From: an uncultured Acidobacteriota bacterium
Lineage (GTDB): Bacteria > Acidobacteriota > Terriglobia > UBA7540
DNA: 64,000 nt
Direction of reading: 5' to 3'
Assembly (NCBI GenBank): GCA_963804995.1
Contig: CAWDSK010000001.1
Span: 629,784 to 693,783, forward strand
The translations under genes and the position numbers were made by a program. Positions 1 to 64,000 of the stretch are shown one piece after another. Under the pieces are notes generated by a model that was given only the letters and a program-made list of their open reading frames with translations, did not search any database and was not told the DNA's origin. Within the stretch, counting starts at the first letter, position 1. Each line of letters begins with the position of its first letter.

Positions 1-420
1 AGCGGCGCCTCGAATCGATGCAAGCTGAGCCGCGACTTGTCCAAAATCATTGATGGCACGAAGCGCGCCAAGGTTTGGGTCGTCTCCAGCATGATCGTCA
101 TAGCGGAACCCCGGGTAAAGACGCACCCATCCGGGACTCACGACTAGCAAAAAGGGGACGACGTTTTGGTTCCAGACTTTCCTGTGGATTTCCCGCGCTT
201 GCTGTTCCGAATCAGCCTGGCAAACATAAACGACTGGAACATCTGATTGGGAAGGGTCGTAGGCGCTGCCGCGAAGTGTGTAGACCCCCTTGAGGTCACA
301 CGCCTGTTGCGCCATTCGGAGGATGTGGCCGTAGTTGGGGTCAAGTCTAAGAGCGTCACCGGAACGATAGTTCGGCGAATCGGTGTATTGGAGAGCACCC
401 AGGACGTCCCCAAGAATCAT
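1..420 (-). CDS. N-terminus of a probable N-6 DNA methylase / type IIG-like restriction-modification protein (runs off the left edge)
   Basis: Not in the ORF track. My translation from ATG at 420 is open for 140 codons to the edge: MILGDVLGALQYTDSPNY...VPVVYVCQADSEQQAREIHRKVWNQNVVPFLLVVSPGWVRLYPGFRY, resembling N-termini of large N-6 methylases. The catalytic motifs lie outside the window. Confidence 0.5.
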   Translation of the reverse strand, partial: MILGDVLGALQYTDSPNYRSGDALRLDPNYGHILRMAQQACDLKGVYTLRGSAYDPSQSDVPVVYVCQADSEQQAREIHRKVWNQNVVPFLLVVSPGWVRLYPGFRYDDHAGDDPNLGALRAINDFGQVAAQLASIRGAA

Positions 421-740
421 GTTGGTCACATTGCCTGGCAAGCTTTTCCCTTGGATTACAACCGCCGTCTCACCCACACTGGCTAACGCGTGAAAATGCG
501 CTGGCTTTGAATCGCTGCGCGGCCTGCTTTTTAATCGCCCGGCTATTCCGCCCCAGCAGCCGTAGATTACCCTTGCACGTGCCTCACTCCGTGAGCCGAA
601 TTGTATCACGATCGCGCAAGCGAATAAAAGGCGAATACATGGCGAATACGCGGCATCAGAATTTTATTCGCGCCTCAATTCACGCTGCGGAAAGGGCACA
701 TTGAGTCTCCGAACAAATTCACTTGGCTGTGTAGTCGCCT

Positions 741-1046
741 CATGCTTATCCGGTTGTTTCAGCAAGCCACAATTAGTAGTATATGGGCATGCCCCGCCCA
801 GCGTTTCCGAAAACCTTGCGCGAGTTCCGCGGGCCGCGAGTTCCGCCAGGCTTATCCTGATGAATTCGCCGTTCGCCATAATCGGCGCAAGAAACCTATG
901 GCGGCTTTCCAAACCCTGTTGGGACTCGGAACCACGCACAAGTCCACGACCTATAAGGAGATGCGAAGCACGTGGACCTTGCCAAGCCGCCAAGCCATGG
1001 CTGACCACAACATATTGTGGCTTGCTGAAACAACCGGATAAGCATG
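741..1046 (+). mobile_element. Non-autonomous IS1595-family derivative (306-bp MITE)
   Basis: Perfect 33-bp terminal inverted repeats CATGCTTATCCGGTTGTTTCAGCAAGCCACAAT (741-773 / 1014-1046). 8-bp direct repeat AGTCGCCT at 733-740 and 1047-1054. Interior encodes QAYPDEFAVRHNRR..AAFQTLLGLG, like the C-terminus of ISXO2-like transposases. Confidence 0.85.
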
Positions 1047-1296
1047 AGTCGCCTAACCATGCATATAGTCCGCCCGGTCACTTCGGGCGATTGCACTTGG
1101 AGGACAGCGCACCTTGAAACCGTACTTCGCCGGATTGGGAACGAAAACGTCTGTATTGAAATTGGCCAGCCTGCACCACTTGCATGCAATTGCACCCGGA
1201 AGGCGCGCTCCCCGAACGTGAGTCAGCGCGGACCTGTTTCGTAGCGCGGTCTCCCGTTTTTGGGGTTCTTCGTTTGGAAAACCTCCAACCCGGGCG

Positions 1297-1615
1297 GCTG
1301 TAGCACAGCCACTCCTGGCTGTGTCGCCAAGCGCGAACGTCCGGCCGCATTCACAGCGAGGTAGCGCAGAGTCTCGCGCTCTTCGAGACTCTGCGGCTTT
1401 TCGTTTCTTGGCCGCGACCGGCGATCACCACTTATTTCCCCAATGGACACTGCATCACCGTGTTAGGTGGTTAATACGTGCGTTAATACTATAGCGTATG
1501 CTCATTAGATTAAGAGCCGCAGAGTCTGAAAGGGCCAGACTCTGCGCTACCTCCTCGTGCCTGCTGTAGCGCAGCCACTCCTGGCTGTGTCGCCAAGCGC
1601 GAACGTCCGGCCGCA
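1297..1615. repeat. Cluster of GTAG-type REP palindromes
   Basis: 53-bp direct repeat with 1 mismatch at 1297-1349 and 1563-1615, starting GTAGC(A/G)CAGCCACTCCTGGCTGTG. It encloses an inverted pair, GTAGCGCAGAGTCT..AGACTCTGCGGC (about 1361-1397) and GCCGCAGAGTCT..AGACTCTGCGCTAC (about 1516-1550). Confidence 0.75.
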
Positions 1616-1781
1616 AAATGGCGTTTGTGGGTGGGCAAGACCAGCGTTAATATAGCCCGCTGAAGCGCAGCGCGGCGGGGCCGCAACCAAACAGGCGTCA
1701 TAGCCCTCTCCCCCGGGGGAGAGGGTGGATCGCGGCTTCTTTGACTGACCGGATTTTAATTTCATCCAGGGGGAGGAACCG

Positions 1782-3107
1782 ATGAGGAATTGGACGCGAA
1801 GAGGCTTTCTGGGAGCAATGGCGGGGGCAGCGGCGGCAAAATCCTTGGGGGCTGAGCCCAAGGGCATTCCACCGATGCCGCAGCCCCAGATGGGGCGGGG
1901 TGTTATCAAGATTAAAATCACCGATTTGAAATGTGCCATCATTGGCCAGAACCCGGTGGTGCGCGTGGTGACGGATCAGGGCATCTCGGGCTATGGCGAA
2001 GCCGAGTCCGTAAAGAACTATCTCAAGCCGATGGTCTTGTTTTACAAGCAGTTTCTTCTGGGCGAAGATCCCACGGACGTGCAACGCGTGATGCTGAAGA
2101 TTCGCCGCATGGGAGCGTTCAAGCCTTGGGGTGCAGCGGTGAGCGCCATCGAGATTGCCTTGTGGGACATTGCCGGGCAGGTGGCCGGGCAGCCGGTCTA
2201 CAAGCTGCTGGGCGGAAAGATGCGCGACCGTGTACGCGCCTACGACGGGGCGGTGCGCTTCCCCATGCACGGCGAAACGCCTGCCGATTACGCCGAGAAC
2301 ACGCAAAAGATCAAAGAATCCAAGGAAGGTTTCACCCTGATCAAACAGTCGGTGGGGTTTCACATTTCCGAAATGATCCGTGGTGTGCCCGACGGCTGGT
2401 TCGACTCTCCGGGACGCACCGGACCAGGCCATCCTGACAGCGGCGTGCTGACCCAGCGCGGCATGGAACACATCGTGGCTTGCTGCGAAGCCATGGCCAA
2501 GGTGCTGGGCGATGAAGTTGCTCTGGCCCTGGATTGCGGACCCGGGTGGACCCTCAAGGACGCCATCACCTTTGCACACGCCATGGAACCGTACCATATC
2601 GAATGGCTCGAAGACGTGCTGACCGGCGACTATTCGGTTTATCCCAACGCGCAGTTGTTTAAGGAACTCACGCAGGCGACGTCGCTGAAGATTCATACGG
2701 GCGAAGAGATTTACCTGCGGGAGAACTTTAAGGACCTGATCGAAAACCAGGCAGTCAATGTGATCGGACCGGACCCGGAAGATGTAGGCGGCATGGCGGA
2801 ACTGAAGTGGATCGCCGAGTACGCCGATCTGCATGGCATCCTCGTGGCTCCCCACGGAATCTGCGACGGGCTGATTGGGCTCGCCGCGCTCGTTCACATG
2901 TCGGCGACTCTGCCCCAGAACTACATCGCCTTCGAGTATCCCATCGGCGAGGAGGAATGGTGGTACGACATCATCGAGGGGCTGCCCGACCCCATCATGA
3001 AGAAGGGCTTCATCGACATATGGGACGCACCGGGTCTGGGCATCAGATTCAATGTCCCCAAAGCGAAAGCGCATCTCAGGCCGGAAGATCGCGACTTTTT
3101 CGACTGA
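1782..3107 (+). CDS. Mandelate racemase/muconate lactonizing enzyme (enolase superfamily) with twin-arginine leader
   Basis: RBS GGAGGA; TRRGFL leader; VSAIEIALWDIAG, LALDCG, WLED, TGEE and APHG motifs. Confidence 0.9.
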   Translation: MRNWTRRGFLGAMAGAAAAKSLGAEPKGIPPMPQPQMGRGVIKIKITDLKCAIIGQNPVVRVVTDQGISGYGEAESVKNYLKPMVLFYKQFLLGEDPTDVQRVMLKIRRMGAFKPWGAAVSAIEIALWDIAGQVAGQPVYKLLGGKMRDRVRAYDGAVRFPMHGETPADYAENTQKIKESKEGFTLIKQSVGFHISEMIRGVPDGWFDSPGRTGPGHPDSGVLTQRGMEHIVACCEAMAKVLGDEVALALDCGPGWTLKDAITFAHAMEPYHIEWLEDVLTGDYSVYPNAQLFKELTQATSLKIHTGEEIYLRENFKDLIENQAVNVIGPDPEDVGGMAELKWIAEYADLHGILVAPHGICDGLIGLAALVHMSATLPQNYIAFEYPIGEEEWWYDIIEGLPDPIMKKGFIDIWDAPGLGIRFNVPKAKAHLRPEDRDFFD

Positions 3108-3360
3108 TCGGATTCAAATTTCCGTCAGTGGGAGGAACGCAAAATTGGTCGCCCGCCATTAAGATCGGCGGACTTTCAGCCGCGGCGACACGGTGGCTAC
3201 CCGCTTGGACGTAAAGACACGCTGAACCACCAAGACACCAAGGCACGAAGTTACGCCATTTGTTAGACAATCCTCGCCAGAGCTTTCTAGTATCTTGGTA
3301 CCTGGGTGGTGAAAGATTTGCGAGCGCGGTCGTTACCGCCACCATTGACCGGAAGTTTGG

Positions 3361-3410
3361 CATCAAGGGAAAAGCCCACGGACAGAACAACCCTGTCCGT
3401 GGCTACCCCC
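3361..3410 (-). repeat. Isolated left end of the REP/RAYT element family found at 23.6-31 kb
   Basis: Reverse complement reads GGGTAGCCACGGACAG..CTGTCCGTGGGCTTTTCCCTTGATG, matching 23586-23633. A second partial end, GTGGCTACCCGCT, lies at about 3193-3205. Confidence 0.75.
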
Positions 3411-4768
3411 TACGTTAAGTTAAGGTAGACGGTTTCGTTTGCAAATTATGCTGCCACAATACGCACACTCGCCGGTCCAGGTGAATAACAAGCGTTGGAT
3501 CTCACGGCGCGTCTGTGGCAGGGTCCACCCAGAAGTTTTTTTTGCTCCGCAACATCTCCAAGGTCAGGAAAGCATGCGCCAACATGACCAGGGTGACGTG
3601 GTGATGCCAGCCCGTCCAATTGCGGCCCTCGTAGTGATCCAGCCCCAGTTCCTCCTTGAGCTGCTGATAGTCCTGTTCGATCTTCCAGCGGCTTTTGACG
3701 ATGCGCACCAGCCGTCGCAGGGGGTAGTTCTCCGGCAGGTCGCAGAGAAAATATTTCGTGGGCTCGGGCTCGCCGGGCGGCCATTCCACCAGCAACCAGA
3801 CCTGCGGGTGGGGCGGGTCACCTTCGTCGAATCCGTGCCCGGGCTGGACGCGGGCCGCGTAGAAGCGGGACTCCAACCCGCCTTTCGTGCCTTCTCGCCA
3901 GCGCACTTGCTTCCACCCCCGGGCCTTCTCCGCCACTTCCCGTACCGCGCACGGCCGCTGCTCGCCGTAATGGTAAACTGTCGGCCAACGTCCTCGCCCC
4001 CGGGTTTTCCGCCAGCGCGGCGGTTTCGTCCACACCCGCACGGTGGAAGGAATGCCCACGGCATAAGGAAGTTGGCGAGCCTGCAGCCCCTGGCGAAATT
4101 CCGTCACTTCCCCGTAGGCGGCGTCCGCCAGCACCACCCCGCAGCGCAAACCCCAGGCGCGCGCCTCGTCGATCATTTCCAGCGCCAGTTGCCATTTCGT
4201 CTGGAATTTCACCGCGGCGGGGATGCCCGCGGCGCGGCGCCGCTCGGGATCCTGCGTCCAGCTTTCCGGCAAGTAGAGCCGCCAGTCCAGGATGGTACTT
4301 TCTTCCCCTCCCACCTGATGCAGGCTCACGGCCACTTGGCAATTGGCCGTCTTCCCCAAGGTGCCGGAGTATTGCCGCGCTACTCCCACCGAGTGGTGAC
4401 CCTGTTTGGGGAATCCCGTGTCGTCGATGACCCAGAGGGGATCGGGCAGCAGTTCTGCCGTCATGCGTCGCGCCAAGCGTTCCCAAACCGGAGCCCATGG
4501 CCAAGGACTTTGTCCGATCAACTGCTGCAGGGCCTGGACATTCCCCTCGGGCAAACGTGCCGCCATCGGCTCGATCGATTTGCGTTCCCCGTCCCGCAAC
4601 AGGCCGCGGACGTATACCGAACTCCAATGCCGTCGCTCGCGCCGCCCCAGCGGCTCCAGCAGGTCGGCCAAGAATTGTTCCAAACGCTTTCGACATTTCT
4701 CGATTTCGCTCTCGGTCATGGACCGGAGCTTAACACCTCCCCTGCGGGAGGTCAATAACTTAACGTAG
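3410..4768 (-). mobile_element. IS701-family insertion sequence
   Basis: 13-bp perfect inverted repeats CTACGTTAAGTTA (3410-3422) / TAACTTAACGTAG (4756-4768) flank the transposase. Confidence 0.85.
3502..4719 (-). CDS. IS701-family DDE transposase
   Basis: RKSIEPMA, VIDDTGFPKQG.HSVGVARQYSGTLGK..NCQ, LADAAYG and RWKIEQDYQQLKEELGLDHYEGR.W.GWHHH motifs. Confidence 0.95.
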   Translation of the reverse strand: MTESEIEKCRKRLEQFLADLLEPLGRRERRHWSSVYVRGLLRDGERKSIEPMAARLPEGNVQALQQLIGQSPWPWAPVWERLARRMTAELLPDPLWVIDDTGFPKQGHHSVGVARQYSGTLGKTANCQVAVSLHQVGGEESTILDWRLYLPESWTQDPERRRAAGIPAAVKFQTKWQLALEMIDEARAWGLRCGVVLADAAYGEVTEFRQGLQARQLPYAVGIPSTVRVWTKPPRWRKTRGRGRWPTVYHYGEQRPCAVREVAEKARGWKQVRWREGTKGGLESRFYAARVQPGHGFDEGDPPHPQVWLLVEWPPGEPEPTKYFLCDLPENYPLRRLVRIVKSRWKIEQDYQQLKEELGLDHYEGRNWTGWHHHVTLVMLAHAFLTLEMLRSKKNFWVDPATDAP

Positions 4769-4794
4769 TAGTATTGGGGGCTCGGGGTTAGGGT

Positions 4795-4922
4795 CCTGAC
4801 TCCTAGCTTCTAACTCCTGGCTCCTGACTCCTCTCCCCCAGCCCCGTATCCCGAGTCGCGAACCCAGATTCCCGATTCCAGATTTGAGATCGCCGAGTCC
4901 CGAATCCCGTACCCCGTTTCCC
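4795..4922. repeat. Degenerate tandem heptamer repeats
   Basis: CCTGACT-CCTAGCT-TCTAACT-CCTGGCT-CCTGACT followed by CCCGAAT/CCCGAGT-like units. Confidence 0.6.
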
Positions 4923-5291
4923 GGCCGCCGGGCCCTCACCACTCTGACATTTTATCCTCCCAGCGGTGTCCCAGAAGTACCCCGTAGCGCGTCATAGCGG
5001 GCGTTGTCCCACCAAATGTCACATCTTCATGCGTTATTTTCCCATGACTTTTAACAGGCGGATTCGCCGCGCTGCGCTATCTTATGCCGGCGATTACGCC
5101 AAAGGCCGCTTGAGGTCAGGCGGTTTCACGCCGCCTCGGACACGTTTCGATCGTCCGAGTGCGAGCGGTGCGTGGAACGGGCTATCGCCCTACCGCTTTT
5201 CTGCGCGCCCCCACTCCGAGGCCCCAGGGGAAAGGAGTCAAGATTCGCCAGTCAGCCCGCGCATTCTGAAGGCGGCGACGGGCCCCCTGCC

Positions 5292-7001
5292 TCAGGAAAC
5301 ATTCTCTTGAAAATAGGCGTTGGAGATGTACTGTGACACCATCCTTTGGGTGTTGAAGAACGACCCGTTGATGGCGATGGCGGAACGCATGACCGTGGCA
5401 TAAGCCCTGGGCCGGCCATAGAACATGGGGAGGATGACCGTTTCCAACTTTGCGTAAAGCGAATTCTCCTCCGCATCCTGGTTCTCCATGGTTTCAGTCC
5501 CGTGACCGATCGCCCAGCCCGTGATGCCTTCGATGCAACCCTCCACCCACCAGCCGTCCAGAATACTCAAACTCGGAACGCCATTGAGGGCAGCTTTCAT
5601 GCCGCTCGTGCCGGAGGCCTCTTGGGGGCGCTTGGGTGTGTTCAGCCACAGATCCACCCCACTGTACAGAAGCGGCGCCCACGTCCAATTGTAGTCGGGT
5701 ACATAGACAATCTTGACGGCGTCTTTCAAAGTATCGGCCGCCTGGAAGATGCGGCGGATGACGTCCTTGCCGCCACCATCCGCGGGATGCGCCTTGCCGC
5801 CGTAGACGACCTGAAGGGGCCCTACATTCTGGGCAATCCATTTTAAATGGTCGGCCTTCGAAAACAGCAAGTCGGCGCGCTTATAAGTGGCGGCACGGCG
5901 GGCGAATCCGATGGTCATGACCTTGTCGTCCAATTGGACTCCCGTACGTTTTTGAACTTCTGCCATCAGCGCCCGCTTAGCCAGGGCGTGGGCCTTCAAA
6001 ATTTCCTCAGCAGGGATGCCGATCGCATAGCGCAAATAGAGGTTATCCCTTCGCCATTCCGGCATGTAACGGTCGAAGAGATCGCGCAAGGGAGGCGTGG
6101 TCCAGGTGAGCCCGTGGACTCCGTTGGTGATGGCTCGTACGGAGTACTGCGGGAACATATGGCGCGAGACTTCCCCATGTTGCATGGCGACGCCGTTCAC
6201 ATACCGGGATCCGATGAGCGCCAGGTACGTCATGTTCAAATGTCCGTCCAGGCACGCGCCATGGGCGATGAGGGCGGCGGTGCGGTCCTCACCCAACACC
6301 TGGCGAACCATGTCGATGCTGAACTGGTCATGGCCGGCCGGAACCGGAGTGTGCGTCGTAAACACACACTTGTGCCGGACGTCGATAACATCCTCCGGCC
6401 GCGTGTCGCGCACGTTGCGCCCCGCCAAGCGCTGTTCAATCAGGGCCAACACCAGCAACGCGGCGTGGCCTTCGTTCATGTGATAGCTCGAGATGTGGTG
6501 GTGGCCCAGCTTCGGCAGGATGGCGACGCCTCCCATGCCCAGCAGGACTTCCTGGCACAGCCGGTAGTGGATGTCTCCGCCATAGAGATAATCCGTGAGC
6601 GTCTGGTCCCAAGGGGAATTGTCGGGCAGAGCCGTGTCAAGCAGGTAGACCGGCAGCACGTCCCCGCCAATGCCTTCCACCAGGTATCGCCAGGCGCGCA
6701 GCTTGACCTCGCGTCCCTCAATGTTCACCGTAACCACGGGCTTCATCAGTTCCAACTTTTCCTCGGGATTCCACTGGACTGGCGACTCCGATTGGTTGCC
6801 GTGGCCGTCCAAATGTTGCGAGAAATAGCCCTTGCGATGGAGGAGGGTGACGGCCACCATGCGGGCTCCAATATCCGCGGCGGAGCGCAGCGTGTCTCCG
6901 GCCAGCACTCCCAGGCCCCCACTGTAGGTCGGAACGGCAGGGTCGAGAGCAATTTCCATCGAGAAATAAGCAACGCGCGAAGGAGAAACAGGTGGAATCA
7001 T
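5292..7001 (-). CDS. glgP: Alpha-glucan (glycogen) phosphorylase, short form
   Basis: AYFSMEI, YSGGLGVLAGD, HMNEGH, FTTHTPVPAGHD, ARRAATYKRA and the PLP-site EASGTSGMKAALNG. Confidence 0.95.
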   Translation of the reverse strand: MIPPVSPSRVAYFSMEIALDPAVPTYSGGLGVLAGDTLRSAADIGARMVAVTLLHRKGYFSQHLDGHGNQSESPVQWNPEEKLELMKPVVTVNIEGREVKLRAWRYLVEGIGGDVLPVYLLDTALPDNSPWDQTLTDYLYGGDIHYRLCQEVLLGMGGVAILPKLGHHHISSYHMNEGHAALLVLALIEQRLAGRNVRDTRPEDVIDVRHKCVFTTHTPVPAGHDQFSIDMVRQVLGEDRTAALIAHGACLDGHLNMTYLALIGSRYVNGVAMQHGEVSRHMFPQYSVRAITNGVHGLTWTTPPLRDLFDRYMPEWRRDNLYLRYAIGIPAEEILKAHALAKRALMAEVQKRTGVQLDDKVMTIGFARRAATYKRADLLFSKADHLKWIAQNVGPLQVVYGGKAHPADGGGKDVIRRIFQAADTLKDAVKIVYVPDYNWTWAPLLYSGVDLWLNTPKRPQEASGTSGMKAALNGVPSLSILDGWWVEGCIEGITGWAIGHGTETMENQDAEENSLYAKLETVILPMFYGRPRAYATVMRSAIAINGSFFNTQRMVSQYISNAYFQENVS

Positions 7002-7303
7002 GGCAACCTCGCTTTAATAGTCTCAAACGTAGCGGACTTTCCCGGCCTCATCCTCGGGCACAGCTCAAACCCCAGAACGGTAGTCAGCAAAACCACAGTC
7101 AATCAGAGAGAGTTCGCCTCGCGAATCCTCACCTTCCTTATCGGCCTGACGGCGAAACAGGATGAGGGAGAATTAAATCCTTCCAGATAGTTTCGTTGGT
7201 TTAGTCCGGGTTTTTCATCAAAGAAGGGAACAAAGGGGCTCAAACCCCGCACTTCCGACCGTTCGAAGAAAACACTTCGGCGTGCTGGGAAATCCCACCC
7301 TAG

Positions 7304-7423
7304 CAGGCTGTTGAAAAACCCTCACGGTGCGAGGTAGCGGCGGGTTTACCCCGCCATATCGCCAACGATTTCAACAGCGGATGGCGGGGTAAACCCGCCG
7401 CTACATCGTCTTTCATCAGCCTG
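7304..7423. mobile_element. 120-bp MITE shell containing an inverted REP doublet
   Basis: CTAG at 7300-7303 and 7424-7427. Ends are CAGGCTGTTGAAA / TTTCATCAGCCTG. Interior 7334-7404 is GTAGCGGCGGGTTTACCCCGCCAT...ATGGCGGGGTAAACCCGCCGCTAC. Confidence 0.7.
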
Positions 7424-9151
7424 CTAGAGGCCATCGTTCACGGCCAACAGGGCGGGCACACCGGAGTTGCTGATGACCAGGTATATCATGCTGGTATAGG
7501 AGTTGACGGCCATGGTGGCGCTAGAGTCGCCGGCCGAAAGGGGCATGCTGCCCAGGAGTGCATTCGTTCCACCGTCAAAAACTTTGAGCGCTGGCGGGGA
7601 GGAAGAGTTGTCAACAATGTACACGCGATTGCGTATGGGATTGACCGCAATCGGTCCGGGGCTGGAGACGGGGAGTGTGGCAAGGACCGCCTCAGTATTT
7701 CCGTCAATCACCTCGACGCCGCTTCCCGAGAGGGGTGGGCCATACAGCCGATTGCTGCGGGGATTGACGGCACTGACCACCGCGGAGAACGGAACGCTCG
7801 AGCGGGTCAGTCCGTCGGCGGCAACTTTCCCCTCTCCTCCCGGACCCGCGAAGACGTAAGCCACGTGAGTGGCGGGGTTGACAATGATTTTGCTCATCAC
7901 GCCGCCCGACCCGATTTCCGCGCTGGTCAGGGTATCGGCGCTGCCATCAATCCGAAAGACGGGGTCATTGTTTGCGCCGCACTGTGCCCCGCCCCAAACC
8001 AGGTTGCGGCTGGAGTCCACGGTGGTCTCGACCGGGCAGCCAAATCCCTGGACGGTGGTTATCAAATGGCCGTCCACGGAGCTGTAAACGTAGATCAAGC
8101 CGCCGTAAACGCCCGCGGCGTAAATCTTGCCGGTAGCGGGATTCACATGGGCGCCCGACCCCGTTCCCAGCGTCGAGATAACCCGATTGGTGTTGCCGTC
8201 AATCATCGCCACCTGTTGTCCGGCGGAGGCGCCGCCACTGGTAAATACCTTATTGGTATTCGGATCGACATCGACGTAGATGGCAGCACTTGCGGGGAGC
8301 CCGGTACGTGCGACGGTAAGCATAGCGCGGGACGATGGAACGCCACCTTCGCCAAGCAGGGTGCCCGTGGCGGTGATGCCCTCACCGGACCAATCCCAGC
8401 CGAGAGAGTTGCCCTGCAGGGTGACTTTGAGCGTTCCCCCGTCGACGCAGTTGTCCTTACCGTAGGTGATATGTTCCGTATACGAAAGGGTGGAACCTTC
8501 AAACCCCCGGAACTCCAGGGAGCCGCCACAGGTAAACGTGGGGTAGTCAATCGTGCCACCGCTTGCGCCCTGGAGTTCCATCATCACCAGGAAGGTATGG
8601 ACAACGGGCTTATCCTGCGCCACGGTGCCATGCCATTTTCCCGTTAAGAACCGGCTGGAGGGCGACGTGCCCAATTCCTCAAGAGCTGCCTTGACCGTGG
8701 ACGCTTGCCCGGCCACGGCCGTGAAGGGCCGTTCGAAATCCTTCCGGCCCGCCTGGGAGATCTTGAGCATATGGTCGCCGGGCTTCAGATTCACCATCAC
8801 CAGGCGTCCCTGGGAGCTGGCTTGTCCTTGAAAGTCGCCGTCGACGTAGACCAGGGCGTCGGGCGAGGTTTCAATCACCAAGCGCGCCGGCTGCGGGGCC
8901 AATTTCCGCAAGATGGCGAGCAAGTCATCCGTCACTCCGGCGGCGCGCAGCTCCTCCTCTACCTGCTGTGACAGATCAAAACTGATCCCTCGTTCGCGCA
9001 CAATGTCGATCACACGGGCGGGCGGGACACCTCCCTTCAACAATTGCACGACTTCATCCTTGGAAACCGGCTTGCGCGGATCTTGCGGGCCCGCCGCGAG
9101 CGGGATGAGAATGGTAAACAGCACCAGAACGAGGGCAAGGTTGCGCCCCAT
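7424..9151 (-). CDS. Secreted protein: helical N-domain + PEGA domain + YncE-like beta-propeller
   Basis: Signal peptide from ATG 9151; PEGA-like TSPDALVYVDG..G; repeated VNP.TN++Y / VIDG.T blades. Confidence 0.7.
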   Translation of the reverse strand: MGRNLALVLVLFTILIPLAAGPQDPRKPVSKDEVVQLLKGGVPPARVIDIVRERGISFDLSQQVEEELRAAGVTDDLLAILRKLAPQPARLVIETSPDALVYVDGDFQGQASSQGRLVMVNLKPGDHMLKISQAGRKDFERPFTAVAGQASTVKAALEELGTSPSSRFLTGKWHGTVAQDKPVVHTFLVMMELQGASGGTIDYPTFTCGGSLEFRGFEGSTLSYTEHITYGKDNCVDGGTLKVTLQGNSLGWDWSGEGITATGTLLGEGGVPSSRAMLTVARTGLPASAAIYVDVDPNTNKVFTSGGASAGQQVAMIDGNTNRVISTLGTGSGAHVNPATGKIYAAGVYGGLIYVYSSVDGHLITTVQGFGCPVETTVDSSRNLVWGGAQCGANNDPVFRIDGSADTLTSAEIGSGGVMSKIIVNPATHVAYVFAGPGGEGKVAADGLTRSSVPFSAVVSAVNPRSNRLYGPPLSGSGVEVIDGNTEAVLATLPVSSPGPIAVNPIRNRVYIVDNSSSPPALKVFDGGTNALLGSMPLSAGDSSATMAVNSYTSMIYLVISNSGVPALLAVNDGL

Positions 9152-9354
9152 GGTATGAACCAGAGATCCGGGATTTAGCATTTGCACTCCTACTGCGGCC
9201 AGAAAGCAGGTGGGCCCCGGCATGCCAACCGCCGGCTGCTCTGCGAGGGAAACGTGTCTCATTGCGGCGTCGGCGCGCCACAACGCATAGGATTGTACAC
9301 CTTATTAACCGGACGGGAGGGAATGTTGCTAACCCCGTGCTCGGGGTGGTGGGG

Positions 9355-10691
9355 CTAATCCGTGAAAAGGGCGGGAGAGCGCGCGACGTAGCGGACCGGC
9401 TTCTTAAGCTTCGTAATACGGCCTTCGCGGACCCCCCTAGCGAGCCAATCCTTGATTTGCAAGGAACGTACCCGCATGTTATCGGCAAGCCATTCGTCTG
9501 TTCGAGGTTCCTTAAGGAGGATCAACATCTGTTCGATGACCAGGATGTAAGCGTCACAACAATATTGCTCTGCGGCGGCGGGCGGCGGGGTCTCTTCTGC
9601 CGGCTTGACAGTTTCCACGGATGGCGGAACCGTTGCCTCTGTGCTTGGTTCTGCGGAAACTGGAGTGTCTTTGATGGCTTCAACCTCCTTGTCTCTGTGC
9701 TCTTGCTCTAAAGGGGATCGCTGAGCTGACGAAGAAAAAAGTTGCCCATTCTCATCTTCCGGCGCAGTGAAAAGTGCGCGCAGATTCTCCCACGGCTCCG
9801 CAGGAAATGAGATCCCTCCCCTGCGGAGCAACCTGGGATTTCCTGGGGCCAGGGCTCCCGTGGATTTGACGAACACCTTCACACGACCGTGCTGAAGTGC
9901 CTCCGTAGCTCCCGCCCACGTACCCCCCGTTTCGGCTGAGCTGGCCACCACCAACGCAGCATCGCCCAGGCCATAGAGCAGCTTGTTTCGGTCCATGGCC
10001 GCATAGGCGAACCATCTCGAATCCGGGTCGTAAGGAGACACCAGGGTCAATCGATCACTCACGAGGTCTGAGCGGTACTGGCCCGAAGTGGCTGTCCTGG
10101 CTAAGCCTTCCGCAAGAACTCCCAAAGCCCAACCGCCGGACTCAGAGCACCGGACATCGCTTCGCGGTCAATCCCCTTGGCTGCCCCGGAAATAATTGCA
10201 ATGCCTTCTTTCGCACAATGCTCGCCAATCCGGCGGGCGAACTCGCCGTCCTCTTCCGAGCGCTCACGGGACCCCACAACTACCAGGCCCCCACGGTTAA
10301 GCAGCTCCTTTGAGCCAACTCCATAGAGGAGCGGCGGAGCCGTTTGCCCGAGATACCTCTTCAGACGTTCCGGATAGCAGGCGTCACTGCGACTGATCAC
10401 CCAAAGTCCGGCTCTCTCCCACCTCTCGACGATCAAGGCAAGAGCGGCGCCGCGGTCCAGCAGATGTGCGACACGAACCGAATCCACTTCCGGGGACAGA
10501 AACCCCTCGAGCCTGCTCCGGCAATCCGTGCTTAACAGGTCACCCGGCCGCAAGCCCTGGCTCTTCAGCCACGACGCCAGGGCATTGTACTGCCGGAGGC
10601 CGAGGGGTTTCACTCCGTTGCCACCCCTTTGGCCGAGTTCTGCGCAAAGCAGGAGAACTGCTTGTGTGTCCGGCGTCAGAGTCGACTCCAC
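9355..10691 (-). CDS. dprA: DprA/Smf-family protein, split by a 1-bp frameshift near 10142
   Basis: YPERL..APPLLYGVG, VVGSR, ISGAAKGIDREAM in the first frame; GVLAEGL, MDRNK, GGTWAGA in the second. One extra G in ctg(g)ag restores GALESGGWALGVLAEGL. Confidence 0.8.
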
Positions 10692-10700
10692 TCGAATCTC

Positions 10701-12797
10701 CTAATCACCATCATCCGATGAACTGTCCGCGAGTGCAAATGGATAGACGGGCCCACTCCCGGCTTTACGCAACCAAACTGTCAGCACCGTAAGCGTCCAC
10801 CTAGAATCTACCATATCATCTATCAACAAGACGGGCTCCGGTCTGACCATAGCTCCATCCCCATCGAAAGCCCCTGCGATATTATGAACCTGGTGGAAGC
10901 TGTTGGCCCGTGTCTTCTGGGGCTCAGTGTCCCTCACCTTTCGGATACATTCCACAAACGGAAGCCCCAACCGATGGGCAAGCCGACGGGCGAAGTCGGG
11001 AACAAGAGTCTGATGCTGCCTCGACGCCACGCATGTCAACCAACATGGTGCAGGGTCGGGCTTCCAGCGATTCCTGATCATACGCGCGGCTGCCTCGACA
11101 AGTTGATCGTCGAAACGGTGATCCCGCTGTTTGCCACGCCGCACAAGCTCCCCGAAGCCAGGGGCGCCCCAGCGGCAGAGTGCGCGCCCTTCCAGCGCCT
11201 GGTGCTCCGGCGCAATGTTCCCTTTCATTGCTGGATCGGGGAGGCCAGCGGGCCATCTTTTGCGCGGCAGGATAACGTTTTCCAGCCGATTGAGGAACTC
11301 CGCCGCTGCCTGAGCAAGATCCTCCGGGTAATCTTCCGGTAAAAGCCGGCCCACGCAGCTTACACACTTGCCGCAAGGTGCGGCATTTGGATCGCTGAGC
11401 TCCGCCGCCAGAAACTGCATCAGACAATCCCGCGTGCCCATGTAGGCGCTCATCCGTTCCTGCTCTTGCCGGCGCAGGTTCGTAATACGTTCGATCCGAT
11501 CCACGGGCATCTGCCAGCGCACAGGGTTCAGGACGTAAGCCGAACCCCGTCCGGAGGGGATCCTTTGGATGGGCGCAGGAGATTCGAGCAGTAAGAACTT
11601 CAGTATCTTTTCGGTCTTCCCTTTCGACAGATTCAATCGTTGCTGTAGATTGGGCACCGTCAGCGCCCCGTTTGCAGCCCGCATCGCCGCCAGAAGTTGG
11701 TCCACCTCATCTGCGCTCGGGAAGGCCGTCCGGATGAAGTAGTCGGCGATTTCGTTGTCTTCTTCCCCGTTCAGCAGAATGCCGTAGGCATTATCGACCG
11801 CGCGTCCAGCGCGCCCCACCTGCTGGTAGTAGTGCACGACCGAGGCGGGCCGCTGGAAGTGGATGACGAATCCAAGGTCCGGCTTGTCAAAACCCATTCC
11901 GAGAGCGACCGTAGCCACCAGCGCTTTCACTTCATTATTGAGCAGCCGGTTTTCCAAGGCTTCTCGTTGTTCTGTCTCCTGGCCGCCGTGATAAGACTCC
12001 GCGTCGATGCCTTGAGACTCGAGCCATTCCGCCAGGCGCTCTGAGTCTCGAATCGTGAGCGTGTAGACGATGCCGCTTCCGGGCAGGCCGGGAAGAATGT
12101 TCGCAAGCCAAGCCATCCGCTCCGCCTGCGAACGAAGGTATATGTTCTGGAGACCTAGACTGACCCGGGTCAAGGGGCCCCTTTGAACCTCTAAGTTCGG
12201 TCCGAGCTGTTGAAGGATATCTTTCACGACGCGATCGTTTGCCGTCGCGGTTGTGGCCAGCACTGGGATATTGTGGGGAAGGGCTCTTAGGATCCTGACG
12301 ATCCTCTGGTAGTCGGGGCGGAAGTCATGGCCCCAGTCGGAGATGCAGTGGGCCTCGTCAACGACGAAGAGGCCAACCCTATTGGCAATGGGAAGAAGGC
12401 ATTGATTGACAAAGTCATCGTTGGCCAGCCGTTCCGGGGATATCAAGAGCAAGTCAAACTGGTTGTTCCGTAGCCCATCCTCAATCCACAGCCAATCCTC
12501 CTGATTGGTGGAATTGATCGTCTCCGCTTTGACCCCGATGTTTCGTGCCGCCGCGATCTGGTTCCTCATCAGCGAAAGGAGAGGCGAAATCAGAAGCGTG
12601 CATCCGGCCCCTTGATCGCGAAGGAATTTGGTGGCAAGGAAGTAAACCAAGCTCTTGCCCCATCCGGTTCGCTGAACCACCAACAGCCGCGCGCGCCTTT
12701 GCACCAGGGCGGAGATTGCCTCCCATTGTCCGTCGCGGAACTCTGCGTCAGGATTCCGTAATGCCTGGCGTAGGAGAGTAATCGCATGTGTCCGCAT
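10701..12797 (-). CDS. RecQ-family helicase with C-terminal ComF/PRTase-like domain
   Basis: QRTGWGKS, VDEAHCISDWGHDFRPDY, ATTATAN, ALGMGFDK, QQVGRAGR, Zn site C..CGKC.SC, and C-terminal VLLIDDMVDSRWT. Confidence 0.9.
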   Translation of the reverse strand: MRTHAITLLRQALRNPDAEFRDGQWEAISALVQRRARLLVVQRTGWGKSLVYFLATKFLRDQGAGCTLLISPLLSLMRNQIAAARNIGVKAETINSTNQEDWLWIEDGLRNNQFDLLLISPERLANDDFVNQCLLPIANRVGLFVVDEAHCISDWGHDFRPDYQRIVRILRALPHNIPVLATTATANDRVVKDILQQLGPNLEVQRGPLTRVSLGLQNIYLRSQAERMAWLANILPGLPGSGIVYTLTIRDSERLAEWLESQGIDAESYHGGQETEQREALENRLLNNEVKALVATVALGMGFDKPDLGFVIHFQRPASVVHYYQQVGRAGRAVDNAYGILLNGEEDNEIADYFIRTAFPSADEVDQLLAAMRAANGALTVPNLQQRLNLSKGKTEKILKFLLLESPAPIQRIPSGRGSAYVLNPVRWQMPVDRIERITNLRRQEQERMSAYMGTRDCLMQFLAAELSDPNAAPCGKCVSCVGRLLPEDYPEDLAQAAAEFLNRLENVILPRKRWPAGLPDPAMKGNIAPEHQALEGRALCRWGAPGFGELVRRGKQRDHRFDDQLVEAAARMIRNRWKPDPAPCWLTCVASRQHQTLVPDFARRLAHRLGLPFVECIRKVRDTEPQKTRANSFHQVHNIAGAFDGDGAMVRPEPVLLIDDMVDSRWTLTVLTVWLRKAGSGPVYPFALADSSSDDGD

Positions 12798-13107
12798 ACT
12801 GGGCCAACTGAGGGGCAAAGTTGTTTGGAAAGCTTTGTTCCAAAGGCTTCTGGCGCGCGAAGCCAAGAATACGTTGACTAGAACGCCCGGTCAACCTTCG
12901 AGTCATCAGCACCCCGACGAGCTATTTCCGTGTCATGGTCGCTGGTGAATCCTGCTTCCCCATAGATCTCATGTGTGGGCAAGCCTTAAATGTGGCCCGG
13001 CCTGTCACCGTGGGCAATTGCGCCGGAGCGACGGCGGACACAGAAACTATACCGAGTGGGTAATTCGCTGGATTTGGAGCGAATCGTCCTTACCGGAAAT
13101 CAACCCA

Positions 13108-14310
13108 CTACGGCTCCTGGCACTCTTGCAGTTTGGCGCTTGCCCACAGGATTCCTTCCAGGGAAAATCCCACCAGGAATCCCCACATGAGGTTGGTGGT
13201 AAGGAGAGAGACCAGGCCCACCGCGACGGCAATCAGGAACTGCGCCCGGCGCTTGAAGATGTCGCGCAGGTAGGCGGCATGCTGGACACCGACATACACC
13301 AGGAAGACTCCCAGCACCGCCACCGGGATTAACTGCAACAGGCCGATGGCAGCGCGCCCGAAGAGAGCCAGCATGATACACACACCGCCAATCACATAGC
13401 TTGACTTGGGGGAGCGCGCGCCGAAGCGGTAATGCGCCGTGACTCCTCCCGATCCGTGGCAGAGCGGTGAACCCAGGATGGCAGCGGTGGCGAGGTTAAC
13501 GAATCCGATACTCAGGCTGAGGGCCCGCACCGTGACGCGCCGTGCCTGCTCACCATAGAGGATCCGCGCGGTGTTTTCCGTGGCCACGATGGAGTTTCCG
13601 AAGGTGAGGGCGAATTGCGGGATGACCAGCAACGGCAGCACCCGCTTAAGCTCGGCCAGTTTGGGGTGCAACAACTCCAGAGGCACCACGCCAAAGCCCA
13701 GCGCGGGAAGCTTGCCCCAGGCGAGCGCCACACCCACGGCGATACCCGAGGCCAGCAATACCAGCGCTGCGGGAAAACGGTGAGATTGCCGGAACGCGAT
13801 TAATAAACCGGCGCCCGCGAGGGCAATGATCAACGACGTGGGCTGGATGCCGGCAAGTGTCAGCCCCGACCGTGTTCCCAGCACCAGGCGCAAACCCTCC
13901 CGGATCAGCAGCAGGCCAAGCCCCAACTGGATGCCCCGGACAATCGGCAGGGTGAAGAGCTTGGCCAGCCATCCGGCCAGGTTCGTCACGCCCACCAGAA
14001 GCAGCAGGACGCCCATCAGCAGGCCGGCGCTGGCAATGGCGGAAGGAGTGAGCGACAGGGCCAGGGCAATTGCCGCCACCGCCTTAAAGGGCTGGACGGC
14101 CATCGGAATCCTGAAGTATCGCGCCGTGATGCAATAGGTCAACCCGGCGGTCAGAAACACTGCCGTGGGATTCAGGTGGTTGAGGGTAATCAGGGCGATG
14201 GCGATGGGAAAGAGCACGCCAATGTCGCCAAACGCCCCGGCCACATCCAGGCGTGTCAGTGGCCAGGCGAACCCGGCCGCTCGTGTTTCGGCATCGGTCG
14301 CGGCAGGCAA
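13108..14310 (-). CDS. MOT1-family molybdate transporter
   Basis: Polytopic membrane protein with GAFGDIG, PMAVQPFKAVAAIA and PLCHGSGG..AHYRFGARS motifs; directly downstream of a TOBE regulator. Confidence 0.8.
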   Translation of the reverse strand: MPAATDAETRAAGFAWPLTRLDVAGAFGDIGVLFPIAIALITLNHLNPTAVFLTAGLTYCITARYFRIPMAVQPFKAVAAIALALSLTPSAIASAGLLMGVLLLLVGVTNLAGWLAKLFTLPIVRGIQLGLGLLLIREGLRLVLGTRSGLTLAGIQPTSLIIALAGAGLLIAFRQSHRFPAALVLLASGIAVGVALAWGKLPALGFGVVPLELLHPKLAELKRVLPLLVIPQFALTFGNSIVATENTARILYGEQARRVTVRALSLSIGFVNLATAAILGSPLCHGSGGVTAHYRFGARSPKSSYVIGGVCIMLALFGRAAIGLLQLIPVAVLGVFLVYVGVQHAAYLRDIFKRRAQFLIAVAVGLVSLLTTNLMWGFLVGFSLEGILWASAKLQECQEP

Positions 14311-14312
14311 AA

Positions 14313-14780
14313 TCAGGACCTCCGGGGCAGGGGGCGGATGATCATCACTTCAGTGGCCTTGATGAGCGCCGCCGCGGTATCACCCACCTTGAGGTCGAGA
14401 TCCCGGCAGGCGTCGCGCGTGATGATGGAGGTAATAGTTTGCCCACCCATGTCGAGCACTACCTTGGCGAGCAGGCCAACGACTTCCAGTTTGATAATCC
14501 GGCCCACGAGTTGATTTCGCCCGCTGATGACATGCTCAAGGCCCGCGCCCATGCCAGAAATGGGAGGCGAGGGCGATGCCGACCCATGCCCCGCTGCGGA
14601 GGTCTTCCTCGTTCCCTTCTGAAAGAGCAGCCGGTCGACTTCCGAGTGCGGGATGCGGTGGTGGCCCCCAGGTGTCTGGACGGCCCGGACCTTGTTCTTG
14701 TAAATCCATTGTTTCAGGGTCGGATAACTCACGCCCAACAGCCGAGCGGCTTCCGGCAGGTGGAGAAGTTCCATGGGCAA
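14313..14780 (-). CDS. Excisionase-like HTH + TOBE (molybdate-binding) regulator
   Basis: EAARLLGVSYPTLKQWI..TPGGHHRI followed by ISGRNQLVG...SIIT...LIKATEV. Confidence 0.85.
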   Translation of the reverse strand: MPMELLHLPEAARLLGVSYPTLKQWIYKNKVRAVQTPGGHHRIPHSEVDRLLFQKGTRKTSAAGHGSASPSPPISGMGAGLEHVISGRNQLVGRIIKLEVVGLLAKVVLDMGGQTITSIITRDACRDLDLKVGDTAAALIKATEVMIIRPLPRRS

Positions 14781-14952
14781 GGGTATCTCCTAATTTAGGC
14801 GATTGCAAAAGCTAAGTCTATACGGGTTGATACGGGTGGGCAAGGGAAAGGCGGTCGGGTCCTCGCTGCCCAATGGCCTGTTGAGATCTTCCCGTTCTGT
14901 CCCTCTTTATCTGTGCGACACAAAAACGCTTGTCGCGTATATAATCCCGCGC

Positions 14953-17085
14953 ATGCGCCGAGTTTACTTGCTTCTCTTCAGCCTGATTATTTGCGCGCCG
15001 CAAACCGTCACTTCCGCCCACCGCAGCGAAGCGGCCGCTACCGTCAATTACCCTTGCGTCCCTCAAGCTTTGATTCTCTCCATTACTGGGAAGCACTATC
15101 CCGGGATCACGCGCGCGCTTTCCAGCGTGGGATTCCGGGTGCGGGAGGTTTCGGCTGCGACCTACGTTTCGTCCCAACGGGCGACTGAACTGCTTCTCAT
15201 TGTCCCCGAATCGGAAGGCCAGCAGATTGAGCCACCGCTTATCCAATCCATCCTTAAGGACGTTGAAGGCGGGATGCCCTTGCTGCTGGATGGGGCGACG
15301 CCGCTCACGGCAGAGCTCGGGGTCAATGCCACAGGGGCGCGTGGCGACCTCACCAAGTATCGTTGGGACCACTACGCCGAAGACCCCCTCCGCCTACCGG
15401 GCCGGTTGACCTATCCACGCTTCAAGGAGAACGCTGCCCTTCAGGTGTTGGCTCTCGACCCGAAGAACCATGCGCCGCTGGTAGTCTCGGGCAGCCGCGG
15501 GCAAGGACGATTCATCGCGAGCGCCATTCCGCTGGAACCGCACGCGGGGATGCTTTTCGAATACTTGCCCTTCCTGGCGCAAGCGATCGTGGATGAGCTG
15601 CACGTCACTCCTACGATTGCCGCAGACAATCTTTGTGTTTACGTGGACGCGGGCGGTGAACCGAGGGTTGATCCAGCCATTGTGGTTGCCCAACTGAAGA
15701 GTTGGTCGGTCCGCGAGGTGCATCTCGGCGCCTTCTACGAATCGGAGATGTTCCAGGATTTCGCCCGACGCTTCATCGAAGCCGCCCATCGCGAGGGCAT
15801 CGCGGTCTACGCGTGGCTGGAATATCCCATGGTCAGCGAAGAGTTCTGGAAACAGCATCCCAAATGGCGTGAAGTCACGGCCAGCGGCCAACCCGCGATC
15901 ATGGACTGGCGTTATCACATGGCGCTGGAAGATCCTGACTGCCTGCGCGCCGTGGTCGAGTTGACCCGGCACCAGGTGCTGGATTTCGATTGGGACGGCG
16001 TGGACTTTGCCGAGCTGTACTTTGAGGGGGCGCCCGGCATCTTCAAAGATCCGGAAGATTTCACCCCGATGCATCCCACGTTTCGCAAAATGTTCCAGGA
16101 GCGGTACGGCGTCGACCCGCGCGAGCTGTTTGACTCCGAGTCACCAAATTATGGCCTTAAGAATCCCAAGCTGCGGAGCGCGTTGCAGGAATTTCGCGTC
16201 GAGCTCATCACCCGGCTGACCGACACCATCCTCGAAACCCTGGCGAGTTGCCAGGCGGTGAAACCCTATCTTCAAACCACCCTCACTATCGTGGATGCGC
16301 TCAGCGACCCCGCGGTGACCGAGCGGTTCGGGATCGATCCTGATCGCCTGATTGCTCTGCAAAAGAAATTCGGCTTCGCGGTCGAGATCGAGGACCCCTA
16401 CACGGTGTGGAATTCCGGCCCTGACCGCTATCGCACAATTGGCGAGCATTATCGTGGGCGGCTGCAGCCCGGCACCCTGCTTTCCATCGATATCAATGTC
16501 ACGGACCGAATGCCGCCCGGCCGCCCGCTGGATAAGCCTCGCGGGTTGGAACTCTATGCCTTGGTCTCCACGGTTGCCGCCCACGTGGACTTGCTCACAC
16601 TTTACGCTTTCAGCACTCTCTCGCCCGATGACATGCGGCTGGTCCCCTTTGTTCTGGGTACACAGCAGTTCGCGGGCGAGATTGGCGAAAGCGGGGCGGT
16701 TGAGGCCCAGCGACAACTCTTCTGGCGCACCGACGCTCGCGGGAGAACCGCCTACCTGGATGGCCGGGAATGGCCTTGCTGGTCCGATACTCAAGTTCTC
16801 ATTCCGGCGGGAGCGCACAGCGTCTCGACACGCCCACGGGCAGAAAATGCCGGGCCGGAGGCGTTGCGGATTGAATCCATTAACGGCACAATCCTGGCGG
16901 CAGAAAGGGCCGGCCAGCGCGTGACCCTTACCTATGAATCTCGCGGACGCTGCTACGTGACCCTGAACCGTCAACCAACTACCGTCCTCTGTGATGGCGC
17001 CTCTGGCCTCGGCAAGGTGATCAGCGATGGACAGCACGTGTGCCTCGAGCTGCCGCAGGGCAAACATACTGTCGAAGTTGAGTAA
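14953..17085 (+). CDS. Secreted protein with putative glycoside-hydrolase-like TIM barrel
   Basis: Signal-like start MRRVYLLLFSL; FIEAAHREGIAVYAWLE and WDGVDFAELYFE segments resemble GH-like barrels. Family uncertain. Confidence 0.5.
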   Translation: MRRVYLLLFSLIICAPQTVTSAHRSEAAATVNYPCVPQALILSITGKHYPGITRALSSVGFRVREVSAATYVSSQRATELLLIVPESEGQQIEPPLIQSILKDVEGGMPLLLDGATPLTAELGVNATGARGDLTKYRWDHYAEDPLRLPGRLTYPRFKENAALQVLALDPKNHAPLVVSGSRGQGRFIASAIPLEPHAGMLFEYLPFLAQAIVDELHVTPTIAADNLCVYVDAGGEPRVDPAIVVAQLKSWSVREVHLGAFYESEMFQDFARRFIEAAHREGIAVYAWLEYPMVSEEFWKQHPKWREVTASGQPAIMDWRYHMALEDPDCLRAVVELTRHQVLDFDWDGVDFAELYFEGAPGIFKDPEDFTPMHPTFRKMFQERYGVDPRELFDSESPNYGLKNPKLRSALQEFRVELITRLTDTILETLASCQAVKPYLQTTLTIVDALSDPAVTERFGIDPDRLIALQKKFGFAVEIEDPYTVWNSGPDRYRTIGEHYRGRLQPGTLLSIDINVTDRMPPGRPLDKPRGLELYALVSTVAAHVDLLTLYAFSTLSPDDMRLVPFVLGTQQFAGEIGESGAVEAQRQLFWRTDARGRTAYLDGREWPCWSDTQVLIPAGAHSVSTRPRAENAGPEALRIESINGTILAAERAGQRVTLTYESRGRCYVTLNRQPTTVLCDGASGLGKVISDGQHVCLELPQGKHTVEVE

Positions 17086-17164
17086 GGATAGGGGAAGGAT
17101 TCAGATGGGTGTTTGGACGCTTTCCGCGGGCACCTGCCGCCGCAAGTCAGAAGCGGCGTAGGTG

Positions 17165-17558
17165 CTACGCCGGCTGGTGCAGCTTGAGGCCACAGAGCTT
17201 GGCCATACGCACGAAGTCGCGATCGAGGGAGAACACTGTAGCGCCGTTCTCTGCGGCAATGGTGGCAATAATGGCGTCCGTCGTAGTCAGGGTGACGCCC
17301 CGCGATCGCGCCGACCTGAAGAGGGCTGCGGAACCCCGGTAGGTGTCGAAGCCGCTGGCTTCCAGCAGGTCAAAAAGGGCGAGGAAGCCTTCGATACGCT
17401 CAACGTCCCGCCTCAAACCTTGAAGGATCTCGCTCACGACCACGCCGGTGATAGCGAGCGGCGCCCCCTCGTCAATCAGGCGGCGAAGCTCGCTTCCCGC
17501 TGCACCCGGTTCGAGCGCTGAGAAAATCGATCCAAACCGAGCTGTCCACCAGGATCAA
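17165..17558 (-). CDS. vapC: VapC PIN-domain toxin, 1-bp frameshift near 17510
   Basis: TTG start overlaps the antitoxin stop; ILVDSSVWIDF, then SEILQG, DAIIA, SLDRDF. Removing one base of cga(a)cc joins the frames. Confidence 0.8.
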
Positions 17559-17755
17559 GCGCGGTTCCTCCGCATCGCACGCAAATCGCCCTTCCAGACG
17601 CCGCGACCGTAATAACGCAACAGCCCTTTGCGCTTTTCCGTCCTCACCAGCAGCTCCAGGGCCCGGTCTACAATGGCGCGCTTGGTCTTGAGCCCGGTGA
17701 GGCCCTGTGCCTCGCGAACCAGTTGGTCGTTCATCTCGATGTTCGTCCTGCTCAT
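17555..17755 (-). CDS. vapB: VapB antitoxin
   Basis: MSRTNIEMNDQLVREA..TGLKTKRAIVDRAL; upstream inverted repeat CATACAC..GTGTATG could be an operator. Confidence 0.85.
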   Translation of the reverse strand: MSRTNIEMNDQLVREAQGLTGLKTKRAIVDRALELLVRTEKRKGLLRYYGRGVWKGDLRAMRRNRA

Positions 17756-17879
17756 GCTGATTATCATACACCAAAAGTGCATATTTATGTGTATGGACCT
17801 TAGGGGTGCCGTTTGATGAAGGGGCGATTCTACGGCCGATCCTCGGACGGCAGACTCCCTGCCAGCAAGAAAAGCGAGC

Positions 17880-17964
17880 GTAGCGCGGACCTGTTTTGAA
17901 GGTCCGCGGTTCATCCCATATTGACAATCAAAAGCCGCGGACCAGCCGAACAGGTCCGCGCTAC
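17880..17964. repeat. Inverted GTAG-REP doublet
   Basis: GTAGCGCGGACCTGTT..AGGTCCGCGG and CCGCGGACC..AACAGGTCCGCGCTAC. Confidence 0.7.
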
Positions 17965-17997
17965 ACCTATTTGGGCGAATTGCCCTCCGCTGCCAAA

Positions 17998-18030
17998 ACA
18001 AAAAGGGCGGGCACATGGCCCGCCCCTCTT
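17998..18030 (-). terminator. Intrinsic terminator of the radical SAM gene
   Basis: GGGCGGGC-loop-GCCCGCCC hairpin with an A-run on its left (U-run on the minus strand). Confidence 0.6.
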
Positions 18031-18048
18031 CATGAATATGACTTTGCT

Positions 18049-19713
18049 TTACTTAATCTCCACCAGTCCGTTCCCATTTCCATTCGAGGGCGAAGCCTTG
18101 GCGGCCTTCAGGTCCAGGGGGACGGAAAACTGCTTCTCGATCTTTTCGCGGAAGCAGGGGCCGGAGTTGTAGGTGCAGAAGGGATAGACCAGACCGTTGG
18201 GCGCGGTGTAGTGGATGACGCAGCGCTTCACGCGGTTGATGTCATAGTTATAGACATCCATGAAGTGCATGCCCGCGACGAGCAGGGTCTTATAAGTGAA
18301 CGTGCCGTCGCCCTGGCCGCGGCCTTTGCTGTGATCGGTCATGCCCTGGAGAGTATTGAGGAAGCGCTCGAAGGTAAGTCCCGGCGGCGCGAATTCGGCC
18401 TTGAAGTGCCGCCGCAGGGAATTCCAGGCGCTGATCTTGGAGAAGAGTTTTACCCGCGCGCCCTCCGCCTTGCGTGCCAGCAGGTCGATATCGCGCAGCA
18501 TGGCGCCGACATCGAAAAAGCGCGTGATGGGCACGGCCTTCTTCGATACCGGATCAACATATAGGTAGGTCCCCATGGCGCAATGCGGATGCGAAGTCAG
18601 GTTCGGCCGCTCGAATTTCTGAAGCGCCGAAAGCAATTTCGAAAAGGGTGAGGTGCAGGCGAGCGGGAACCAGTCGTTGTATTTATCGGTCATGCCCGTC
18701 TGGTCGGAAATGCAGTGCGCCAGGTCCGACTGGGTGAAGCGCTTGGCCTCCAGATCCCGCCGATTGATGCGGCCCGTGAAGGCCACCGGCTGGAAACTGA
18801 AGCCGCTGATGCAGTCGATATTGTCGATGGCGAAGCGCACCATGTCGCCGAGTTGATGGTCGTTCACGCCTTTGACGATGGTGGGCACCAGCACAATCTT
18901 CAGGCCGTACTCGCGGCAATTCTCAATGCAGGCCAGCTTGATATCCATCAGTCGCTGGCCGCGCGTGCGGAGATAGATGTCATCGTTGAGGCCGTCGAAT
19001 TGCAGATAAAGCGTGTGCAGGCCGGCTTCCTTGGCGGCCTCGGCAAATTCCGCGCGGGCGAAGGCAATGCCGTTGGTGGCTGTCTGGATATGCGTAAAGC
19101 CCAGTTCCGTCGCCTTGCGCAGCACGTCGAGATAGCGCGGGTACATGGTCGGCTCGCCGCCGGAGAACTGCACCACGCGGTTCGGCACCGGCCGTTGGGC
19201 GCGCAACCCCTCGATCATCCCCACCACCTGATCGAAGGATGGCTCGTAGAGATATCCGGCCGTGTTGGCATTGGCAAAGCAAACCGGGCAGGTCAGGTTG
19301 CAGCGATTCGTCAGGTCAACATTTGAAAGGACGGTGTGCGAAGTGTGCATGGAGCACAGCCCGCAGTCGTCCGGGCAGCGCGTGGCGTCCGGAACCGCAG
19401 GGTTTTCCAGGCCGCGGTTGTCGCCGAATTCCCACTGTTCCATCTTGAGGTAGAGGCGCGCATCGGAATAAATCTTGTCGCGGAATTCGCCGTGCGCGAC
19501 GCAAGTCTTCTCCATGTATACGGCGCCATTCTCTTCAAAAAGATAGGCATCGATCACTTGCAGGCATTCGGGGCAAACGGACTGCGTGGTTTTGGGCAGA
19601 CCTTTTTGCACCGGCTCAATCGGCGAGCCGGTAAAGGTGGTTTCCGGCTGGATAATTTTGAAGTCGCTTCGACGACGAGTCGGGGTAGGTGGAGCTACAG
19701 TCAACGTGGCCAC
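18049..19713 (-). CDS. Radical SAM protein, tetraether lipid synthase (Tes/MJ0619)-like
   Basis: GTG start with RBS AGGAGG; N-terminal SVCPEC..KTC..HG, CPDDCGLCSMH, CNLTCPVC, HPHC and C-terminal KRCVIHY..PFCTYN. Confidence 0.8.
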   Translation of the reverse strand: MATLTVAPPTPTRRRSDFKIIQPETTFTGSPIEPVQKGLPKTTQSVCPECLQVIDAYLFEENGAVYMEKTCVAHGEFRDKIYSDARLYLKMEQWEFGDNRGLENPAVPDATRCPDDCGLCSMHTSHTVLSNVDLTNRCNLTCPVCFANANTAGYLYEPSFDQVVGMIEGLRAQRPVPNRVVQFSGGEPTMYPRYLDVLRKATELGFTHIQTATNGIAFARAEFAEAAKEAGLHTLYLQFDGLNDDIYLRTRGQRLMDIKLACIENCREYGLKIVLVPTIVKGVNDHQLGDMVRFAIDNIDCISGFSFQPVAFTGRINRRDLEAKRFTQSDLAHCISDQTGMTDKYNDWFPLACTSPFSKLLSALQKFERPNLTSHPHCAMGTYLYVDPVSKKAVPITRFFDVGAMLRDIDLLARKAEGARVKLFSKISAWNSLRRHFKAEFAPPGLTFERFLNTLQGMTDHSKGRGQGDGTFTYKTLLVAGMHFMDVYNYDINRVKRCVIHYTAPNGLVYPFCTYNSGPCFREKIEKQFSVPLDLKAAKASPSNGNGNGLVEIK

Positions 19714-20034
19714 GGTTCCTCCTGAGGAAGGCGTATCAATTAAGGTTGCGCTGCATGGGCTGTGCACTTCGTATTACCCAGCAGCGTTAGAGAAGGTCTT
19801 GCTTAAGAAATAAGAAGTCCGACGCTAAAGGGACACATTGGAACATCCCGATGAAGTGAGGGGAACTACAAACCTTCGGATGGTAATTTGGGGACATCGA
19901 ACGGCGAGAAACTAGGCTCGAATGGTTCAGACAAATTGTTCATTATAAAGGACTTGCGACATTTTGTCCGAACTGCTCTCCGGCCGCTTGACACTACTCC
20001 CTCTATCCAAAATCGACTCGCGGGCAGACGATAA

Positions 20035-20445
20035 CTATTTTCTGAACAGGTTCTCGAAGGCCTGGCGAGCATCCAGCGGTCGGGAGGAAGAGGTCTCACG
20101 TTCCACGGTGGTGCGCGGCGAGTAGAAGCTGCATTGGTTGCGAGAATCCTTTTTAGGGAGGCGCGCGCTGATGGGCTGCGTACACTCGTAGCGGCTGGAA
20201 GTATCAAAGTAGGCGCATTGCTTGCAGCTATGCAATTCAAAGCCGCAGCGCGGACACTTGCCCGTGAAATCAATGTCAGGCGGCAACAAAGCGGCGCAGG
20301 AACCACAGCGCACCACTTCGCGCTTGCCGGGCAGCTTCGGAGTCCGCGGCCCGAAGGTTTCAGGTTTCTTCGCGGGTCTGGACTCGGAGCGTTCGCGGTC
20401 GCCCCCCGAGTCCATATACCCCCGCTGTTTATACTTTCTCTCCAT
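20035..20445 (-). CDS. Small cysteine-rich (double Zn-ribbon-like) hypothetical protein
   Basis: RBS GGAG; CGSC, CPRC, CKQC plus two further Cys. Confidence 0.7.
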   Translation of the reverse strand: MERKYKQRGYMDSGGDRERSESRPAKKPETFGPRTPKLPGKREVVRCGSCAALLPPDIDFTGKCPRCGFELHSCKQCAYFDTSSRYECTQPISARLPKKDSRNQCSFYSPRTTVERETSSSRPLDARQAFENLFRK

Positions 20446-20559
20446 CAAAACTCCTTAGGAATTGGCAGCTTTATTTTCGTTCGTTGGATTGCTGATACTC
20501 TTATCATACGCCGCTCGTTCGCTCCACGCCAGCAGTAAAAAGCGTATTAGTAGTTTGAC

Positions 20560-20630
20560 GTAGCGGCGAGTTTACCCCGCCATCGTACGTTGAGATAAAT
20601 CCACCCATGGCGGGGTAAACCCGCCGCTAC
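20560..20630. repeat. Inverted GTAG-REP doublet (same family as 7334-7404)
   Basis: GTAGCGGCGAGTTTACCCCGCCAT...ATGGCGGGGTAAACCCGCCGCTAC. Confidence 0.8.
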
Positions 20631-20700
20631 ACCAAATTGAACCCGTACCGTAAAAAGACCCTGGTTTGCGGCGTGGTGTTAAAGCGGAAACCGCTCCCGC

Positions 20701-21672
20701 CTAGTATCCGAGGGTCTTCCGGACAAACTCGCGGCTGATCTTCCAATCGTCGCGCAGGGGCCGCGTGAGCTGGAAGCCCTTCTCGTGTGCGAGCTCGATC
20801 ACGGGGTCGCCCGTAAACGGAATCGCGTGCAGGGCCTGGGCGATGCCCACGTAATCCATGCTCCCCTCGCCCACGGCTTCGGACCAGGTGCCATCCGCTT
20901 TCTGATCGCGGATGTGCATAAAGACGATTTGCTTGCCGAAGCGATGAATGAAGTCCACGGGATTAACTCCGCCCCGCACCAGCCAGTTGAGGTCCGGCCC
21001 CAATTTGACGTCGGGGATGCGGGCCAGCGTGCCCTCCAGATCGTGCATGCCGTTTTCGACTTCGTAGGTATGATTGTGGAGGTTTAGAACCACACCGTGT
21101 GCCTTGCCGAAGGCGATGATTTTGCGCAGGATCTCCGCTTGCGCGTCAAGCTGCTCCGGCGTCTTGGGTGCGTGGGCTTGGCCGACTGACGTTCCCAGGG
21201 TACGCCCTCCCAGTTGAGCGACGCGCGTAATGACCGTCTCGGCCTTTTCCAGGATTTCGCCGTGCTTCGAGCTGTCCCACATATTGGCCCCGAACGACGT
21301 GCCGAGGATCGGCAGGGAGTATTTGTGGGAAAGCGCGCCGATGCGCTCCACGGCGTCGTCGTGCATCAAGGCTGCATCCATCAGTTCGAAAGCGTCAATC
21401 CCCGCGTATTTGAAATCCGAAAAGATCTGCTCGAGGACCGGCGTGTAGTCGTGATTTGGAATGGGCGCGGCGTAAACCCAGGCGTGGCCACCTACCAGGA
21501 TCTTTTTGGGTTTGGGAGCAGCGTTCCGCGCCAATGCCCCATCCGCCGCCAGCACTCCCGCCGCCATCGTCGCGGCAGACTTGAGGAACTCCCGACGGTC
21601 GCGACTCTTCAAAGTTTCGACTTGATCATCATGCTGACTCTTCGCTACTCCAGGATTGCTGGATCTCGGCAT
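20701..21672 (-). CDS. Sugar phosphate isomerase/epimerase (xylose-isomerase-like TIM barrel) with twin-arginine motif
   Basis: DRREFLK leader; LHNHTYE, GPDLNW, MHIRDQ, GEGSMDY and IELAHE motifs. Confidence 0.85.
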   Translation of the reverse strand: MPRSSNPGVAKSQHDDQVETLKSRDRREFLKSAATMAAGVLAADGALARNAAPKPKKILVGGHAWVYAAPIPNHDYTPVLEQIFSDFKYAGIDAFELMDAALMHDDAVERIGALSHKYSLPILGTSFGANMWDSSKHGEILEKAETVITRVAQLGGRTLGTSVGQAHAPKTPEQLDAQAEILRKIIAFGKAHGVVLNLHNHTYEVENGMHDLEGTLARIPDVKLGPDLNWLVRGGVNPVDFIHRFGKQIVFMHIRDQKADGTWSEAVGEGSMDYVGIAQALHAIPFTGDPVIELAHEKGFQLTRPLRDDWKISREFVRKTLGY

Positions 21673-22245
21673 AACTCCTCCTCAGTTTGCAGGGTAGCTG
21701 CACTCCTCCACAGTTTGGGAAAGACGGGTCACTTGGGTCACGGTTCTACGCGGGCCTGATCGAATTTCCGAATCTCCTGCGGGGAGCTTTCTCGAACGCG
21801 GCGGTCGTACGTCGAGGGTGCTTCCTTTAGACCTCCTAAAATAAGGCTAGTTGGGCCCGGATGCAAGTGTTTGTAAGCGAAAACGCAAAAAATCCTGTTG
21901 CGACTGGCAGGCAAGGCGTCGGCTGAGGATCGGATCATCAGGCCGTCGAGCCCTCGGGTGATTTGCGAATGGTGATTGGCGATTCTCGAAGTCGGCATTT
22001 GATTCATCTTTTCATCTGACACCACCGATAACCGATGTGGGGAAGTCTGTCACGGGCGGATTGGGTCGGATGGGGTGAGGGGCTTGCCTGGCGGGTCCTG
22101 GCGAACCTCCATTTTCGTTTCTCGCGACCCTCCATTCCCCAGCATGGAGCGGCGCCGCGAGGCGCTCCGGCCGGGGACGTAGGGCCGAACGGCGTTCGGC
22201 CCAGGGCCAGCGCCGCTGGCCCCTACGGACGTGGCACGGGCATCT

Positions 22246-22373
22246 GAAGGTGTGAAAAAATACCATTTTCACCGCTGAGACGCTGAGACGCAGAGAAATG
22301 ACCCTTTGTTTTCAAACCTCTGCGCCTCCGCGTCTCCGCGGTGAAAGGCTTGATGGGATTTTTTCACAGCTTC
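22246..22373. mobile_element. Probable MITE shell around a CACCGCGGAGACGCAGAG-type palindrome
   Basis: Ends GAAGGTGTGAAAAAA / TTTTTTCACAGCTTC (14/15 inverted match); interior TTCACCGC.GAGACGC..GCAGAG...CTCTGCG..GCGTCTCCGCGGTGAA. Confidence 0.5.
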
Positions 22374-22418
22374 TCTTGCCCGTGATGTTCATGGCCAGGA
22401 TGGCCATGCCACACCGGA

Positions 22419-22780
22419 CTACCCGGTTTTGGAGGCTTGCTGGGGGCGGTTGAGCGCGTCGAGGAAACGGGGGAAGGCCTTTGCGTACGTCGCGAGATTG
22501 TCCGAAAAGTCCCCGATCACTTTGCTCACCACATCGGCCTTGCGGGGGTGATCCCATTCATCGAAGAGGTAATCGTCAATGCGGACAGGAAACAGCACAT
22601 TCTTATGTTCGCGGTCTTCCTTCTGCAAGGCGCGCTCGATTTCGCGAATGACGGGCGGGCTTTCGAGCGAATCCTTGGAGCAGATCACCACCAGTTTGTC
22701 ATAATGCCGGATGGCGGTGTCAATCTCGCCCCACACCGGCTCGCCCCACTTGGCATTTTCGTCAAACTTCCAACATGTTT
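22419..22780 (-). pseudogene. 5-prime-truncated TIR-domain gene
   Basis: CWKFDENAKWGEPVWGEIDTAIRHYDKLVVICSKDSLESPPVIREIERAL..LFPVRIDDY is TIR_2-like. The first strand of the domain and a credible start are missing. Confidence 0.65.
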
Positions 22781-22826
22781 CGGCGCCGCCGTTGACAGCG
22801 ATGCCTTGACGTTTTAAGATGATTAC

Positions 22827-23048
22827 ATGAATGCAACAATTGCCGCACCGATTGACTGGATCGAGGCTGTTGGAAATCTGCGTTTTCCATCGAAAGCGGA
22901 CCATCGCCTTCAGGAACTCATGGACCGGAACAACGAAGGGCTTTTGCAGGAATCTGAAAGGGAAGAACTGGAGGCATTGGTTGAATTGAGCGAGCGACTG
23001 TCGCTCGTCCGCGGCGAGGCATTGCAGATTCTAGGCAAGCAGCCATAA
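22827..23048 (+). CDS. Small putative antitoxin partner of the HNH nuclease
   Basis: 73 aa, RLQELMDRNNEG.L...EREELEALV; its stop overlaps the HNH start (TAATG). Confidence 0.65.
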   Translation: MNATIAAPIDWIEAVGNLRFPSKADHRLQELMDRNNEGLLQESEREELEALVELSERLSLVRGEALQILGKQP

Positions 23049-23461
23049 TGAGCGTCCCGGAAGAACTGTCGCGCACAGTTCGGGCACGCGCTCGCGGGCG
23101 GTGCCAATACTGCCTGATGCACGAGAGCCTCCAGGGAGCCACTTTCCACGTTGAGCACATCATCCCACAATGCCAAGGCGGGCGCTCCGATTTGCAGAAT
23201 CTCGTGCTGGCGTGCCCTGAATGCAATCTGCATAAAGCCAGCAGGATTACGGCGATTGATCCGGCGACTGGTGAGTCTGTGCAATTATTTCATCCCCTCC
23301 TGCAACGCTGGTCAGAACACTTCCGGTTTAATCGCTATCAGATCGAAGGATTGACCCCCGTGGGCCGCACAACCATAGAAGTGCTAAACCTGAATCACTC
23401 CCGCCGTCAGCGCATCCGCGAAGTTGAGGAAGCGTTTGGTCTCTATCCGCCAGCGCATTGA
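23048..23461 (+). CDS. HNH endonuclease
   Basis: RCQYC, HVEHIIP..GG....NL.LACPECN.HK, LFHP, GLTPVGRTTI. Confidence 0.9.
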   Translation: MSVPEELSRTVRARARGRCQYCLMHESLQGATFHVEHIIPQCQGGRSDLQNLVLACPECNLHKASRITAIDPATGESVQLFHPLLQRWSEHFRFNRYQIEGLTPVGRTTIEVLNLNHSRRQRIREVEEAFGLYPPAH

Positions 23462-23582
23462 GGGATTTTCCTTGATGACACTCACCCCGCGTCGGTGATT
23501 TGCGTCCAAATGAGGTCCGCCCCGCTGAGGTCCAGCCCGACAAGGTCCGCGACCAGTTGTCAGTTATCAGTCATCAGTATTC

Positions 23583-24044
23583 AGCGGGTAGCCACGGACA
23601 GTGCCTTTCTGTCCGTGAGCTCTTCCCTTGATGACGAACCTCCAGTCGATTGTGGCCGCACTGATTGCGTTCCCGGTGGGTTCTTGAAGGCATGGGGGTG
23701 GAGTGGTAATCTGCGGGCGTGTCAAACGTCCACCGTCTGCGCCTCACCGACCGCATCTTCTTTGTCAGTATTGGGACCGCTTTGTGCGCGACGAGAAGGA
23801 ATTCAATGAGCGTCTGGAGTACATGCACCTGAATCCCGTGAAGAAAGGGCTGGTGAAACGTCGGTAGCCACGGTCAGTGCAGTTCTGACCGTGGGTTCTT
23901 CTGGCCGTGGTCGAGTTACAACAATTTTGCTTTGGCCAAGGCAACGGTGGCGGCGTGTCCCATCCGGATTGATGACGTGCGATTGCCTTTGGGGTATCGC
24001 GCACGATAAAAGCCCACGGTCAGAAAAGCGCTGACGGTGGCTAC
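23583..24044 (+). mobile_element. REP/RAYT element 1: internally deleted REP-associated tyrosine transposase between GTAG-REP hairpins
   Basis: AGCGGGTAGCCACGGACAG..CTGTCCGTG left end; remnants MSNVHRLRLTDRIFFV, YWDRFVRDEKEFNERLEYMHLNPVKKGLVKR and WSSYNNFAL..LPLGYRA; internal REP at 23863-23901; right end CCACGGTCAG..CTGACGGTGGCTAC. A further degenerate right end lies at about 24083-24119. Confidence 0.8.
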
Positions 24045-24119
24045 GAGTTAAACTGCGATGGTGATATCACCGATGGAAAAAGGCCGCGGCCAAAAAGGCG
24101 CGGACAGTGGCTACCCGCT

Positions 24120-24545
24120 TTAAGGAGTGCGCATGCAGTGGGCGAGGCTGGGAGCAATGGCTTGGAAATGCTTGAGGTTCAGGGTGTAAATGTGGCGGGC
24201 GCCGCAGTTTGCCGCGCAGCGCAGCAGCAGCGCATCGTAAATGCGGCCGCCGGTCAGGCCTTGTTCGGAAGCTTGGCGAATGGTGGCGAGATACTCCCGT
24301 TCGCTAAGGGAGACAAGCGTCAACCGTTGGCGGACCTCTTCGACAAACAGGGCCGCCTGTTCGGGAGGAATCAGGGGCTTTACAGGTAAAGCGCTCATCG
24401 AGGCGTAGACTTCAGCCAAGGTGTGAATCCCGCAGGCGGACTGCTCCTTGCTGGCCGCAGCGAAGAGCCGGAGGCTCGATTCGTGATGCGCATGACCGCG
24501 CCAGAAGGCGGCAATGAGAACGGAGGTATCGAAGAAGTCTCTCAT
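24120..24545 (-). CDS. vapC: VapC PIN-domain toxin
   Basis: FFDTSVLIAA, LAEVY, GGRIYDALL, YTLNLKHF. Confidence 0.9.
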   Translation of the reverse strand: MRDFFDTSVLIAAFWRGHAHHESSLRLFAAASKEQSACGIHTLAEVYASMSALPVKPLIPPEQAALFVEEVRQRLTLVSLSEREYLATIRQASEQGLTGGRIYDALLLRCAANCGARHIYTLNLKHFQAIAPSLAHCMRTP

Positions 24546-24805
24546 CGGGAGAGAGTTGCGCCCAGGCGCTTGGCGCGTTCGAGGTCAATCAGATCGGGAA
24601 TGGAAGCGTTGCTCGGCTCGCCTTGATACACCCAGACGCCTCTTTCCTTTTGCAGAAGAGCCTGCGGACGAACCGGGCGCAAGGTAATGCGCTCACCTTC
24701 ACTTTCCAGCACGAGGGTGTCGCCGGCTCCGAGCCGCATCTCTTCGCGCAGAGTTTTGGGGAGAACCAGCCGCCCGGCTTTGTTGAGTGAAACCTTGGTC
24801 GTCAT
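24542..24805 (-). CDS. AbrB/MazE-family antitoxin
   Basis: VSLNKAGRLVLPKTLREEM.L..GD.L; overlaps the toxin start; upstream palindrome CCATTCTAGAATGG. Confidence 0.9.
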   Translation of the reverse strand: MTTKVSLNKAGRLVLPKTLREEMRLGAGDTLVLESEGERITLRPVRPQALLQKERGVWVYQGEPSNASIPDLIDLERAKRLGATLSR

Positions 24806-24869
24806 AATGCCATTCTAGAATGGTTTAAACCACATGTAAATGGCGAAACCAAGTACGGCAAGCAATTGT

Positions 24870-25317
24870 AGCGGGTAGCCATCACGGTCACGGCTTTTGT
24901 GGCGGTGGGTTCTTCCCCTGATGACGAAGCACCTAGTGGGCTTTTCCCTTGATGCCCGACTCCTGATCAACGGTGGCGGCCCTGACGGCGTTCCCCGTGG
25001 GTGCTCGAAGGCCTCTGGCCGCGGTGATAATCTGCGGGCGTGTCCAACGTCCGCCGACTCCGCGTGACGGACTGCATTTTCTTTGTCAATGTGAACCTGC
25101 GTCCACGCTTCAAGCGATTTAACGAATCTGCATGCGGTGAAGAAAGGGCTGGTGAAGCGCCCGGAGGATGGGCGGTGGTCGAGTTACAACAATTTTGCTT
25201 TGGACAAGGCAACGGTGGCGGCGTGTCCCATCCAGATTGATGACGTGCGATTGCCCTTGGGGTATCGCGCATGAGAAAAGCCCACGGTCAGAAAAACGCT
25301 GACCGTGGCCGCCCGCT
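24870..25317 (+). mobile_element. REP/RAYT element 2 (different internal deletion)
   Basis: AGCGGGTAGCC left end; MSNVRRLRVTDCIFFVNVNLRPRFKRFNE fused to VKKGLVKRPEDGRWSSYNNFALDKATVAACPIQIDDVRLPLGYRA-stop; right hairpin ends GTGGCCGCCCGCT. Confidence 0.8.
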
Positions 25318-25407
25318 TTGTTTTGCGCTATCATCGGAATCATCCGTTTTGTTAAATGGGTTTGGTAACGCTAGAACCACAAAGTACAAGGCTGGAGGGT
25401 AAGAATC

Positions 25408-25727
25408 ATGGCTATCGAGATTACCTTCGCCGATAACGTACCTCTGAAGGACGGTGGGAAACAGTTTATTATCCTTTTAGAGTTTCAAATGAGCAGTCGA
25501 GCCGCACAGTCATGCAAGGCATTACTGAACAAGCGAAATTATGGTCAAACCTGTCACGGGATGGCCTAATCGAAGTCGCAACTGAGTGGCTACGGTTTTG
25601 CACTGACAATAGAAGATACGATCCCTTTAATCATCCTGAAATTTCTAACCCAGAGGATGTAACGGTGCCGATCATGGACCATTGGCTCCAACATCACTCA
25701 TTTTCCCAATTGGCAACACAAAATTAG
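25408..25727 (+). CDS. Low-GC hypothetical protein (likely 1-bp frameshift in a T-run near 25476)
   Basis: RBS GGAGG and ATG at 25408; one extra T joins it to ORF 25512-25727. Confidence 0.4.
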
Positions 25728-25918
25728 AGCACTACCCAGGGATGACGATCCTTGCATTCACGGTTTTCACGATTGCTGGCATTTTGCTCTGGATAGGCGA
25801 CCACCGAGGATGGGCCATCCTCTGTTTTTTGATCGCCTTGGTAATCCTGTCAGCTATGCTGCTGTAGCAGAATTGGCACGCACACGCACGCGGACGGGGC
25901 AACCCATACAAACACTGT

Positions 25919-26827
25919 TTAGGATGAACTTTGCGGGGCGGAGAAACCGCCTGCGACCCAAACGAAAACCCGAAGTGTTCCCCAAGGTACCAAGAAACCA
26001 ACCACGGGATAACAAAAAGGCAGGAGCAGGCTGGCGATAAAGGCCAATCGGGCCTTGAGTGTCTTCGCTCCCCTGCGTGCCCACTCGCCCGTTGTGAGTT
26101 GAATTGAGGAAATCGCGCCACCCTTGTCTGCATTCACGGTTTGAATGCCATCGGTGCCCTTCACGTCAACCGTGATCTCGGCGGCAGGATCGTCGGCAAC
26201 GGCTTTATCGTATACGTTAGCGGCCTGCGCCGGATAATCGGGAATAATTAAAACTGGTGGTGTTTCCAAAGTGTACCCAGGCGGTATCGGCGGCGGTTGC
26301 GTAGGCGTTTCCAGCCGATAACCGGGCGGTATAGGTGGTATTGCACGCGGTGGAATAGCCGGTTGCGCAGGAGCATCCAGCGTGTAGCCCGGTGGCGGCG
26401 GCGGTACAGCGGGCTTTTCTAGCGTATACCCCGGTGGAAGCGGGGGGACCGGCGGCTTTATCGTGAATTGTTGTGTCTTGTGCTGAGCGAGGTAACTTTT
26501 AATCGCCTCAGCAATCTTATCGTCGGACATGCCACCGGGGAAGGACACGTTGCCCACTCCAGGAACCTCAACGATTTTGTCGGGAGTGATGTATATTTCC
26601 TGCTTTCCGCCGATGCTCGAAAAAGCTACAGGCCCATGCTGCTTGGCTTGGTAGTCTTTTATGGCTGCGTTCACATCGAGCATAACCGGCAAGGCTTGAA
26701 GCCGTTCAAATCTCGTATGCGAATTCCAGACATTCATGAGATTCCAATAACCAAAGGCTCCGCCCGCGACGCATCCCAGAGCCCCAAGCACGATTCCGAC
26801 TCGCCGCATTCCTTCTCTCGTGTTCAT
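25919..26827 (-). CDS. Membrane protein with two terminal TM helices and Pro-rich PPGYTLE repeats
   Basis: RBS GGAGGA; N- and C-terminal hydrophobic helices; four PP(L/P/I)PPGY(T/R)L(E/D) units. Confidence 0.7.
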   Translation of the reverse strand: MNTREGMRRVGIVLGALGCVAGGAFGYWNLMNVWNSHTRFERLQALPVMLDVNAAIKDYQAKQHGPVAFSSIGGKQEIYITPDKIVEVPGVGNVSFPGGMSDDKIAEAIKSYLAQHKTQQFTIKPPVPPLPPGYTLEKPAVPPPPPGYTLDAPAQPAIPPRAIPPIPPGYRLETPTQPPPIPPGYTLETPPVLIIPDYPAQAANVYDKAVADDPAAEITVDVKGTDGIQTVNADKGGAISSIQLTTGEWARRGAKTLKARLAFIASLLLPFCYPVVGFLVPWGTLRVFVWVAGGFSAPQSSS

Positions 26828-26976
26828 TGGTGTTCCTCCGCGCGTCGCTAACCTACTGTATACCTCGACTCGGGGGGGAGGGAAAGGGAAAAAGGCAGGG
26901 ACGAGCGGCAAAGCAGGTGCCCCATGCCGGAGGAGCTAGGGAACGGAAGGTTGGCGTATCGTAAGGGAGACTCATG

Positions 26977-27162
26977 GCGGGTAGCGACGGTCAATGCAGT
27001 TCTGACCGTAGGTTCTTCTGGCGGTGGTCGAGTTACAACAATTTTGCTTTGCACAAGGCAACGGTGGCGGCGTGTCCCAACCAGATTGATTACGTGCGAT
27101 TGCCATTGGGGTATCGCGCCTGAGAAAAACCCACGGTCAGAAAAACGCTGACCGTGGCCGCT
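26977..27162 (+). mobile_element. REP/RAYT mini-element 3
   Basis: GCGGGTAGCGACGGTCA..TGACCGT + RAYT 3-prime tail + CCACGGTCAGAAAAACGCTGACCGTGGCCGCT. Confidence 0.85.
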
Positions 27163-27946
27163 AGTCACTCTCAAGGCCCTCTAGCAAAGAGCTTAGCGGT
27201 GTCTTGTACTCTTTGTTCTGTGCCTTAGCATACCGTAGCTGCTGCGCAATAAAAGACAGTTCCTTCTCGAAATCGTCGTCTGATAGTGACGCTGCATGCA
27301 TAAGCACTAAGCGGCGCATAACGATGTCTAGCTGAGCGAACATTTTCTCAAGGTGGCGCACTGCGTACTCTTCAATATCGCCGTTTGGGCATAGTATGCA
27401 TGTGTCAGTTTTCCCACCGCAGCCTAAGCCAGACTTCTTTACCCGCCACAAGACATAGGCGCCAAGATGCCACATCTCCTCAGCGCGCAGTGTTGGGAGG
27501 TGCGCCGTGTCTGGGAAGAATAATCCCAAATAACTATCCGCTAAGACCCCACCCGCGCCGGTGAACTCAACTGTTTTGGCCGGTCTAAGCCTTACCCCAC
27601 GCGAGCACAACATTTCACTTTTGCCGTCACAAGCAAGCCCCATGATTAATGCAAAAGTAGCTGGTTGAGGGTCCAGCTTTATGGCCTTGAAGGTAGTCCG
27701 CAGAATTCCTTCTATCTCAGTTTTTGCTTGTGGTAATGAGCTACAAGAGGGTACTGATTCGGTTATAGACTGCGCGGTCGTCTGTAGGTAGTCCCAGTCG
27801 TTAGAGCCGGTGATAACCACGGATACTGCATCGCCTGCCCCATACCATATTTTCTTCTGCCTAGACTTTCCTGTATCGTGGGTGAGTTCCCTATCTGCGC
27901 ATAACACGATACCGTCCAAGCATTGGAAACCAGCGGCGATGGTCAC
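27161..27946 (-). CDS. Ntn-hydrolase / proteasome-beta-like protein
   Basis: (M)TIAAGFQCLDGIVLCADRELT with putative nucleophile Thr, TG.G and GCGGKTD segments. The ORF is open upstream to 28033. Confidence 0.6.
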   Translation of the reverse strand: MTIAAGFQCLDGIVLCADRELTHDTGKSRQKKIWYGAGDAVSVVITGSNDWDYLQTTAQSITESVPSCSSLPQAKTEIEGILRTTFKAIKLDPQPATFALIMGLACDGKSEMLCSRGVRLRPAKTVEFTGAGGVLADSYLGLFFPDTAHLPTLRAEEMWHLGAYVLWRVKKSGLGCGGKTDTCILCPNGDIEEYAVRHLEKMFAQLDIVMRRLVLMHAASLSDDDFEKELSFIAQQLRYAKAQNKEYKTPLSSLLEGLESD

Positions 27947-28068
27947 GGATTCTACCTTATCCAGCAACTCACGGGGTTTATGCGGAAGGCGTAAGGAAGG
28001 ATACGGCGGCTTATGCCATATGTCAACTTGCACGGATTCAACATAGTGGTAGAGTTTGATAAATGGGT

Positions 28069-28257
28069 AGCGGGTAGCCGGTCAGTGCAGTTCTGACCGT
28101 GGGTTCTTCCGGCGGTGGTCGAGTTACAACAATTTTGCTTTGGACAAGACAACGGTGGCGGCGTGTCCCATCCAGATTGATCACTTGCGATTGCCCTTGG
28201 GGTATCGCGCATGAGAAAAGCCCACGGTCAGAAAAGCGCTGACCGTGGCTACCCGCT
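28069..28257 (+). mobile_element. REP/RAYT mini-element 4
   Basis: AGCGGGTAGCC..GGTCAGTGCAGTTCTGACC + RAYT tail + CCACGGTCAGAAAAGCGCTGACCGTGGCTACCCGCT. Confidence 0.85.
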
Positions 28258-28492
28258 CGTGCAGCCGTAGCCGAGCAATTAGCGGTCAGCGTGGGAACCA
28301 TCTGCGGGCAGGCCAAGGCGGTCGCTAATTAGGTCTGCCGGTTTCTACGGCGCGGGCTAACTCCAAGCCTCGCTAAGGCATGTCGGGTGAAGGCGAATAA
28401 CCGCCTGAAAAGCCTCGCCGGGCCTGCAATGACCCACAGCTCAGTGAACTTGCGTGACCTGCGGAGGCGCAGCAGGAATTGGCAAAAGCGGT

Positions 28493-28927
28493 TTAAGTGC
28501 CTTTCGCCGCTTTGTCAACATCCTTGCGGAGAGTCTTGGCCACGTCTTGAGCACGGAGCTTAACCGTGTCTGCTCCGCCAAACTTGAGATGCGGTTGGAA
28601 GTCTTTCTCCCACAAGCGCAATCCATCAGGAGTCTTCATGACCACAGTCACACGGGCACGAGACTCTTCAGCATAGACACGAACAGACAAGGCGCCTGTC
28701 AAAACAGCGTCGGCGGTCTTTGCATCTTCGGTTGTGGCGAAATGGGCTTTGCCCAGTTCGTCTGCAAGAAGAAGTCGGAAACGCTCGGCTTCATCGCTTT
28801 GGCCCATCGAGCCGACATAGATTTTCTTGACCGACGCAAGAGACCCGTTTCCTTGAGCGAAGCATGTAGCCGTCACCAACACGCAGAATAGGATGACAGT
28901 GGTCATGGCTAGATTTTTAGTCGTCAT
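28493..28927 (-). CDS. Secreted hypothetical protein
   Basis: RBS GGAG; signal peptide ending TCFA-Q; mature part SLASVKKIYVGSMG..ADAVLTG. Confidence 0.7.
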   Translation of the reverse strand: MTTKNLAMTTVILFCVLVTATCFAQGNGSLASVKKIYVGSMGQSDEAERFRLLLADELGKAHFATTEDAKTADAVLTGALSVRVYAEESRARVTVVMKTPDGLRLWEKDFQPHLKFGGADTVKLRAQDVAKTLRKDVDKAAKGT

Positions 28928-29066
28928 TGATTTCTCCAGAGCGGGGCTTCGGCATACGGGATTTTCGACAATACGCCTCGAAAGGAAGTCTTTCAACCGG
29001 AATTTCCGCTCTCATTTTCCGGTTGACCGGTAACATACACCTGACCGCCTCTGAAGGCCATGTCCC

Positions 29067-29366
29067 GCGGGCCACGGTCAGCGATTTTCTGACCGTGGGC
29101 TTTTCTCATGCCCGATGCTCCAGCGGCAGGCCGTCAATCGGGATGGAACACGCCGCTACCGTTGCCCTGTTCAAAGTAAGTTTGCTGTAACCCGACCACC
29201 GCCAGAAGAACCCACGGTCAGGACTGGTCGCCGCAGCGACACCGTGGCTACCCCCGCCTCACCCGCCGCTTGCGCGCGGGATTGAACTATTCCTGCCTGC
29301 TATGCCTTCGTCATCAAGGGAAGAACCCCAAGGCCAGAAAAACGCTGACCGCAATGGCTACCCGCT
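29067..29366 (-). mobile_element. REP/RAYT element 5 (inverted, three-hairpin subfamily B)
   Basis: Reverse complement: REP + about 80-bp leader (TTCCCTTGATGACGAAG..) + REP + tail WRWSGYSKLTLNRATVAACSIPIDGLPLEHRA-stop + REP. Confidence 0.8.
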
Positions 29367-29595
29367 AGGCCGTCACGCCCGGGTACTCAAATACTGGTGT
29401 TTGGATAACGCGCGAGGGCGACTTTCCCTCCCATACGATGTGCTGCAAGCGTTCAGCGGTTTCGGGAGAAAAGTAGCGCTCGCCCGTCTTCAGGGACACC
29501 CGTGCGGGCACGTGCTCGACGATGATGAAACGCCCTTCGATTTCCAGCGTGTAGGTTACGTTCTGCTCAACGAAAGTTTCTTCTGAAACATCCAT
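29365..29595 (-). CDS. YgiT/MqsA-type antitoxin-like protein
   Basis: TYTLEIEGRFIIVEHVPARVSLKTGERYFSPET; directly downstream of a DUF4258 gene. Confidence 0.75.
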   Translation of the reverse strand: MDVSEETFVEQNVTYTLEIEGRFIIVEHVPARVSLKTGERYFSPETAERLQHIVWEGKSPSRVIQTPVFEYPGVTA

Positions 29596-29596
29596 A

Positions 29597-29908
29597 TCAT
29601 ATTCTCCGTTGCTTGTATTCGACCCACTCGTTGGGATCGGGTTCATAGACGGTGACGATCTTCACCAGAGGGCGAGACGGATAGCTGCAATGGACATGAA
29701 TAGGTCTGTCCATTCTCGTGAAACCCAGGATCAGGCAACTCGGGCCATACTTATCCTCGGGATAATCCTCAATGACCGCCCCTCTGCTTATCGCTTCCCG
29801 AACCTCCTGAACGTTGACGTGTCGCAGGATAGCCTGGTCAATTGCGTGTTGCGAAAACTCGAATAAATCTGCTGCAACCTTGGTGCGTATTGCTTCGATC
29901 AGTGGCAT
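29597..29908 (-). CDS. DUF4258-family putative toxin
   Basis: FSQHAIDQ..R, VIEDYPEDKYGPSCLILG..RPIHV, IVTVYEPDP..W. Confidence 0.85.
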   Translation of the reverse strand: MPLIEAIRTKVAADLFEFSQHAIDQAILRHVNVQEVREAISRGAVIEDYPEDKYGPSCLILGFTRMDRPIHVHCSYPSRPLVKIVTVYEPDPNEWVEYKQRRI

Positions 29909-30015
29909 CTCTTGGATGATAGTCCAAGGTTAGCAGAGCTGCAACAACGTGAGATACATAAAGCCCAAGGCCAGCCCCTGACTTATATCGAATTCGCGGG
30001 TGGCGCCAGCCCGCG

Positions 30016-30302
30016 AGCGGGTGGCCACGGTCAGCGTTTTTCTGACCGTGGGCTTTTCTCATGCCTGATGCTCCAGCGGCAGGTCGTCAATCTGGATGGA
30101 ACACGCCGCTATCGTTGCCCTGTCCAAAGTAAGTTTGCTGTAACTCAACCACCGCCAGAAGAACCCACGGTCAGGACTGCACTGACCGTGGCTACCCCCG
30201 CCTCACCCGCCGCTTGCGCACGGGATTGAACTATTCCTGCCTGCTATGCCTTCGTCATCAAAGGAAGAACCCACGGTCAGAACTGCACTGACTGTGGCCC
30301 GT
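30016..30302 (-). mobile_element. REP/RAYT element 6 (inverted, subfamily B)
   Basis: Near-duplicate of 29067-29366; tail WRWLSYSKLTLDRATIAACSIQIDDLPLEHQA-stop. Confidence 0.8.
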
Positions 30303-30310
30303 TGCGGCGC

Positions 30311-30748
30311 TTAGACGCCTAGGACGCGCAATCCGGCGGCGCGGGCCAATTTGGCTTGATCCCGGTCGAAGGTGTAAAAATCGTCGGCGGCAAGCGCCAG
30401 GGCGGAAGCCACGTGGAGGGCGTCCAGGGCGCGGCAACCCAGGCTGGGCGCGTAGCGCCGGGCGAGTTCGCGCGCCCGCGCCCAGGTTTCCGAGGGCAAA
30501 TCTTCCCAACGCCAAATGCCGGTTTGCAAGTCGTGGGTGAAGTTTTCCTCGATGGCCCGAGCCTCGCGCGCCGTCCACCCCTTGGGGCGAGCCGTAACCG
30601 CGTAAACGATGCTGGTGAATTCCGTCTCGCCGAAGGGCGTAACCATGAACACGGGATGATGGGCCTGGACCAAGGCGATAGCGGGGCGGGAGTTCACATC
30701 GCGGCCATACAGCGAGACGAGGAAACTGGTGTCCGCGTAGGAATTCAA
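30311..30748 (-). CDS. vapC: VapC PIN-domain toxin
   Basis: YADTSFLVSLY, RALDALHVASA, FYTFDRDQ. Confidence 0.9.
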   Translation of the reverse strand: MNSYADTSFLVSLYGRDVNSRPAIALVQAHHPVFMVTPFGETEFTSIVYAVTARPKGWTAREARAIEENFTHDLQTGIWRWEDLPSETWARARELARRYAPSLGCRALDALHVASALALAADDFYTFDRDQAKLARAAGLRVLGV

Positions 30749-30987
30749 AGGCGGCTTCGGTCCTTTCGAAGCATCTCGCCGACGTTGAGATCAATGCGCC
30801 GGTTGCCAAAGATCTTCTTCTGGCGCGCGGCGAAATCCGGGTAGGCTTTCCCGGCGGCCGGTTCGGGAATGATGCGGGCGAGAATTTCATGCCGCTTGCG
30901 GAGGACCAGGGCCTCGCCGCGGCGTAGCGGCCCCTCGACCTTGCGCGAGAACTCCTGGCGGACCTCCCGGACGGTTACGTTCTTCAT
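30745..30987 (-). CDS. Phd/YefM-like antitoxin
   Basis: MKNVTVREVRQEFS...GE...ARIIP; upstream palindrome GTTACAC-N7-GTGTAAC. Confidence 0.8.
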   Translation of the reverse strand: MKNVTVREVRQEFSRKVEGPLRRGEALVLRKRHEILARIIPEPAAGKAYPDFAARQKKIFGNRRIDLNVGEMLRKDRSRL

Positions 30988-31025
30988 GTTACACATTTTA
31001 GGTGTAACCTGGGGAGGAAGTCAAT

Positions 31026-31070
31026 AGCGGGTAGCCAGGGTCAGCGTTTTTCTGACCGTGGCTACCCGCT
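31026..31070. repeat. REP element 7: minimal 45-bp hairpin carrying both outer ends
   Basis: AGCGGGTAGCCAGGGTCAG-CGTTTTT-CTGACCGTGGCTACCCGCT, 18/19 paired stem. Confidence 0.85.
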
Positions 31071-31574
31071 TTGAAATCGGCGGGGCGGCGGCGCGTGCGT
31101 TCGAGCAGCACCGAGAACAGCTTGGGAGGCAACAGCCCGATATCCTCGGCGAAAAGGCAGGAGAGCAGTCGCATCAAAAAGTGCGCGGCGCGCTGTGGGT
31201 CGACGCCCCTCGCTCGCAAGGAGTCCGCGAGGGTTGCGAACTCAGCGGCGGCCATTTCCGTTACATCTGCCGTGCTGCGATCGGGCCGGAGCCGGGCCGG
31301 ATCGGTGAACACCGCGCGGAGAACCTCGATCGGGGGTAGCGTGCAATCGGCGGTTGCTTGGTTCTTCAGCAGGTCGTCAAGCGAGAAGCGATAGACTTGC
31401 TTTGCCGTGCCGGTGAAGTTGGTATGAACCTCGAACCGCGAAATCCTCTGACGCTGGATGCGGCTCGCCCAGCACGTCACAAAGTTCAAGGAAATGCATT
31501 TGGGCGCCCGCCCGCTCCGTGAGGCTAGCGTTTCGCCACTTGTTGACAAAATCAGGTAAGGTCAGCGTTGACAT
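31071..31574 (-). pseudogene. Truncated MmeI/YeeA-type (type IIL) restriction-methylase fragment
   Basis: FVNKW..ASLTERAGAQMHFLELCDVLG, internal deletion, then FEVHTNFT..AAHFLMRLL.CLFAEDIGLLP; ends abruptly at element 7. Confidence 0.75.
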
Positions 31575-31759
31575 CTGAGTAGCAGCAAGACTGTAGCATA
31601 TCGCTTAACGCTGTTGAACACTTCTGCCACAATTCCAACTGTGTATTGCATTCGCCGCGTACGACCTGGTCGTCTTGCGAAACTCCACGAAGAAGGATTT
31701 GACGACCCAGGCGGAAATCATCGGGTCAAACATCAACGCGGCATTGGGCTTCGGAGACC

Positions 31760-32230
31760 AACTGACAGCGAGCTGAAACAATACCGGGATCATTTGAAGG
31801 AAGAGGTCACGGCCCGCACGGCGGAGCTGATGGCTGCCGAGGTCGAGCTTCGTCACGCCCAGAAACTCGAATCCGTCGGCAGGCTCGCCTCAGGAATCGC
31901 CCACGAAATCAACACCCCCATTCAGTTCATCGGCGATAACACACGTTTCCTCCAGGAAACCTTTGCGACACTGCGCAAGTTGCTCGAGATGTATGGGACC
32001 CTATCAACAAGGCCCTCGTCAGCACCCTGACTGTGGCGCGCAATGAGCTCAAGTACGTCTCTTTACGACCAAAGAAATCGGGCGAGGGACAGGACAGGGC
32101 TTGGCAATTGCCCGCTCCGTTGTGGTCGATCGGCACGGGGGAACACTCACCTTCGCGAGCGAAGTTGGCAAGGGAACCACTTTCTACGTTCGCCTGCCGC
32201 TCGGTGGGGAAGCAAAGCCCGGGGAAGAAA
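31760..32230 (+). pseudogene. Histidine kinase remnant with internal deletions
   Basis: AQKLESVGRLASGIAHEINTPIQFIGDN H-box, then out-of-frame TKEIG.GTGQGLAIARSVV..HGG.L.F.SEVGKGTTF. Confidence 0.7.
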
Positions 32231-33140
32231 ATCCCGCCTGCAACCCGCTGCAAGGGTGATCATCCTGCATTGAAAAGCCGTGATTACTTGCTGTTTTAGC
32301 AGGGAATTTCTGGAGGTGCGGCTTTTCAATTCCACCCTTTGTCTTTCGATTTTCTATGGCGGTGGCCGCCCCGCAGTACAAGTCCGCAATTTCTTGTTTT
32401 TTCTATCTAGGATTCTGTGCCATTTGTGGTATTACGAAAATAAGAGGGCTTGATCGTTTGGGTGTGGTTCCATCGTGCTGCGCTACCGGCCTTCTCAACC
32501 AAACAGGATAGAAATTGAAATCATGGCCCTCTCCGAGGGGTCGCAGATTCGCCGCGGCGGAAGAGGGTGGACTGCAGCCGGCGTTTTCACCAGCCGGGGC
32601 GGGACGGGTGAGGGGTTACTTCACCACCCGATGAACGGACCCGCACCCAACCGAAAAACTGGCAGCACCTTTTCTAGTTTGCTTACCGCTTCGCCACGCA
32701 ACACCACCTGCTTCGAGACTCTGATCTCTAGATCGAACGAGAGTTGGCGTGAGAGGCTCAGGCGGAAAATCTGCGCATCCGGCCGGGCGAGGGGGGAAAA
32801 GGTTGAGCCCGGCATGGCGTACTCCCCGACTCTAATCCTGTAGGCCCGCGACTTTTTGTCATTAGTGGGACATGTCCCACATGTTGCTCTCCGCGGGGCA
32901 TAGCGAGCGAGGTCCCACTTAATTCCCCACCCTCACGCGTTTTCTTCCTATGACTTTTGATGAGTGGCTCCGCCGCAATATGCCACAGCATCTGCCCGCG
33001 GCAATTGCGCCAGCCTTCTTGAATCAGTCAACTCATCTTCCCAGATGCCTTCGGTGGCCGCACCTTTACTCGGAGGGATTTCAATCCTCCATCAAAATCC
33101 CACCACGGCCCGAACGGGGTGTGCGACAAATCTGTGTGGG

Positions 33141-34469
33141 TCAGGCCGCGCGGGGGCGACGGTTCTCCCAGTAATCCTCGAATTTGCCGCTCAAGCGATG
33201 GCAGCGAAGGGCGATGATGGCATTGGCCCCGCGGACCCTCCAGAACATACCGGAGCGCTTCAGCCGAGTGCCGATGAGGGTTTTGCAGCCGGCTTCGACG
33301 ACCCCGGAACCTACGAACAGATGCTGACGCCGAAAGGTCGGATAGCGCATCCGTTGGGCGTTGACGGTAAAATAATCTGCCGCGTGGCGCAAGAGTTCGG
33401 CGGCTTCGGGCGTGGCTGGGAACAGCGAGCGCAAATCGCGCACTAGGGATTCGATCCGCCCGCTCTCCAACTTCTCCTCCCGTTTTCTGGTCCACCTTCG
33501 GCGGTGGCGCTCGTCGGTGGGCCAGAGCTGGCCCGACAGCTCCCATAAGTGCTGTCGGGCATGATAAAGATCCACAATCTGAATGGCTCCCGGAAAGTGC
33601 TCGGCGGTGAGGTTCCAAATCCAAGGAGCACCATCGCCGATCACCACTTTCTTTTGGGCCCGGTTCCAGCCCCGACGATATGCTTCGAGGTAGATGCGCC
33701 GCCCAAAAACCTCGGCCGTTTCGATGCCTCCCGTGTAGGTGGTGGAGCCTTCTTCGCGCGCCGGTCGGCCCCGGGCATCCCGTGTCGTCTGGGCGAAGAC
33801 ACAACCTAATTTCACTTCCCGCGGGCGCGCTTGCTCGCTCTGTTTCCCCGCTCGACCCTCGGTTTCCGAACTCACCACCGGTACTCCCGTCCCATCCATC
33901 TCCACATAGAGTACCGGAATTTCCGGTCCCCTCACCTGCGGCAAGTTCCGTTGCAGGCCTTGCTGGATCGAGGCTTGTTCCTGGGCAGCAATCTCGGCGC
34001 CCAGAGCCTCTGCCTGCCGTTCCACGGCCTTGGTGGTCACCTCCAACCCGGCCAGCAGTTGCAGTTGTTCTCGACCGAGCGCAAAGGAGGTTTCGCTGCC
34101 CACCACCGCCATCATCCGTCGCACCCCAGGAGAATATTCCGTGCCCTCCACATCCAGTTCCTGATCGCGGGGACTCTGTCCCCGGTGACAGGCCGGACAA
34201 ACGTAATAGGGACGCTCGGTCTCGACCCGCCCCAGCACGGTCAGCAGTTGCTTCCGACGCCTGCCGCGGTAGGGTGCCCCCTGACCACAGCCGCAGGGAA
34301 CTTGGCGAGGGCACTCGTCCGGGGCGGCCAGCAACTCCTCCAGCACCGCCGCCCCCGCCCGGTGCAAGGCCGCGCGTGTGGCCATCTCGACGGCTTCCAA
34401 ATCCAGCGTCCCGGACTTGCGCCGCCCAGCAAAGATCACCGCCAGCAGGGACTCTACTTCTCGCGCCAC
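33141..34469 (-). CDS. ISKra4-family transposase
   Basis: YVEMDGTGVP, REVKLG, IGDGAPWIW, VDLYHARQHL, GSGVVEAGCK..RLKRSGMFW. Confidence 0.9.
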   Translation of the reverse strand: MAREVESLLAVIFAGRRKSGTLDLEAVEMATRAALHRAGAAVLEELLAAPDECPRQVPCGCGQGAPYRGRRRKQLLTVLGRVETERPYYVCPACHRGQSPRDQELDVEGTEYSPGVRRMMAVVGSETSFALGREQLQLLAGLEVTTKAVERQAEALGAEIAAQEQASIQQGLQRNLPQVRGPEIPVLYVEMDGTGVPVVSSETEGRAGKQSEQARPREVKLGCVFAQTTRDARGRPAREEGSTTYTGGIETAEVFGRRIYLEAYRRGWNRAQKKVVIGDGAPWIWNLTAEHFPGAIQIVDLYHARQHLWELSGQLWPTDERHRRRWTRKREEKLESGRIESLVRDLRSLFPATPEAAELLRHAADYFTVNAQRMRYPTFRRQHLFVGSGVVEAGCKTLIGTRLKRSGMFWRVRGANAIIALRCHRLSGKFEDYWENRRPRAA

Positions 34470-34858
34470 TTCCCGCTGAATGGCTTCCGCCGTTTTTTTT
34501 CCTGCTCCGCCGCTTCGGCCTCCTGGGGGAGGGGGCGCTGACGGCAGATTTTTTCGTTCACCTCCACGAAGGCCCGGCGCAGTTGTTGAAACCTGCGGAA
34601 CTCGGCAATCTGTCGTTCCGCCTGGTGCCGGGCGGCAGGGCTGGGGAAGGTTTCGCTGACGGTCCGGCCCTGCACCTTGTAAGTGAGCCGGAAGTTAGGG
34701 CCGTGGCCGGGATGATGGGGCTGATGACAGTGACAGTTGGACTTGCCGCAGCGGGCGGTAATGCTGGTGATCGAACCACTGCGGAGGTCACCCAGTTGGG
34801 CGATCTGGCGGATCAACTCCGCCCGTTGGTTTTCCAGGACGTTAAGGGATTGGGGCAT
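34454..34858 (-). CDS. IS accessory ORF (DUF6788-like), possibly fused to the transposase by -1 frameshift
   Basis: LRSGSI....RCGKSNCHC....PGHGP; ends in an A8 run. Confidence 0.75.
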   Translation of the reverse strand: MPQSLNVLENQRAELIRQIAQLGDLRSGSITSITARCGKSNCHCHQPHHPGHGPNFRLTYKVQGRTVSETFPSPAARHQAERQIAEFRRFQQLRRAFVEVNEKICRQRPLPQEAEAAEQEKKRRKPFSGKWREK

Positions 34859-35042
34859 GTTAAGGCCTCCTCTATCCTAACGTATCATATACGTTAGGAT
34901 ATAAGCGACAAAAAAAGAGCCAGCCCAGAGCGTTACATTTATGTCGCGCACCCGCCCGAACGTTGCGGATTCCGCGCGTTCACGTTAGAGTAAAAAACTG
35001 GCCAATGCTGGCTCCTCTGAATATCGATGTAGGAACTGATCG

Positions 35043-35960
35043 ATGAGTTTTCGCGACGTTGTTCTGAACCCGTCCATCCCCATGACGCTGTTTGAGGTGG
35101 TTCCGCCCGCCGCAGCGAAGCCCGAAGCATTGGAGTCTTCTCTCCACGAACTACGGCAGGTTCGAGACCTCGTGGACGCGATCAATCTGCCGGAAATCCA
35201 CGAAGAGGTCCGTCCGGGTGAGCGCACCGGCAAGTTTCTGGAGCGTGTCGAGCCACGCCAGTTCGGTGCCCGAATCAAGCGCGAACTGGGGATTGACGTG
35301 GTCATCAATCGCGTCACCGTGCACGATGCGGAACCGGAACGCTGGTTTCGCGAAACGCTGGGCCAGACGGACATCAGCAATTGGGTTCTCGTGGGGGGCG
35401 AGTCACGCGAGATTCGCTATCCAGGCCTGGGCCCCGCCGAAGCCGCTGCTTTGGTGAAGTCCCTCGCGTTGCCGGTTTCACTGGGCGGCATCGCGATTCC
35501 CAGCCGGGAGGGTGAGCCGGAGCGCATTCGCAAGAAGCAAGGTCAGGGGATTGATTTCTTCACCTCACAGGTAATGTTTGACTCAAACGATTTGGTCTGG
35601 CTAATTCAGCGCCTCAACGGTGTGGAGGCGCGCATCTTCATCAGTTTCGCTCCGGTCAGCCATCAGCGCGATCTGGAATTCCTGCGTTGGCTCGGTGTCG
35701 ATATCCCTCAGGACCTCAACCGGTTCCTGCTCGGCTCTGAGTCGGGTGCGGCCGCCTCAGCCGCAACCTGTCTTGATCGTTCGATCAACCTGGCCCAGCG
35801 CATCCTGATGGACGTCTTCGATAATCTGCCCCCTGATCCGCCTCCCCTCGGCCTGAACATTGAGCACATTAACCGTAGGAACTTCGCACCGGCGCTCGCC
35901 ATGCTTGACCGGCTGGGAAATCTCTACGCCAACCTGGTGGCCGCGCGCGCCCGCGCCTAA
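35043..35960 (+). CDS. Methylenetetrahydrofolate-reductase-like protein (atypical type)
   Basis: LFEVVPP, DAINLPEI, LVGGES, LGGIAIP.R..E..RI..K...G.DFFTSQ. Confidence 0.65.
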   Translation: MSFRDVVLNPSIPMTLFEVVPPAAAKPEALESSLHELRQVRDLVDAINLPEIHEEVRPGERTGKFLERVEPRQFGARIKRELGIDVVINRVTVHDAEPERWFRETLGQTDISNWVLVGGESREIRYPGLGPAEAAALVKSLALPVSLGGIAIPSREGEPERIRKKQGQGIDFFTSQVMFDSNDLVWLIQRLNGVEARIFISFAPVSHQRDLEFLRWLGVDIPQDLNRFLLGSESGAAASAATCLDRSINLAQRILMDVFDNLPPDPPPLGLNIEHINRRNFAPALAMLDRLGNLYANLVAARARA

Positions 35961-35962
35961 AT

Positions 35963-36062
35963 GCAGTGGCGCGTGACAAGTGACGAGTGACAAGCCAGAA
36001 ACACCGCGGGAGGAAAGACGAATTCATTTGCTTGTCACTGGTCACTTGTCACTCGCCACTGC
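35963..36062. repeat. Inverted array of GTGACAA/GTGACGA heptamers forming a long hairpin
   Basis: GCAGTGGCGCGTGACAAGTGACGAGTGACAAGC pairs with GCTTGTCACTGGTCACTTGTCACTCGCCACTGC. Confidence 0.7.
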
Positions 36063-36130
36063 TCTTAGCGTAGAATGCCAACGTGGATCGCAAATCGTCT
36101 TGCTCAAGAACCTCCACGCGCCCCCGAGGC

Positions 36131-38550
36131 ATGAACCTCGTGGATGTCGCCGTCATGGCGGGTATCCGTAATCCGCTTACTTACCAGGTCCCGGATTCCC
36201 TGGCTGTCCAGCCCGGCCAACGAGTGCAGGTTCCGCTCACAACGCGCAAAGCCCTGGGAATCGTTCTGCGCACCGGGAGCCCGCTTCCTCCCCACGTTGA
36301 AGTGCGGCCTATCCTGCGCCTGATGGACGCGGAGCCCGTCGTCACGCCGGAATTGCTGGAGCTGGGCCTTTGGATCGCCGATTACTACGTCGCGCCCATC
36401 GGCGAAGTATTCCGCGCCATGTTGCCCTTGCGAGCGGACACACGTCACGCCCGCGTCGTTCGCCTGACAGAATTAGGACAACGGAAGCTCCGGGAAGCCA
36501 CCACACCTGCGGAAGAGGTCACTGACCTGGGCGCTGACCTTCTCACCTATCTCGGCACGCGCGGCAGCGCTACGGTGGAATTGCTTCGCCAAAAATTCCC
36601 AGAGGCTTTTCTCCAGGCGCTGGAAAAGAAATGGGTCGTAGTTGAAAAGGTCGAGCGTGAGCGCAGCCAGCGCCAAGTTTATGCAGTGCGACTGGCCGGC
36701 CCCATGCCGGAAAAACCGGCGCGCCTCTCCCCAGTGGCGAAGAGAATCCTGGAAGCGCTCGAGCGGGAGGATCAGCCGGCGACCATCGCCAGCTTCTTGA
36801 AACGGCCCGCGCAAATCTTGCCGCACTCAAGAGACTCAGTGCCTCAGGCCTGATTGAACTTGGTCCCTCTCAGGAATTGTTGGCAGCGGCGGGGGCCACT
36901 CCGCCCAGTGAGTCCTCGCCTTTCGTTTTGACATCCAGCCAGCACACAGTTCTCGGCGACCTTACGAAACATCTAGAATCCGCCCAGTTTCAGACGGTAC
37001 TCCTGCATGGAATCACCGGCAGCGGCAAGACCGAGGTCTACCTTCGACTGATTGGTCGTTGTCTCGAAATCGGCCGCACCGCTCTGATGCTGGTGCCTGA
37101 AATCGCCCTCACCCCGTCCGCCCAGGCGCAATTCCTGGCACGATTCGGCTCCGCGGTGGCGCTCCTGCACAGCGCCTTGACTGAGAACGAACGTCACGAA
37201 GCGTGGTGGCGAATCCGCCGCGGGGAGGCCAAAGTCATTCTGGGAACCCGCTCCGCGGTGTTTGCGCCCGCGACGAATCTGGGCGTGGTCATCGTCGATG
37301 AGGAGCATGACACCAGCTACAAACAGGAGGAGACACCGCGGTACAACGGACGTGACGTGGCCGTCGTACGCGCGCGCCTGGCCGGAGCGCTCGCCGTCCT
37401 GGGTTCCGCCACTCCTTCGCTCGAGTCCTACTGGAATGCTCAGGAGGGGAAATATCGCCTGAATGTGCTTCCGGAGCGCGTGGAAGGGCGGAAGCTCGCG
37501 ACCGTCGAAATCGTCGACATGCGTCAGGAGTTTCGCGAAACCCACACTCAGGTACCCGTATCACGCCGCCTGCGGGAGGAAATCGAGAGTCAGATTGCCA
37601 ATCGGCAGCAGACGATGATCCTGCTGAACCGGCGCGGCTACTCGTGGTTCCTGTTGTGCCGCAGTTGCGGCCAGACCCAGCGTTGTGTGAATTGCTCTAT
37701 TTCTCTTACCTACCATCGGCGCGAGCATCGCCTGATTTGCCATTACTGTGGTTATACGGCTCCCGTGCCCGCGCGCTGCCCCAATTGCAGCAGTGAACAT
37801 CTTTATTACGTGGGCGAGGGAACTGAGAAAGTCGAAAAGAAGTTTGCCGAGATTTTCCCTGGCGCCCGCGTGGCGCGGCTCGACCGCGACGTGGCTCGCC
37901 GTCCGGGCCAGTTCCGGCGTATCTTGGAAGACTTTCGGCAGGGCAAGATCGATCTTCTGGTGGGAACCCAAATGATCGCCAAGGGACACGATTTTCCCGG
38001 CGTAACGTTGGTGGGAGTAGTTTCCGCGGACATCGGTCTGGGGTTGCCGGATTTTCGTTCCGCGGAAAGGACCTTTCAATTGCTCACCCAAGCCGCCGGG
38101 CGCGCCGGCCGCGGCGACACTCCCGGACGTGTATTGGTGCAAACATTCTATCCCGACCATTACGCGATCTTGCTGGCAGCGGAGCAGAACTACCCTGCCT
38201 TCTTCCACAAGGAAATGCGCTTCCGGCGCATGATGCACTATCCGCCCCTGACCGCCCTGGCAAACGTCATCGCGCAGGGCGCGAAGCTCGAACAGGCCGC
38301 CCAGGTCGCGAAGCAGATTGGAGATTTCCTGATTCCGCTCGAGCCGCACACCGAGGGGCTCAAAATCCTGGGGCCGACGCCCGCTCCGCTGGCGAAAGTG
38401 GAAGGCCGCTTTCGCATCCAGTTCCTGATCAAGTGCAGGTCGCGCGCCCGCCTGAACACCATCCTGCGGCAGCTTGCCGACCACTGCGAACAGCAAGGCA
38501 TTCAGCAGCGCTCGGTGATGGTCGATATGGATCCCATCAACATCATGTAA
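36131..38550 (+). CDS. priA: Primosomal protein N-prime (PriA), 1-bp frameshift near 36769
   Basis: N-terminal 3-prime-binding region (LTY.VP..PGQRV.VP), GITGSGKTEVY, VDEEHD, SATPS, 4 CxxC, GTQMIAKGHDFP. One extra G in gag(g)ga joins the frames. Confidence 0.9.
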
Positions 38551-38554
38551 TCCT

Positions 38555-39550
38555 TTAGTGGATTGAAAACGGTGTGGGAATGAAACTGAGGGCTAAAATC
38601 ACCGCCGCGACCAAGGCGAGAATCTTCCGGCCTCGGCAGAGGGTTTCCGCTGGTTCGACAACCATGGGATGGCGAAGGCCAAGGAACAACAGAATCACCC
38701 CCCAAACCATCCACCCAATCCAGCAGAAGATCCCGAGGGGTAGGAGGACCAGGAAGAAACCCCGCGAAATGTTCCGGTACTTTTCGCCCAGAACCGCATA
38801 AAGGATGTGGCCGCCATCGAGTTGCCCCACCGGCAGCAGGTTAAGTGCAGTGGCGAACAGCCCGACCCAAGCGGCGCAGCCCACGGGGTTCAGAACAAAC
38901 TCCGCCGGACTTACTCCGGGCCGGAGCAGCTTCGCGAGCAGGATCAATGCCAGAGGGCTACCCAGCGAGATCGAATCAGGCGCGCTGACCGGCGAAGCGC
39001 CCCGCGAAAAGAAAATCGCCATTGCCAAGGCGGGGATGGCAAGCGCGAATCCTGCGAGCGGCCCGGAGATTCCGACGTCAAACAGCTCGTGGCGCGTCAG
39101 AATCGGCGACTTGATGCGAATGAAGGCGCCGAGCGTCCCAATCAGGGTCGGAGCGGGAATGAAATACGGATAGGTGGCATGGATTCCGTAATGCCGGCAG
39201 GTGAAGTAGTGGCCGAGTTCGTGCGCTAAAAGGATGCTCAGCAGAGTGAAGGAAAATGGCAAGCCGAGGACCAGCAGCGAAGGGTGTCGCCATAGTCCCC
39301 GGAAGTAAGCAAAGGGAACCTCCCAATCAAATACCGGCAGATTCCGCGCGTAATTGATCTCGATGTGAGTACCCACGATCAAGGTCGTCAGGATGGTGAG
39401 TAGGAAGAGCGCAATGTGAAAGGCCAGGGAGTTGTACCAACGCCGGCGAGGTTCGAGGCGCCAGCGCACCGGAACCCAGGCGCGAACGGATAACGGTTCT
39501 TGAGGAGCCGGCGGCCGCTGGAGCCAGTCGGATTGGAATTCGTCGCCCAT
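38555..39550 (-). CDS. Site-2 protease (M50) family membrane metalloprotease
   Basis: HELGH, GTLGAFI, SGPLAG, NLLPVGQLDGGH. Confidence 0.9.
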   Translation of the reverse strand: MGDEFQSDWLQRPPAPQEPLSVRAWVPVRWRLEPRRRWYNSLAFHIALFLLTILTTLIVGTHIEINYARNLPVFDWEVPFAYFRGLWRHPSLLVLGLPFSFTLLSILLAHELGHYFTCRHYGIHATYPYFIPAPTLIGTLGAFIRIKSPILTRHELFDVGISGPLAGFALAIPALAMAIFFSRGASPVSAPDSISLGSPLALILLAKLLRPGVSPAEFVLNPVGCAAWVGLFATALNLLPVGQLDGGHILYAVLGEKYRNISRGFFLVLLPLGIFCWIGWMVWGVILLFLGLRHPMVVEPAETLCRGRKILALVAAVILALSFIPTPFSIH

Positions 39551-39689
39551 ATCGGAATGGGGAAGAATCCTATTCTCGCCCGCTCCTGACCGCCTGTAAA
39601 GACCAGTGCCCCATGACCCGTGACGAGCGCCTTCGAGCGTGGGCCGGGTTGTTGGCTCGCCACCCGTCACCCATCACGCGCCGCTGCGC

Positions 39690-39959
39690 TTAGGGGAGGG
39701 ATTGCAGTTCCTTGCCGGGTTTGAAACGCACGGCCTTGCCCGGCGGGATGCTGACTTCCGCCCCGGTCCGGGGATTGCGGCCAATGCCGGTCTTGCGAGG
39801 TTTCACATTGAAAACGCCGAAGCCGCGCAATTCAATGCGGTCGCCCTGGGCCAAGGCCTTCTTCATCGAATCAAACACCGTCTCAACGGCCATCTCAGCT
39901 TTCGTCTTGGTGATGCTCGTGCGATTGACGACCTCATTGATGATGTCTAGCTTTATCAC
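39690..39959 (-). CDS. HU/IHF-family DNA-binding protein
   Basis: IELRGFGVF..GRNPRTG..VRFKPGKEL. Confidence 0.95.
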   Translation of the reverse strand: MIKLDIINEVVNRTSITKTKAEMAVETVFDSMKKALAQGDRIELRGFGVFNVKPRKTGIGRNPRTGAEVSIPPGKAVRFKPGKELQSLP

Positions 39960-40122
39960 GGAAACCTCCTGAAAATACAGGCTTTAATCCTAGAAACTCA
40001 GAGGAGCATTGTCAAGAATTTTCTCCTGGACTATGATGCTCTTCCTTTTTCTTGCCGGGCGGTACGATTTCGTGGCTTCGAGCGCGTGCCACGAACCCAC
40101 ACTTCACACGAGGTGATTTGAT

Positions 40123-40677
40123 ATGCCGGTTAAAAGCGATCGCTGGATACGCAGGATGGCCACGGAACACAACATGATAGATCCCTTCGAGGAAAAGCAG
40201 GTCCGCGACGGGGTGATTTCCTTCGGACTCTCCTCTTACGGCTACGACCTGCGCGTGGCAGATGAATTTAAGATCTTCACGAATGTCAACTCAACGATCG
40301 TCGACCCGAAGCAGTTTGACGCGCGTTCCTTCGTTGAATTCAAAGGGCCAGCGTGCATCGTGCCGCCCAATTCTTTCGCGCTCGCCAGGTCCGTGGAGTA
40401 CTTCCGGATCCCGCGCAATGTCCTGACAATCTGTGTCGGTAAATCGACTTATGCCCGCTGCGGCATTATTGTAAATGTTACACCACTCGAGCCGGAGTGG
40501 GAAGGCTTTGTCACACTCGAAATTTCGAATACCACGCCCCTGCCAGCCCGCGTCTATTCCGACGAAGGCCTTTGCCAGATTATTTTCCTCGAATCGGATG
40601 AGGTGTGCGAGACCTCTTATAAGGATAAGAAGGGCAAGTACCAAGCCCAACAAGGAATTGTGCTGCCCAAAGTTTAG
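40123..40677 (+). CDS. dcd: dCTP deaminase
   Basis: [32 protein letters not shown]. Confidence 0.95.
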
Positions 40678-40793
40678 CGGTTCCGAGGTCGAGGATTTGG
40701 ATTGGAGAATCAAGTCGACTCAGTCGTGGAAGGATGAACTCTACCCATCCAGCCAGCGACGGGATCGTTGAGCCCACAAGAGGTATTCTACCC

Positions 40794-42149
40794 ATGCGGT
40801 TCAGTTGGCTCCTGCTGGGGGTAGGGTTGCTGGCTACTCCCGCAGTTTTGGTGGCCGGCGACCCAATCCAGAATCCTGCGGTGGCTGTGGCGCCAGCCTC
40901 CGAGCATCCTGCTCCCACCGGTCAAGTCCGCCCCACCGCGCCTCCGTCTAAAGCCACCTACACGCTAACCCCCGAGCGGCGAGCCCAGGCCGTTGCCTAC
41001 GCGCACACGCGGTATGTTCTCTACTTTGTTGGGACCCTGATTTCCCTTGGCATATATCTGCTTCTCTGGCGCGCCCGCCTTGCGCTCGTCTTCCGCGATT
41101 GGGCCTGTAGGGCTTCCGGCCGCCTCATCTTGCAGTGCCTGGTTTTTGTGCCGTTATTTGTGGCCGCGGTAGCGCTTCTGAGCTTTCCTCTCGATTACTA
41201 TTCGGGCTTCGTCGTAGAGCACCACTTCGGTCTCTCCACGCAAGGCCTGGCATCCTGGCTCGCTGACTGGGGAAAAAGCCTGGCCATTGAGACGGCTCTC
41301 GTGGTCATCCTAACCTGGGTCTTTTACAGCATCGTCCGCCGCAGCACGCGCCGGTGGTGGTTTCACTTTTGGTTGGCCTCAATTCCCCTCGTCTTGGCTT
41401 TCGTTCTCGTTGACCCATATGTAATCGAACCTCTCTTTTACAAGTTCACACCTCTTACGAAAACGCAACCAGCGCTCGTCGAGCGGATCGAAGCCATGCT
41501 GAACCACGCCGGCCTCTCCATCCCACCCAATCATATTTTCGAAATGGATGCCAGCTCCAAAACCCGGGCGGTCGATGCCTATGTCTCCGGCCTGGGTTCA
41601 AGCAAGCGCGTCGTGGTATGGGATACAACACTCAACAAAATGGGGCAGGATGAGTTGCTGCTGGTCCTCGGACATGAGACCGGCCACTACGCTTTGCAAC
41701 ACATCCCCAAGGAATTCGCTCTCAACGAAGCTGTCGCCTTCTTTTTCTTCTTTCTGGGATTCTTGGCGGTGAATCGCTGGGTGGAACGAGTGGGCCCGCG
41801 GACTGGACTTGCGGGTGCGGGCGACCTGGCGGCGCTACCGCTCGTCCTGATGGTGCTCACCGTGCTCGTGTTTTTATCCTCCCCCATCGTGAACGGGATC
41901 TCGCGCCACTACGAACACCAGGCTGACCAGTTCGGTCTTGAAGTGGCTTATGGCGTCGTTGCTGATCCGAACACGGCTGAGGTGCACGCCTTCGAAATCC
42001 TGGGCGAAGAAGACTTGGACGATCCCGATCCCAACCCCTTCATCAAATTCTGGCTTTACACACACCCGCCACTCGAAGAACGTATCCGCTTCGCGGCCGC
42101 CTACAAACCCTGGGCAGAGGGCAAACCGCTGGAGCTTCTGGGTCATTGA
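40794..42149 (+). CDS. M48 (Ste24/HtpX-like) metallopeptidase
   Basis: AYVSG.G.SKRVV.WDT, HETGH, E.QAD, THPPLEERI. Confidence 0.9.
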   Translation: MRFSWLLLGVGLLATPAVLVAGDPIQNPAVAVAPASEHPAPTGQVRPTAPPSKATYTLTPERRAQAVAYAHTRYVLYFVGTLISLGIYLLLWRARLALVFRDWACRASGRLILQCLVFVPLFVAAVALLSFPLDYYSGFVVEHHFGLSTQGLASWLADWGKSLAIETALVVILTWVFYSIVRRSTRRWWFHFWLASIPLVLAFVLVDPYVIEPLFYKFTPLTKTQPALVERIEAMLNHAGLSIPPNHIFEMDASSKTRAVDAYVSGLGSSKRVVVWDTTLNKMGQDELLLVLGHETGHYALQHIPKEFALNEAVAFFFFFLGFLAVNRWVERVGPRTGLAGAGDLAALPLVLMVLTVLVFLSSPIVNGISRHYEHQADQFGLEVAYGVVADPNTAEVHAFEILGEEDLDDPDPNPFIKFWLYTHPPLEERIRFAAAYKPWAEGKPLELLGH

Positions 42150-42157
42150 TTTCCTGA

Positions 42158-43525
42158 TTAAGTTTCGGGAGGGATGATGCCGGCATCTTCTATGCCGTAT
42201 TCTCTTAGCTTCCGGTAGATCGTCGTCTTGCCGATGCCCAGCATTTTCGCGGCGCGAATGCGGTCGCCGCCTGTCGCTTGGAGGGCATGCCGGATGGCCT
42301 GCTGCTCGATTGCTTGCAATGTGCCCAAATCCTGACGGGACGAGGGCCCGTGACCGAGGTGGTAAAGCAGACTGGAAGGAAGGTCCTGCATTTGAACGAA
42401 AGTTCCTGAACCCAACGAAACCGCGCGCTGGATGCAGTTCTCGAGCTCGCGGACGTTGCCGGGCCATTCGTAGCTCATCAAGCTTCCCATGACTTCGTCA
42501 GAAACTTTCGTCACGGATTTTTCATTTGCAAAGCGCTCCAGGAAATGGCAAATGAGCGGCGGGATATCTTCTTTCCGGTCGCGCAGCGGCGGCATCTTGA
42601 TGGAAACAACGTTTAGTCGGAAGAATAAATCTTTGCGAAAAGCGCCCCGTTTCATAGCCGCGTCCAAGTCCTGATTGGTGGCGGCAACGATGCGGGCGTC
42701 CAGCCTGGTGCGCTCGTTGCTTCCCAGAGGTTTCACCTCATGTTCTTGCAAGGCCCGCAACAAACGGGATTGCAACTCGATTGGCAACTCGCCGATTTCA
42801 TCCAGGAAAACCGTCCCCGTTCCCGCCGTGGCCAGCAAGCCCTGCCGCGATTGCGTCGCTCCGGTAAAAGCGCCCTTCACGTGCCCGAACAGTTCGCTCT
42901 CGATCAGCGTGGGCGGCAACGCTCCACAATCGACCGGCACAAAGGGTTGCTCCCGCCAGGGGCCTTGCGTGTGGATCGCCCGCGCCACCAACTCTTTACC
43001 GGTGCCGCTCTCGCCCTGGATTAGAACCGGATGGCGCTGCAACGCCACCTTGCCGATCAACCGGTGAACCTTTCGCATCTTCTCGGAGATTCCGATCAGA
43101 CCGGCGAAAACTGGCGGCGCGGAGTCTGCCTCTTGAGAGGTCTCTTCAGCCGCCCGTCGCGCCTCCACATCGGGGGTAGAACCCAACAAGCGATTGAGGT
43201 CCTCGGTTTTCAGGGGCTTGGTGAGGAGGGGAAATCCATGCAAGCGCAGCGGCTGATTTAAGGCAGCGTGGCCGTTCTCGTCCACCATCAGAATCACGTC
43301 AATCCCCGGTTGGTGGCGCTTGACAGTGCCCACCAGATCATTTCCGCCCACACTGGCCATGCGGAGGTCCATCAGCACGGCGTCGAACGTTTTCCGCGCG
43401 AGCAGCACTAACGCGGCTGCGCCGGAACTGGCGATGCTGACCTCGCACCCGAATTCCCGCAGGGTCCGGACAGACGGGTTACCAGATGATAAATCCCCAT
43501 CGACGAACAACACATTGCTTTTCAT
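42158..43525 (-). CDS. Sigma54-dependent response regulator (NtrC family)
   Basis: Receiver domain, GESGTGKE, ELFGH.KGAFTGA, FLDEIGE, WPGNVREL, Fis-type HTH. Confidence 0.92.
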   Translation of the reverse strand: MKSNVLFVDGDLSSGNPSVRTLREFGCEVSIASSGAAALVLLARKTFDAVLMDLRMASVGGNDLVGTVKRHQPGIDVILMVDENGHAALNQPLRLHGFPLLTKPLKTEDLNRLLGSTPDVEARRAAEETSQEADSAPPVFAGLIGISEKMRKVHRLIGKVALQRHPVLIQGESGTGKELVARAIHTQGPWREQPFVPVDCGALPPTLIESELFGHVKGAFTGATQSRQGLLATAGTGTVFLDEIGELPIELQSRLLRALQEHEVKPLGSNERTRLDARIVAATNQDLDAAMKRGAFRKDLFFRLNVVSIKMPPLRDRKEDIPPLICHFLERFANEKSVTKVSDEVMGSLMSYEWPGNVRELENCIQRAVSLGSGTFVQMQDLPSSLLYHLGHGPSSRQDLGTLQAIEQQAIRHALQATGGDRIRAAKMLGIGKTTIYRKLREYGIEDAGIIPPET

Positions 43526-43708
43526 GGCGGCGAGTTGAAGGTCTGCGGCGGAGAGCACCTTCCCTAGGAGCGAGGGTCATGCCTAGTGACTCGCAAGTAT
43601 ACAGACCCGGGTAGGTAGAGTCAAATTATTACTTCATCTTTAACTGCCGAGGATGGGGGCGCGGACGGAGGGCCCGGAAGCGGTGTAATATGATTCATAG
43701 GGGGGCTT

Positions 43709-45079
43709 GTGACGAAGAAGGGCAAGATCCTGATTGTCGAGGACGACGCGCATGAGCGACAGGGTCTCTCTGACCTGCTCAATGCCTGGGGTTACGAGAC
43801 CGATACGGCTGCGGACGGCGCCGCAGCGTTGCAGAAGATTCCGGTCTTCAATCCCGTCGTGGTCATCTCAGACCTGCGCATGCCGGAGGTTACCGGCATG
43901 GAACTATTGCGGCAAATTCATGCCGTCCGCCCCGGCCTGCACTTCATCATGCTGACCGGCCAAGGGACGATTGAGGAAGCGGTGGAGGCCACCAAGCTGG
44001 GCGCGCTCAATTTCCTCGAAAAGCCCATTGACCCCAAACGCCTGCAGGTGGAGTTGCGCAATTGCCTGGAACGCCACGAGAGCGAGCGGCGGTTGGAAAT
44101 CGCGCAACGGCGCTTGCAGGACCTGGGCGTGCTGGGAAGTCTGGTGGGGCGCTCAGCGCAGATGCAAGAGGTGATGCGGCTGATCGCGATGGTCGCCCCC
44201 TCCAGCGCCTCCGTGTTGATTACTGGAGAAAGCGGCACGGGCAAGGAGTTGGCCGCGCGCACCATCCATGAACTCAGCCCCCGCTCCGCCAAACCCTTTG
44301 TAGCTGTGAACTGTGCGGCCATCCCCGAGTCCCTGATGGAAAGCGAAATCTTCGGGCATGAGCGTGGCGCTTTCACGGGAGCGGTGGAGCGGCGTGTGGG
44401 CTGTTTTGAATTGGCCGACGGTGGCACTTTGCTTCTCAACGAAATCGGTGAGATGCCATCCGCCACACAGGCCAAGCTCCTGCGCGTTCTCGAGGATTCG
44501 AAAGTGCGCAGGCTGGGAAGCAAGTCGGAAATCTCAGTGGACGTGCGCGTGTTGGCCGCCACGAACAAGGTTCCGGAGGAGGCCGTCGCCCAAGGCCACC
44601 TGCGCAGCGACTTGTACTTCCGCCTGAATGTCGTGCACGTGATCATGCCTCCCTTGCGGGAGCATCTGTACGACCTGGAAGAGGTGATGGCGGCGCTCCT
44701 CGAAGACCTCAATCGCAAACACGGCCAGGCTGTGAAAAGCGTCGCCCCCGACGTTCTGGAGGCCTTGCGCGCGCATTCCTGGCCGGGAAATGTCCGCGAA
44801 CTGCGCAATACCCTGGAACGGGCTTTGGTTACCTGTTCCGGTGATAGGCTTGAAAAGGCAAACCTTGCTCCGGGCTTCGGCCGGTCAGCTTTGACGGGTT
44901 CGAATGACGCGTTGCGCTTGCGGCCGGGAATGACTGTGGAAGAAGCTGAGCGCCGCCTGATCTTCGAAACCCTGACCTTCACTGAGAATAACAAGACCCG
45001 CGCCGCCGAAATGCTCGGGATCAGTTTGAAAACCCTGCACAACAAGTTGAAAGAGTATGAGGCTGAGCCTCAAAACTAA
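43709..45079 (+). CDS. Sigma54-dependent response regulator (NtrC family)
   Basis: Receiver domain, GESGTGKE, GAFTGA, WPGNVREL, HTH; Walker B reads LLNE. Confidence 0.92.
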   Translation: MTKKGKILIVEDDAHERQGLSDLLNAWGYETDTAADGAAALQKIPVFNPVVVISDLRMPEVTGMELLRQIHAVRPGLHFIMLTGQGTIEEAVEATKLGALNFLEKPIDPKRLQVELRNCLERHESERRLEIAQRRLQDLGVLGSLVGRSAQMQEVMRLIAMVAPSSASVLITGESGTGKELAARTIHELSPRSAKPFVAVNCAAIPESLMESEIFGHERGAFTGAVERRVGCFELADGGTLLLNEIGEMPSATQAKLLRVLEDSKVRRLGSKSEISVDVRVLAATNKVPEEAVAQGHLRSDLYFRLNVVHVIMPPLREHLYDLEEVMAALLEDLNRKHGQAVKSVAPDVLEALRAHSWPGNVRELRNTLERALVTCSGDRLEKANLAPGFGRSALTGSNDALRLRPGMTVEEAERRLIFETLTFTENNKTRAAEMLGISLKTLHNKLKEYEAEPQN

Positions 45080-46900
45080 GCTCACCGCGCTGATTACCCT
45101 CCTGGTACTCGTGGTGGTTTTCTCAGCTCCGCGGTCTACATCTCAAACCTTACCCGGCAAGCCATGGTGGAAGTTCAAAGCCGCGGTGAGTACGTCGCGA
45201 ACGAGGTCTATCACCAAGCAGGCACGGCGTTGGCCCAAAGCCATATGCCGGAGGGCGAAAGTCCTGCCGACTTCGAGGCGCTGCACCGTTTTGTGCAGGG
45301 GCGGCTTTCCTCAGACTCAGGCCTGGCTTCGCTGATTGAATCCGCCGTGGGTTACTCGCCGATTCTCTACTATGTGGCGATCACCGACACGGAGGGCGTT
45401 ATCCTGGTGCACAACGACCCCGAAACCGTCAACCATCCTCTCGCCCCCACACCGCGATTTTCACAGCTCATGCAGGCGGGGCTGACTCAGCAACTCCGAA
45501 CTATCTATGGTCCCCCGAGTGTTTACGAGGTCACCCTGCCGCTTGAGATTGGCGGCCGCCCGCTGGGTGACGTGCGCGTGGGCGTCTCCACTCTCTTCCT
45601 ACGCAATCAGCTCACACCCGATCTGCGCGCTGCTTTGCTGCTTTCGCTCGTGGCGATCATCTTCACCACGCTTTCTGCCGGCGCTCTCTCCTTTCGCTTG
45701 CTCCGGCCGCTCGAAACCATCTCCCGGAGCGTCGACCATCTGGCACGCGGTGAGTACTCGCAAACCGTAGCGCTCAATCGCCGCGACGAGTGGGGTATCC
45801 TTTCCTCAAAACTCAACCTGCTGGGCGAGCAGATGCGCGGTGAAAAGGCCGCCTACGTTCAACTCCAGGAGAATCTCGACCAACTCTTCAGCAACTTAAG
45901 CGATGGGCTACTCCTCTTCGACCAGCAGGATCGGCTGGCTCTTGCTACGCCGGCGGCCGCACGTTTTCTCGGTTCGGGCGCCACCCGTCTGGTTCATCAC
46001 CCCGCGCAGGAAGTCTTCTTCCTCTCTTCACCTTTGCATCAATTGTTGCGCGAGGCGTTTCAAACTCAACAATCGCTCCTCTGGAAGACCGTCGACCTAC
46101 CCGAGCTTTCCGGTCGCATAGCCGTTAATGCCCAGTTTGTGGACGAAGGCGGCCAGCATGTAGGCTGCCTGGTGACTCTGCGCGATCTGGGATCACGTGC
46201 GGAAATCCAGGACCAGATCGATACGACCACCAAGCTCGCCGCTATTGGCCGACTCATGTCCGGTGTGGCACACGAAGTCAAGAATCCCCTGAACGCGATG
46301 GTGCTGCAACTGGAGGTGCTGAAAACACGCCTAGGAGACGATGGCGAACGGGTGCAGCCACAGGTTGATATCCTGGCAGCGGAGATTCGCCGCCTCGATC
46401 GTGTCGTCAAAACTTTCCTTGACTTCACCCGGCCTGTAGAGATTCATCCCGTCGAGTCGGACATGGAAGGCTTGATGCGCGAGGTCTTCGCGCTAGTGGA
46501 GCCGCAAGCGCGGAAGAGTAACGTCCAGCTCGTCTTCGCCGGTGACAGTCGGGCGCCTACGGTGCGTATCGATCGCGACCTTATCAAGCAAGCTCTGTTG
46601 AACCTCGTTCTCAATGGATGCCAGGCCATGCCCAAGGGAGGCGAATTGAAAGTTACTGCTCGTGCTATGGCCAACGCGCTCGAAATTGAAATCAGCGATT
46701 CGGGCGTGGGCATTTCCCCCGAAGCACAGAAGAAGATTTTTTCCCTCTTCTATACGACCAAGCCCGGCGGCACGGGCGTGGGCCTCGCCATGGCGTTTCG
46801 CATTGTGCAACTTCACAACGGCACGATTGACTTCACAAGCGAAGCCAATCGCGGCACCACCTTCCGCGTAACGCTGCCCTTAGGCGAAGGCGGGGTCTAG
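45057..46900 (+). CDS. Sensor histidine kinase (TM-HAMP-PAS-HisKA-HATPase), 1-bp frameshift in a T-run near 45120
   Basis: MRLSLKTKL TM start; AHEVKNPL, NLVLNG, DSGVGI, GTGVGL. One extra T restores VVVFLSSAVYISNL. Confidence 0.88.
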
Positions 46901-47278
46901 GCAATTAGGCTTGTGCCTCGTCGACGCCGATCTTGTCTCATACTATCTTCAGGAATGGATACCTCAACAATCCCTGATTATGGGTGCAAATGGTGCGATA
47001 GGCCTTCGAAGACGGCACACACACCCACAACCCCCAAAAGTATGTTTCTAAAGGGGTTAGCCAATTAACAGAGGGCCTTCAAGAAATCGGCTTAATCAGG
47101 GACACAAAGTCGCTATCTCGAATGCTCCCATCCTATTCAATCTATTAGTCTTATGAGAAGGATGCCATCGAAGAGGCCAGCAGCTACATCCACAGGGCTT
47201 AGCTTGTAAGGAAAGGAAAGTCTGTGGTTAAGGGCACGGAACCAGACTCGACTCTGGTCCCGTGCTCAAATCGAATGG

Positions 47279-49618
47279 CTAGAAGGAATAGCGCAGGGAC
47301 AAGTTAACCAAGTTTCCGCGGAAGCTGCGATGCCCGATATTGTCGACAGGATTATCCTTTTCGTTGTAGTCGTAGTCGCCCCACCCAGTTTTCCAGGTAA
47401 CGCCTTTGGCCAAGTCGACATCAACCGACCCATAAGGCCGGTGATAGTTGAAATCAAGTGGTCCCGGAGGGGAGTTGGGGTTCAGGATGAGCGTATTCCC
47501 GGTAACACTATCGATGGCGTACCCCATCCGCATCGTGACTCGCTTGGCGGGCTTCAGCATGATGTCTGAGAAGCCGTAGTTCAGCTTATTGTTGTAAATC
47601 GAAATCCCTGACAAGGTAGTCGGTGACCCGGCAATCGGGCAGGGGGGGAATCCTGCCGGCGGCGGGCCGGACCCGAAGATGAAGCAGATGTTGGTTTGGG
47701 AAAAGATACCCGTGTAGTTGTACCCGGCATCGAGAGACCAGCGCTCCCCCGGGGCGACGGAAATGTTGTAGGCAAAGTTCCGGGTATGCTCGAGGTGGTC
47801 GATTTGCGAGACGTTATTGCGCGCCTCGTAAAGGTTGACGGTCGAGCTCATGTGCAACCACGTGGTCGGTTTGTATTCGCCGCGCAACTTGTAGTGCTGC
47901 GACTGGCGGGGGCTGACGCGTGTAAAGGTGTTGTCCGCGTACATCAGTTCCTGGTCGTAGCTGATCCGGACCTTGTCGGTGGGCCGCACCCAAATTCCCG
48001 CCAAGAGCGAGTGCTCGTTAATGAGGATCTCAGAAGAGTCTTCGGCGGTGGTGTTGGCCGTGCACGAGCCATCCGGGTTGAGCGGCTGACCCGCACAGGC
48101 TCCGCGCGTTGGCAGGATGGGGTCAAAGGTGCTGCTGTCCAATTCCACATCCCGCTGGTCAATGGTCCGATGACCGTAGCGGTATCCCAGGCGCCCGCCA
48201 AAGTGCTTGGTGAAATCGTACTCAAGCTGCACCGTATTATACTTGGAGTCCTGCCCCAGAAAGAGGCTGGAGACCGTGACCGAGGAGTCCGCTTCTGATG
48301 AACTGTTATGACGGGGACAGGTGGCCGCCGTATACGGTGGAGGGCAAGTCGCGGAGCTAAAGACCACAGGTGCAACCAACATGCTGGTACCAAAGAGGTC
48401 GGCTGTCGAGATCTGATTCTGGCCGGGGATGCGGAAATAGATGAAGCGAAACTCCTCGGCAATGCGGAACTTGGGGGTCACGCTCCAGGTCGCGGCATAG
48501 TCGGCAGATACGGAGGTTCGCATGATGGCGGCATTGCCCGTGGAGTCGTATTGCCGATTCAGGGTCCGTGATTCAAATCCCTGAAATAACTCGTTGTAGT
48601 CAAGAATCCGCGCGTCCGCCGAACTGTAAACAAAGCGGCCTGACATGTCGACATTGCGGAAATAGTCCGATTGAAAACTGAACTGTTCCGCCGGGTAGGA
48701 GGTCCGCACCGGGCCACTCCGCGAGTAGTTCGTGTAGGCACTGCAGTTGGGAGTTACCGTGGGGGGGGTGGTGGTAAAGTTGACGATGGGAACCCGGCAA
48801 GGACTATTGTTCGCCGTATCCCAGGAAACCCCCAGGTCCACCATTTGACCGTTGGCAAGCTGGTAAGTCAGGTTGTTATCCGCATAAGAGGTATCACCCT
48901 TATACCAGTTCAGGAACTGGTCGAAGCTGAAACTGGTGCGGGGCAGGACCCGGAAGTCGATCCCGGCCTGATAGGTGTTGGTCGTCACCTTAAAATCCTG
49001 AAACAGCAGCGCCTCGGTTCCTTGATGGTAAGTTGATAGCGAAGGGCCCTCATTGTTATTGCGGGAGTAGCCCAAACGCAGGCGAACGCTCGATTGGGGC
49101 GCCAAGACGAGGTGAACATCGCTCATCCGCCGGGTCAGCGCCATCTTGTGCGGCGAGAAACCGATGAAAACGGCAGGCGTAGAGTTCGCGGGGTTCAGGG
49201 GATTAGCCAGCAGGTCGTAATTCCATAAGTTGCGGTCACGCCGGAACGTCCCGGTGAAATCGTACCATTTGTTCTTGGACATCCGCAGCATGGAGACGTC
49301 GTTGGGGTCGCCGCCATAACCGAAGTTCGACATGTAAAAGTTGTCGAAGAGCGTGCCGGCGTGATTCAGCGACCGCATCTCGAGGCTTTGATTGAATAGC
49401 CTGGCGCCTTGACCCAGGTTCACGAAGGTGTCGTAAACATCGTTGTTCCCGGTAAAGCTCGTTCCACGCCAGCCTAATTCAATGGACTGTTCGATGTGAT
49501 AATTGCCCCAGTCCTTTCCGGTGGCTTGCTCATTCTGGGCGCGGGCCGGCACCGCCAGGATGGCTCCTAAAACGAGAGCGGCAATCAGATAGCACAGACG
49601 CGACCATTGCAGTTTCAT
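47279..49618 (-). CDS. Large outer-membrane beta-barrel, MtrB/PioB-like porin
   Basis: Signal peptide, amphipathic beta strands, C-terminal LSLRYSF; directly downstream of the decaheme cytochrome. Confidence 0.75.
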   Translation of the reverse strand: MKLQWSRLCYLIAALVLGAILAVPARAQNEQATGKDWGNYHIEQSIELGWRGTSFTGNNDVYDTFVNLGQGARLFNQSLEMRSLNHAGTLFDNFYMSNFGYGGDPNDVSMLRMSKNKWYDFTGTFRRDRNLWNYDLLANPLNPANSTPAVFIGFSPHKMALTRRMSDVHLVLAPQSSVRLRLGYSRNNNEGPSLSTYHQGTEALLFQDFKVTTNTYQAGIDFRVLPRTSFSFDQFLNWYKGDTSYADNNLTYQLANGQMVDLGVSWDTANNSPCRVPIVNFTTTPPTVTPNCSAYTNYSRSGPVRTSYPAEQFSFQSDYFRNVDMSGRFVYSSADARILDYNELFQGFESRTLNRQYDSTGNAAIMRTSVSADYAATWSVTPKFRIAEEFRFIYFRIPGQNQISTADLFGTSMLVAPVVFSSATCPPPYTAATCPRHNSSSEADSSVTVSSLFLGQDSKYNTVQLEYDFTKHFGGRLGYRYGHRTIDQRDVELDSSTFDPILPTRGACAGQPLNPDGSCTANTTAEDSSEILINEHSLLAGIWVRPTDKVRISYDQELMYADNTFTRVSPRQSQHYKLRGEYKPTTWLHMSSTVNLYEARNNVSQIDHLEHTRNFAYNISVAPGERWSLDAGYNYTGIFSQTNICFIFGSGPPPAGFPPCPIAGSPTTLSGISIYNNKLNYGFSDIMLKPAKRVTMRMGYAIDSVTGNTLILNPNSPPGPLDFNYHRPYGSVDVDLAKGVTWKTGWGDYDYNEKDNPVDNIGHRSFRGNLVNLSLRYSF

Positions 49619-49679
49619 AAGGCACTCCTGTGGAAGCAGCGATTCCACGAGTCGGATCAAGTCTTCCGGGTCACCCTAG

Positions 49680-49899
49680 TGTCCTGAGTGAGAAGTTCGC
49701 TGATTATTAGAGAACCCCCTCACCCGTCCCGCCCCGGCTGATGAAAACGCCGGTAGCGGTCCACCCTCTCCCCCAAAGGGGCGAGGGCGACAAATTCAGA
49801 TTAACTCTCCCCTCGCCCCTTTGGGGGAGAGGGGCCGGGGGTGAGGGGGTCGTCTTTGAACCCAGTGAGACTTTGTCAGCGAACTTCTGATTCAGGTCC
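49680..49899. mobile_element. MITE shell enclosing a CCCTCTCCC/GGGAGAGGG palindromic repeat
   Basis: CTAG at 49676-49679 and 49900-49903; 24-bp inverted ends, 20/24 match (..AGAAGTTCGCTGA); interior repeat at about 49715-49850. Confidence 0.7.
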
Positions 49900-49978
49900 C
49901 TAGCGCTCGTCTCGAACTCCGCCCGCGCCGAACTTAAGATTCTTCTCGTCCCGATCACGCCTCGCATGCCGCCAACTC

Positions 49979-50929
49979 CTACTTAAAGAAGTAAGTATTA
50001 AAGTTCGAGCCGTGGATAGCCGGGTGGCACATGGTGCAAGCCTGGTACTTGATCGATTGGTTGTGGAACGACGGGATGCTGGGCGCACCAGAATCGACCG
50101 TCAACGTATGACACTCCAGGCACAGCAAATTGACCTGGCTGCGCTTCAGCAACCGCGGGTTTGCCGAACCGTGCGGCACGTGGCAGATCACACAACCTTC
50201 GATCCTCACCGGGGCATGTTCGTATACGAAGGGACCCGCTTTGTCCGTGTGACATTTCAGGCAAATCTGGTCCTGCGCCGCAGTCGAACGCAACTGCTTG
50301 GTCAGGAAGCCACCGTGCTGATTGTGACAGTCCGTGCACTTGATCAATCCTTCGTTCACCCGGTGGTGAAAGGTCTTCGAGAAGTCCGCTCGCATTTCGC
50401 CGTGGCAGGAGTAACAAAGCAAGGGTTGGCGCGCTACCAGCAGGTATTGCGATTCCTTGGCATGATGCGGAGAATGGCAGTCGATGCAACTCACCTTATT
50501 AACGTTGTGCTGCGAGCGCATGAAGTTGCTGTGCTCCTCGCCATATTCGTGGCAGTTCATGCAGCGCCGGCTGATCTCCTCGGTGGAAACGCCCTGAAAG
50601 TTGAACATGGTCCCCTTGCCGCCGCCGGCATTGACGTGATCGGCGCCCGGACCATGGCAGGCTTCGCACCCCTGCTTGTTCTTCTCCTTGAATTCCATGG
50701 TCCGCCAATGGGGAGTGGTTTCAAATTGCTTGTAAACGTCCGGGTGGCAACCCTTGCAGGTGTCCGCCCCGACGTACTTGCTCAAGTCCACAGGGGCAGC
50801 AGGAGGAGGAGCTTTCGCCGGCTCCTTCTTGGATGGGGCGGCTTTCAGCAAACCCGGTCCCATCGCAAGGGCCAAGACGGCAAACAGGATCCAGTTGGAG
50901 AGCTTTGTCGAGACTCCTGTTGGGTGCAT
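49979..50929 (-). CDS. DmsE/MtrA/PioA-family decaheme c-type cytochrome
   Basis: Signal peptide and ten CxxCH motifs (CKGCH, CEACH, CMNCH, CIDCH, CYSCH, CTDCH, CLKCH, CVICH, CLECH, CTMCH). Confidence 0.92.
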   Translation of the reverse strand: MHPTGVSTKLSNWILFAVLALAMGPGLLKAAPSKKEPAKAPPPAAPVDLSKYVGADTCKGCHPDVYKQFETTPHWRTMEFKEKNKQGCEACHGPGADHVNAGGGKGTMFNFQGVSTEEISRRCMNCHEYGEEHSNFMRSQHNVNKVSCIDCHSPHHAKESQYLLVARQPLLCYSCHGEMRADFSKTFHHRVNEGLIKCTDCHNQHGGFLTKQLRSTAAQDQICLKCHTDKAGPFVYEHAPVRIEGCVICHVPHGSANPRLLKRSQVNLLCLECHTLTVDSGAPSIPSFHNQSIKYQACTMCHPAIHGSNFNTYFFK

Positions 50930-51133
50930 ATGAAACTCCTCAGGCTGACCTTCGGCTGACGGGTCCGAGTGCGCGTTGGACTCCAGGGGAAGGTGCATTC
51001 CGCCCACTCTGGATATAGAATATCGTTACGAAGCTACCCGTTACTTGCGCGCTAATTGTACACCTAAATATTTTTGGCTCTGTAGAACTTTCTTACAGTA
51101 CCTGTGACAAGGTTCCGTCGGTACCACACATTG

Positions 51134-51346
51134 CTAGTCTGGTATCCCGGTTAATATTTGACAAGGCAGTCCGACCCCCTCACCCCCCAGCCCCTCTGTC
51201 GCCGCGGCGACCGAGGGGAGAGTTAATTCTCTTGCCCTCGCCCCTTTGGGGGAGAGGGTGGCTGGCCGAGGCATTCTCATCAGCCGAGGCCAGACGGGTG
51301 AGGGGGTTCTACCCCTTGTCAAGTCTAACTCGGGACACCACTCTAG
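51134..51346. mobile_element. MITE shell enclosing a CCCTCTCCC-type repeat
   Basis: CTAGTCTGGTATCCCGG.TTAATATTTGACAAGG versus the inverted right end CTAGAGTGGTGTCCCGAGTTAGACTTGACAAGG; interior repeat at about 51174-51306. Confidence 0.65.
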
Positions 51347-51596
51347 CACGGGCCAAGTTGGCGACCATTTGTTACGAAAACATCCTGGGACCAACACATT
51401 ACATAAAAGGCTCATACGCCCCTTTAATCGGCTGATGGGTTCTGAAACTTAAGATGTAGAATTACGCAACACCCTTAAACAGTTCTGTGACAAATGTGAA
51501 TTTGTTTTTGAGTTTTGATATCACGAACCAAGTGGTAACTCTGGCCCCGTTTAGCTTGCCGGCGTGCCTAAGGATTGATCTTGCTCATCAATCGCC

Positions 51597-51992
51597 GTGC
51601 GGGTAAGATATCCTAATGAGGTCGGAAACTTGAAACGCTTGACCTACATTTGGGTTGCGGTCTTCTTCTTGCAGCTTTCAGGGTTGCGAGGGCTATGTGT
51701 TCCCCTTCGCATCGAATCTCACCCTTGCTGCCCTTCGAGCCAGAAGGACACACTTCCGAGTCCTGCCACCTTACCGAATTGCTGCCTGGCTTCAGTCTTG
51801 AACTATCAGGGTTCGACGACAGAGGTTCGGAGCTCTGACTCGCACCTTGAATTGTCCGCAGAGGTCGCGAGCGTGGCTGAATACCCCGAAATTCCACCGC
51901 CCGTTTCCGGCGCCCGCGTAAATCCAGTCTCCTTACCGACGGCCTCTCCACCCTTAAGTCCGCTTTCCAAAACCTGCATGCTTCTGATCTAA
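51597..51992 (+). CDS. Small Cys-containing protein upstream of the metal efflux operon (DUF2946-like)
   Basis: Hydrophobic N-terminus, two CC pairs, C-terminal SPP....TC.LLI. Start uncertain. Confidence 0.5.
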   Translation: MRVRYPNEVGNLKRLTYIWVAVFFLQLSGLRGLCVPLRIESHPCCPSSQKDTLPSPATLPNCCLASVLNYQGSTTEVRSSDSHLELSAEVASVAEYPEIPPPVSGARVNPVSLPTASPPLSPLSKTCMLLI

Positions 51993-52090
51993 AACTCTCC
52001 TTTAGACATTAAGGCACACGTGTCGATTCCCGAACGGACGGGGAATGCGACCGTTGCCCTTTTTCCCTTCTATAAAGACCGGCATAAATT

Positions 52091-52138
52091 GTAGCGGCGT
52101 TCTATGAGCGCCGACCGGCGGTCATAGACCGCCGCTAC
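52091..52138. repeat. GTAG-REP doublet
   Basis: GTAGCGGCGTTCTATGAGCGCCG-AC-CGGCGGTCATAGACCGCCGCTAC. Confidence 0.7.
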
Positions 52139-52223
52139 AGGGTAATCCGCAAGAACTTATGTCGCTCTGTAGTCCTAACCCGCTTGCCCGGTCATGGACT
52201 ATGGCCGGGATGGAGAGTCGATT

Positions 52224-53513
52224 ATGAGATGGCAGAAATCCTTCCTCATGGCTGGTTGTATTTGCCTGATAGCTACAATGGGGGCCTCCGCCCAGTCAGT
52301 CACCGCACCTGCGCCCGCGGCGGCAGCGCCTCCTCTGAGCCTGGCGCAACTGGTCGAGGAAGCCACGGAGCGCAACCCGGAGATTCTGGCGGCGCGTCGG
52401 GCCGCCGAAGCCAAGCATGCCCGAATCCCGCAGGCTGGCGCCTGGCCAGACCCCACGGTCTCTTTGAGTTATGCGGGCAATGTGCTGCCGCCGTTTACGG
52501 TGATGCGCGGCGATCCCTCCAGCGCTCGTCAGTTGATGGCCCAGCAAACCATTCCTTATCCGGGCAAAACGCATCTGCGCACGGAAATTGCCTCGCGTGA
52601 CGCCGACGCTGAGACGCTGGCTTACGAAGCCGTCACGCGGCGAGTGGCGGCGGAGGTCAAGCAGGCGTACTTCGATCTGTCTTATGTCGAGCAGAGCCTC
52701 CTGACTTTGCACAAAGACCGGGCACTCTTGCAGCAATTTGAAAAGGTGGCGGAGATCCGCTACTCAGTCGGCAAGGCGGCGCAGCAGGATGTGCTCCGCG
52801 CGCAGTTGGAGCTGTCGCGGCTGACGGAGCGCGAGACCCTGCTCGAACAGCAGCGGCAAACCCTGGAGGGGCAACTCAACAGCCTGCGCAACTTCCCGGT
52901 CGAAACACCTCTGGGCGAAACCGGGGAAGTGCGGCCCAGCGTGGTGGTCAATACGGAAGACGATCTCCAGGCTGCCGCCCAGGCCAACTACCCCGTGCTG
53001 AAGCAGCGCCGGACGGTTGTGGACGCAAACCGGCTGTCCGTCGACTTGGCCCGCCGCGAGGTCCGCCCCGATTTCAGTGTGGGCTACGCCTACATGCAGC
53101 GCGACGCCCTGCCTGACATGTATGGGATTACCGTTTCCACTTCCCTGCCGGTCTTCCGCCACCGCAAGCAGGGCATGGCGATTGCTGAGGCCGCAGCCAA
53201 CCTCGAATCCGCCCGGCAGATGGAAGCGAGTGAGCTCACCCTGGCGCGCTACCAGGTGAAGCAGAACTTCCTGGAGGTTCAGGCATCCGAACGGCTCCTG
53301 AAACTTTACTCGGAGGGAATCGTTCCGCAGTCGTCCCTGGCGCTCGAATCCTCGCTTTCGAGCTACGAAACGGGCAGCGTGGATTTCCTGAATGTGCTCA
53401 GCAACTTCCTGGTGGTGCTCGACACTGAGCTCGACTACCGCCATCAGATATCGGACCACGAAAAGGCGCTGGCGCGCCTGGAAGAAGTCACGGGATTGAA
53501 TTTGATCCAGTAA
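52224..53513 (+). CDS. TolC/CusC-like outer membrane efflux protein
   Basis: Signal peptide, NPEI.AAR, YSVGK..QQDVLRAQ, YETG..DFL.VL. Confidence 0.88.
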   Translation: MRWQKSFLMAGCICLIATMGASAQSVTAPAPAAAAPPLSLAQLVEEATERNPEILAARRAAEAKHARIPQAGAWPDPTVSLSYAGNVLPPFTVMRGDPSSARQLMAQQTIPYPGKTHLRTEIASRDADAETLAYEAVTRRVAAEVKQAYFDLSYVEQSLLTLHKDRALLQQFEKVAEIRYSVGKAAQQDVLRAQLELSRLTERETLLEQQRQTLEGQLNSLRNFPVETPLGETGEVRPSVVVNTEDDLQAAAQANYPVLKQRRTVVDANRLSVDLARREVRPDFSVGYAYMQRDALPDMYGITVSTSLPVFRHRKQGMAIAEAAANLESARQMEASELTLARYQVKQNFLEVQASERLLKLYSEGIVPQSSLALESSLSSYETGSVDFLNVLSNFLVVLDTELDYRHQISDHEKALARLEEVTGLNLIQ

Positions 53514-53525
53514 GGAGAGGTCATC

Positions 53526-54923
53526 ATGAAGCAGAAGCAAAGAATTCAGGTGGTATTGATCGGCGCCGTCTCGGCGCTGCTGGCCGCCGCTACGCTTGTG
53601 GCCGGAGAACCCGGCTGGCGCTTGAACTCCCGGCATCGCCGGGTGGCAGCGCCCTTCGAGCCCGCGTATAACGCTCAAGCTCGGGACCTGGCGAAGCCCG
53701 CGGAGCCCAGAATTCTCTATTACCAGGACCCTATGCATCCCTGGTACCACTCGGACAAACCAGGTTTCGCTCCGGACTGCGGCATGAAGCTCGTGCCGAT
53801 TTACGCCTCTGATACCACCACGCCGGCCCTCTCGCCCGGGAGCGTGGAAATCAGTCCCGCACGGCAGCAGTTGATGGGAGTCGAGACCGCGCGCGCCGAG
53901 TATCGCACGCTCGCGAGGACCCTGCGGGCCGTGGGCCAGGTGGCCATCGACGAGACGCGCCTGGTGAACGTCCATGTCAAGACCAGCGGCTGGATCGAAA
54001 AGGTTTTCGTGAATTACACGTGGCAGCAGGTGAAGCAGGGTGAACCTCTGTTCACCTACTACAGTCCTGACCTGGTGGCCACGGAGCAGGAGTATCTGCT
54101 GGCCTTGCGGGCGCGCGATTCACTGGCGGGCAGCTCCTTCCCGGAAGTCGCGGCGGGAGGGGCAACGCTTCTTGAAGCGGCGCGGCGGCGCCTGGAACTC
54201 TGGGATTTGACCGATGCCCAGATTCACCAATTGGAAACCGAGGGCAAGCCGGAACACAACATCATTATCTATGCCCCTGCCGATGGCTACGTTCTGGAGC
54301 GCAAAGCTTATCCGAATCAATACGTCACTCCCGAGACAGAGATTTACAAACTAGTGGACCTCAGCACCGTCTGGGCGCAGGGAGACATTTACGAATCCGA
54401 CGCGTCGGCCGTCAGCGTGGGGCAGGAAGCCGTGCTTACCTCGGAAGCGCTTCCGAATCTCGCCTTGCGTGGAAAGCTCACTTTTATCAACCCGGACGTC
54501 AAGCCGGACACGCGCACCCTTACCGTGCGCATGGAGTTTCCCAACCCCGAACTAAAACTCAAGCCGGGAATGTTTGTGAACCTCGAACTGCACCGCGGCC
54601 TCGGGCAGAGCCTGACGGTGCCCATCGATGCCGTGCTGGATTCCGGCCAGCACCAGCGGGTGTTCATCGACCGGGGCAATGGCGTCTTTGAGCCGCGGGA
54701 GGTGAAGGTCGGGGCGCGCACGGGTGATTACGCCGTCATCCTCGGCGGCATCCGGGCCGGCGAGCGCGTCGTGACCCGTGCGAACTTCCTGATTGATTCG
54801 GAGAGCAACCTTCGTGAGTCGCTGGCCGGAATGGAACCGGGTGAGGCCGCTTCAGGCGCCCACGCCGGCCATGCGGCGCCGCCGGAGAAGATGACCATAC
54901 CTATGGCGGGTCATGGCCACTGA
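53526..54923 (+). CDS. cusB: CusB-like RND periplasmic adaptor with heavy-metal-binding domain
   Basis: YYQDPMHP..SDKPG.APDCGMKLVP, YSPDLV..EQEYL, LKPGMF, FLIDSES, His/Met tail. Confidence 0.88.
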   Translation: MKQKQRIQVVLIGAVSALLAAATLVAGEPGWRLNSRHRRVAAPFEPAYNAQARDLAKPAEPRILYYQDPMHPWYHSDKPGFAPDCGMKLVPIYASDTTTPALSPGSVEISPARQQLMGVETARAEYRTLARTLRAVGQVAIDETRLVNVHVKTSGWIEKVFVNYTWQQVKQGEPLFTYYSPDLVATEQEYLLALRARDSLAGSSFPEVAAGGATLLEAARRRLELWDLTDAQIHQLETEGKPEHNIIIYAPADGYVLERKAYPNQYVTPETEIYKLVDLSTVWAQGDIYESDASAVSVGQEAVLTSEALPNLALRGKLTFINPDVKPDTRTLTVRMEFPNPELKLKPGMFVNLELHRGLGQSLTVPIDAVLDSGQHQRVFIDRGNGVFEPREVKVGARTGDYAVILGGIRAGERVVTRANFLIDSESNLRESLAGMEPGEAASGAHAGHAAPPEKMTIPMAGHGH

Positions 54924-54943
54924 GCTGAGTGGGTTTCGAATCC

Positions 54944-55077
54944 ACCCCCTCACCCGGCCCGCCCCGGCTGGAGAAAGCGCCGGTTGCGGTCCACCCTCTC
55001 CCCCAAAGGGGCGAGGGCTAAATTCAAATCAACTCTCCCCTCGCCCCTTTGGGGGAGAGGGGCCGGGGGGAGGGGGT
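54944..55077. repeat. CCCTCTCCC/GGGAGAGGG palindromic repeat between cusB and cusA
   Basis: Near-identical to 49715-49850; partial copies at about 32561-32615 and 1704-1727. Confidence 0.8.
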
Positions 55078-55103
55078 CACAACCCGGACTGGAGCAGCAA
55101 GTC

Positions 55104-58100
55104 ATGATTCATCGCATCATTGATTTTTCAGCGCGAAACAAATTCCTGGTCTTCCTCCTCGTGGGAGTTGCCGTGGTGGGCGGCTGGTGGTCGCTCCATA
55201 ACGTGCCGCTGGACGCGATTCCGGATCTTTCCGACACGCAGGTCATCATCTACTCACGTTGGGACCGCAGCCCCGACATCATGGAAGACCAGGTCACTTA
55301 TCCCATCATCACGGCGCTGCTGGGCGCGCCGCAGGTCAAGGACATCCGCGGGTTCTCCGATTTTGGCTACTCCTACGTGTACATAATTTTCGACGAAGGG
55401 ACAGACATCTACTGGGCGCGCTCGCGGACGCTGGAGTATCTCTCCAAAATCACGCCCCGCCTCCCCTCCGGCGTGCAGACGGAGCTGGGGCCTGACGCCA
55501 CCTCCATCGGCTGGGTATTTCAATACGCGCTGGTGGATACCACGGGAAAGCAAAGCCTGGACTCGCTGCGTTCGTATCAAGACTGGTACCTGCGCTATTA
55601 CCTCGAGAGCGTTCCCGGCGTGGCGGAAGTGGCGCCCATCGGAGGGTTGGTGCGCCAGTACCAGATTCAAGTCGATCCCAACCAGCTCGCGGCTTACAAG
55701 ATTCCCCTGACGAAGGTTGTGGAAGCGGTTCGCCAGGGCAACAACGATGTGGGCGGGCGTCTGGTGGAATTTTCGAATCGCGAGTTCATGGTGCGCGGCC
55801 GGGGGTATGCGCGCTCACTTGACGACCTTCGGAGCATCGTGGTGGGTGGCGATCCTCGGGCGGGGGTGCCCATCACGGTGAAGGACATTGGCCAGGTCAC
55901 GCTGGGACCTGACATTCGCCGCGGGATTGCGGACCTGGACGGGAAGGGCGATTCGGTGGGTGGAGTGGTGATCATGCGTTCCGGCGAAAACGCGTTGAGC
56001 GTGATTGAACGGGTAAAAATGAAACTCGATCAGATCCAACCTTCCCTGCCGCCCGGAGTGAAAGTTGTTTCCACCTATGACCGGTCTGACCTCATCCTGC
56101 GCTCGATTGACACACTGAAACATACGCTTTTCGAAGAAATCGCCATCGTCAGCCTGGTGATTCTTATCTTCCTCTGGCACATCCCCAGCGCCTTGATTCC
56201 GATTTTGACCATACCGATTACGGTTCTGATTGCCTTCGTGCCGATGAAAGCGATTGGAGTGACTTCCAACATCATGTCGCTCGGAGGAATCGCCATTGCC
56301 ATCGGGGCCATGGTGGATGCGGCGATCGTGGTGGTGGAACAAACGCACAAGAAGTTGGAAATCTGGGAAGCAGGTGGCCGCCAACGTGACTATCACGCTG
56401 TGGTCATCGAGGCGATCCAGGAAGTCGCGCCGGCAAGCTTCTTTTCGCTGCTGGTCATCGCGGTTTCGTTTATGCCCATCTTCGCGCTGGAAGCGCAGGA
56501 AGGAAGACTCTTCAAACCGCTCGCCTTCACCAAAAACTTTTCCATGGCCATCGCGGCCGTGTTAGCGATCACCCTGGACCCCGCCATGCGGCTGTTTTTC
56601 ACCCATGCCACGGAGTTTAGCTTCCGCCCGCGTTTTTTGGCCCGCATTGTGAACGCCGTCCTGGTGGGGAAAATCCACCCGGAAGAGACGCACCCCATCA
56701 GCCGAGTGCTGATCAAGTTGTATCGCCCGGTTGTGGAAATGGCCGTGCGCCTGCGTTGGGTGGTGATCGCTGTGGCCATTGCCACCGTGGTGCTGACGGT
56801 TCCGGTCTTCCAGCGGTTGGGCTCGGAATTCATGCCGCCGCTCAACGAAGGCACATTGCTCTACATGCCTACCACGCTACCGGGAATCTCGCTGGCGGAA
56901 GCGCAGCGGCTGTTGCAAATCCAGGACCGCCTGCTGAAGACATTTCCGGAAGTCGAGCGGGTATTCGGGAAGGCCGGGCGCGCGGAGACCTCCACTGACC
57001 CCGCGCCACTTTCGATGGTGGAGACTACCGTCCTCTTGAAGCCGCAGAGCCAATGGCGGAAGAAGCCGCAGTGGTACTCGGATCGCGCTCCGGAGTGGTT
57101 GCAGAAATATCTGCGCCACATCTGGCCCGACCGCATTTCGCAGGACGACCTGGTGGAGGAGATGGACCGCGCCCTGCGCATCCCCGGCACCACCAACGCC
57201 TGGACCATGCCCATTCGCAATCGCGTGGACATGCTCACCACCGGCGTGCGCACCCCCGTCGGCATCAAGGTGCTGGGCGCCGACCTCAACACGATCCAAA
57301 AGATTGGCGAGGAGATTGAACACACCCTGGCGAAAGTGCCGGGCACCCGCAGCGTCTACGCCGAGCGCGTGGGCGGCGGTTATTTCCTGGATTTCAATCT
57401 ACGGCGCGACCAACTGGCGCGCTACGGGCTGACCGTGGACGACGTTGAGGCTTATATCATGTCGGGAGTGGGCGGCGAGAACGTCACCACTACGGTCGAG
57501 GGACGGGAGCGGTATGCCGTGAACGTCCGCTATCTGCGCGACTACCGTAGCGACCTGGGCGCGCTCGAACGCGTGCTGGTGGCCACGCCCTCCGGAGCGC
57601 AAATCCCCATCAGCCAGCTTGCCGACATCCGCCTGACGGAAGGACCCAGCATGATCCGCGACGAGAACGGATTGCTGAGCGGATACGTTTACGTCAACGT
57701 CGCGGGACGCGACCTGGGGAGCTATGTGGAGGAAGCGCAGCGCCTGGTGCGCGGCCAGGTGGAATCGCACTTGCCACCAGGGTACAGCTTGAGCTGGAGC
57801 GGCCAATACGAATTCCTCCAGCGCATGCGCGAACGGCTGAAGCTGGTGGTGCCCATCACCATTTTCCTGGTTTTCATTTTGCTCTATCTCAACACGCGCT
57901 CGGTGGTGAAGACGCTGATCGTTTTCGCGGCCGTCCCGTTCTCGGCGGTCGGGGCCATCTGGCTGCTGCACTGGCTGGGTTACAACATGAGCATCGCGGT
58001 CTGGGTGGGCTTAATCGCCTTGATGGGTGTGGATGCGGAGACCGGCGTCTTCATGCTGCTCTATCTTGACCTCGCTTACGAGGGCTGGAAACAAGCCGGG

Positions 58101-58376
58101 TTGCTCACCAACTGGGAAGGTCTGAAGGATGCCATCGTGCACGGCGCAGCCATGCGCGTCCGCCCCAAGGTCATGACCGTAGGGTGCATGTTCATGGGCC
58201 TCTTCCCCATCATGTGGTCCACGGGCACGGGCGCGGACGTGATGAAACGCATAGCCGCGCCCATGGTCGGCGGCATTTTCACTTCGTTCCTTCTGGAGCT
58301 GCTGGTCTATCCCGCCATCTACGCGCTTTGGAAATGGAATTTTGAGTTGCGGCCCGCCTTGCGGGCGGTAAAATAA
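55104..58376 (+). CDS. cusA: CusA/SilA-type heavy-metal RND transporter
   Basis: LDAIPDLSDTQVII, GPDAT..GW, SEFMPPLNEG.LLYMP, DPAPLSM.ET, RIAAPMVGG. Confidence 0.95.
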   Translation: MIHRIIDFSARNKFLVFLLVGVAVVGGWWSLHNVPLDAIPDLSDTQVIIYSRWDRSPDIMEDQVTYPIITALLGAPQVKDIRGFSDFGYSYVYIIFDEGTDIYWARSRTLEYLSKITPRLPSGVQTELGPDATSIGWVFQYALVDTTGKQSLDSLRSYQDWYLRYYLESVPGVAEVAPIGGLVRQYQIQVDPNQLAAYKIPLTKVVEAVRQGNNDVGGRLVEFSNREFMVRGRGYARSLDDLRSIVVGGDPRAGVPITVKDIGQVTLGPDIRRGIADLDGKGDSVGGVVIMRSGENALSVIERVKMKLDQIQPSLPPGVKVVSTYDRSDLILRSIDTLKHTLFEEIAIVSLVILIFLWHIPSALIPILTIPITVLIAFVPMKAIGVTSNIMSLGGIAIAIGAMVDAAIVVVEQTHKKLEIWEAGGRQRDYHAVVIEAIQEVAPASFFSLLVIAVSFMPIFALEAQEGRLFKPLAFTKNFSMAIAAVLAITLDPAMRLFFTHATEFSFRPRFLARIVNAVLVGKIHPEETHPISRVLIKLYRPVVEMAVRLRWVVIAVAIATVVLTVPVFQRLGSEFMPPLNEGTLLYMPTTLPGISLAEAQRLLQIQDRLLKTFPEVERVFGKAGRAETSTDPAPLSMVETTVLLKPQSQWRKKPQWYSDRAPEWLQKYLRHIWPDRISQDDLVEEMDRALRIPGTTNAWTMPIRNRVDMLTTGVRTPVGIKVLGADLNTIQKIGEEIEHTLAKVPGTRSVYAERVGGGYFLDFNLRRDQLARYGLTVDDVEAYIMSGVGGENVTTTVEGRERYAVNVRYLRDYRSDLGALERVLVATPSGAQIPISQLADIRLTEGPSMIRDENGLLSGYVYVNVAGRDLGSYVEEAQRLVRGQVESHLPPGYSLSWSGQYEFLQRMRERLKLVVPITIFLVFILLYLNTRSVVKTLIVFAAVPFSAVGAIWLLHWLGYNMSIAVWVGLIALMGVDAETGVFMLLYLDLAYEGWKQAGLLTNWEGLKDAIVHGAAMRVRPKVMTVGCMFMGLFPIMWSTGTGADVMKRIAAPMVGGIFTSFLLELLVYPAIYALWKWNFELRPALRAVK

Positions 58377-58429
58377 TAATGTAGGGCTGATGGTTTAAAA
58401 CCATCCTCTCGAACTATCCGGGGAGGACG

Positions 58430-58936
58430 ATGATGAAGAGGCGTGAAGTCCTCGTGACGCTGGCGGCGCTGGCGGCTATCGCTCTCACGAGCATTTGGGC
58501 TTATCGCTCTGAACAGAGGCACGAGACGGCGGGGATGTGTCCTTTCTGCGACCGCATGGTACATCCGGCCACGTCTTACCGGTTGAAGGTTGGCGATCGC
58601 ACCTTGGTGGTCTGCTGCCCGCGCTGCGGAATGCATGCCCAGGTAAATCAAACGCTGGGAAAGCCGGGCGCGGCCTGGGCCACCGACGTCAATAGCGGCG
58701 AGAGTGTCCCTGCAGAATCCGCCGTCTATGTGGAAGGTGGCAACCTCCAATACTGCACGCACGGTGCTCGGCCGGTTGAGCGCGAACCCCATGGGGTCTC
58801 CGTACGCGAGTACGATCGCTGCCTGCCGACGCTCGTCGCGTTCAAGACGCAGCAGGAAGCTGAGGCGTACGAGCAAGAGCACGGCGGCCGCACTCTGAGC
58901 TTCGAGCAGGCCCTCGCAAGTGTGAAAGCGCAGTGA
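58430..58936 (+). CDS. NosL/TRASH-like metal-binding exported protein
   Basis: TM anchor, CPFCDR, CCPRCG, LVAFKT..EA..Y..EHGG..L.F. Confidence 0.6.
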   Translation: MMKRREVLVTLAALAAIALTSIWAYRSEQRHETAGMCPFCDRMVHPATSYRLKVGDRTLVVCCPRCGMHAQVNQTLGKPGAAWATDVNSGESVPAESAVYVEGGNLQYCTHGARPVEREPHGVSVREYDRCLPTLVAFKTQQEAEAYEQEHGGRTLSFEQALASVKAQ

Positions 58937-59014
58937 GACCTCCGCAGTATCCCTTCCTTGCCTTGACGATGCACGCCGCGCGTAATAGACTCACAGGGCT
59001 TCAGGAGGTATTAC

Positions 59015-60208
59015 ATGACCACGTCAGCTCAAACTGAGCGGATTCATAAGGCAATCGACACGTTTGTAATCGAACTCCCTTCCTGGGGGTTTGCGAACAC
59101 CGGCACGCGTTTTGGAAAATTCATTCAGGCTGCTGCCGCCACCACGATGGAAGAAAAATTGAGTGATGCGGGGCAGGTGCATCACTATACAGGCTGCTGT
59201 CCCACGGTAGCCACGCACGTCCTCTGGGATTTTCCCAAAGGCCTCGCGAGCACAGCCGAGGTGATGGCCTCCGCGAAGAAAGCCGGGGTGCGCATCGGCT
59301 CGATTAATCCCAACGTCTTTCAGGACCAGATTTACAAGAACGGGTCGCTGGGCAATCCTGACCCGGAGATTCGCAAGGCGGCGCTCCATCACATTCTGGA
59401 TTGCGTCGAAATCGGCAAGCAGACGGGCAGCCGCAACGTCTCTCCCTGGTTTGCGGACGGCTCAAGCTTCCCCGGCTCGGCCTCGATTCGCGCCCGGAAG
59501 AAATGGTTTGAAGAAGGCCTGCGCGAGGTTCATAACCACCTCTCCCCGAAGCAGCGCCTGCTGGTGGAATACAAACCTTTCGAGCCTTATTCCTACCACA
59601 TGGACTTGGGCGATTGGGGCATGGCAATCCTTCTCTCGCGTTACGCGGGGCCGCAAGCGCGCGTCCTCGTCGATACGGGGCACCATTACCAGGCGCAGAA
59701 CATTGAGCAGATTGTGGCCTGGCTTCTGAGTGAAGACATGCTGGGCGGTTTTCATTTCAATGACCGCCGCTACGCCGACGACAACCTGACCCTGGGCTCG
59801 ATTGACCCTTACCAGGTCTTCCGCATTTTCAACGAAATCATCGGCTTTGAATGGGAGACGGGCCGGCGCGCCGACATCGCCTACATGATCGACCAGAGCC
59901 ACAACCTGAAAAACAAAATCGAGGAGATGGTCCAGACCGCGGTGACTGCGCAGGAGCTGTACGCCAAAGCGGTGCTGGTGGATCACGAAAAACTGGCCGG
60001 TTACCAGGCAAAGGGTGAATTGATTGACGCCGAGGAGTGCCTGAAGCAGGCCTTCTCGACGGACGTGCGTCCGGCGCTGCGCGAGTGGCGGCGTGGCAAA
60101 GGCTTGCCTGAGGATCCCCTCCAGGCGTTCCGCGCCTCCGGGTATTTGGAGCGGGCGGCACGCGAACGTGGGGTGAAAAACCAGGGCGCGGTGGCGAGCT
60201 ACGCGTGA
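59015..60208 (+). CDS. L-rhamnose isomerase (RhaI type)
   Basis: IELPSWGFANTGTRF, WFADG, VEYKPFEP, VDTGHH, GGFHFND, YMIDQSHN. Confidence 0.88.
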   Translation: MTTSAQTERIHKAIDTFVIELPSWGFANTGTRFGKFIQAAAATTMEEKLSDAGQVHHYTGCCPTVATHVLWDFPKGLASTAEVMASAKKAGVRIGSINPNVFQDQIYKNGSLGNPDPEIRKAALHHILDCVEIGKQTGSRNVSPWFADGSSFPGSASIRARKKWFEEGLREVHNHLSPKQRLLVEYKPFEPYSYHMDLGDWGMAILLSRYAGPQARVLVDTGHHYQAQNIEQIVAWLLSEDMLGGFHFNDRRYADDNLTLGSIDPYQVFRIFNEIIGFEWETGRRADIAYMIDQSHNLKNKIEEMVQTAVTAQELYAKAVLVDHEKLAGYQAKGELIDAEECLKQAFSTDVRPALREWRRGKGLPEDPLQAFRASGYLERAARERGVKNQGAVASYA

Positions 60209-60539
60209 TTTTCGATTGACGATTGGCGAAGGGACGCCCGATGGGGCGTCGGGGTAGGGTTTGCCCTACCCTCCTCAGCCGCATAACATCCAGGGGAAAG
60301 CAAGTCGTCCCAACTTCACCCGCCGTGTTCGACGGACTGGGTTGGGTCAGGTTACCTTTCCCTACTGTTTCCTTTTGGGCTAAATTAAATTGACAGCCAT
60401 TGAGCGTAACGCCCCGATGTATCGGGGCGGGTTTTCCGTGATGGCCAATCGGAAGCCGCGGACCTGCGATACGCCCACGCTAAACTGGCTGCAATCACAA
60501 TTCACCAATCGCAAATCGCCAAACGGGAAGGGACCACGG

Positions 60540-62745
60540 ATGAAGTACCTCGCAGATCTTTGGGATGAATCTCAGGCTCGCGCCTGGGCGAACGATCAAC
60601 ACGAATTGTTGCGTTACCGCTCGAACCTGCTGGGCGCGGATTTGCGCCTTACGAATTTTGGCGGTGGAAACACTAGCGCGAAGTTTGAGCTGCCTGACCC
60701 CTTCAACGGCAAGTTGGTGTGCGCCCTTGGGGTGAAGGGAAGCGGCGGGGATCTGGGCACGGCGGGGAAGCAAGGGTTTGCGCTTCTGCGCCTGGACCGC
60801 TTCGACGATCTTCGCGCCCTCTATCGCGGCCGCGACCACGAAGACGAGATGGTGGGCTATTACCCGCTCGCCGCGTTCGGCCTCGGCCAGGTGGCCCCTT
60901 CGATTGACACGCCCTTGCACGCCCTCCTGCCTTTCGAGCACGTGGACCACCTGCATCCCGACTGGGGAATCGCACTGGCCGCGTCTGCCAACGGTAAACA
61001 GAAGATGGCGGAATTTAACCGTCGCTTCCATCACCACCTGGTTTGGTTGCCCTGGCAGCGGCCGGGCTTCGATCTGGGCCTGCGCCTGCGTGAGGCCGTG
61101 GATATGAACCCAGGCTGCGATGGCATCATCCTGGGTGGGCATGGGGTTTTCACCTGGGGGAACACCTCGCGCGAATGCTACCTGAACAGCCTGACGATCA
61201 TCGATGAGCTGGGCCAGTTTGTTCTTGAGCATCAGCAGCGGCGTGGTGATGGGATTTTCGGCGGCCCGCGTTACAACCAACGACCCGACGCGGAGGCTCT
61301 GGCCGCAGAGATTTTACCTTTCCTGCGCGGCAAGCTCTCCACCACCCGACGCACCATCGCTCATTACAACAGTTCGGAAGAAGTACAGCAGTTTGTTAAC
61401 GCGCGGGACGCGGAACCCCTGGCACATCTGGGCACGAGTTGCCCTGACCACTTTGTGCGTACCCGCATCCATCCGCTCTACATTGATTGGAATCCCGAAA
61501 GCGATGATGCCGCGAAGCTTAAGGAGCGCCTTGCCGAGGGCGCCGAGAAATACCGTCATGAATATCTCGCTTACTACCAACGCTTCGCGAAACCCGATTC
61601 ACCCCCCTTGCGTGATGCGAATCCCAGCGTGGTGCTGGTGCCGGGCGTGGGCATGTTCACGTTCGGCAAAAGCAAAACCGAGGCGCGCATTACCGGGGAG
61701 TTCTACGTGAACGCCATTCACGTAATGGCCGGCGCGACCGCTCTGGGCGAAGGCGCGAAGCCTCCCACGCCGTTGCCGCAAGCCCCACGCCCGGAGGATT
61801 CCTTGCAATATGCGAGTTACGATAACTACGTGGCGTTGCCGCTGTCAGAAGCCTTCCGCATCGAGTATTGGATACTCGAGGAGGCCAAGCTTCGCCGTCA
61901 GCCACCCGAAAAAGAGTTCAGCCGCAAGATATTTCTGGTCGCAGGCGGAGGCAGCGGCATCGGGCGATCTACGGTTCGGCGCCTGGCTGAAGGTGGCGCG
62001 CACGTCATGGTGGCTGACCGCGACCGGCAGGCAGCAGAGGAATCTGCAGGGCAGGCAGCATCAAGTGGAGCGAATGAAGCCGTGGCCGCTTGCGAATTGG
62101 ATTTGGCCGACCGCGCGAGCGTGGCCGCCGCTCTGCGCGAAACCGTGTTGCGCTTCGGTGGCTTGGATGGCATGGTGAACACCGCCGCCATTTTCATTCC
62201 TCCTGACTCGGAGGGTCGCCTGCCCGATCAATACTGGCGGCAGACGTTCGAACGTCAATGTGGCCGGCAACTACCTGCTGGTGGATGAGGCTCGCCGCAT
62301 TCTGCTGGAGCAGGCGCTGCCGGCGGCCATCGTGCTGACCAGTTCCGCGAACGCCGTGGTGCCCAAGTGGGGGACCGAAGCCTATGACATCAGCAAGAGC
62401 GCGGTCAGCCACCTGGTGCGTGAATTGGCCGTGGGCCTGGCGCCGCTGGTGCGAGTAAACGGGATTTCTCCGGCCACGGTGGTGGAAGGTTCCAGCATGT
62501 TTCCCCGCGAGCGCGTCATCATGGGCTTGACCAAATATGAGATCCCTTTCCGCGAAGACGAATCCACGGAGGAATTGCGCAGCAAGCTGGCCCAGTTCTA
62601 CGCGGATCGTACCTTGACCAAGCAAAGTGTGAGCCCTCAAGATTGCGCGGAGGCTATCTGCTGGCTTCTCGGTGACCGCGCCGCGAAAACCACGGGTCAT
62701 CTTCTTCCCGTGGATGGGGGTCTGGTGGAAGCTTTTCTGCGCTGA
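60540..62745 (+). CDS. Bifunctional rhamnulose-1-phosphate aldolase / short-chain dehydrogenase, 1-bp frameshift near 62252
   Basis: NFGGGNTSAK, KGSGGD, PSIDTPLH, HVDHLHPD, GTSCPDHF, GGGSGIG, Y..SK. Removing one base restores FDVNVAGNY. Confidence 0.88.
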
Positions 62746-62746
62746 C

Positions 62747-62889
62747 CGGAAGTGCTGCACCTCGTGCGTGACAATCACTGGAAATTCCCCGCCAACATCG
62801 AATACGAATACGGCAAGGAGATTCCCGGCCTCGACACGATTGCGGAGGTCAAGAAGTGCTACGAGTACTGCAAGCAGGCACTGAAGCTT
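62747..62889 (+). pseudogene. C-terminal scrap of a sugar-phosphate-isomerase-like gene
   Basis: [21 protein letters not shown]...[17 protein letters not shown] resembles the ends of xylose-isomerase-like barrels; no start. Confidence 0.45.
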
Positions 62890-63897
62890 TCACTGCAACT
62901 GTATCCGGACGGGATTGGCAAACGGTTCCGACGGGTAGGCCGCCCATTTCTTAGTCGCGCCCAAATAGACCGCGACAACGAACTGCACGAACTTGCCGTC
63001 GCGACTCAACTCTGACTTAGGAATCGTCCAAATGTAGCGGGTCGATTCGCCCTCGGTTTTCACTTCCAGAGCTCCCCGGCTGTGAAAGGTCCCACACATA
63101 GTGGTCATGCCGGGCCCCAACAGAAATTGCGTGCAAGCCCGCTCATCGCTAGTCAGCCCGTAGGCCGTGTCGCCGTGATCGATTCGTCCGTTTCCGTTCA
63201 CGTCGACGTACAGTACGGGAGAATCACCAGTGTGGACTTCGAAAGTAAGTTTGGCGCTTTCACCTGAGCTTTCGTAAAACAGTGAGACTCCTGCGCCAGC
63301 CAGCAGGGGCTTGGGCGCCGGGGGCGCGGCAGGGGGTTTGACAAGGGGCGTCAGGTTTGGAGTGTAGGTACGGGTTTCTCCCGCGGCGAATTCCAGAGTT
63401 TCCACCTTATCCTTATAACCTTCGACAGACAGACGCAGAACATGCTTCTCCGGCGATAGTGCTGGGATTTTCAGGCGTCCGTCGCGACTCACCTGCCCTT
63501 TGAATTCATCATCGATATAAATCTCTGCGCCCTTGGGAGCGCCTTCTATCAGGAGCAGGGCCTGGTCAGGTGCAGTGGGAACCTCGGCGCGTGGTGGGGG
63601 CTCTGTCTTGGGAGGATGAGGAGCCAGTTCGCGCAGGGTCTGGAGCAACTCCGGCGTCGCTCCGGCCTCATGCAGTTCCTTTTCAGTTTCCGGCGTGACT
63701 TGAAAGTCGATGCCGCGCTTCCGCACGATCTCACGGAGTTGGTCCGGCGGCACCGCAGCCTGAAGCAGATTCACGACCTCGGTTTTCGAAAGGGGCTTTG
63801 AGGGCGTCTGCGCCCAAGGTCCACGCCCGGCCGGCAGGCACAGAAGGCACACCAAAAGCAGAAGGTGGAACTTGAAAATGCGCCTAGGCGCGGGCAA
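62890..63897 (-). CDS. Secreted protein: helical N-domain + PEGA domain + unknown C-domain
   Basis: Signal peptide; [40 protein letters not shown]. Confidence 0.7.
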
Positions 63898-64000
63898 TCT
63901 TCACCTCATCCGTTTCTTCTCGAGTACGCACGCGCTCACGCGGCGCGCAGGGACTTCGCGCAGTTGGGGCAAGAGTCCTCACCCACTGCTACAGGCCTGC

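Follow-up and report, generated by a model that had tools for sequence, protein, structure and literature searches.

The 64,000-nucleotide stretch that we analysed (the window) carries a row of six unrelated short gene blocks, bordered by seven elements that derive from a REP>RAYT<REP unit by internal deletion. Comparison with relatives' genomes and metagenome contigs makes it likely that this array is a REP/RAYT variant working like an integron array, with RAYT or RecA as the candidate swapping enzyme. Units of gene plus element occur in other combinations, and their joins fall on the two-letter cut site of RAYT, which suggests that RAYT likely attaches genes and that exchange between elements likely shuffles them. 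Growth in these two steps is, as a whole, the explanation that we consider best, and we hold it as probable.

Seven elements border six gene blocks

All seven elements and six blocks described in an earlier note on this DNA were found in their places in the array, with three element boundaries amended. Element 1 extends to 24119 and includes a second hairpin, degenerate and ending in CTACCCGCT; the start of element 3 is at 26976, and element 6 ends at about 30303. From left to right the features are:

Left flank, 22419-23461, no strand assigned: accessory region; TIR fragment 22419-22904 (minus), small ORF and HNH pair 22827-23461 (plus); no element borders it on the left
Element 1, 23583-24119, plus: REP, RAYT 5' fragment (GTG at 23719), internal deletion, inserted REP 23864-23894, RAYT 3' fragment (stop 24007-24009), two inverted hairpins
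Block 1, 24120-24869, minus: AbrB/MazE antitoxin 24542-24805, VapC 24120-24545; promoter-like site 24840-24812
Element 2, 24870-25317, plus: REP>RAYT remnant<REP with internal deletion
Block 2, 25318-26975, minus: Pro-rich predicted membrane protein 25919-26824 (minus) and small plus-strand ORFs; no family match
Element 3, 26976-27162, plus: short REPIN-like derivative; right end overlaps the TAG stop of the block 3 gene
Block 3, 27163-28068, minus: Ntn/proteasome-subunit-like ORF 27161-28033
Element 4, 28069-28257, plus: derivative of 189 nt
Block 4, 28258-29066, minus: predicted secreted protein 28493-28996
Element 5, 29067-29366, minus: three-hairpin derivative; end overlaps the YgiT TAG stop
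Block 5, 29367-30015, minus: DUF4258 29597-29908, YgiT-type 29365-29646
Element 6, 30016-30303, minus: three-hairpin derivative; 93-95% identical copies in G013, G001 and G006
Block 6, 30304-31025, minus: antitoxin-like ORF 30745-30996, VapC 30311-30748; promoter-like site 31024-30995
Element 7, 31026-31070, no strand assigned: double-foot REP
Right anchor, 31067-31574, minus: truncated MmeI-like gene, cut at the CT shared with the element end

Here G000 is the source assembly, which is 92% complete, and the other G-numbers are genomes of relatives. The outer end AGCGGGTAG lies at 23583, 24870, 28069 and 31026, and the outer end CTACCCGCT at 24111, 28249, 29358 and 31062, with variant ends at 26976, 30016 and 25309. 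Elements 1-4 are forward and 5-6 reverse. Element 7 is a symmetric double-foot hairpin and likely a hybrid; its left junction recurs in contig L317 and its right junction in contig L280. Every hairpin arm opens with CT. As single-stranded DNA, element 4 is predicted to fold end to end (−50.4 kcal/mol, z −6.6), and it has the inverted doublet of a REPIN/BIME; it had no match in a plasmid collection. An Rfam search over 22000-33000 at E 0.1 returned two weak miRNA matches only, and no Acido-Lenti-1.

The cargo labels of the earlier note were upheld by Pfam for VapC (PIN, twice), AbrB/MazE and DUF4258. The YgiT label is borderline (TIGR03831, 20.1 bits against a cut-off of 20.2), and the supposed 'Phd' antitoxin, the Pro-rich protein and the secreted protein matched no Pfam or NCBIfam family. 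The Ntn/proteasome-like label of block 3 comes solely from Atlas features (0.97); this block was found in none of the relatives or sequencing runs examined, with zero cover in four runs. PADLOC gave no match on the six blocks. The main genes of all six blocks lie on one strand within the window, and a sigma-70-like site stands at the gene start in 4/6 blocks, the five sites in all comparing with 4.1 expected by chance. The MmeI-like gene continues past the cut point elsewhere (G013, L041).

The elements descend from a RAYT gene found intact in relatives

Translations of the elements give pieces of RAYT, bearing out the REP/RAYT origin proposed earlier. The intact 169-aa parent RAYT, flanked by the same REP, is present in G043, G007, G002 and G044; it scores above the NF047646 cut-off and matches E. 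coli TnpA-REP 4ER8 at E 5e-12. Relatives hold 18 full-length cognate copies more than 60% identical, with REP detected on both sides in 15; intact genes lie, for example, on the minus strand at L054:1390-1896 and L048:1393-1899. The motifs DHWH/WQ/YMHLNP fit class 2, nearest to 2.2 and to no listed subclass exactly. TnpA-Y1 subclass 2.4, which has the double foot and in-gene REP, was rejected because the motifs misfit Table 1 of PMC6006769.

The full-length copies do not occupy one fixed, vertically inherited locus. None of the 13 copies (of 18) with at least 900 nt of flank on a side shared that flank with another intact copy, and the G020 copy stands at a site that is empty in G000. The intact RAYT with the same tail that was sought in G000 itself was not found, the 92% complete assembly yielding fragments only. 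Its full-length Y1 genes (among 14 Y1 matches) proved to be sister families at 36-39% identity, and the cognate copy examined in G013 is frameshifted. Because G000 has no intact cognate RAYT, nothing shows present activity.

The family shares with the E. coli type of REPtron (REP-BIME-REPIN plus TnpA-REP; PMC3333891, PMC8266576, PMC6006769; PDB 4ER8) the GTAG foot and hairpin, inverted doublets, a cognate Y1 HUH gene flanked by the same REP, the C|T site, RAYT gene fragments inside elements, a double-foot REP and an in-frame REP in the RAYT gene. REPtrons are described in those three papers as not transposing as a unit, whereas intact copies here lie patchily in unrelated contexts. Also unlike that type, the elements border accessory cargo and appear to accompany it from one species to another; we found no arrays of shuffled blocks like the present one in the same papers.

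Element ends are joined at the TnpA-REP cut site

A single-copy homologue without the element was available for 24 of the 473 distinct outer ends; one of these turned out to be filled and was dropped, leaving 23. Seven RAYT-internal and six repeat-flank ends were counted apart, and false hairpins and duplicates were removed. AG stood exactly 5 nt before GTAG in 18/23 element-free homologues (background 6%, binomial p ~3e-18) and within one base of that position in 22/23; the corresponding counts at −5 were 1/7 for RAYT-internal and 3/6 for repeat-flank ends. Identity to the homologue dropped from 19/23 at −4 to 8/23 at −3. By this comparison the AG/CT at element ends is derived from the target. 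AG at the junction is CT on the other strand, the known cut site of TnpA-REP, which in vitro cuts C|T and recombines iREP sites (PMC3333891, PMC8266576). Element ends thus appear to have been joined at that site, which supports the earlier note's reading of REP ends as recombination sites, C|T cutting and joining being visible here as a genomic footprint only.

Of the 17 junctions whose far side extended for 1.4 kb or more, none was a clean insertion (six further junctions were too short), and a two-flank empty-site search likewise gave none. At those 17 the other half of the target was absent or resumed only after a gap, a pattern that non-orthologous homologues could mimic. In L280, block 4 meets its element at another CT (28449), and from one genome to the next both block 4 and the MmeI anchor are joined at differing CT sites. 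CT is lacking at one MmeI join (L095) and at the left end of the G013 unit.

Gene-plus-element units recur with different neighbours

Across relatives and contigs, blocks seem to have been gained, lost and placed beside new neighbours, and the breakpoints lie at elements, as the earlier note had envisaged. Units of cargo plus element are 95-99% identical in other species or metagenome contigs, with differing neighbours, where core genes are about 78% identical. The AbrB-VapC pair of block 1, with elements on both sides, is 98.9% identical in G013 and 99.2% in L297, against a G000/G013 median of 78% over 35 long matches; the unit has three different right neighbours, each beginning at the outer end of the element. 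A ParE unit is shared by G013 and G001 (96.7% over 1243 nt) and a 783-nt unit by G013 and G005 (99.4% vs 84-87% for core), while block 4 is 95% identical in L280 and block 5 is 96.8% identical in G006, beside another neighbour. L280 carries the same MmeI junction; there, element 5 runs into element 7 at the hairpin, and blocks 5-6, both of them toxin-antitoxin blocks, are missing. Aligned with the array, it differs by one two-block indel whose break is inside the hairpin.

Some exchanges lie inside hairpins or element bodies, and several breakpoints fall inside 30-300 bp of shared element sequence, usable by RecA. No circle or circle junction was seen in contigs of sequencing runs, which are from other organisms (the best run shared 0.25 of the array's words) and break at repeats; where one side of a joint had 20-30 letters, the joint was taken as a repeat artefact. 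Block 6 (Phd-VapC) occurs without these elements in six relatives at 79-93% identity and AbrB-VapC is element-free in G018 at 79%; therefore, cargo can move by other means.

Elements are dispersed genome-wide and densest in the array

A hairpin search of G000, as the earlier note had advised, gave 153 matches and 126-136 elements, and the array exceeded chance density. Its approximately 7.5 kb holds seven elements and is the densest cluster in the genome; the next densest has four, as did the maximum cluster in 2000 random placements. Gaps below 2 kb numbered 23/118 against 3.9 expected, and 67/136 elements had no neighbour within 4.5 kb. The exact GTAG-foot hairpin pattern is present in 26/29 genomes of the genus (reversed control, 0). 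Arrays of 5-7 elements with mixed gene orientation stand at other sites in G013, G005, G001 and G043, that of G005 at a site that is a 99-bp gap in G000, and identical sites carry differing cargo in several relatives. The array locus adjoins ISKra4 at a synteny break, so that no orthologous empty site was found; locus C10 of G013 (TIR + MmeI), tried as a counterpart, turned out to be a different locus. An IS110 of G000 is inserted at one base of the REP stem in four copies, its junction being absent from the array.

Toxin genes lie within 1 kb of an element in 20/94 cases, compared with 5/119 housekeeping genes and 3.8% at random, and 74/94 have no element nearby. Other repeats were also found near PIN genes (third REP family 4/55, heptamer tandems 5/55, vs 1-2% random), and some inter-element blocks elsewhere in G000 are ordinary metabolic genes. 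A rival reading is passive colonisation, in which toxin-antitoxin and accessory genes would gather independently in variable intergenic hot spots, RAYT would insert only its own elements at CT, the elements would hitch-hike on transferred stretches, and RecA would sometimes delete between copies. Genome-wide elements, element-free cargo, the other repeats near toxin genes, variable cargo at the same sites and the position beside ISKra4 all fit it, as do the Photorhabdus toxin-antitoxin pairs that cluster in small high-turnover spots without REPs (PMC13617665). We nevertheless judge it rather unlikely: shared units terminate at element ends or within elements, not randomly, no testable junction was a clean insertion, and the CT sites joined to block 4 and MmeI vary across genomes.

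At the other end, RAYT might run the cassettes entirely, excising single-stranded circles (cargo to a variable upstream CT, plus element) and inserting them at CT near a resident REP without host recombination. One-ended CT joins, the clustering, the CT at every hairpin arm and the cutting by TnpA-REP more than 400 nt from a BIME, with insertion near BIMEs and gene uptake proposed (PMC3333891), agree with this. It seems improbable to us, since run contigs showed no circle, CT joins were never seen at both ends of a unit on one strand, and the cognate RAYT is absent from G000 and frameshifted in the G013 copy examined. Derivation from an integron (CALIN), or assembly by a different recombinase such as the REP-targeting IS110, would suit the toxin-antitoxin-rich cargo and the single gene strand in the window, but is very improbable given spacers that are RAYT remnants, mixed gene orientation in relatives' arrays, no intI above cut-off and no IS110 junction here.

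The array differs from integrons and other capture systems

Integrons have IntI, fixed att sites in one orientation, attC between cassettes, mostly promoterless cassettes under one promoter, and circular intermediates. The array resembles integrons and CALINs in lining up short unrelated blocks, each flanked by a site that folds as ssDNA, in its toxin-antitoxin- and defence-rich cargo, and in blocks that are gained, lost and reused in other arrays as units. It differs in its sites, which derive from RAYT, face both ways and are scattered over the whole genome, possibly in blocks with promoters of their own, and in capture that appears to occur at any CT. The absence of an integrase reported earlier holds: the best TIGR02249 match in G000 (92% complete) reached 77.9 bits against a cut-off of 265. 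The array does not appear to be an integron: no intI passed the cut-off in G000, site orientation is mixed, the elements are genome-wide and blocks may have promoters of their own. The integron analogue suggested in the earlier note survives as block turnover at elements, and not as a dedicated integron-like locus.

IS91/ISCR elements have an HUH transposase, oriIS/terIS, and one precise end with a variable other end. As in IS91/ISCR and Helitron one-ended capture, an HUH enzyme and genes truncated at the join are found here, and the joins may likewise pair one precise end with variable neighbouring DNA. Unlike these, a Y1 RAYT would act in trans on many small elements, and the parent protein is a 169-aa RAYT, not an IS91-type transposase with oriIS/terIS. 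The IS91/ISCR analogy was drawn in PMC3333891, where gene capture or sequestration by TnpA-REP was hypothesised in 2012; REP-mediated capture is in this respect not new, and a literature search, mostly open-access and without supplements, gave no description of such arrays. According to PMC13141974, Acinetobacter pdif (dif) modules also form integrase-free rows of shuffled modules, many of them toxin-antitoxin, moved by an enzyme encoded elsewhere, as RAYT would be here; pdif sites are XerCD sites on plasmids, in contrast to these HUH-type hairpins on a chromosome.

Proposed mechanism and implications

In the two-step growth that we favour, the ends of elements were likely attached to CT sites in unrelated DNA by a RAYT (HUH Y1 transposase) provided from elsewhere, presumably in one-ended fashion by analogy with IS91/ISCR capture. 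Candidate cut positions are CTACCCGC|T and the CT at the start of the hairpin arm. Element copies likely then exchanged with one another, probably through both RAYT and RecA, and in this way gene-plus-element units were likely gained, lost and given new neighbours; these units likely also pass between species. Toxin-antitoxin blocks may have been kept by resisting loss. A bolder version, in which the mobile REPtron is an integrase substitute whose RAYT joins REP ends to any CT, itself swaps units via hairpins and trades toxin-antitoxin/defence arrays between species, is quite possible, though somewhat less likely than not.

The cutting and joining by RAYTs reported in PMC3333891 and PMC8266576 were in vitro, and the present findings bear on the cellular role of RAYTs and on the way REPs spread. 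In the REP family described here, C|T joining is visible as a genomic footprint exact to the base, and REP-bounded gene units are reused across species; the enzyme, ends and natural cargo are now named for direct test. If RAYT drives the swaps, it would be a route to toxin-antitoxin/defence arrays that integron finders miss, and such arrays would be a place to mine uncharacterised defence genes. If the integrase-substitute reading is true, the system would be an HUH-based counterpart of integrons and would give RAYTs a concrete host-level job.

A dense array within a dispersed element family

The seven elements and six cargo blocks that the earlier note had described are all present at window positions 23583-31070, with only small coordinate corrections, and the array is a real feature. 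The source genome (G000) holds 153 hairpin matches and 126 elements of the family, or 136 with a wider query set, of which 69 lie no more than 4.5 kb from another element. The earlier note had equated a similar density genome-wide with passive accumulation; the family is dispersed across G000, and at seven elements in 7.6 kb the array is far denser than expected by chance (maximum of four in 2000 random placements) and than every other cluster, the next densest having four.

The exact hairpin pattern was found in 26 of 29 genus genomes and the reversed pattern in none. Among named records carrying the pattern, nearly all are titled Acidobacteriota or Terriglobia, and the sequencing runs that match the array best are peat and soil metagenomes. 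Arrays with 5-7 elements also occur at other sites in four relatives (G013, G005, G001, and G043), with cargo of toxin-antitoxin, restriction, and unknown genes (scans of 82 ORFs and, in a second set, 97 of 111 called ORFs). In G043, one array (L391:6474-13641) contains elements of a shorter subfamily together with repeated HigBA-like units, and these are 88-92% identical to units found in three different places of G000. The accessory patch is flanked by palindromic nonamer and tandem heptamer repeats (window 22260-22356 and 23557-23582).

The elements derive from a REP-flanked RAYT gene

Translation of the elements gave pieces of one single protein. Its intact parent is a 169-amino-acid Y1 HUH protein with DHWH and YMHLNP motifs, which passes the NCBIfam RAYT model and also matches E. 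coli TnpA-REP. In G043, G007, G002, and G044 its gene has a copy of the same REP on either side, both pointing inwards. The proposed REP/RAYT derivation was thus borne out. Among 18 full-length RAYT copies, 13 had adequate flanks and none shared its flank with another intact copy, so the REP-RAYT-REP unit appears to be mobile in this lineage. An intact RAYT with the same tail, which the earlier note would have sought in the source genome, was not found in the G000 assembly; only cognate fragments and sister RAYTs (36-39% identity) are there. The window elements are thus non-autonomous deletion derivatives of the RAYT unit. Copies of the element-6 type are spread over several species at 93-95% identity. 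The RAYT genes at L050:1360-1908 (G020) and in L263 contain an in-frame REP insertion at the position where element 1 has one.

G000 contains 905 GTAG-foot hairpins of several families, at least two of which own an intact RAYT (C2:304770-305309 and C5:58038-58922); their upstream consensus is unlike the AG of the array's family. Other mobile elements were also seen, among them four G000 copies of an IS110 (1724 bp, NF033542; 99.9-100%) at one and the same base of the stem of the array family's REP, with an identical junction in G010 and G043.

Other mobile elements in G000
C6:541002, C6:1341243, C6:2030592, C3:1259615: IS110 in REP stem; also at L109 and L073
C6:1168292-1170445 and about 35 other places: 1.95-kb reverse-transcriptase element, more than 30 copies near-identical, beside a sister REP family
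Window 33117-34957: multi-copy ISKra4, abutting a synteny break (in seven relatives, the block from window 34952 adjoins the G000 C9:125.6 kb block)

Element ends coincide with a target-borne AG

Conserved sequence upstream of GTAG extended only as far as an AG at a distance of five bases (49 of 109 G000 ends). To trace the origin of this AG, 473 distinct outer ends were compared with homologues that lack the element. A single-copy homologue was available for 24 ends, and one was dropped as actually filled. The empty homologue carried AG at the exact junction position in 18 of the remaining 23 (background 6%, p ~3e-18) and within one base of it in 22, and identity fell immediately past the AG. 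Since the AG is already present in element-free homologues, it is target-derived, and on the opposite strand the element ends in CTACCCGC|T. Examples include element 7 against the MmeI-like gene, uninterrupted in G013, and also a 99% identical paralogue in G000. According to PMC3333891 and PMC8266576, TnpA-REP cuts at C|T, at distances from a BIME that can exceed 400 nt, and it recombines such sites in vitro. The element ends thus seem to bear a RAYT footprint.

Of the 17 junctions that could be assessed, not one was a clean insertion. This hints at one-ended joining, but the same pattern might arise from homologues that are not orthologous. Two TAG stops of cargo genes (window 27161-27163 and 29365-29367) are overlapped by element ends, an arrangement in which a CT join would spare the gene.

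Cargo units are shared and re-neighboured

The AbrB-VapC block with both element borders recurs at 98.9% identity in an unrelated array of G013 and at 99.2% in metagenome contig L297; the median for long matches between G000 and G013 is 78%. It has three right-hand neighbours, all different, each starting at the element's outer end. Also shared were a 1243-nt ParE unit (96.7% between G013 and G001), a 783-nt unit (99.4% between G013 and G005; core 84-87%), and DUF4258-YgiT (96.8% in G006, beside a different neighbour). Contig L280 lacks blocks 5 and 6 (1.8 kb); there the hairpin is the point of fusion between elements 5 and 7, the MmeI junction is identical to that of element 7, and a different CT links block 4 with another element. 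Hence the gain, loss, and re-neighbouring of cassettes that an alignment of relatives might reveal are supported, with breaks at element ends or the hairpin (G013, L297, L280). A complete element in L317 has the left junction of element 7, which makes a hybrid origin of element 7 likely. Contigs from independent sequencing runs hold single units at ~98-99% (block 1 in X1 and X5; block 6 into element 7 in X5 and X6), and none of them contains the whole array.

Fragments of one and the same MmeI-like gene (window 31067-31574; L095, L097, L077, L280) border element arrays in several genomes, with different cut points. The REP of the array also occurs in two phage contigs that are near-identical (L135 and L136, position 3001-3031), overlapping the start of a 519-amino-acid ORF; phage are a possible vehicle.

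Discussion

Phd-VapC is present without elements in six relatives (79-93%), and 74 of 94 G000 toxin genes have no element within 1 kb; cargo therefore has no need of the elements. Elements lie near toxin genes more often than near housekeeping genes (20/94 versus 5/119, p 1.6e-4). This enrichment is real, yet other repeat families show the same, heptamer tandems also being enriched near PIN genes (5/55). Toxin-antitoxin genes cluster in small hot spots without REPs as well (excerpt of PMC13617665). Passive colonisation by hitch-hiking elements would fit these data; we consider it rather unlikely. Several breakpoints fall within shared element sequence, two are not CT joins, the cognate enzyme is missing from the G000 assembly, and no circular cassette was seen among the contigs examined; these results likewise weigh against cassette movement by RAYT. 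A purely RAYT-run circle-and-insert system is very improbable. An integron or IS110 origin is scarcely credible.

Indeed, the array is integrase-free as claimed, no intI being found in G000, and its sites are in mixed orientation. The proposed integron analogue holds in that the array works like an integron array; it is not a member of that class, and TnpA-REP insertion near BIMEs and gene uptake had already been proposed in PMC3333891, which also places RAYT fragments inside BIMEs. RAYT as an integrase substitute is a tentative idea, somewhat short of even. The array system has the features of REP/RAYT systems except a fixed RAYT locus, and pdif modules are a functional parallel (excerpt of PMC13141974). 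Such arrays are not described in the accessible portions of PMC6006769, PMC3733652, and PMC3116915 or of preprints 10.1101/2024.07.17.603846, 10.1101/2021.07.10.451892, and 10.1101/2024.10.14.618302; our literature search, of incomplete coverage and confined to texts outside supplements, found no description.

We favour, as the probable explanation, tagging at CT by RAYT followed by exchange and retention. RAYT acting in trans would tag neighbouring genes by joining element ends to CT sites. Units would be added or removed when element copies exchange, either through RAYT acting on CT sites in the hairpins or through RecA using 30-300 bp, and these units could then be transferred among co-occurring species. 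Toxin-antitoxin modules persist by addiction, and the toxin-antitoxin blocks of the array may be kept in the same way.
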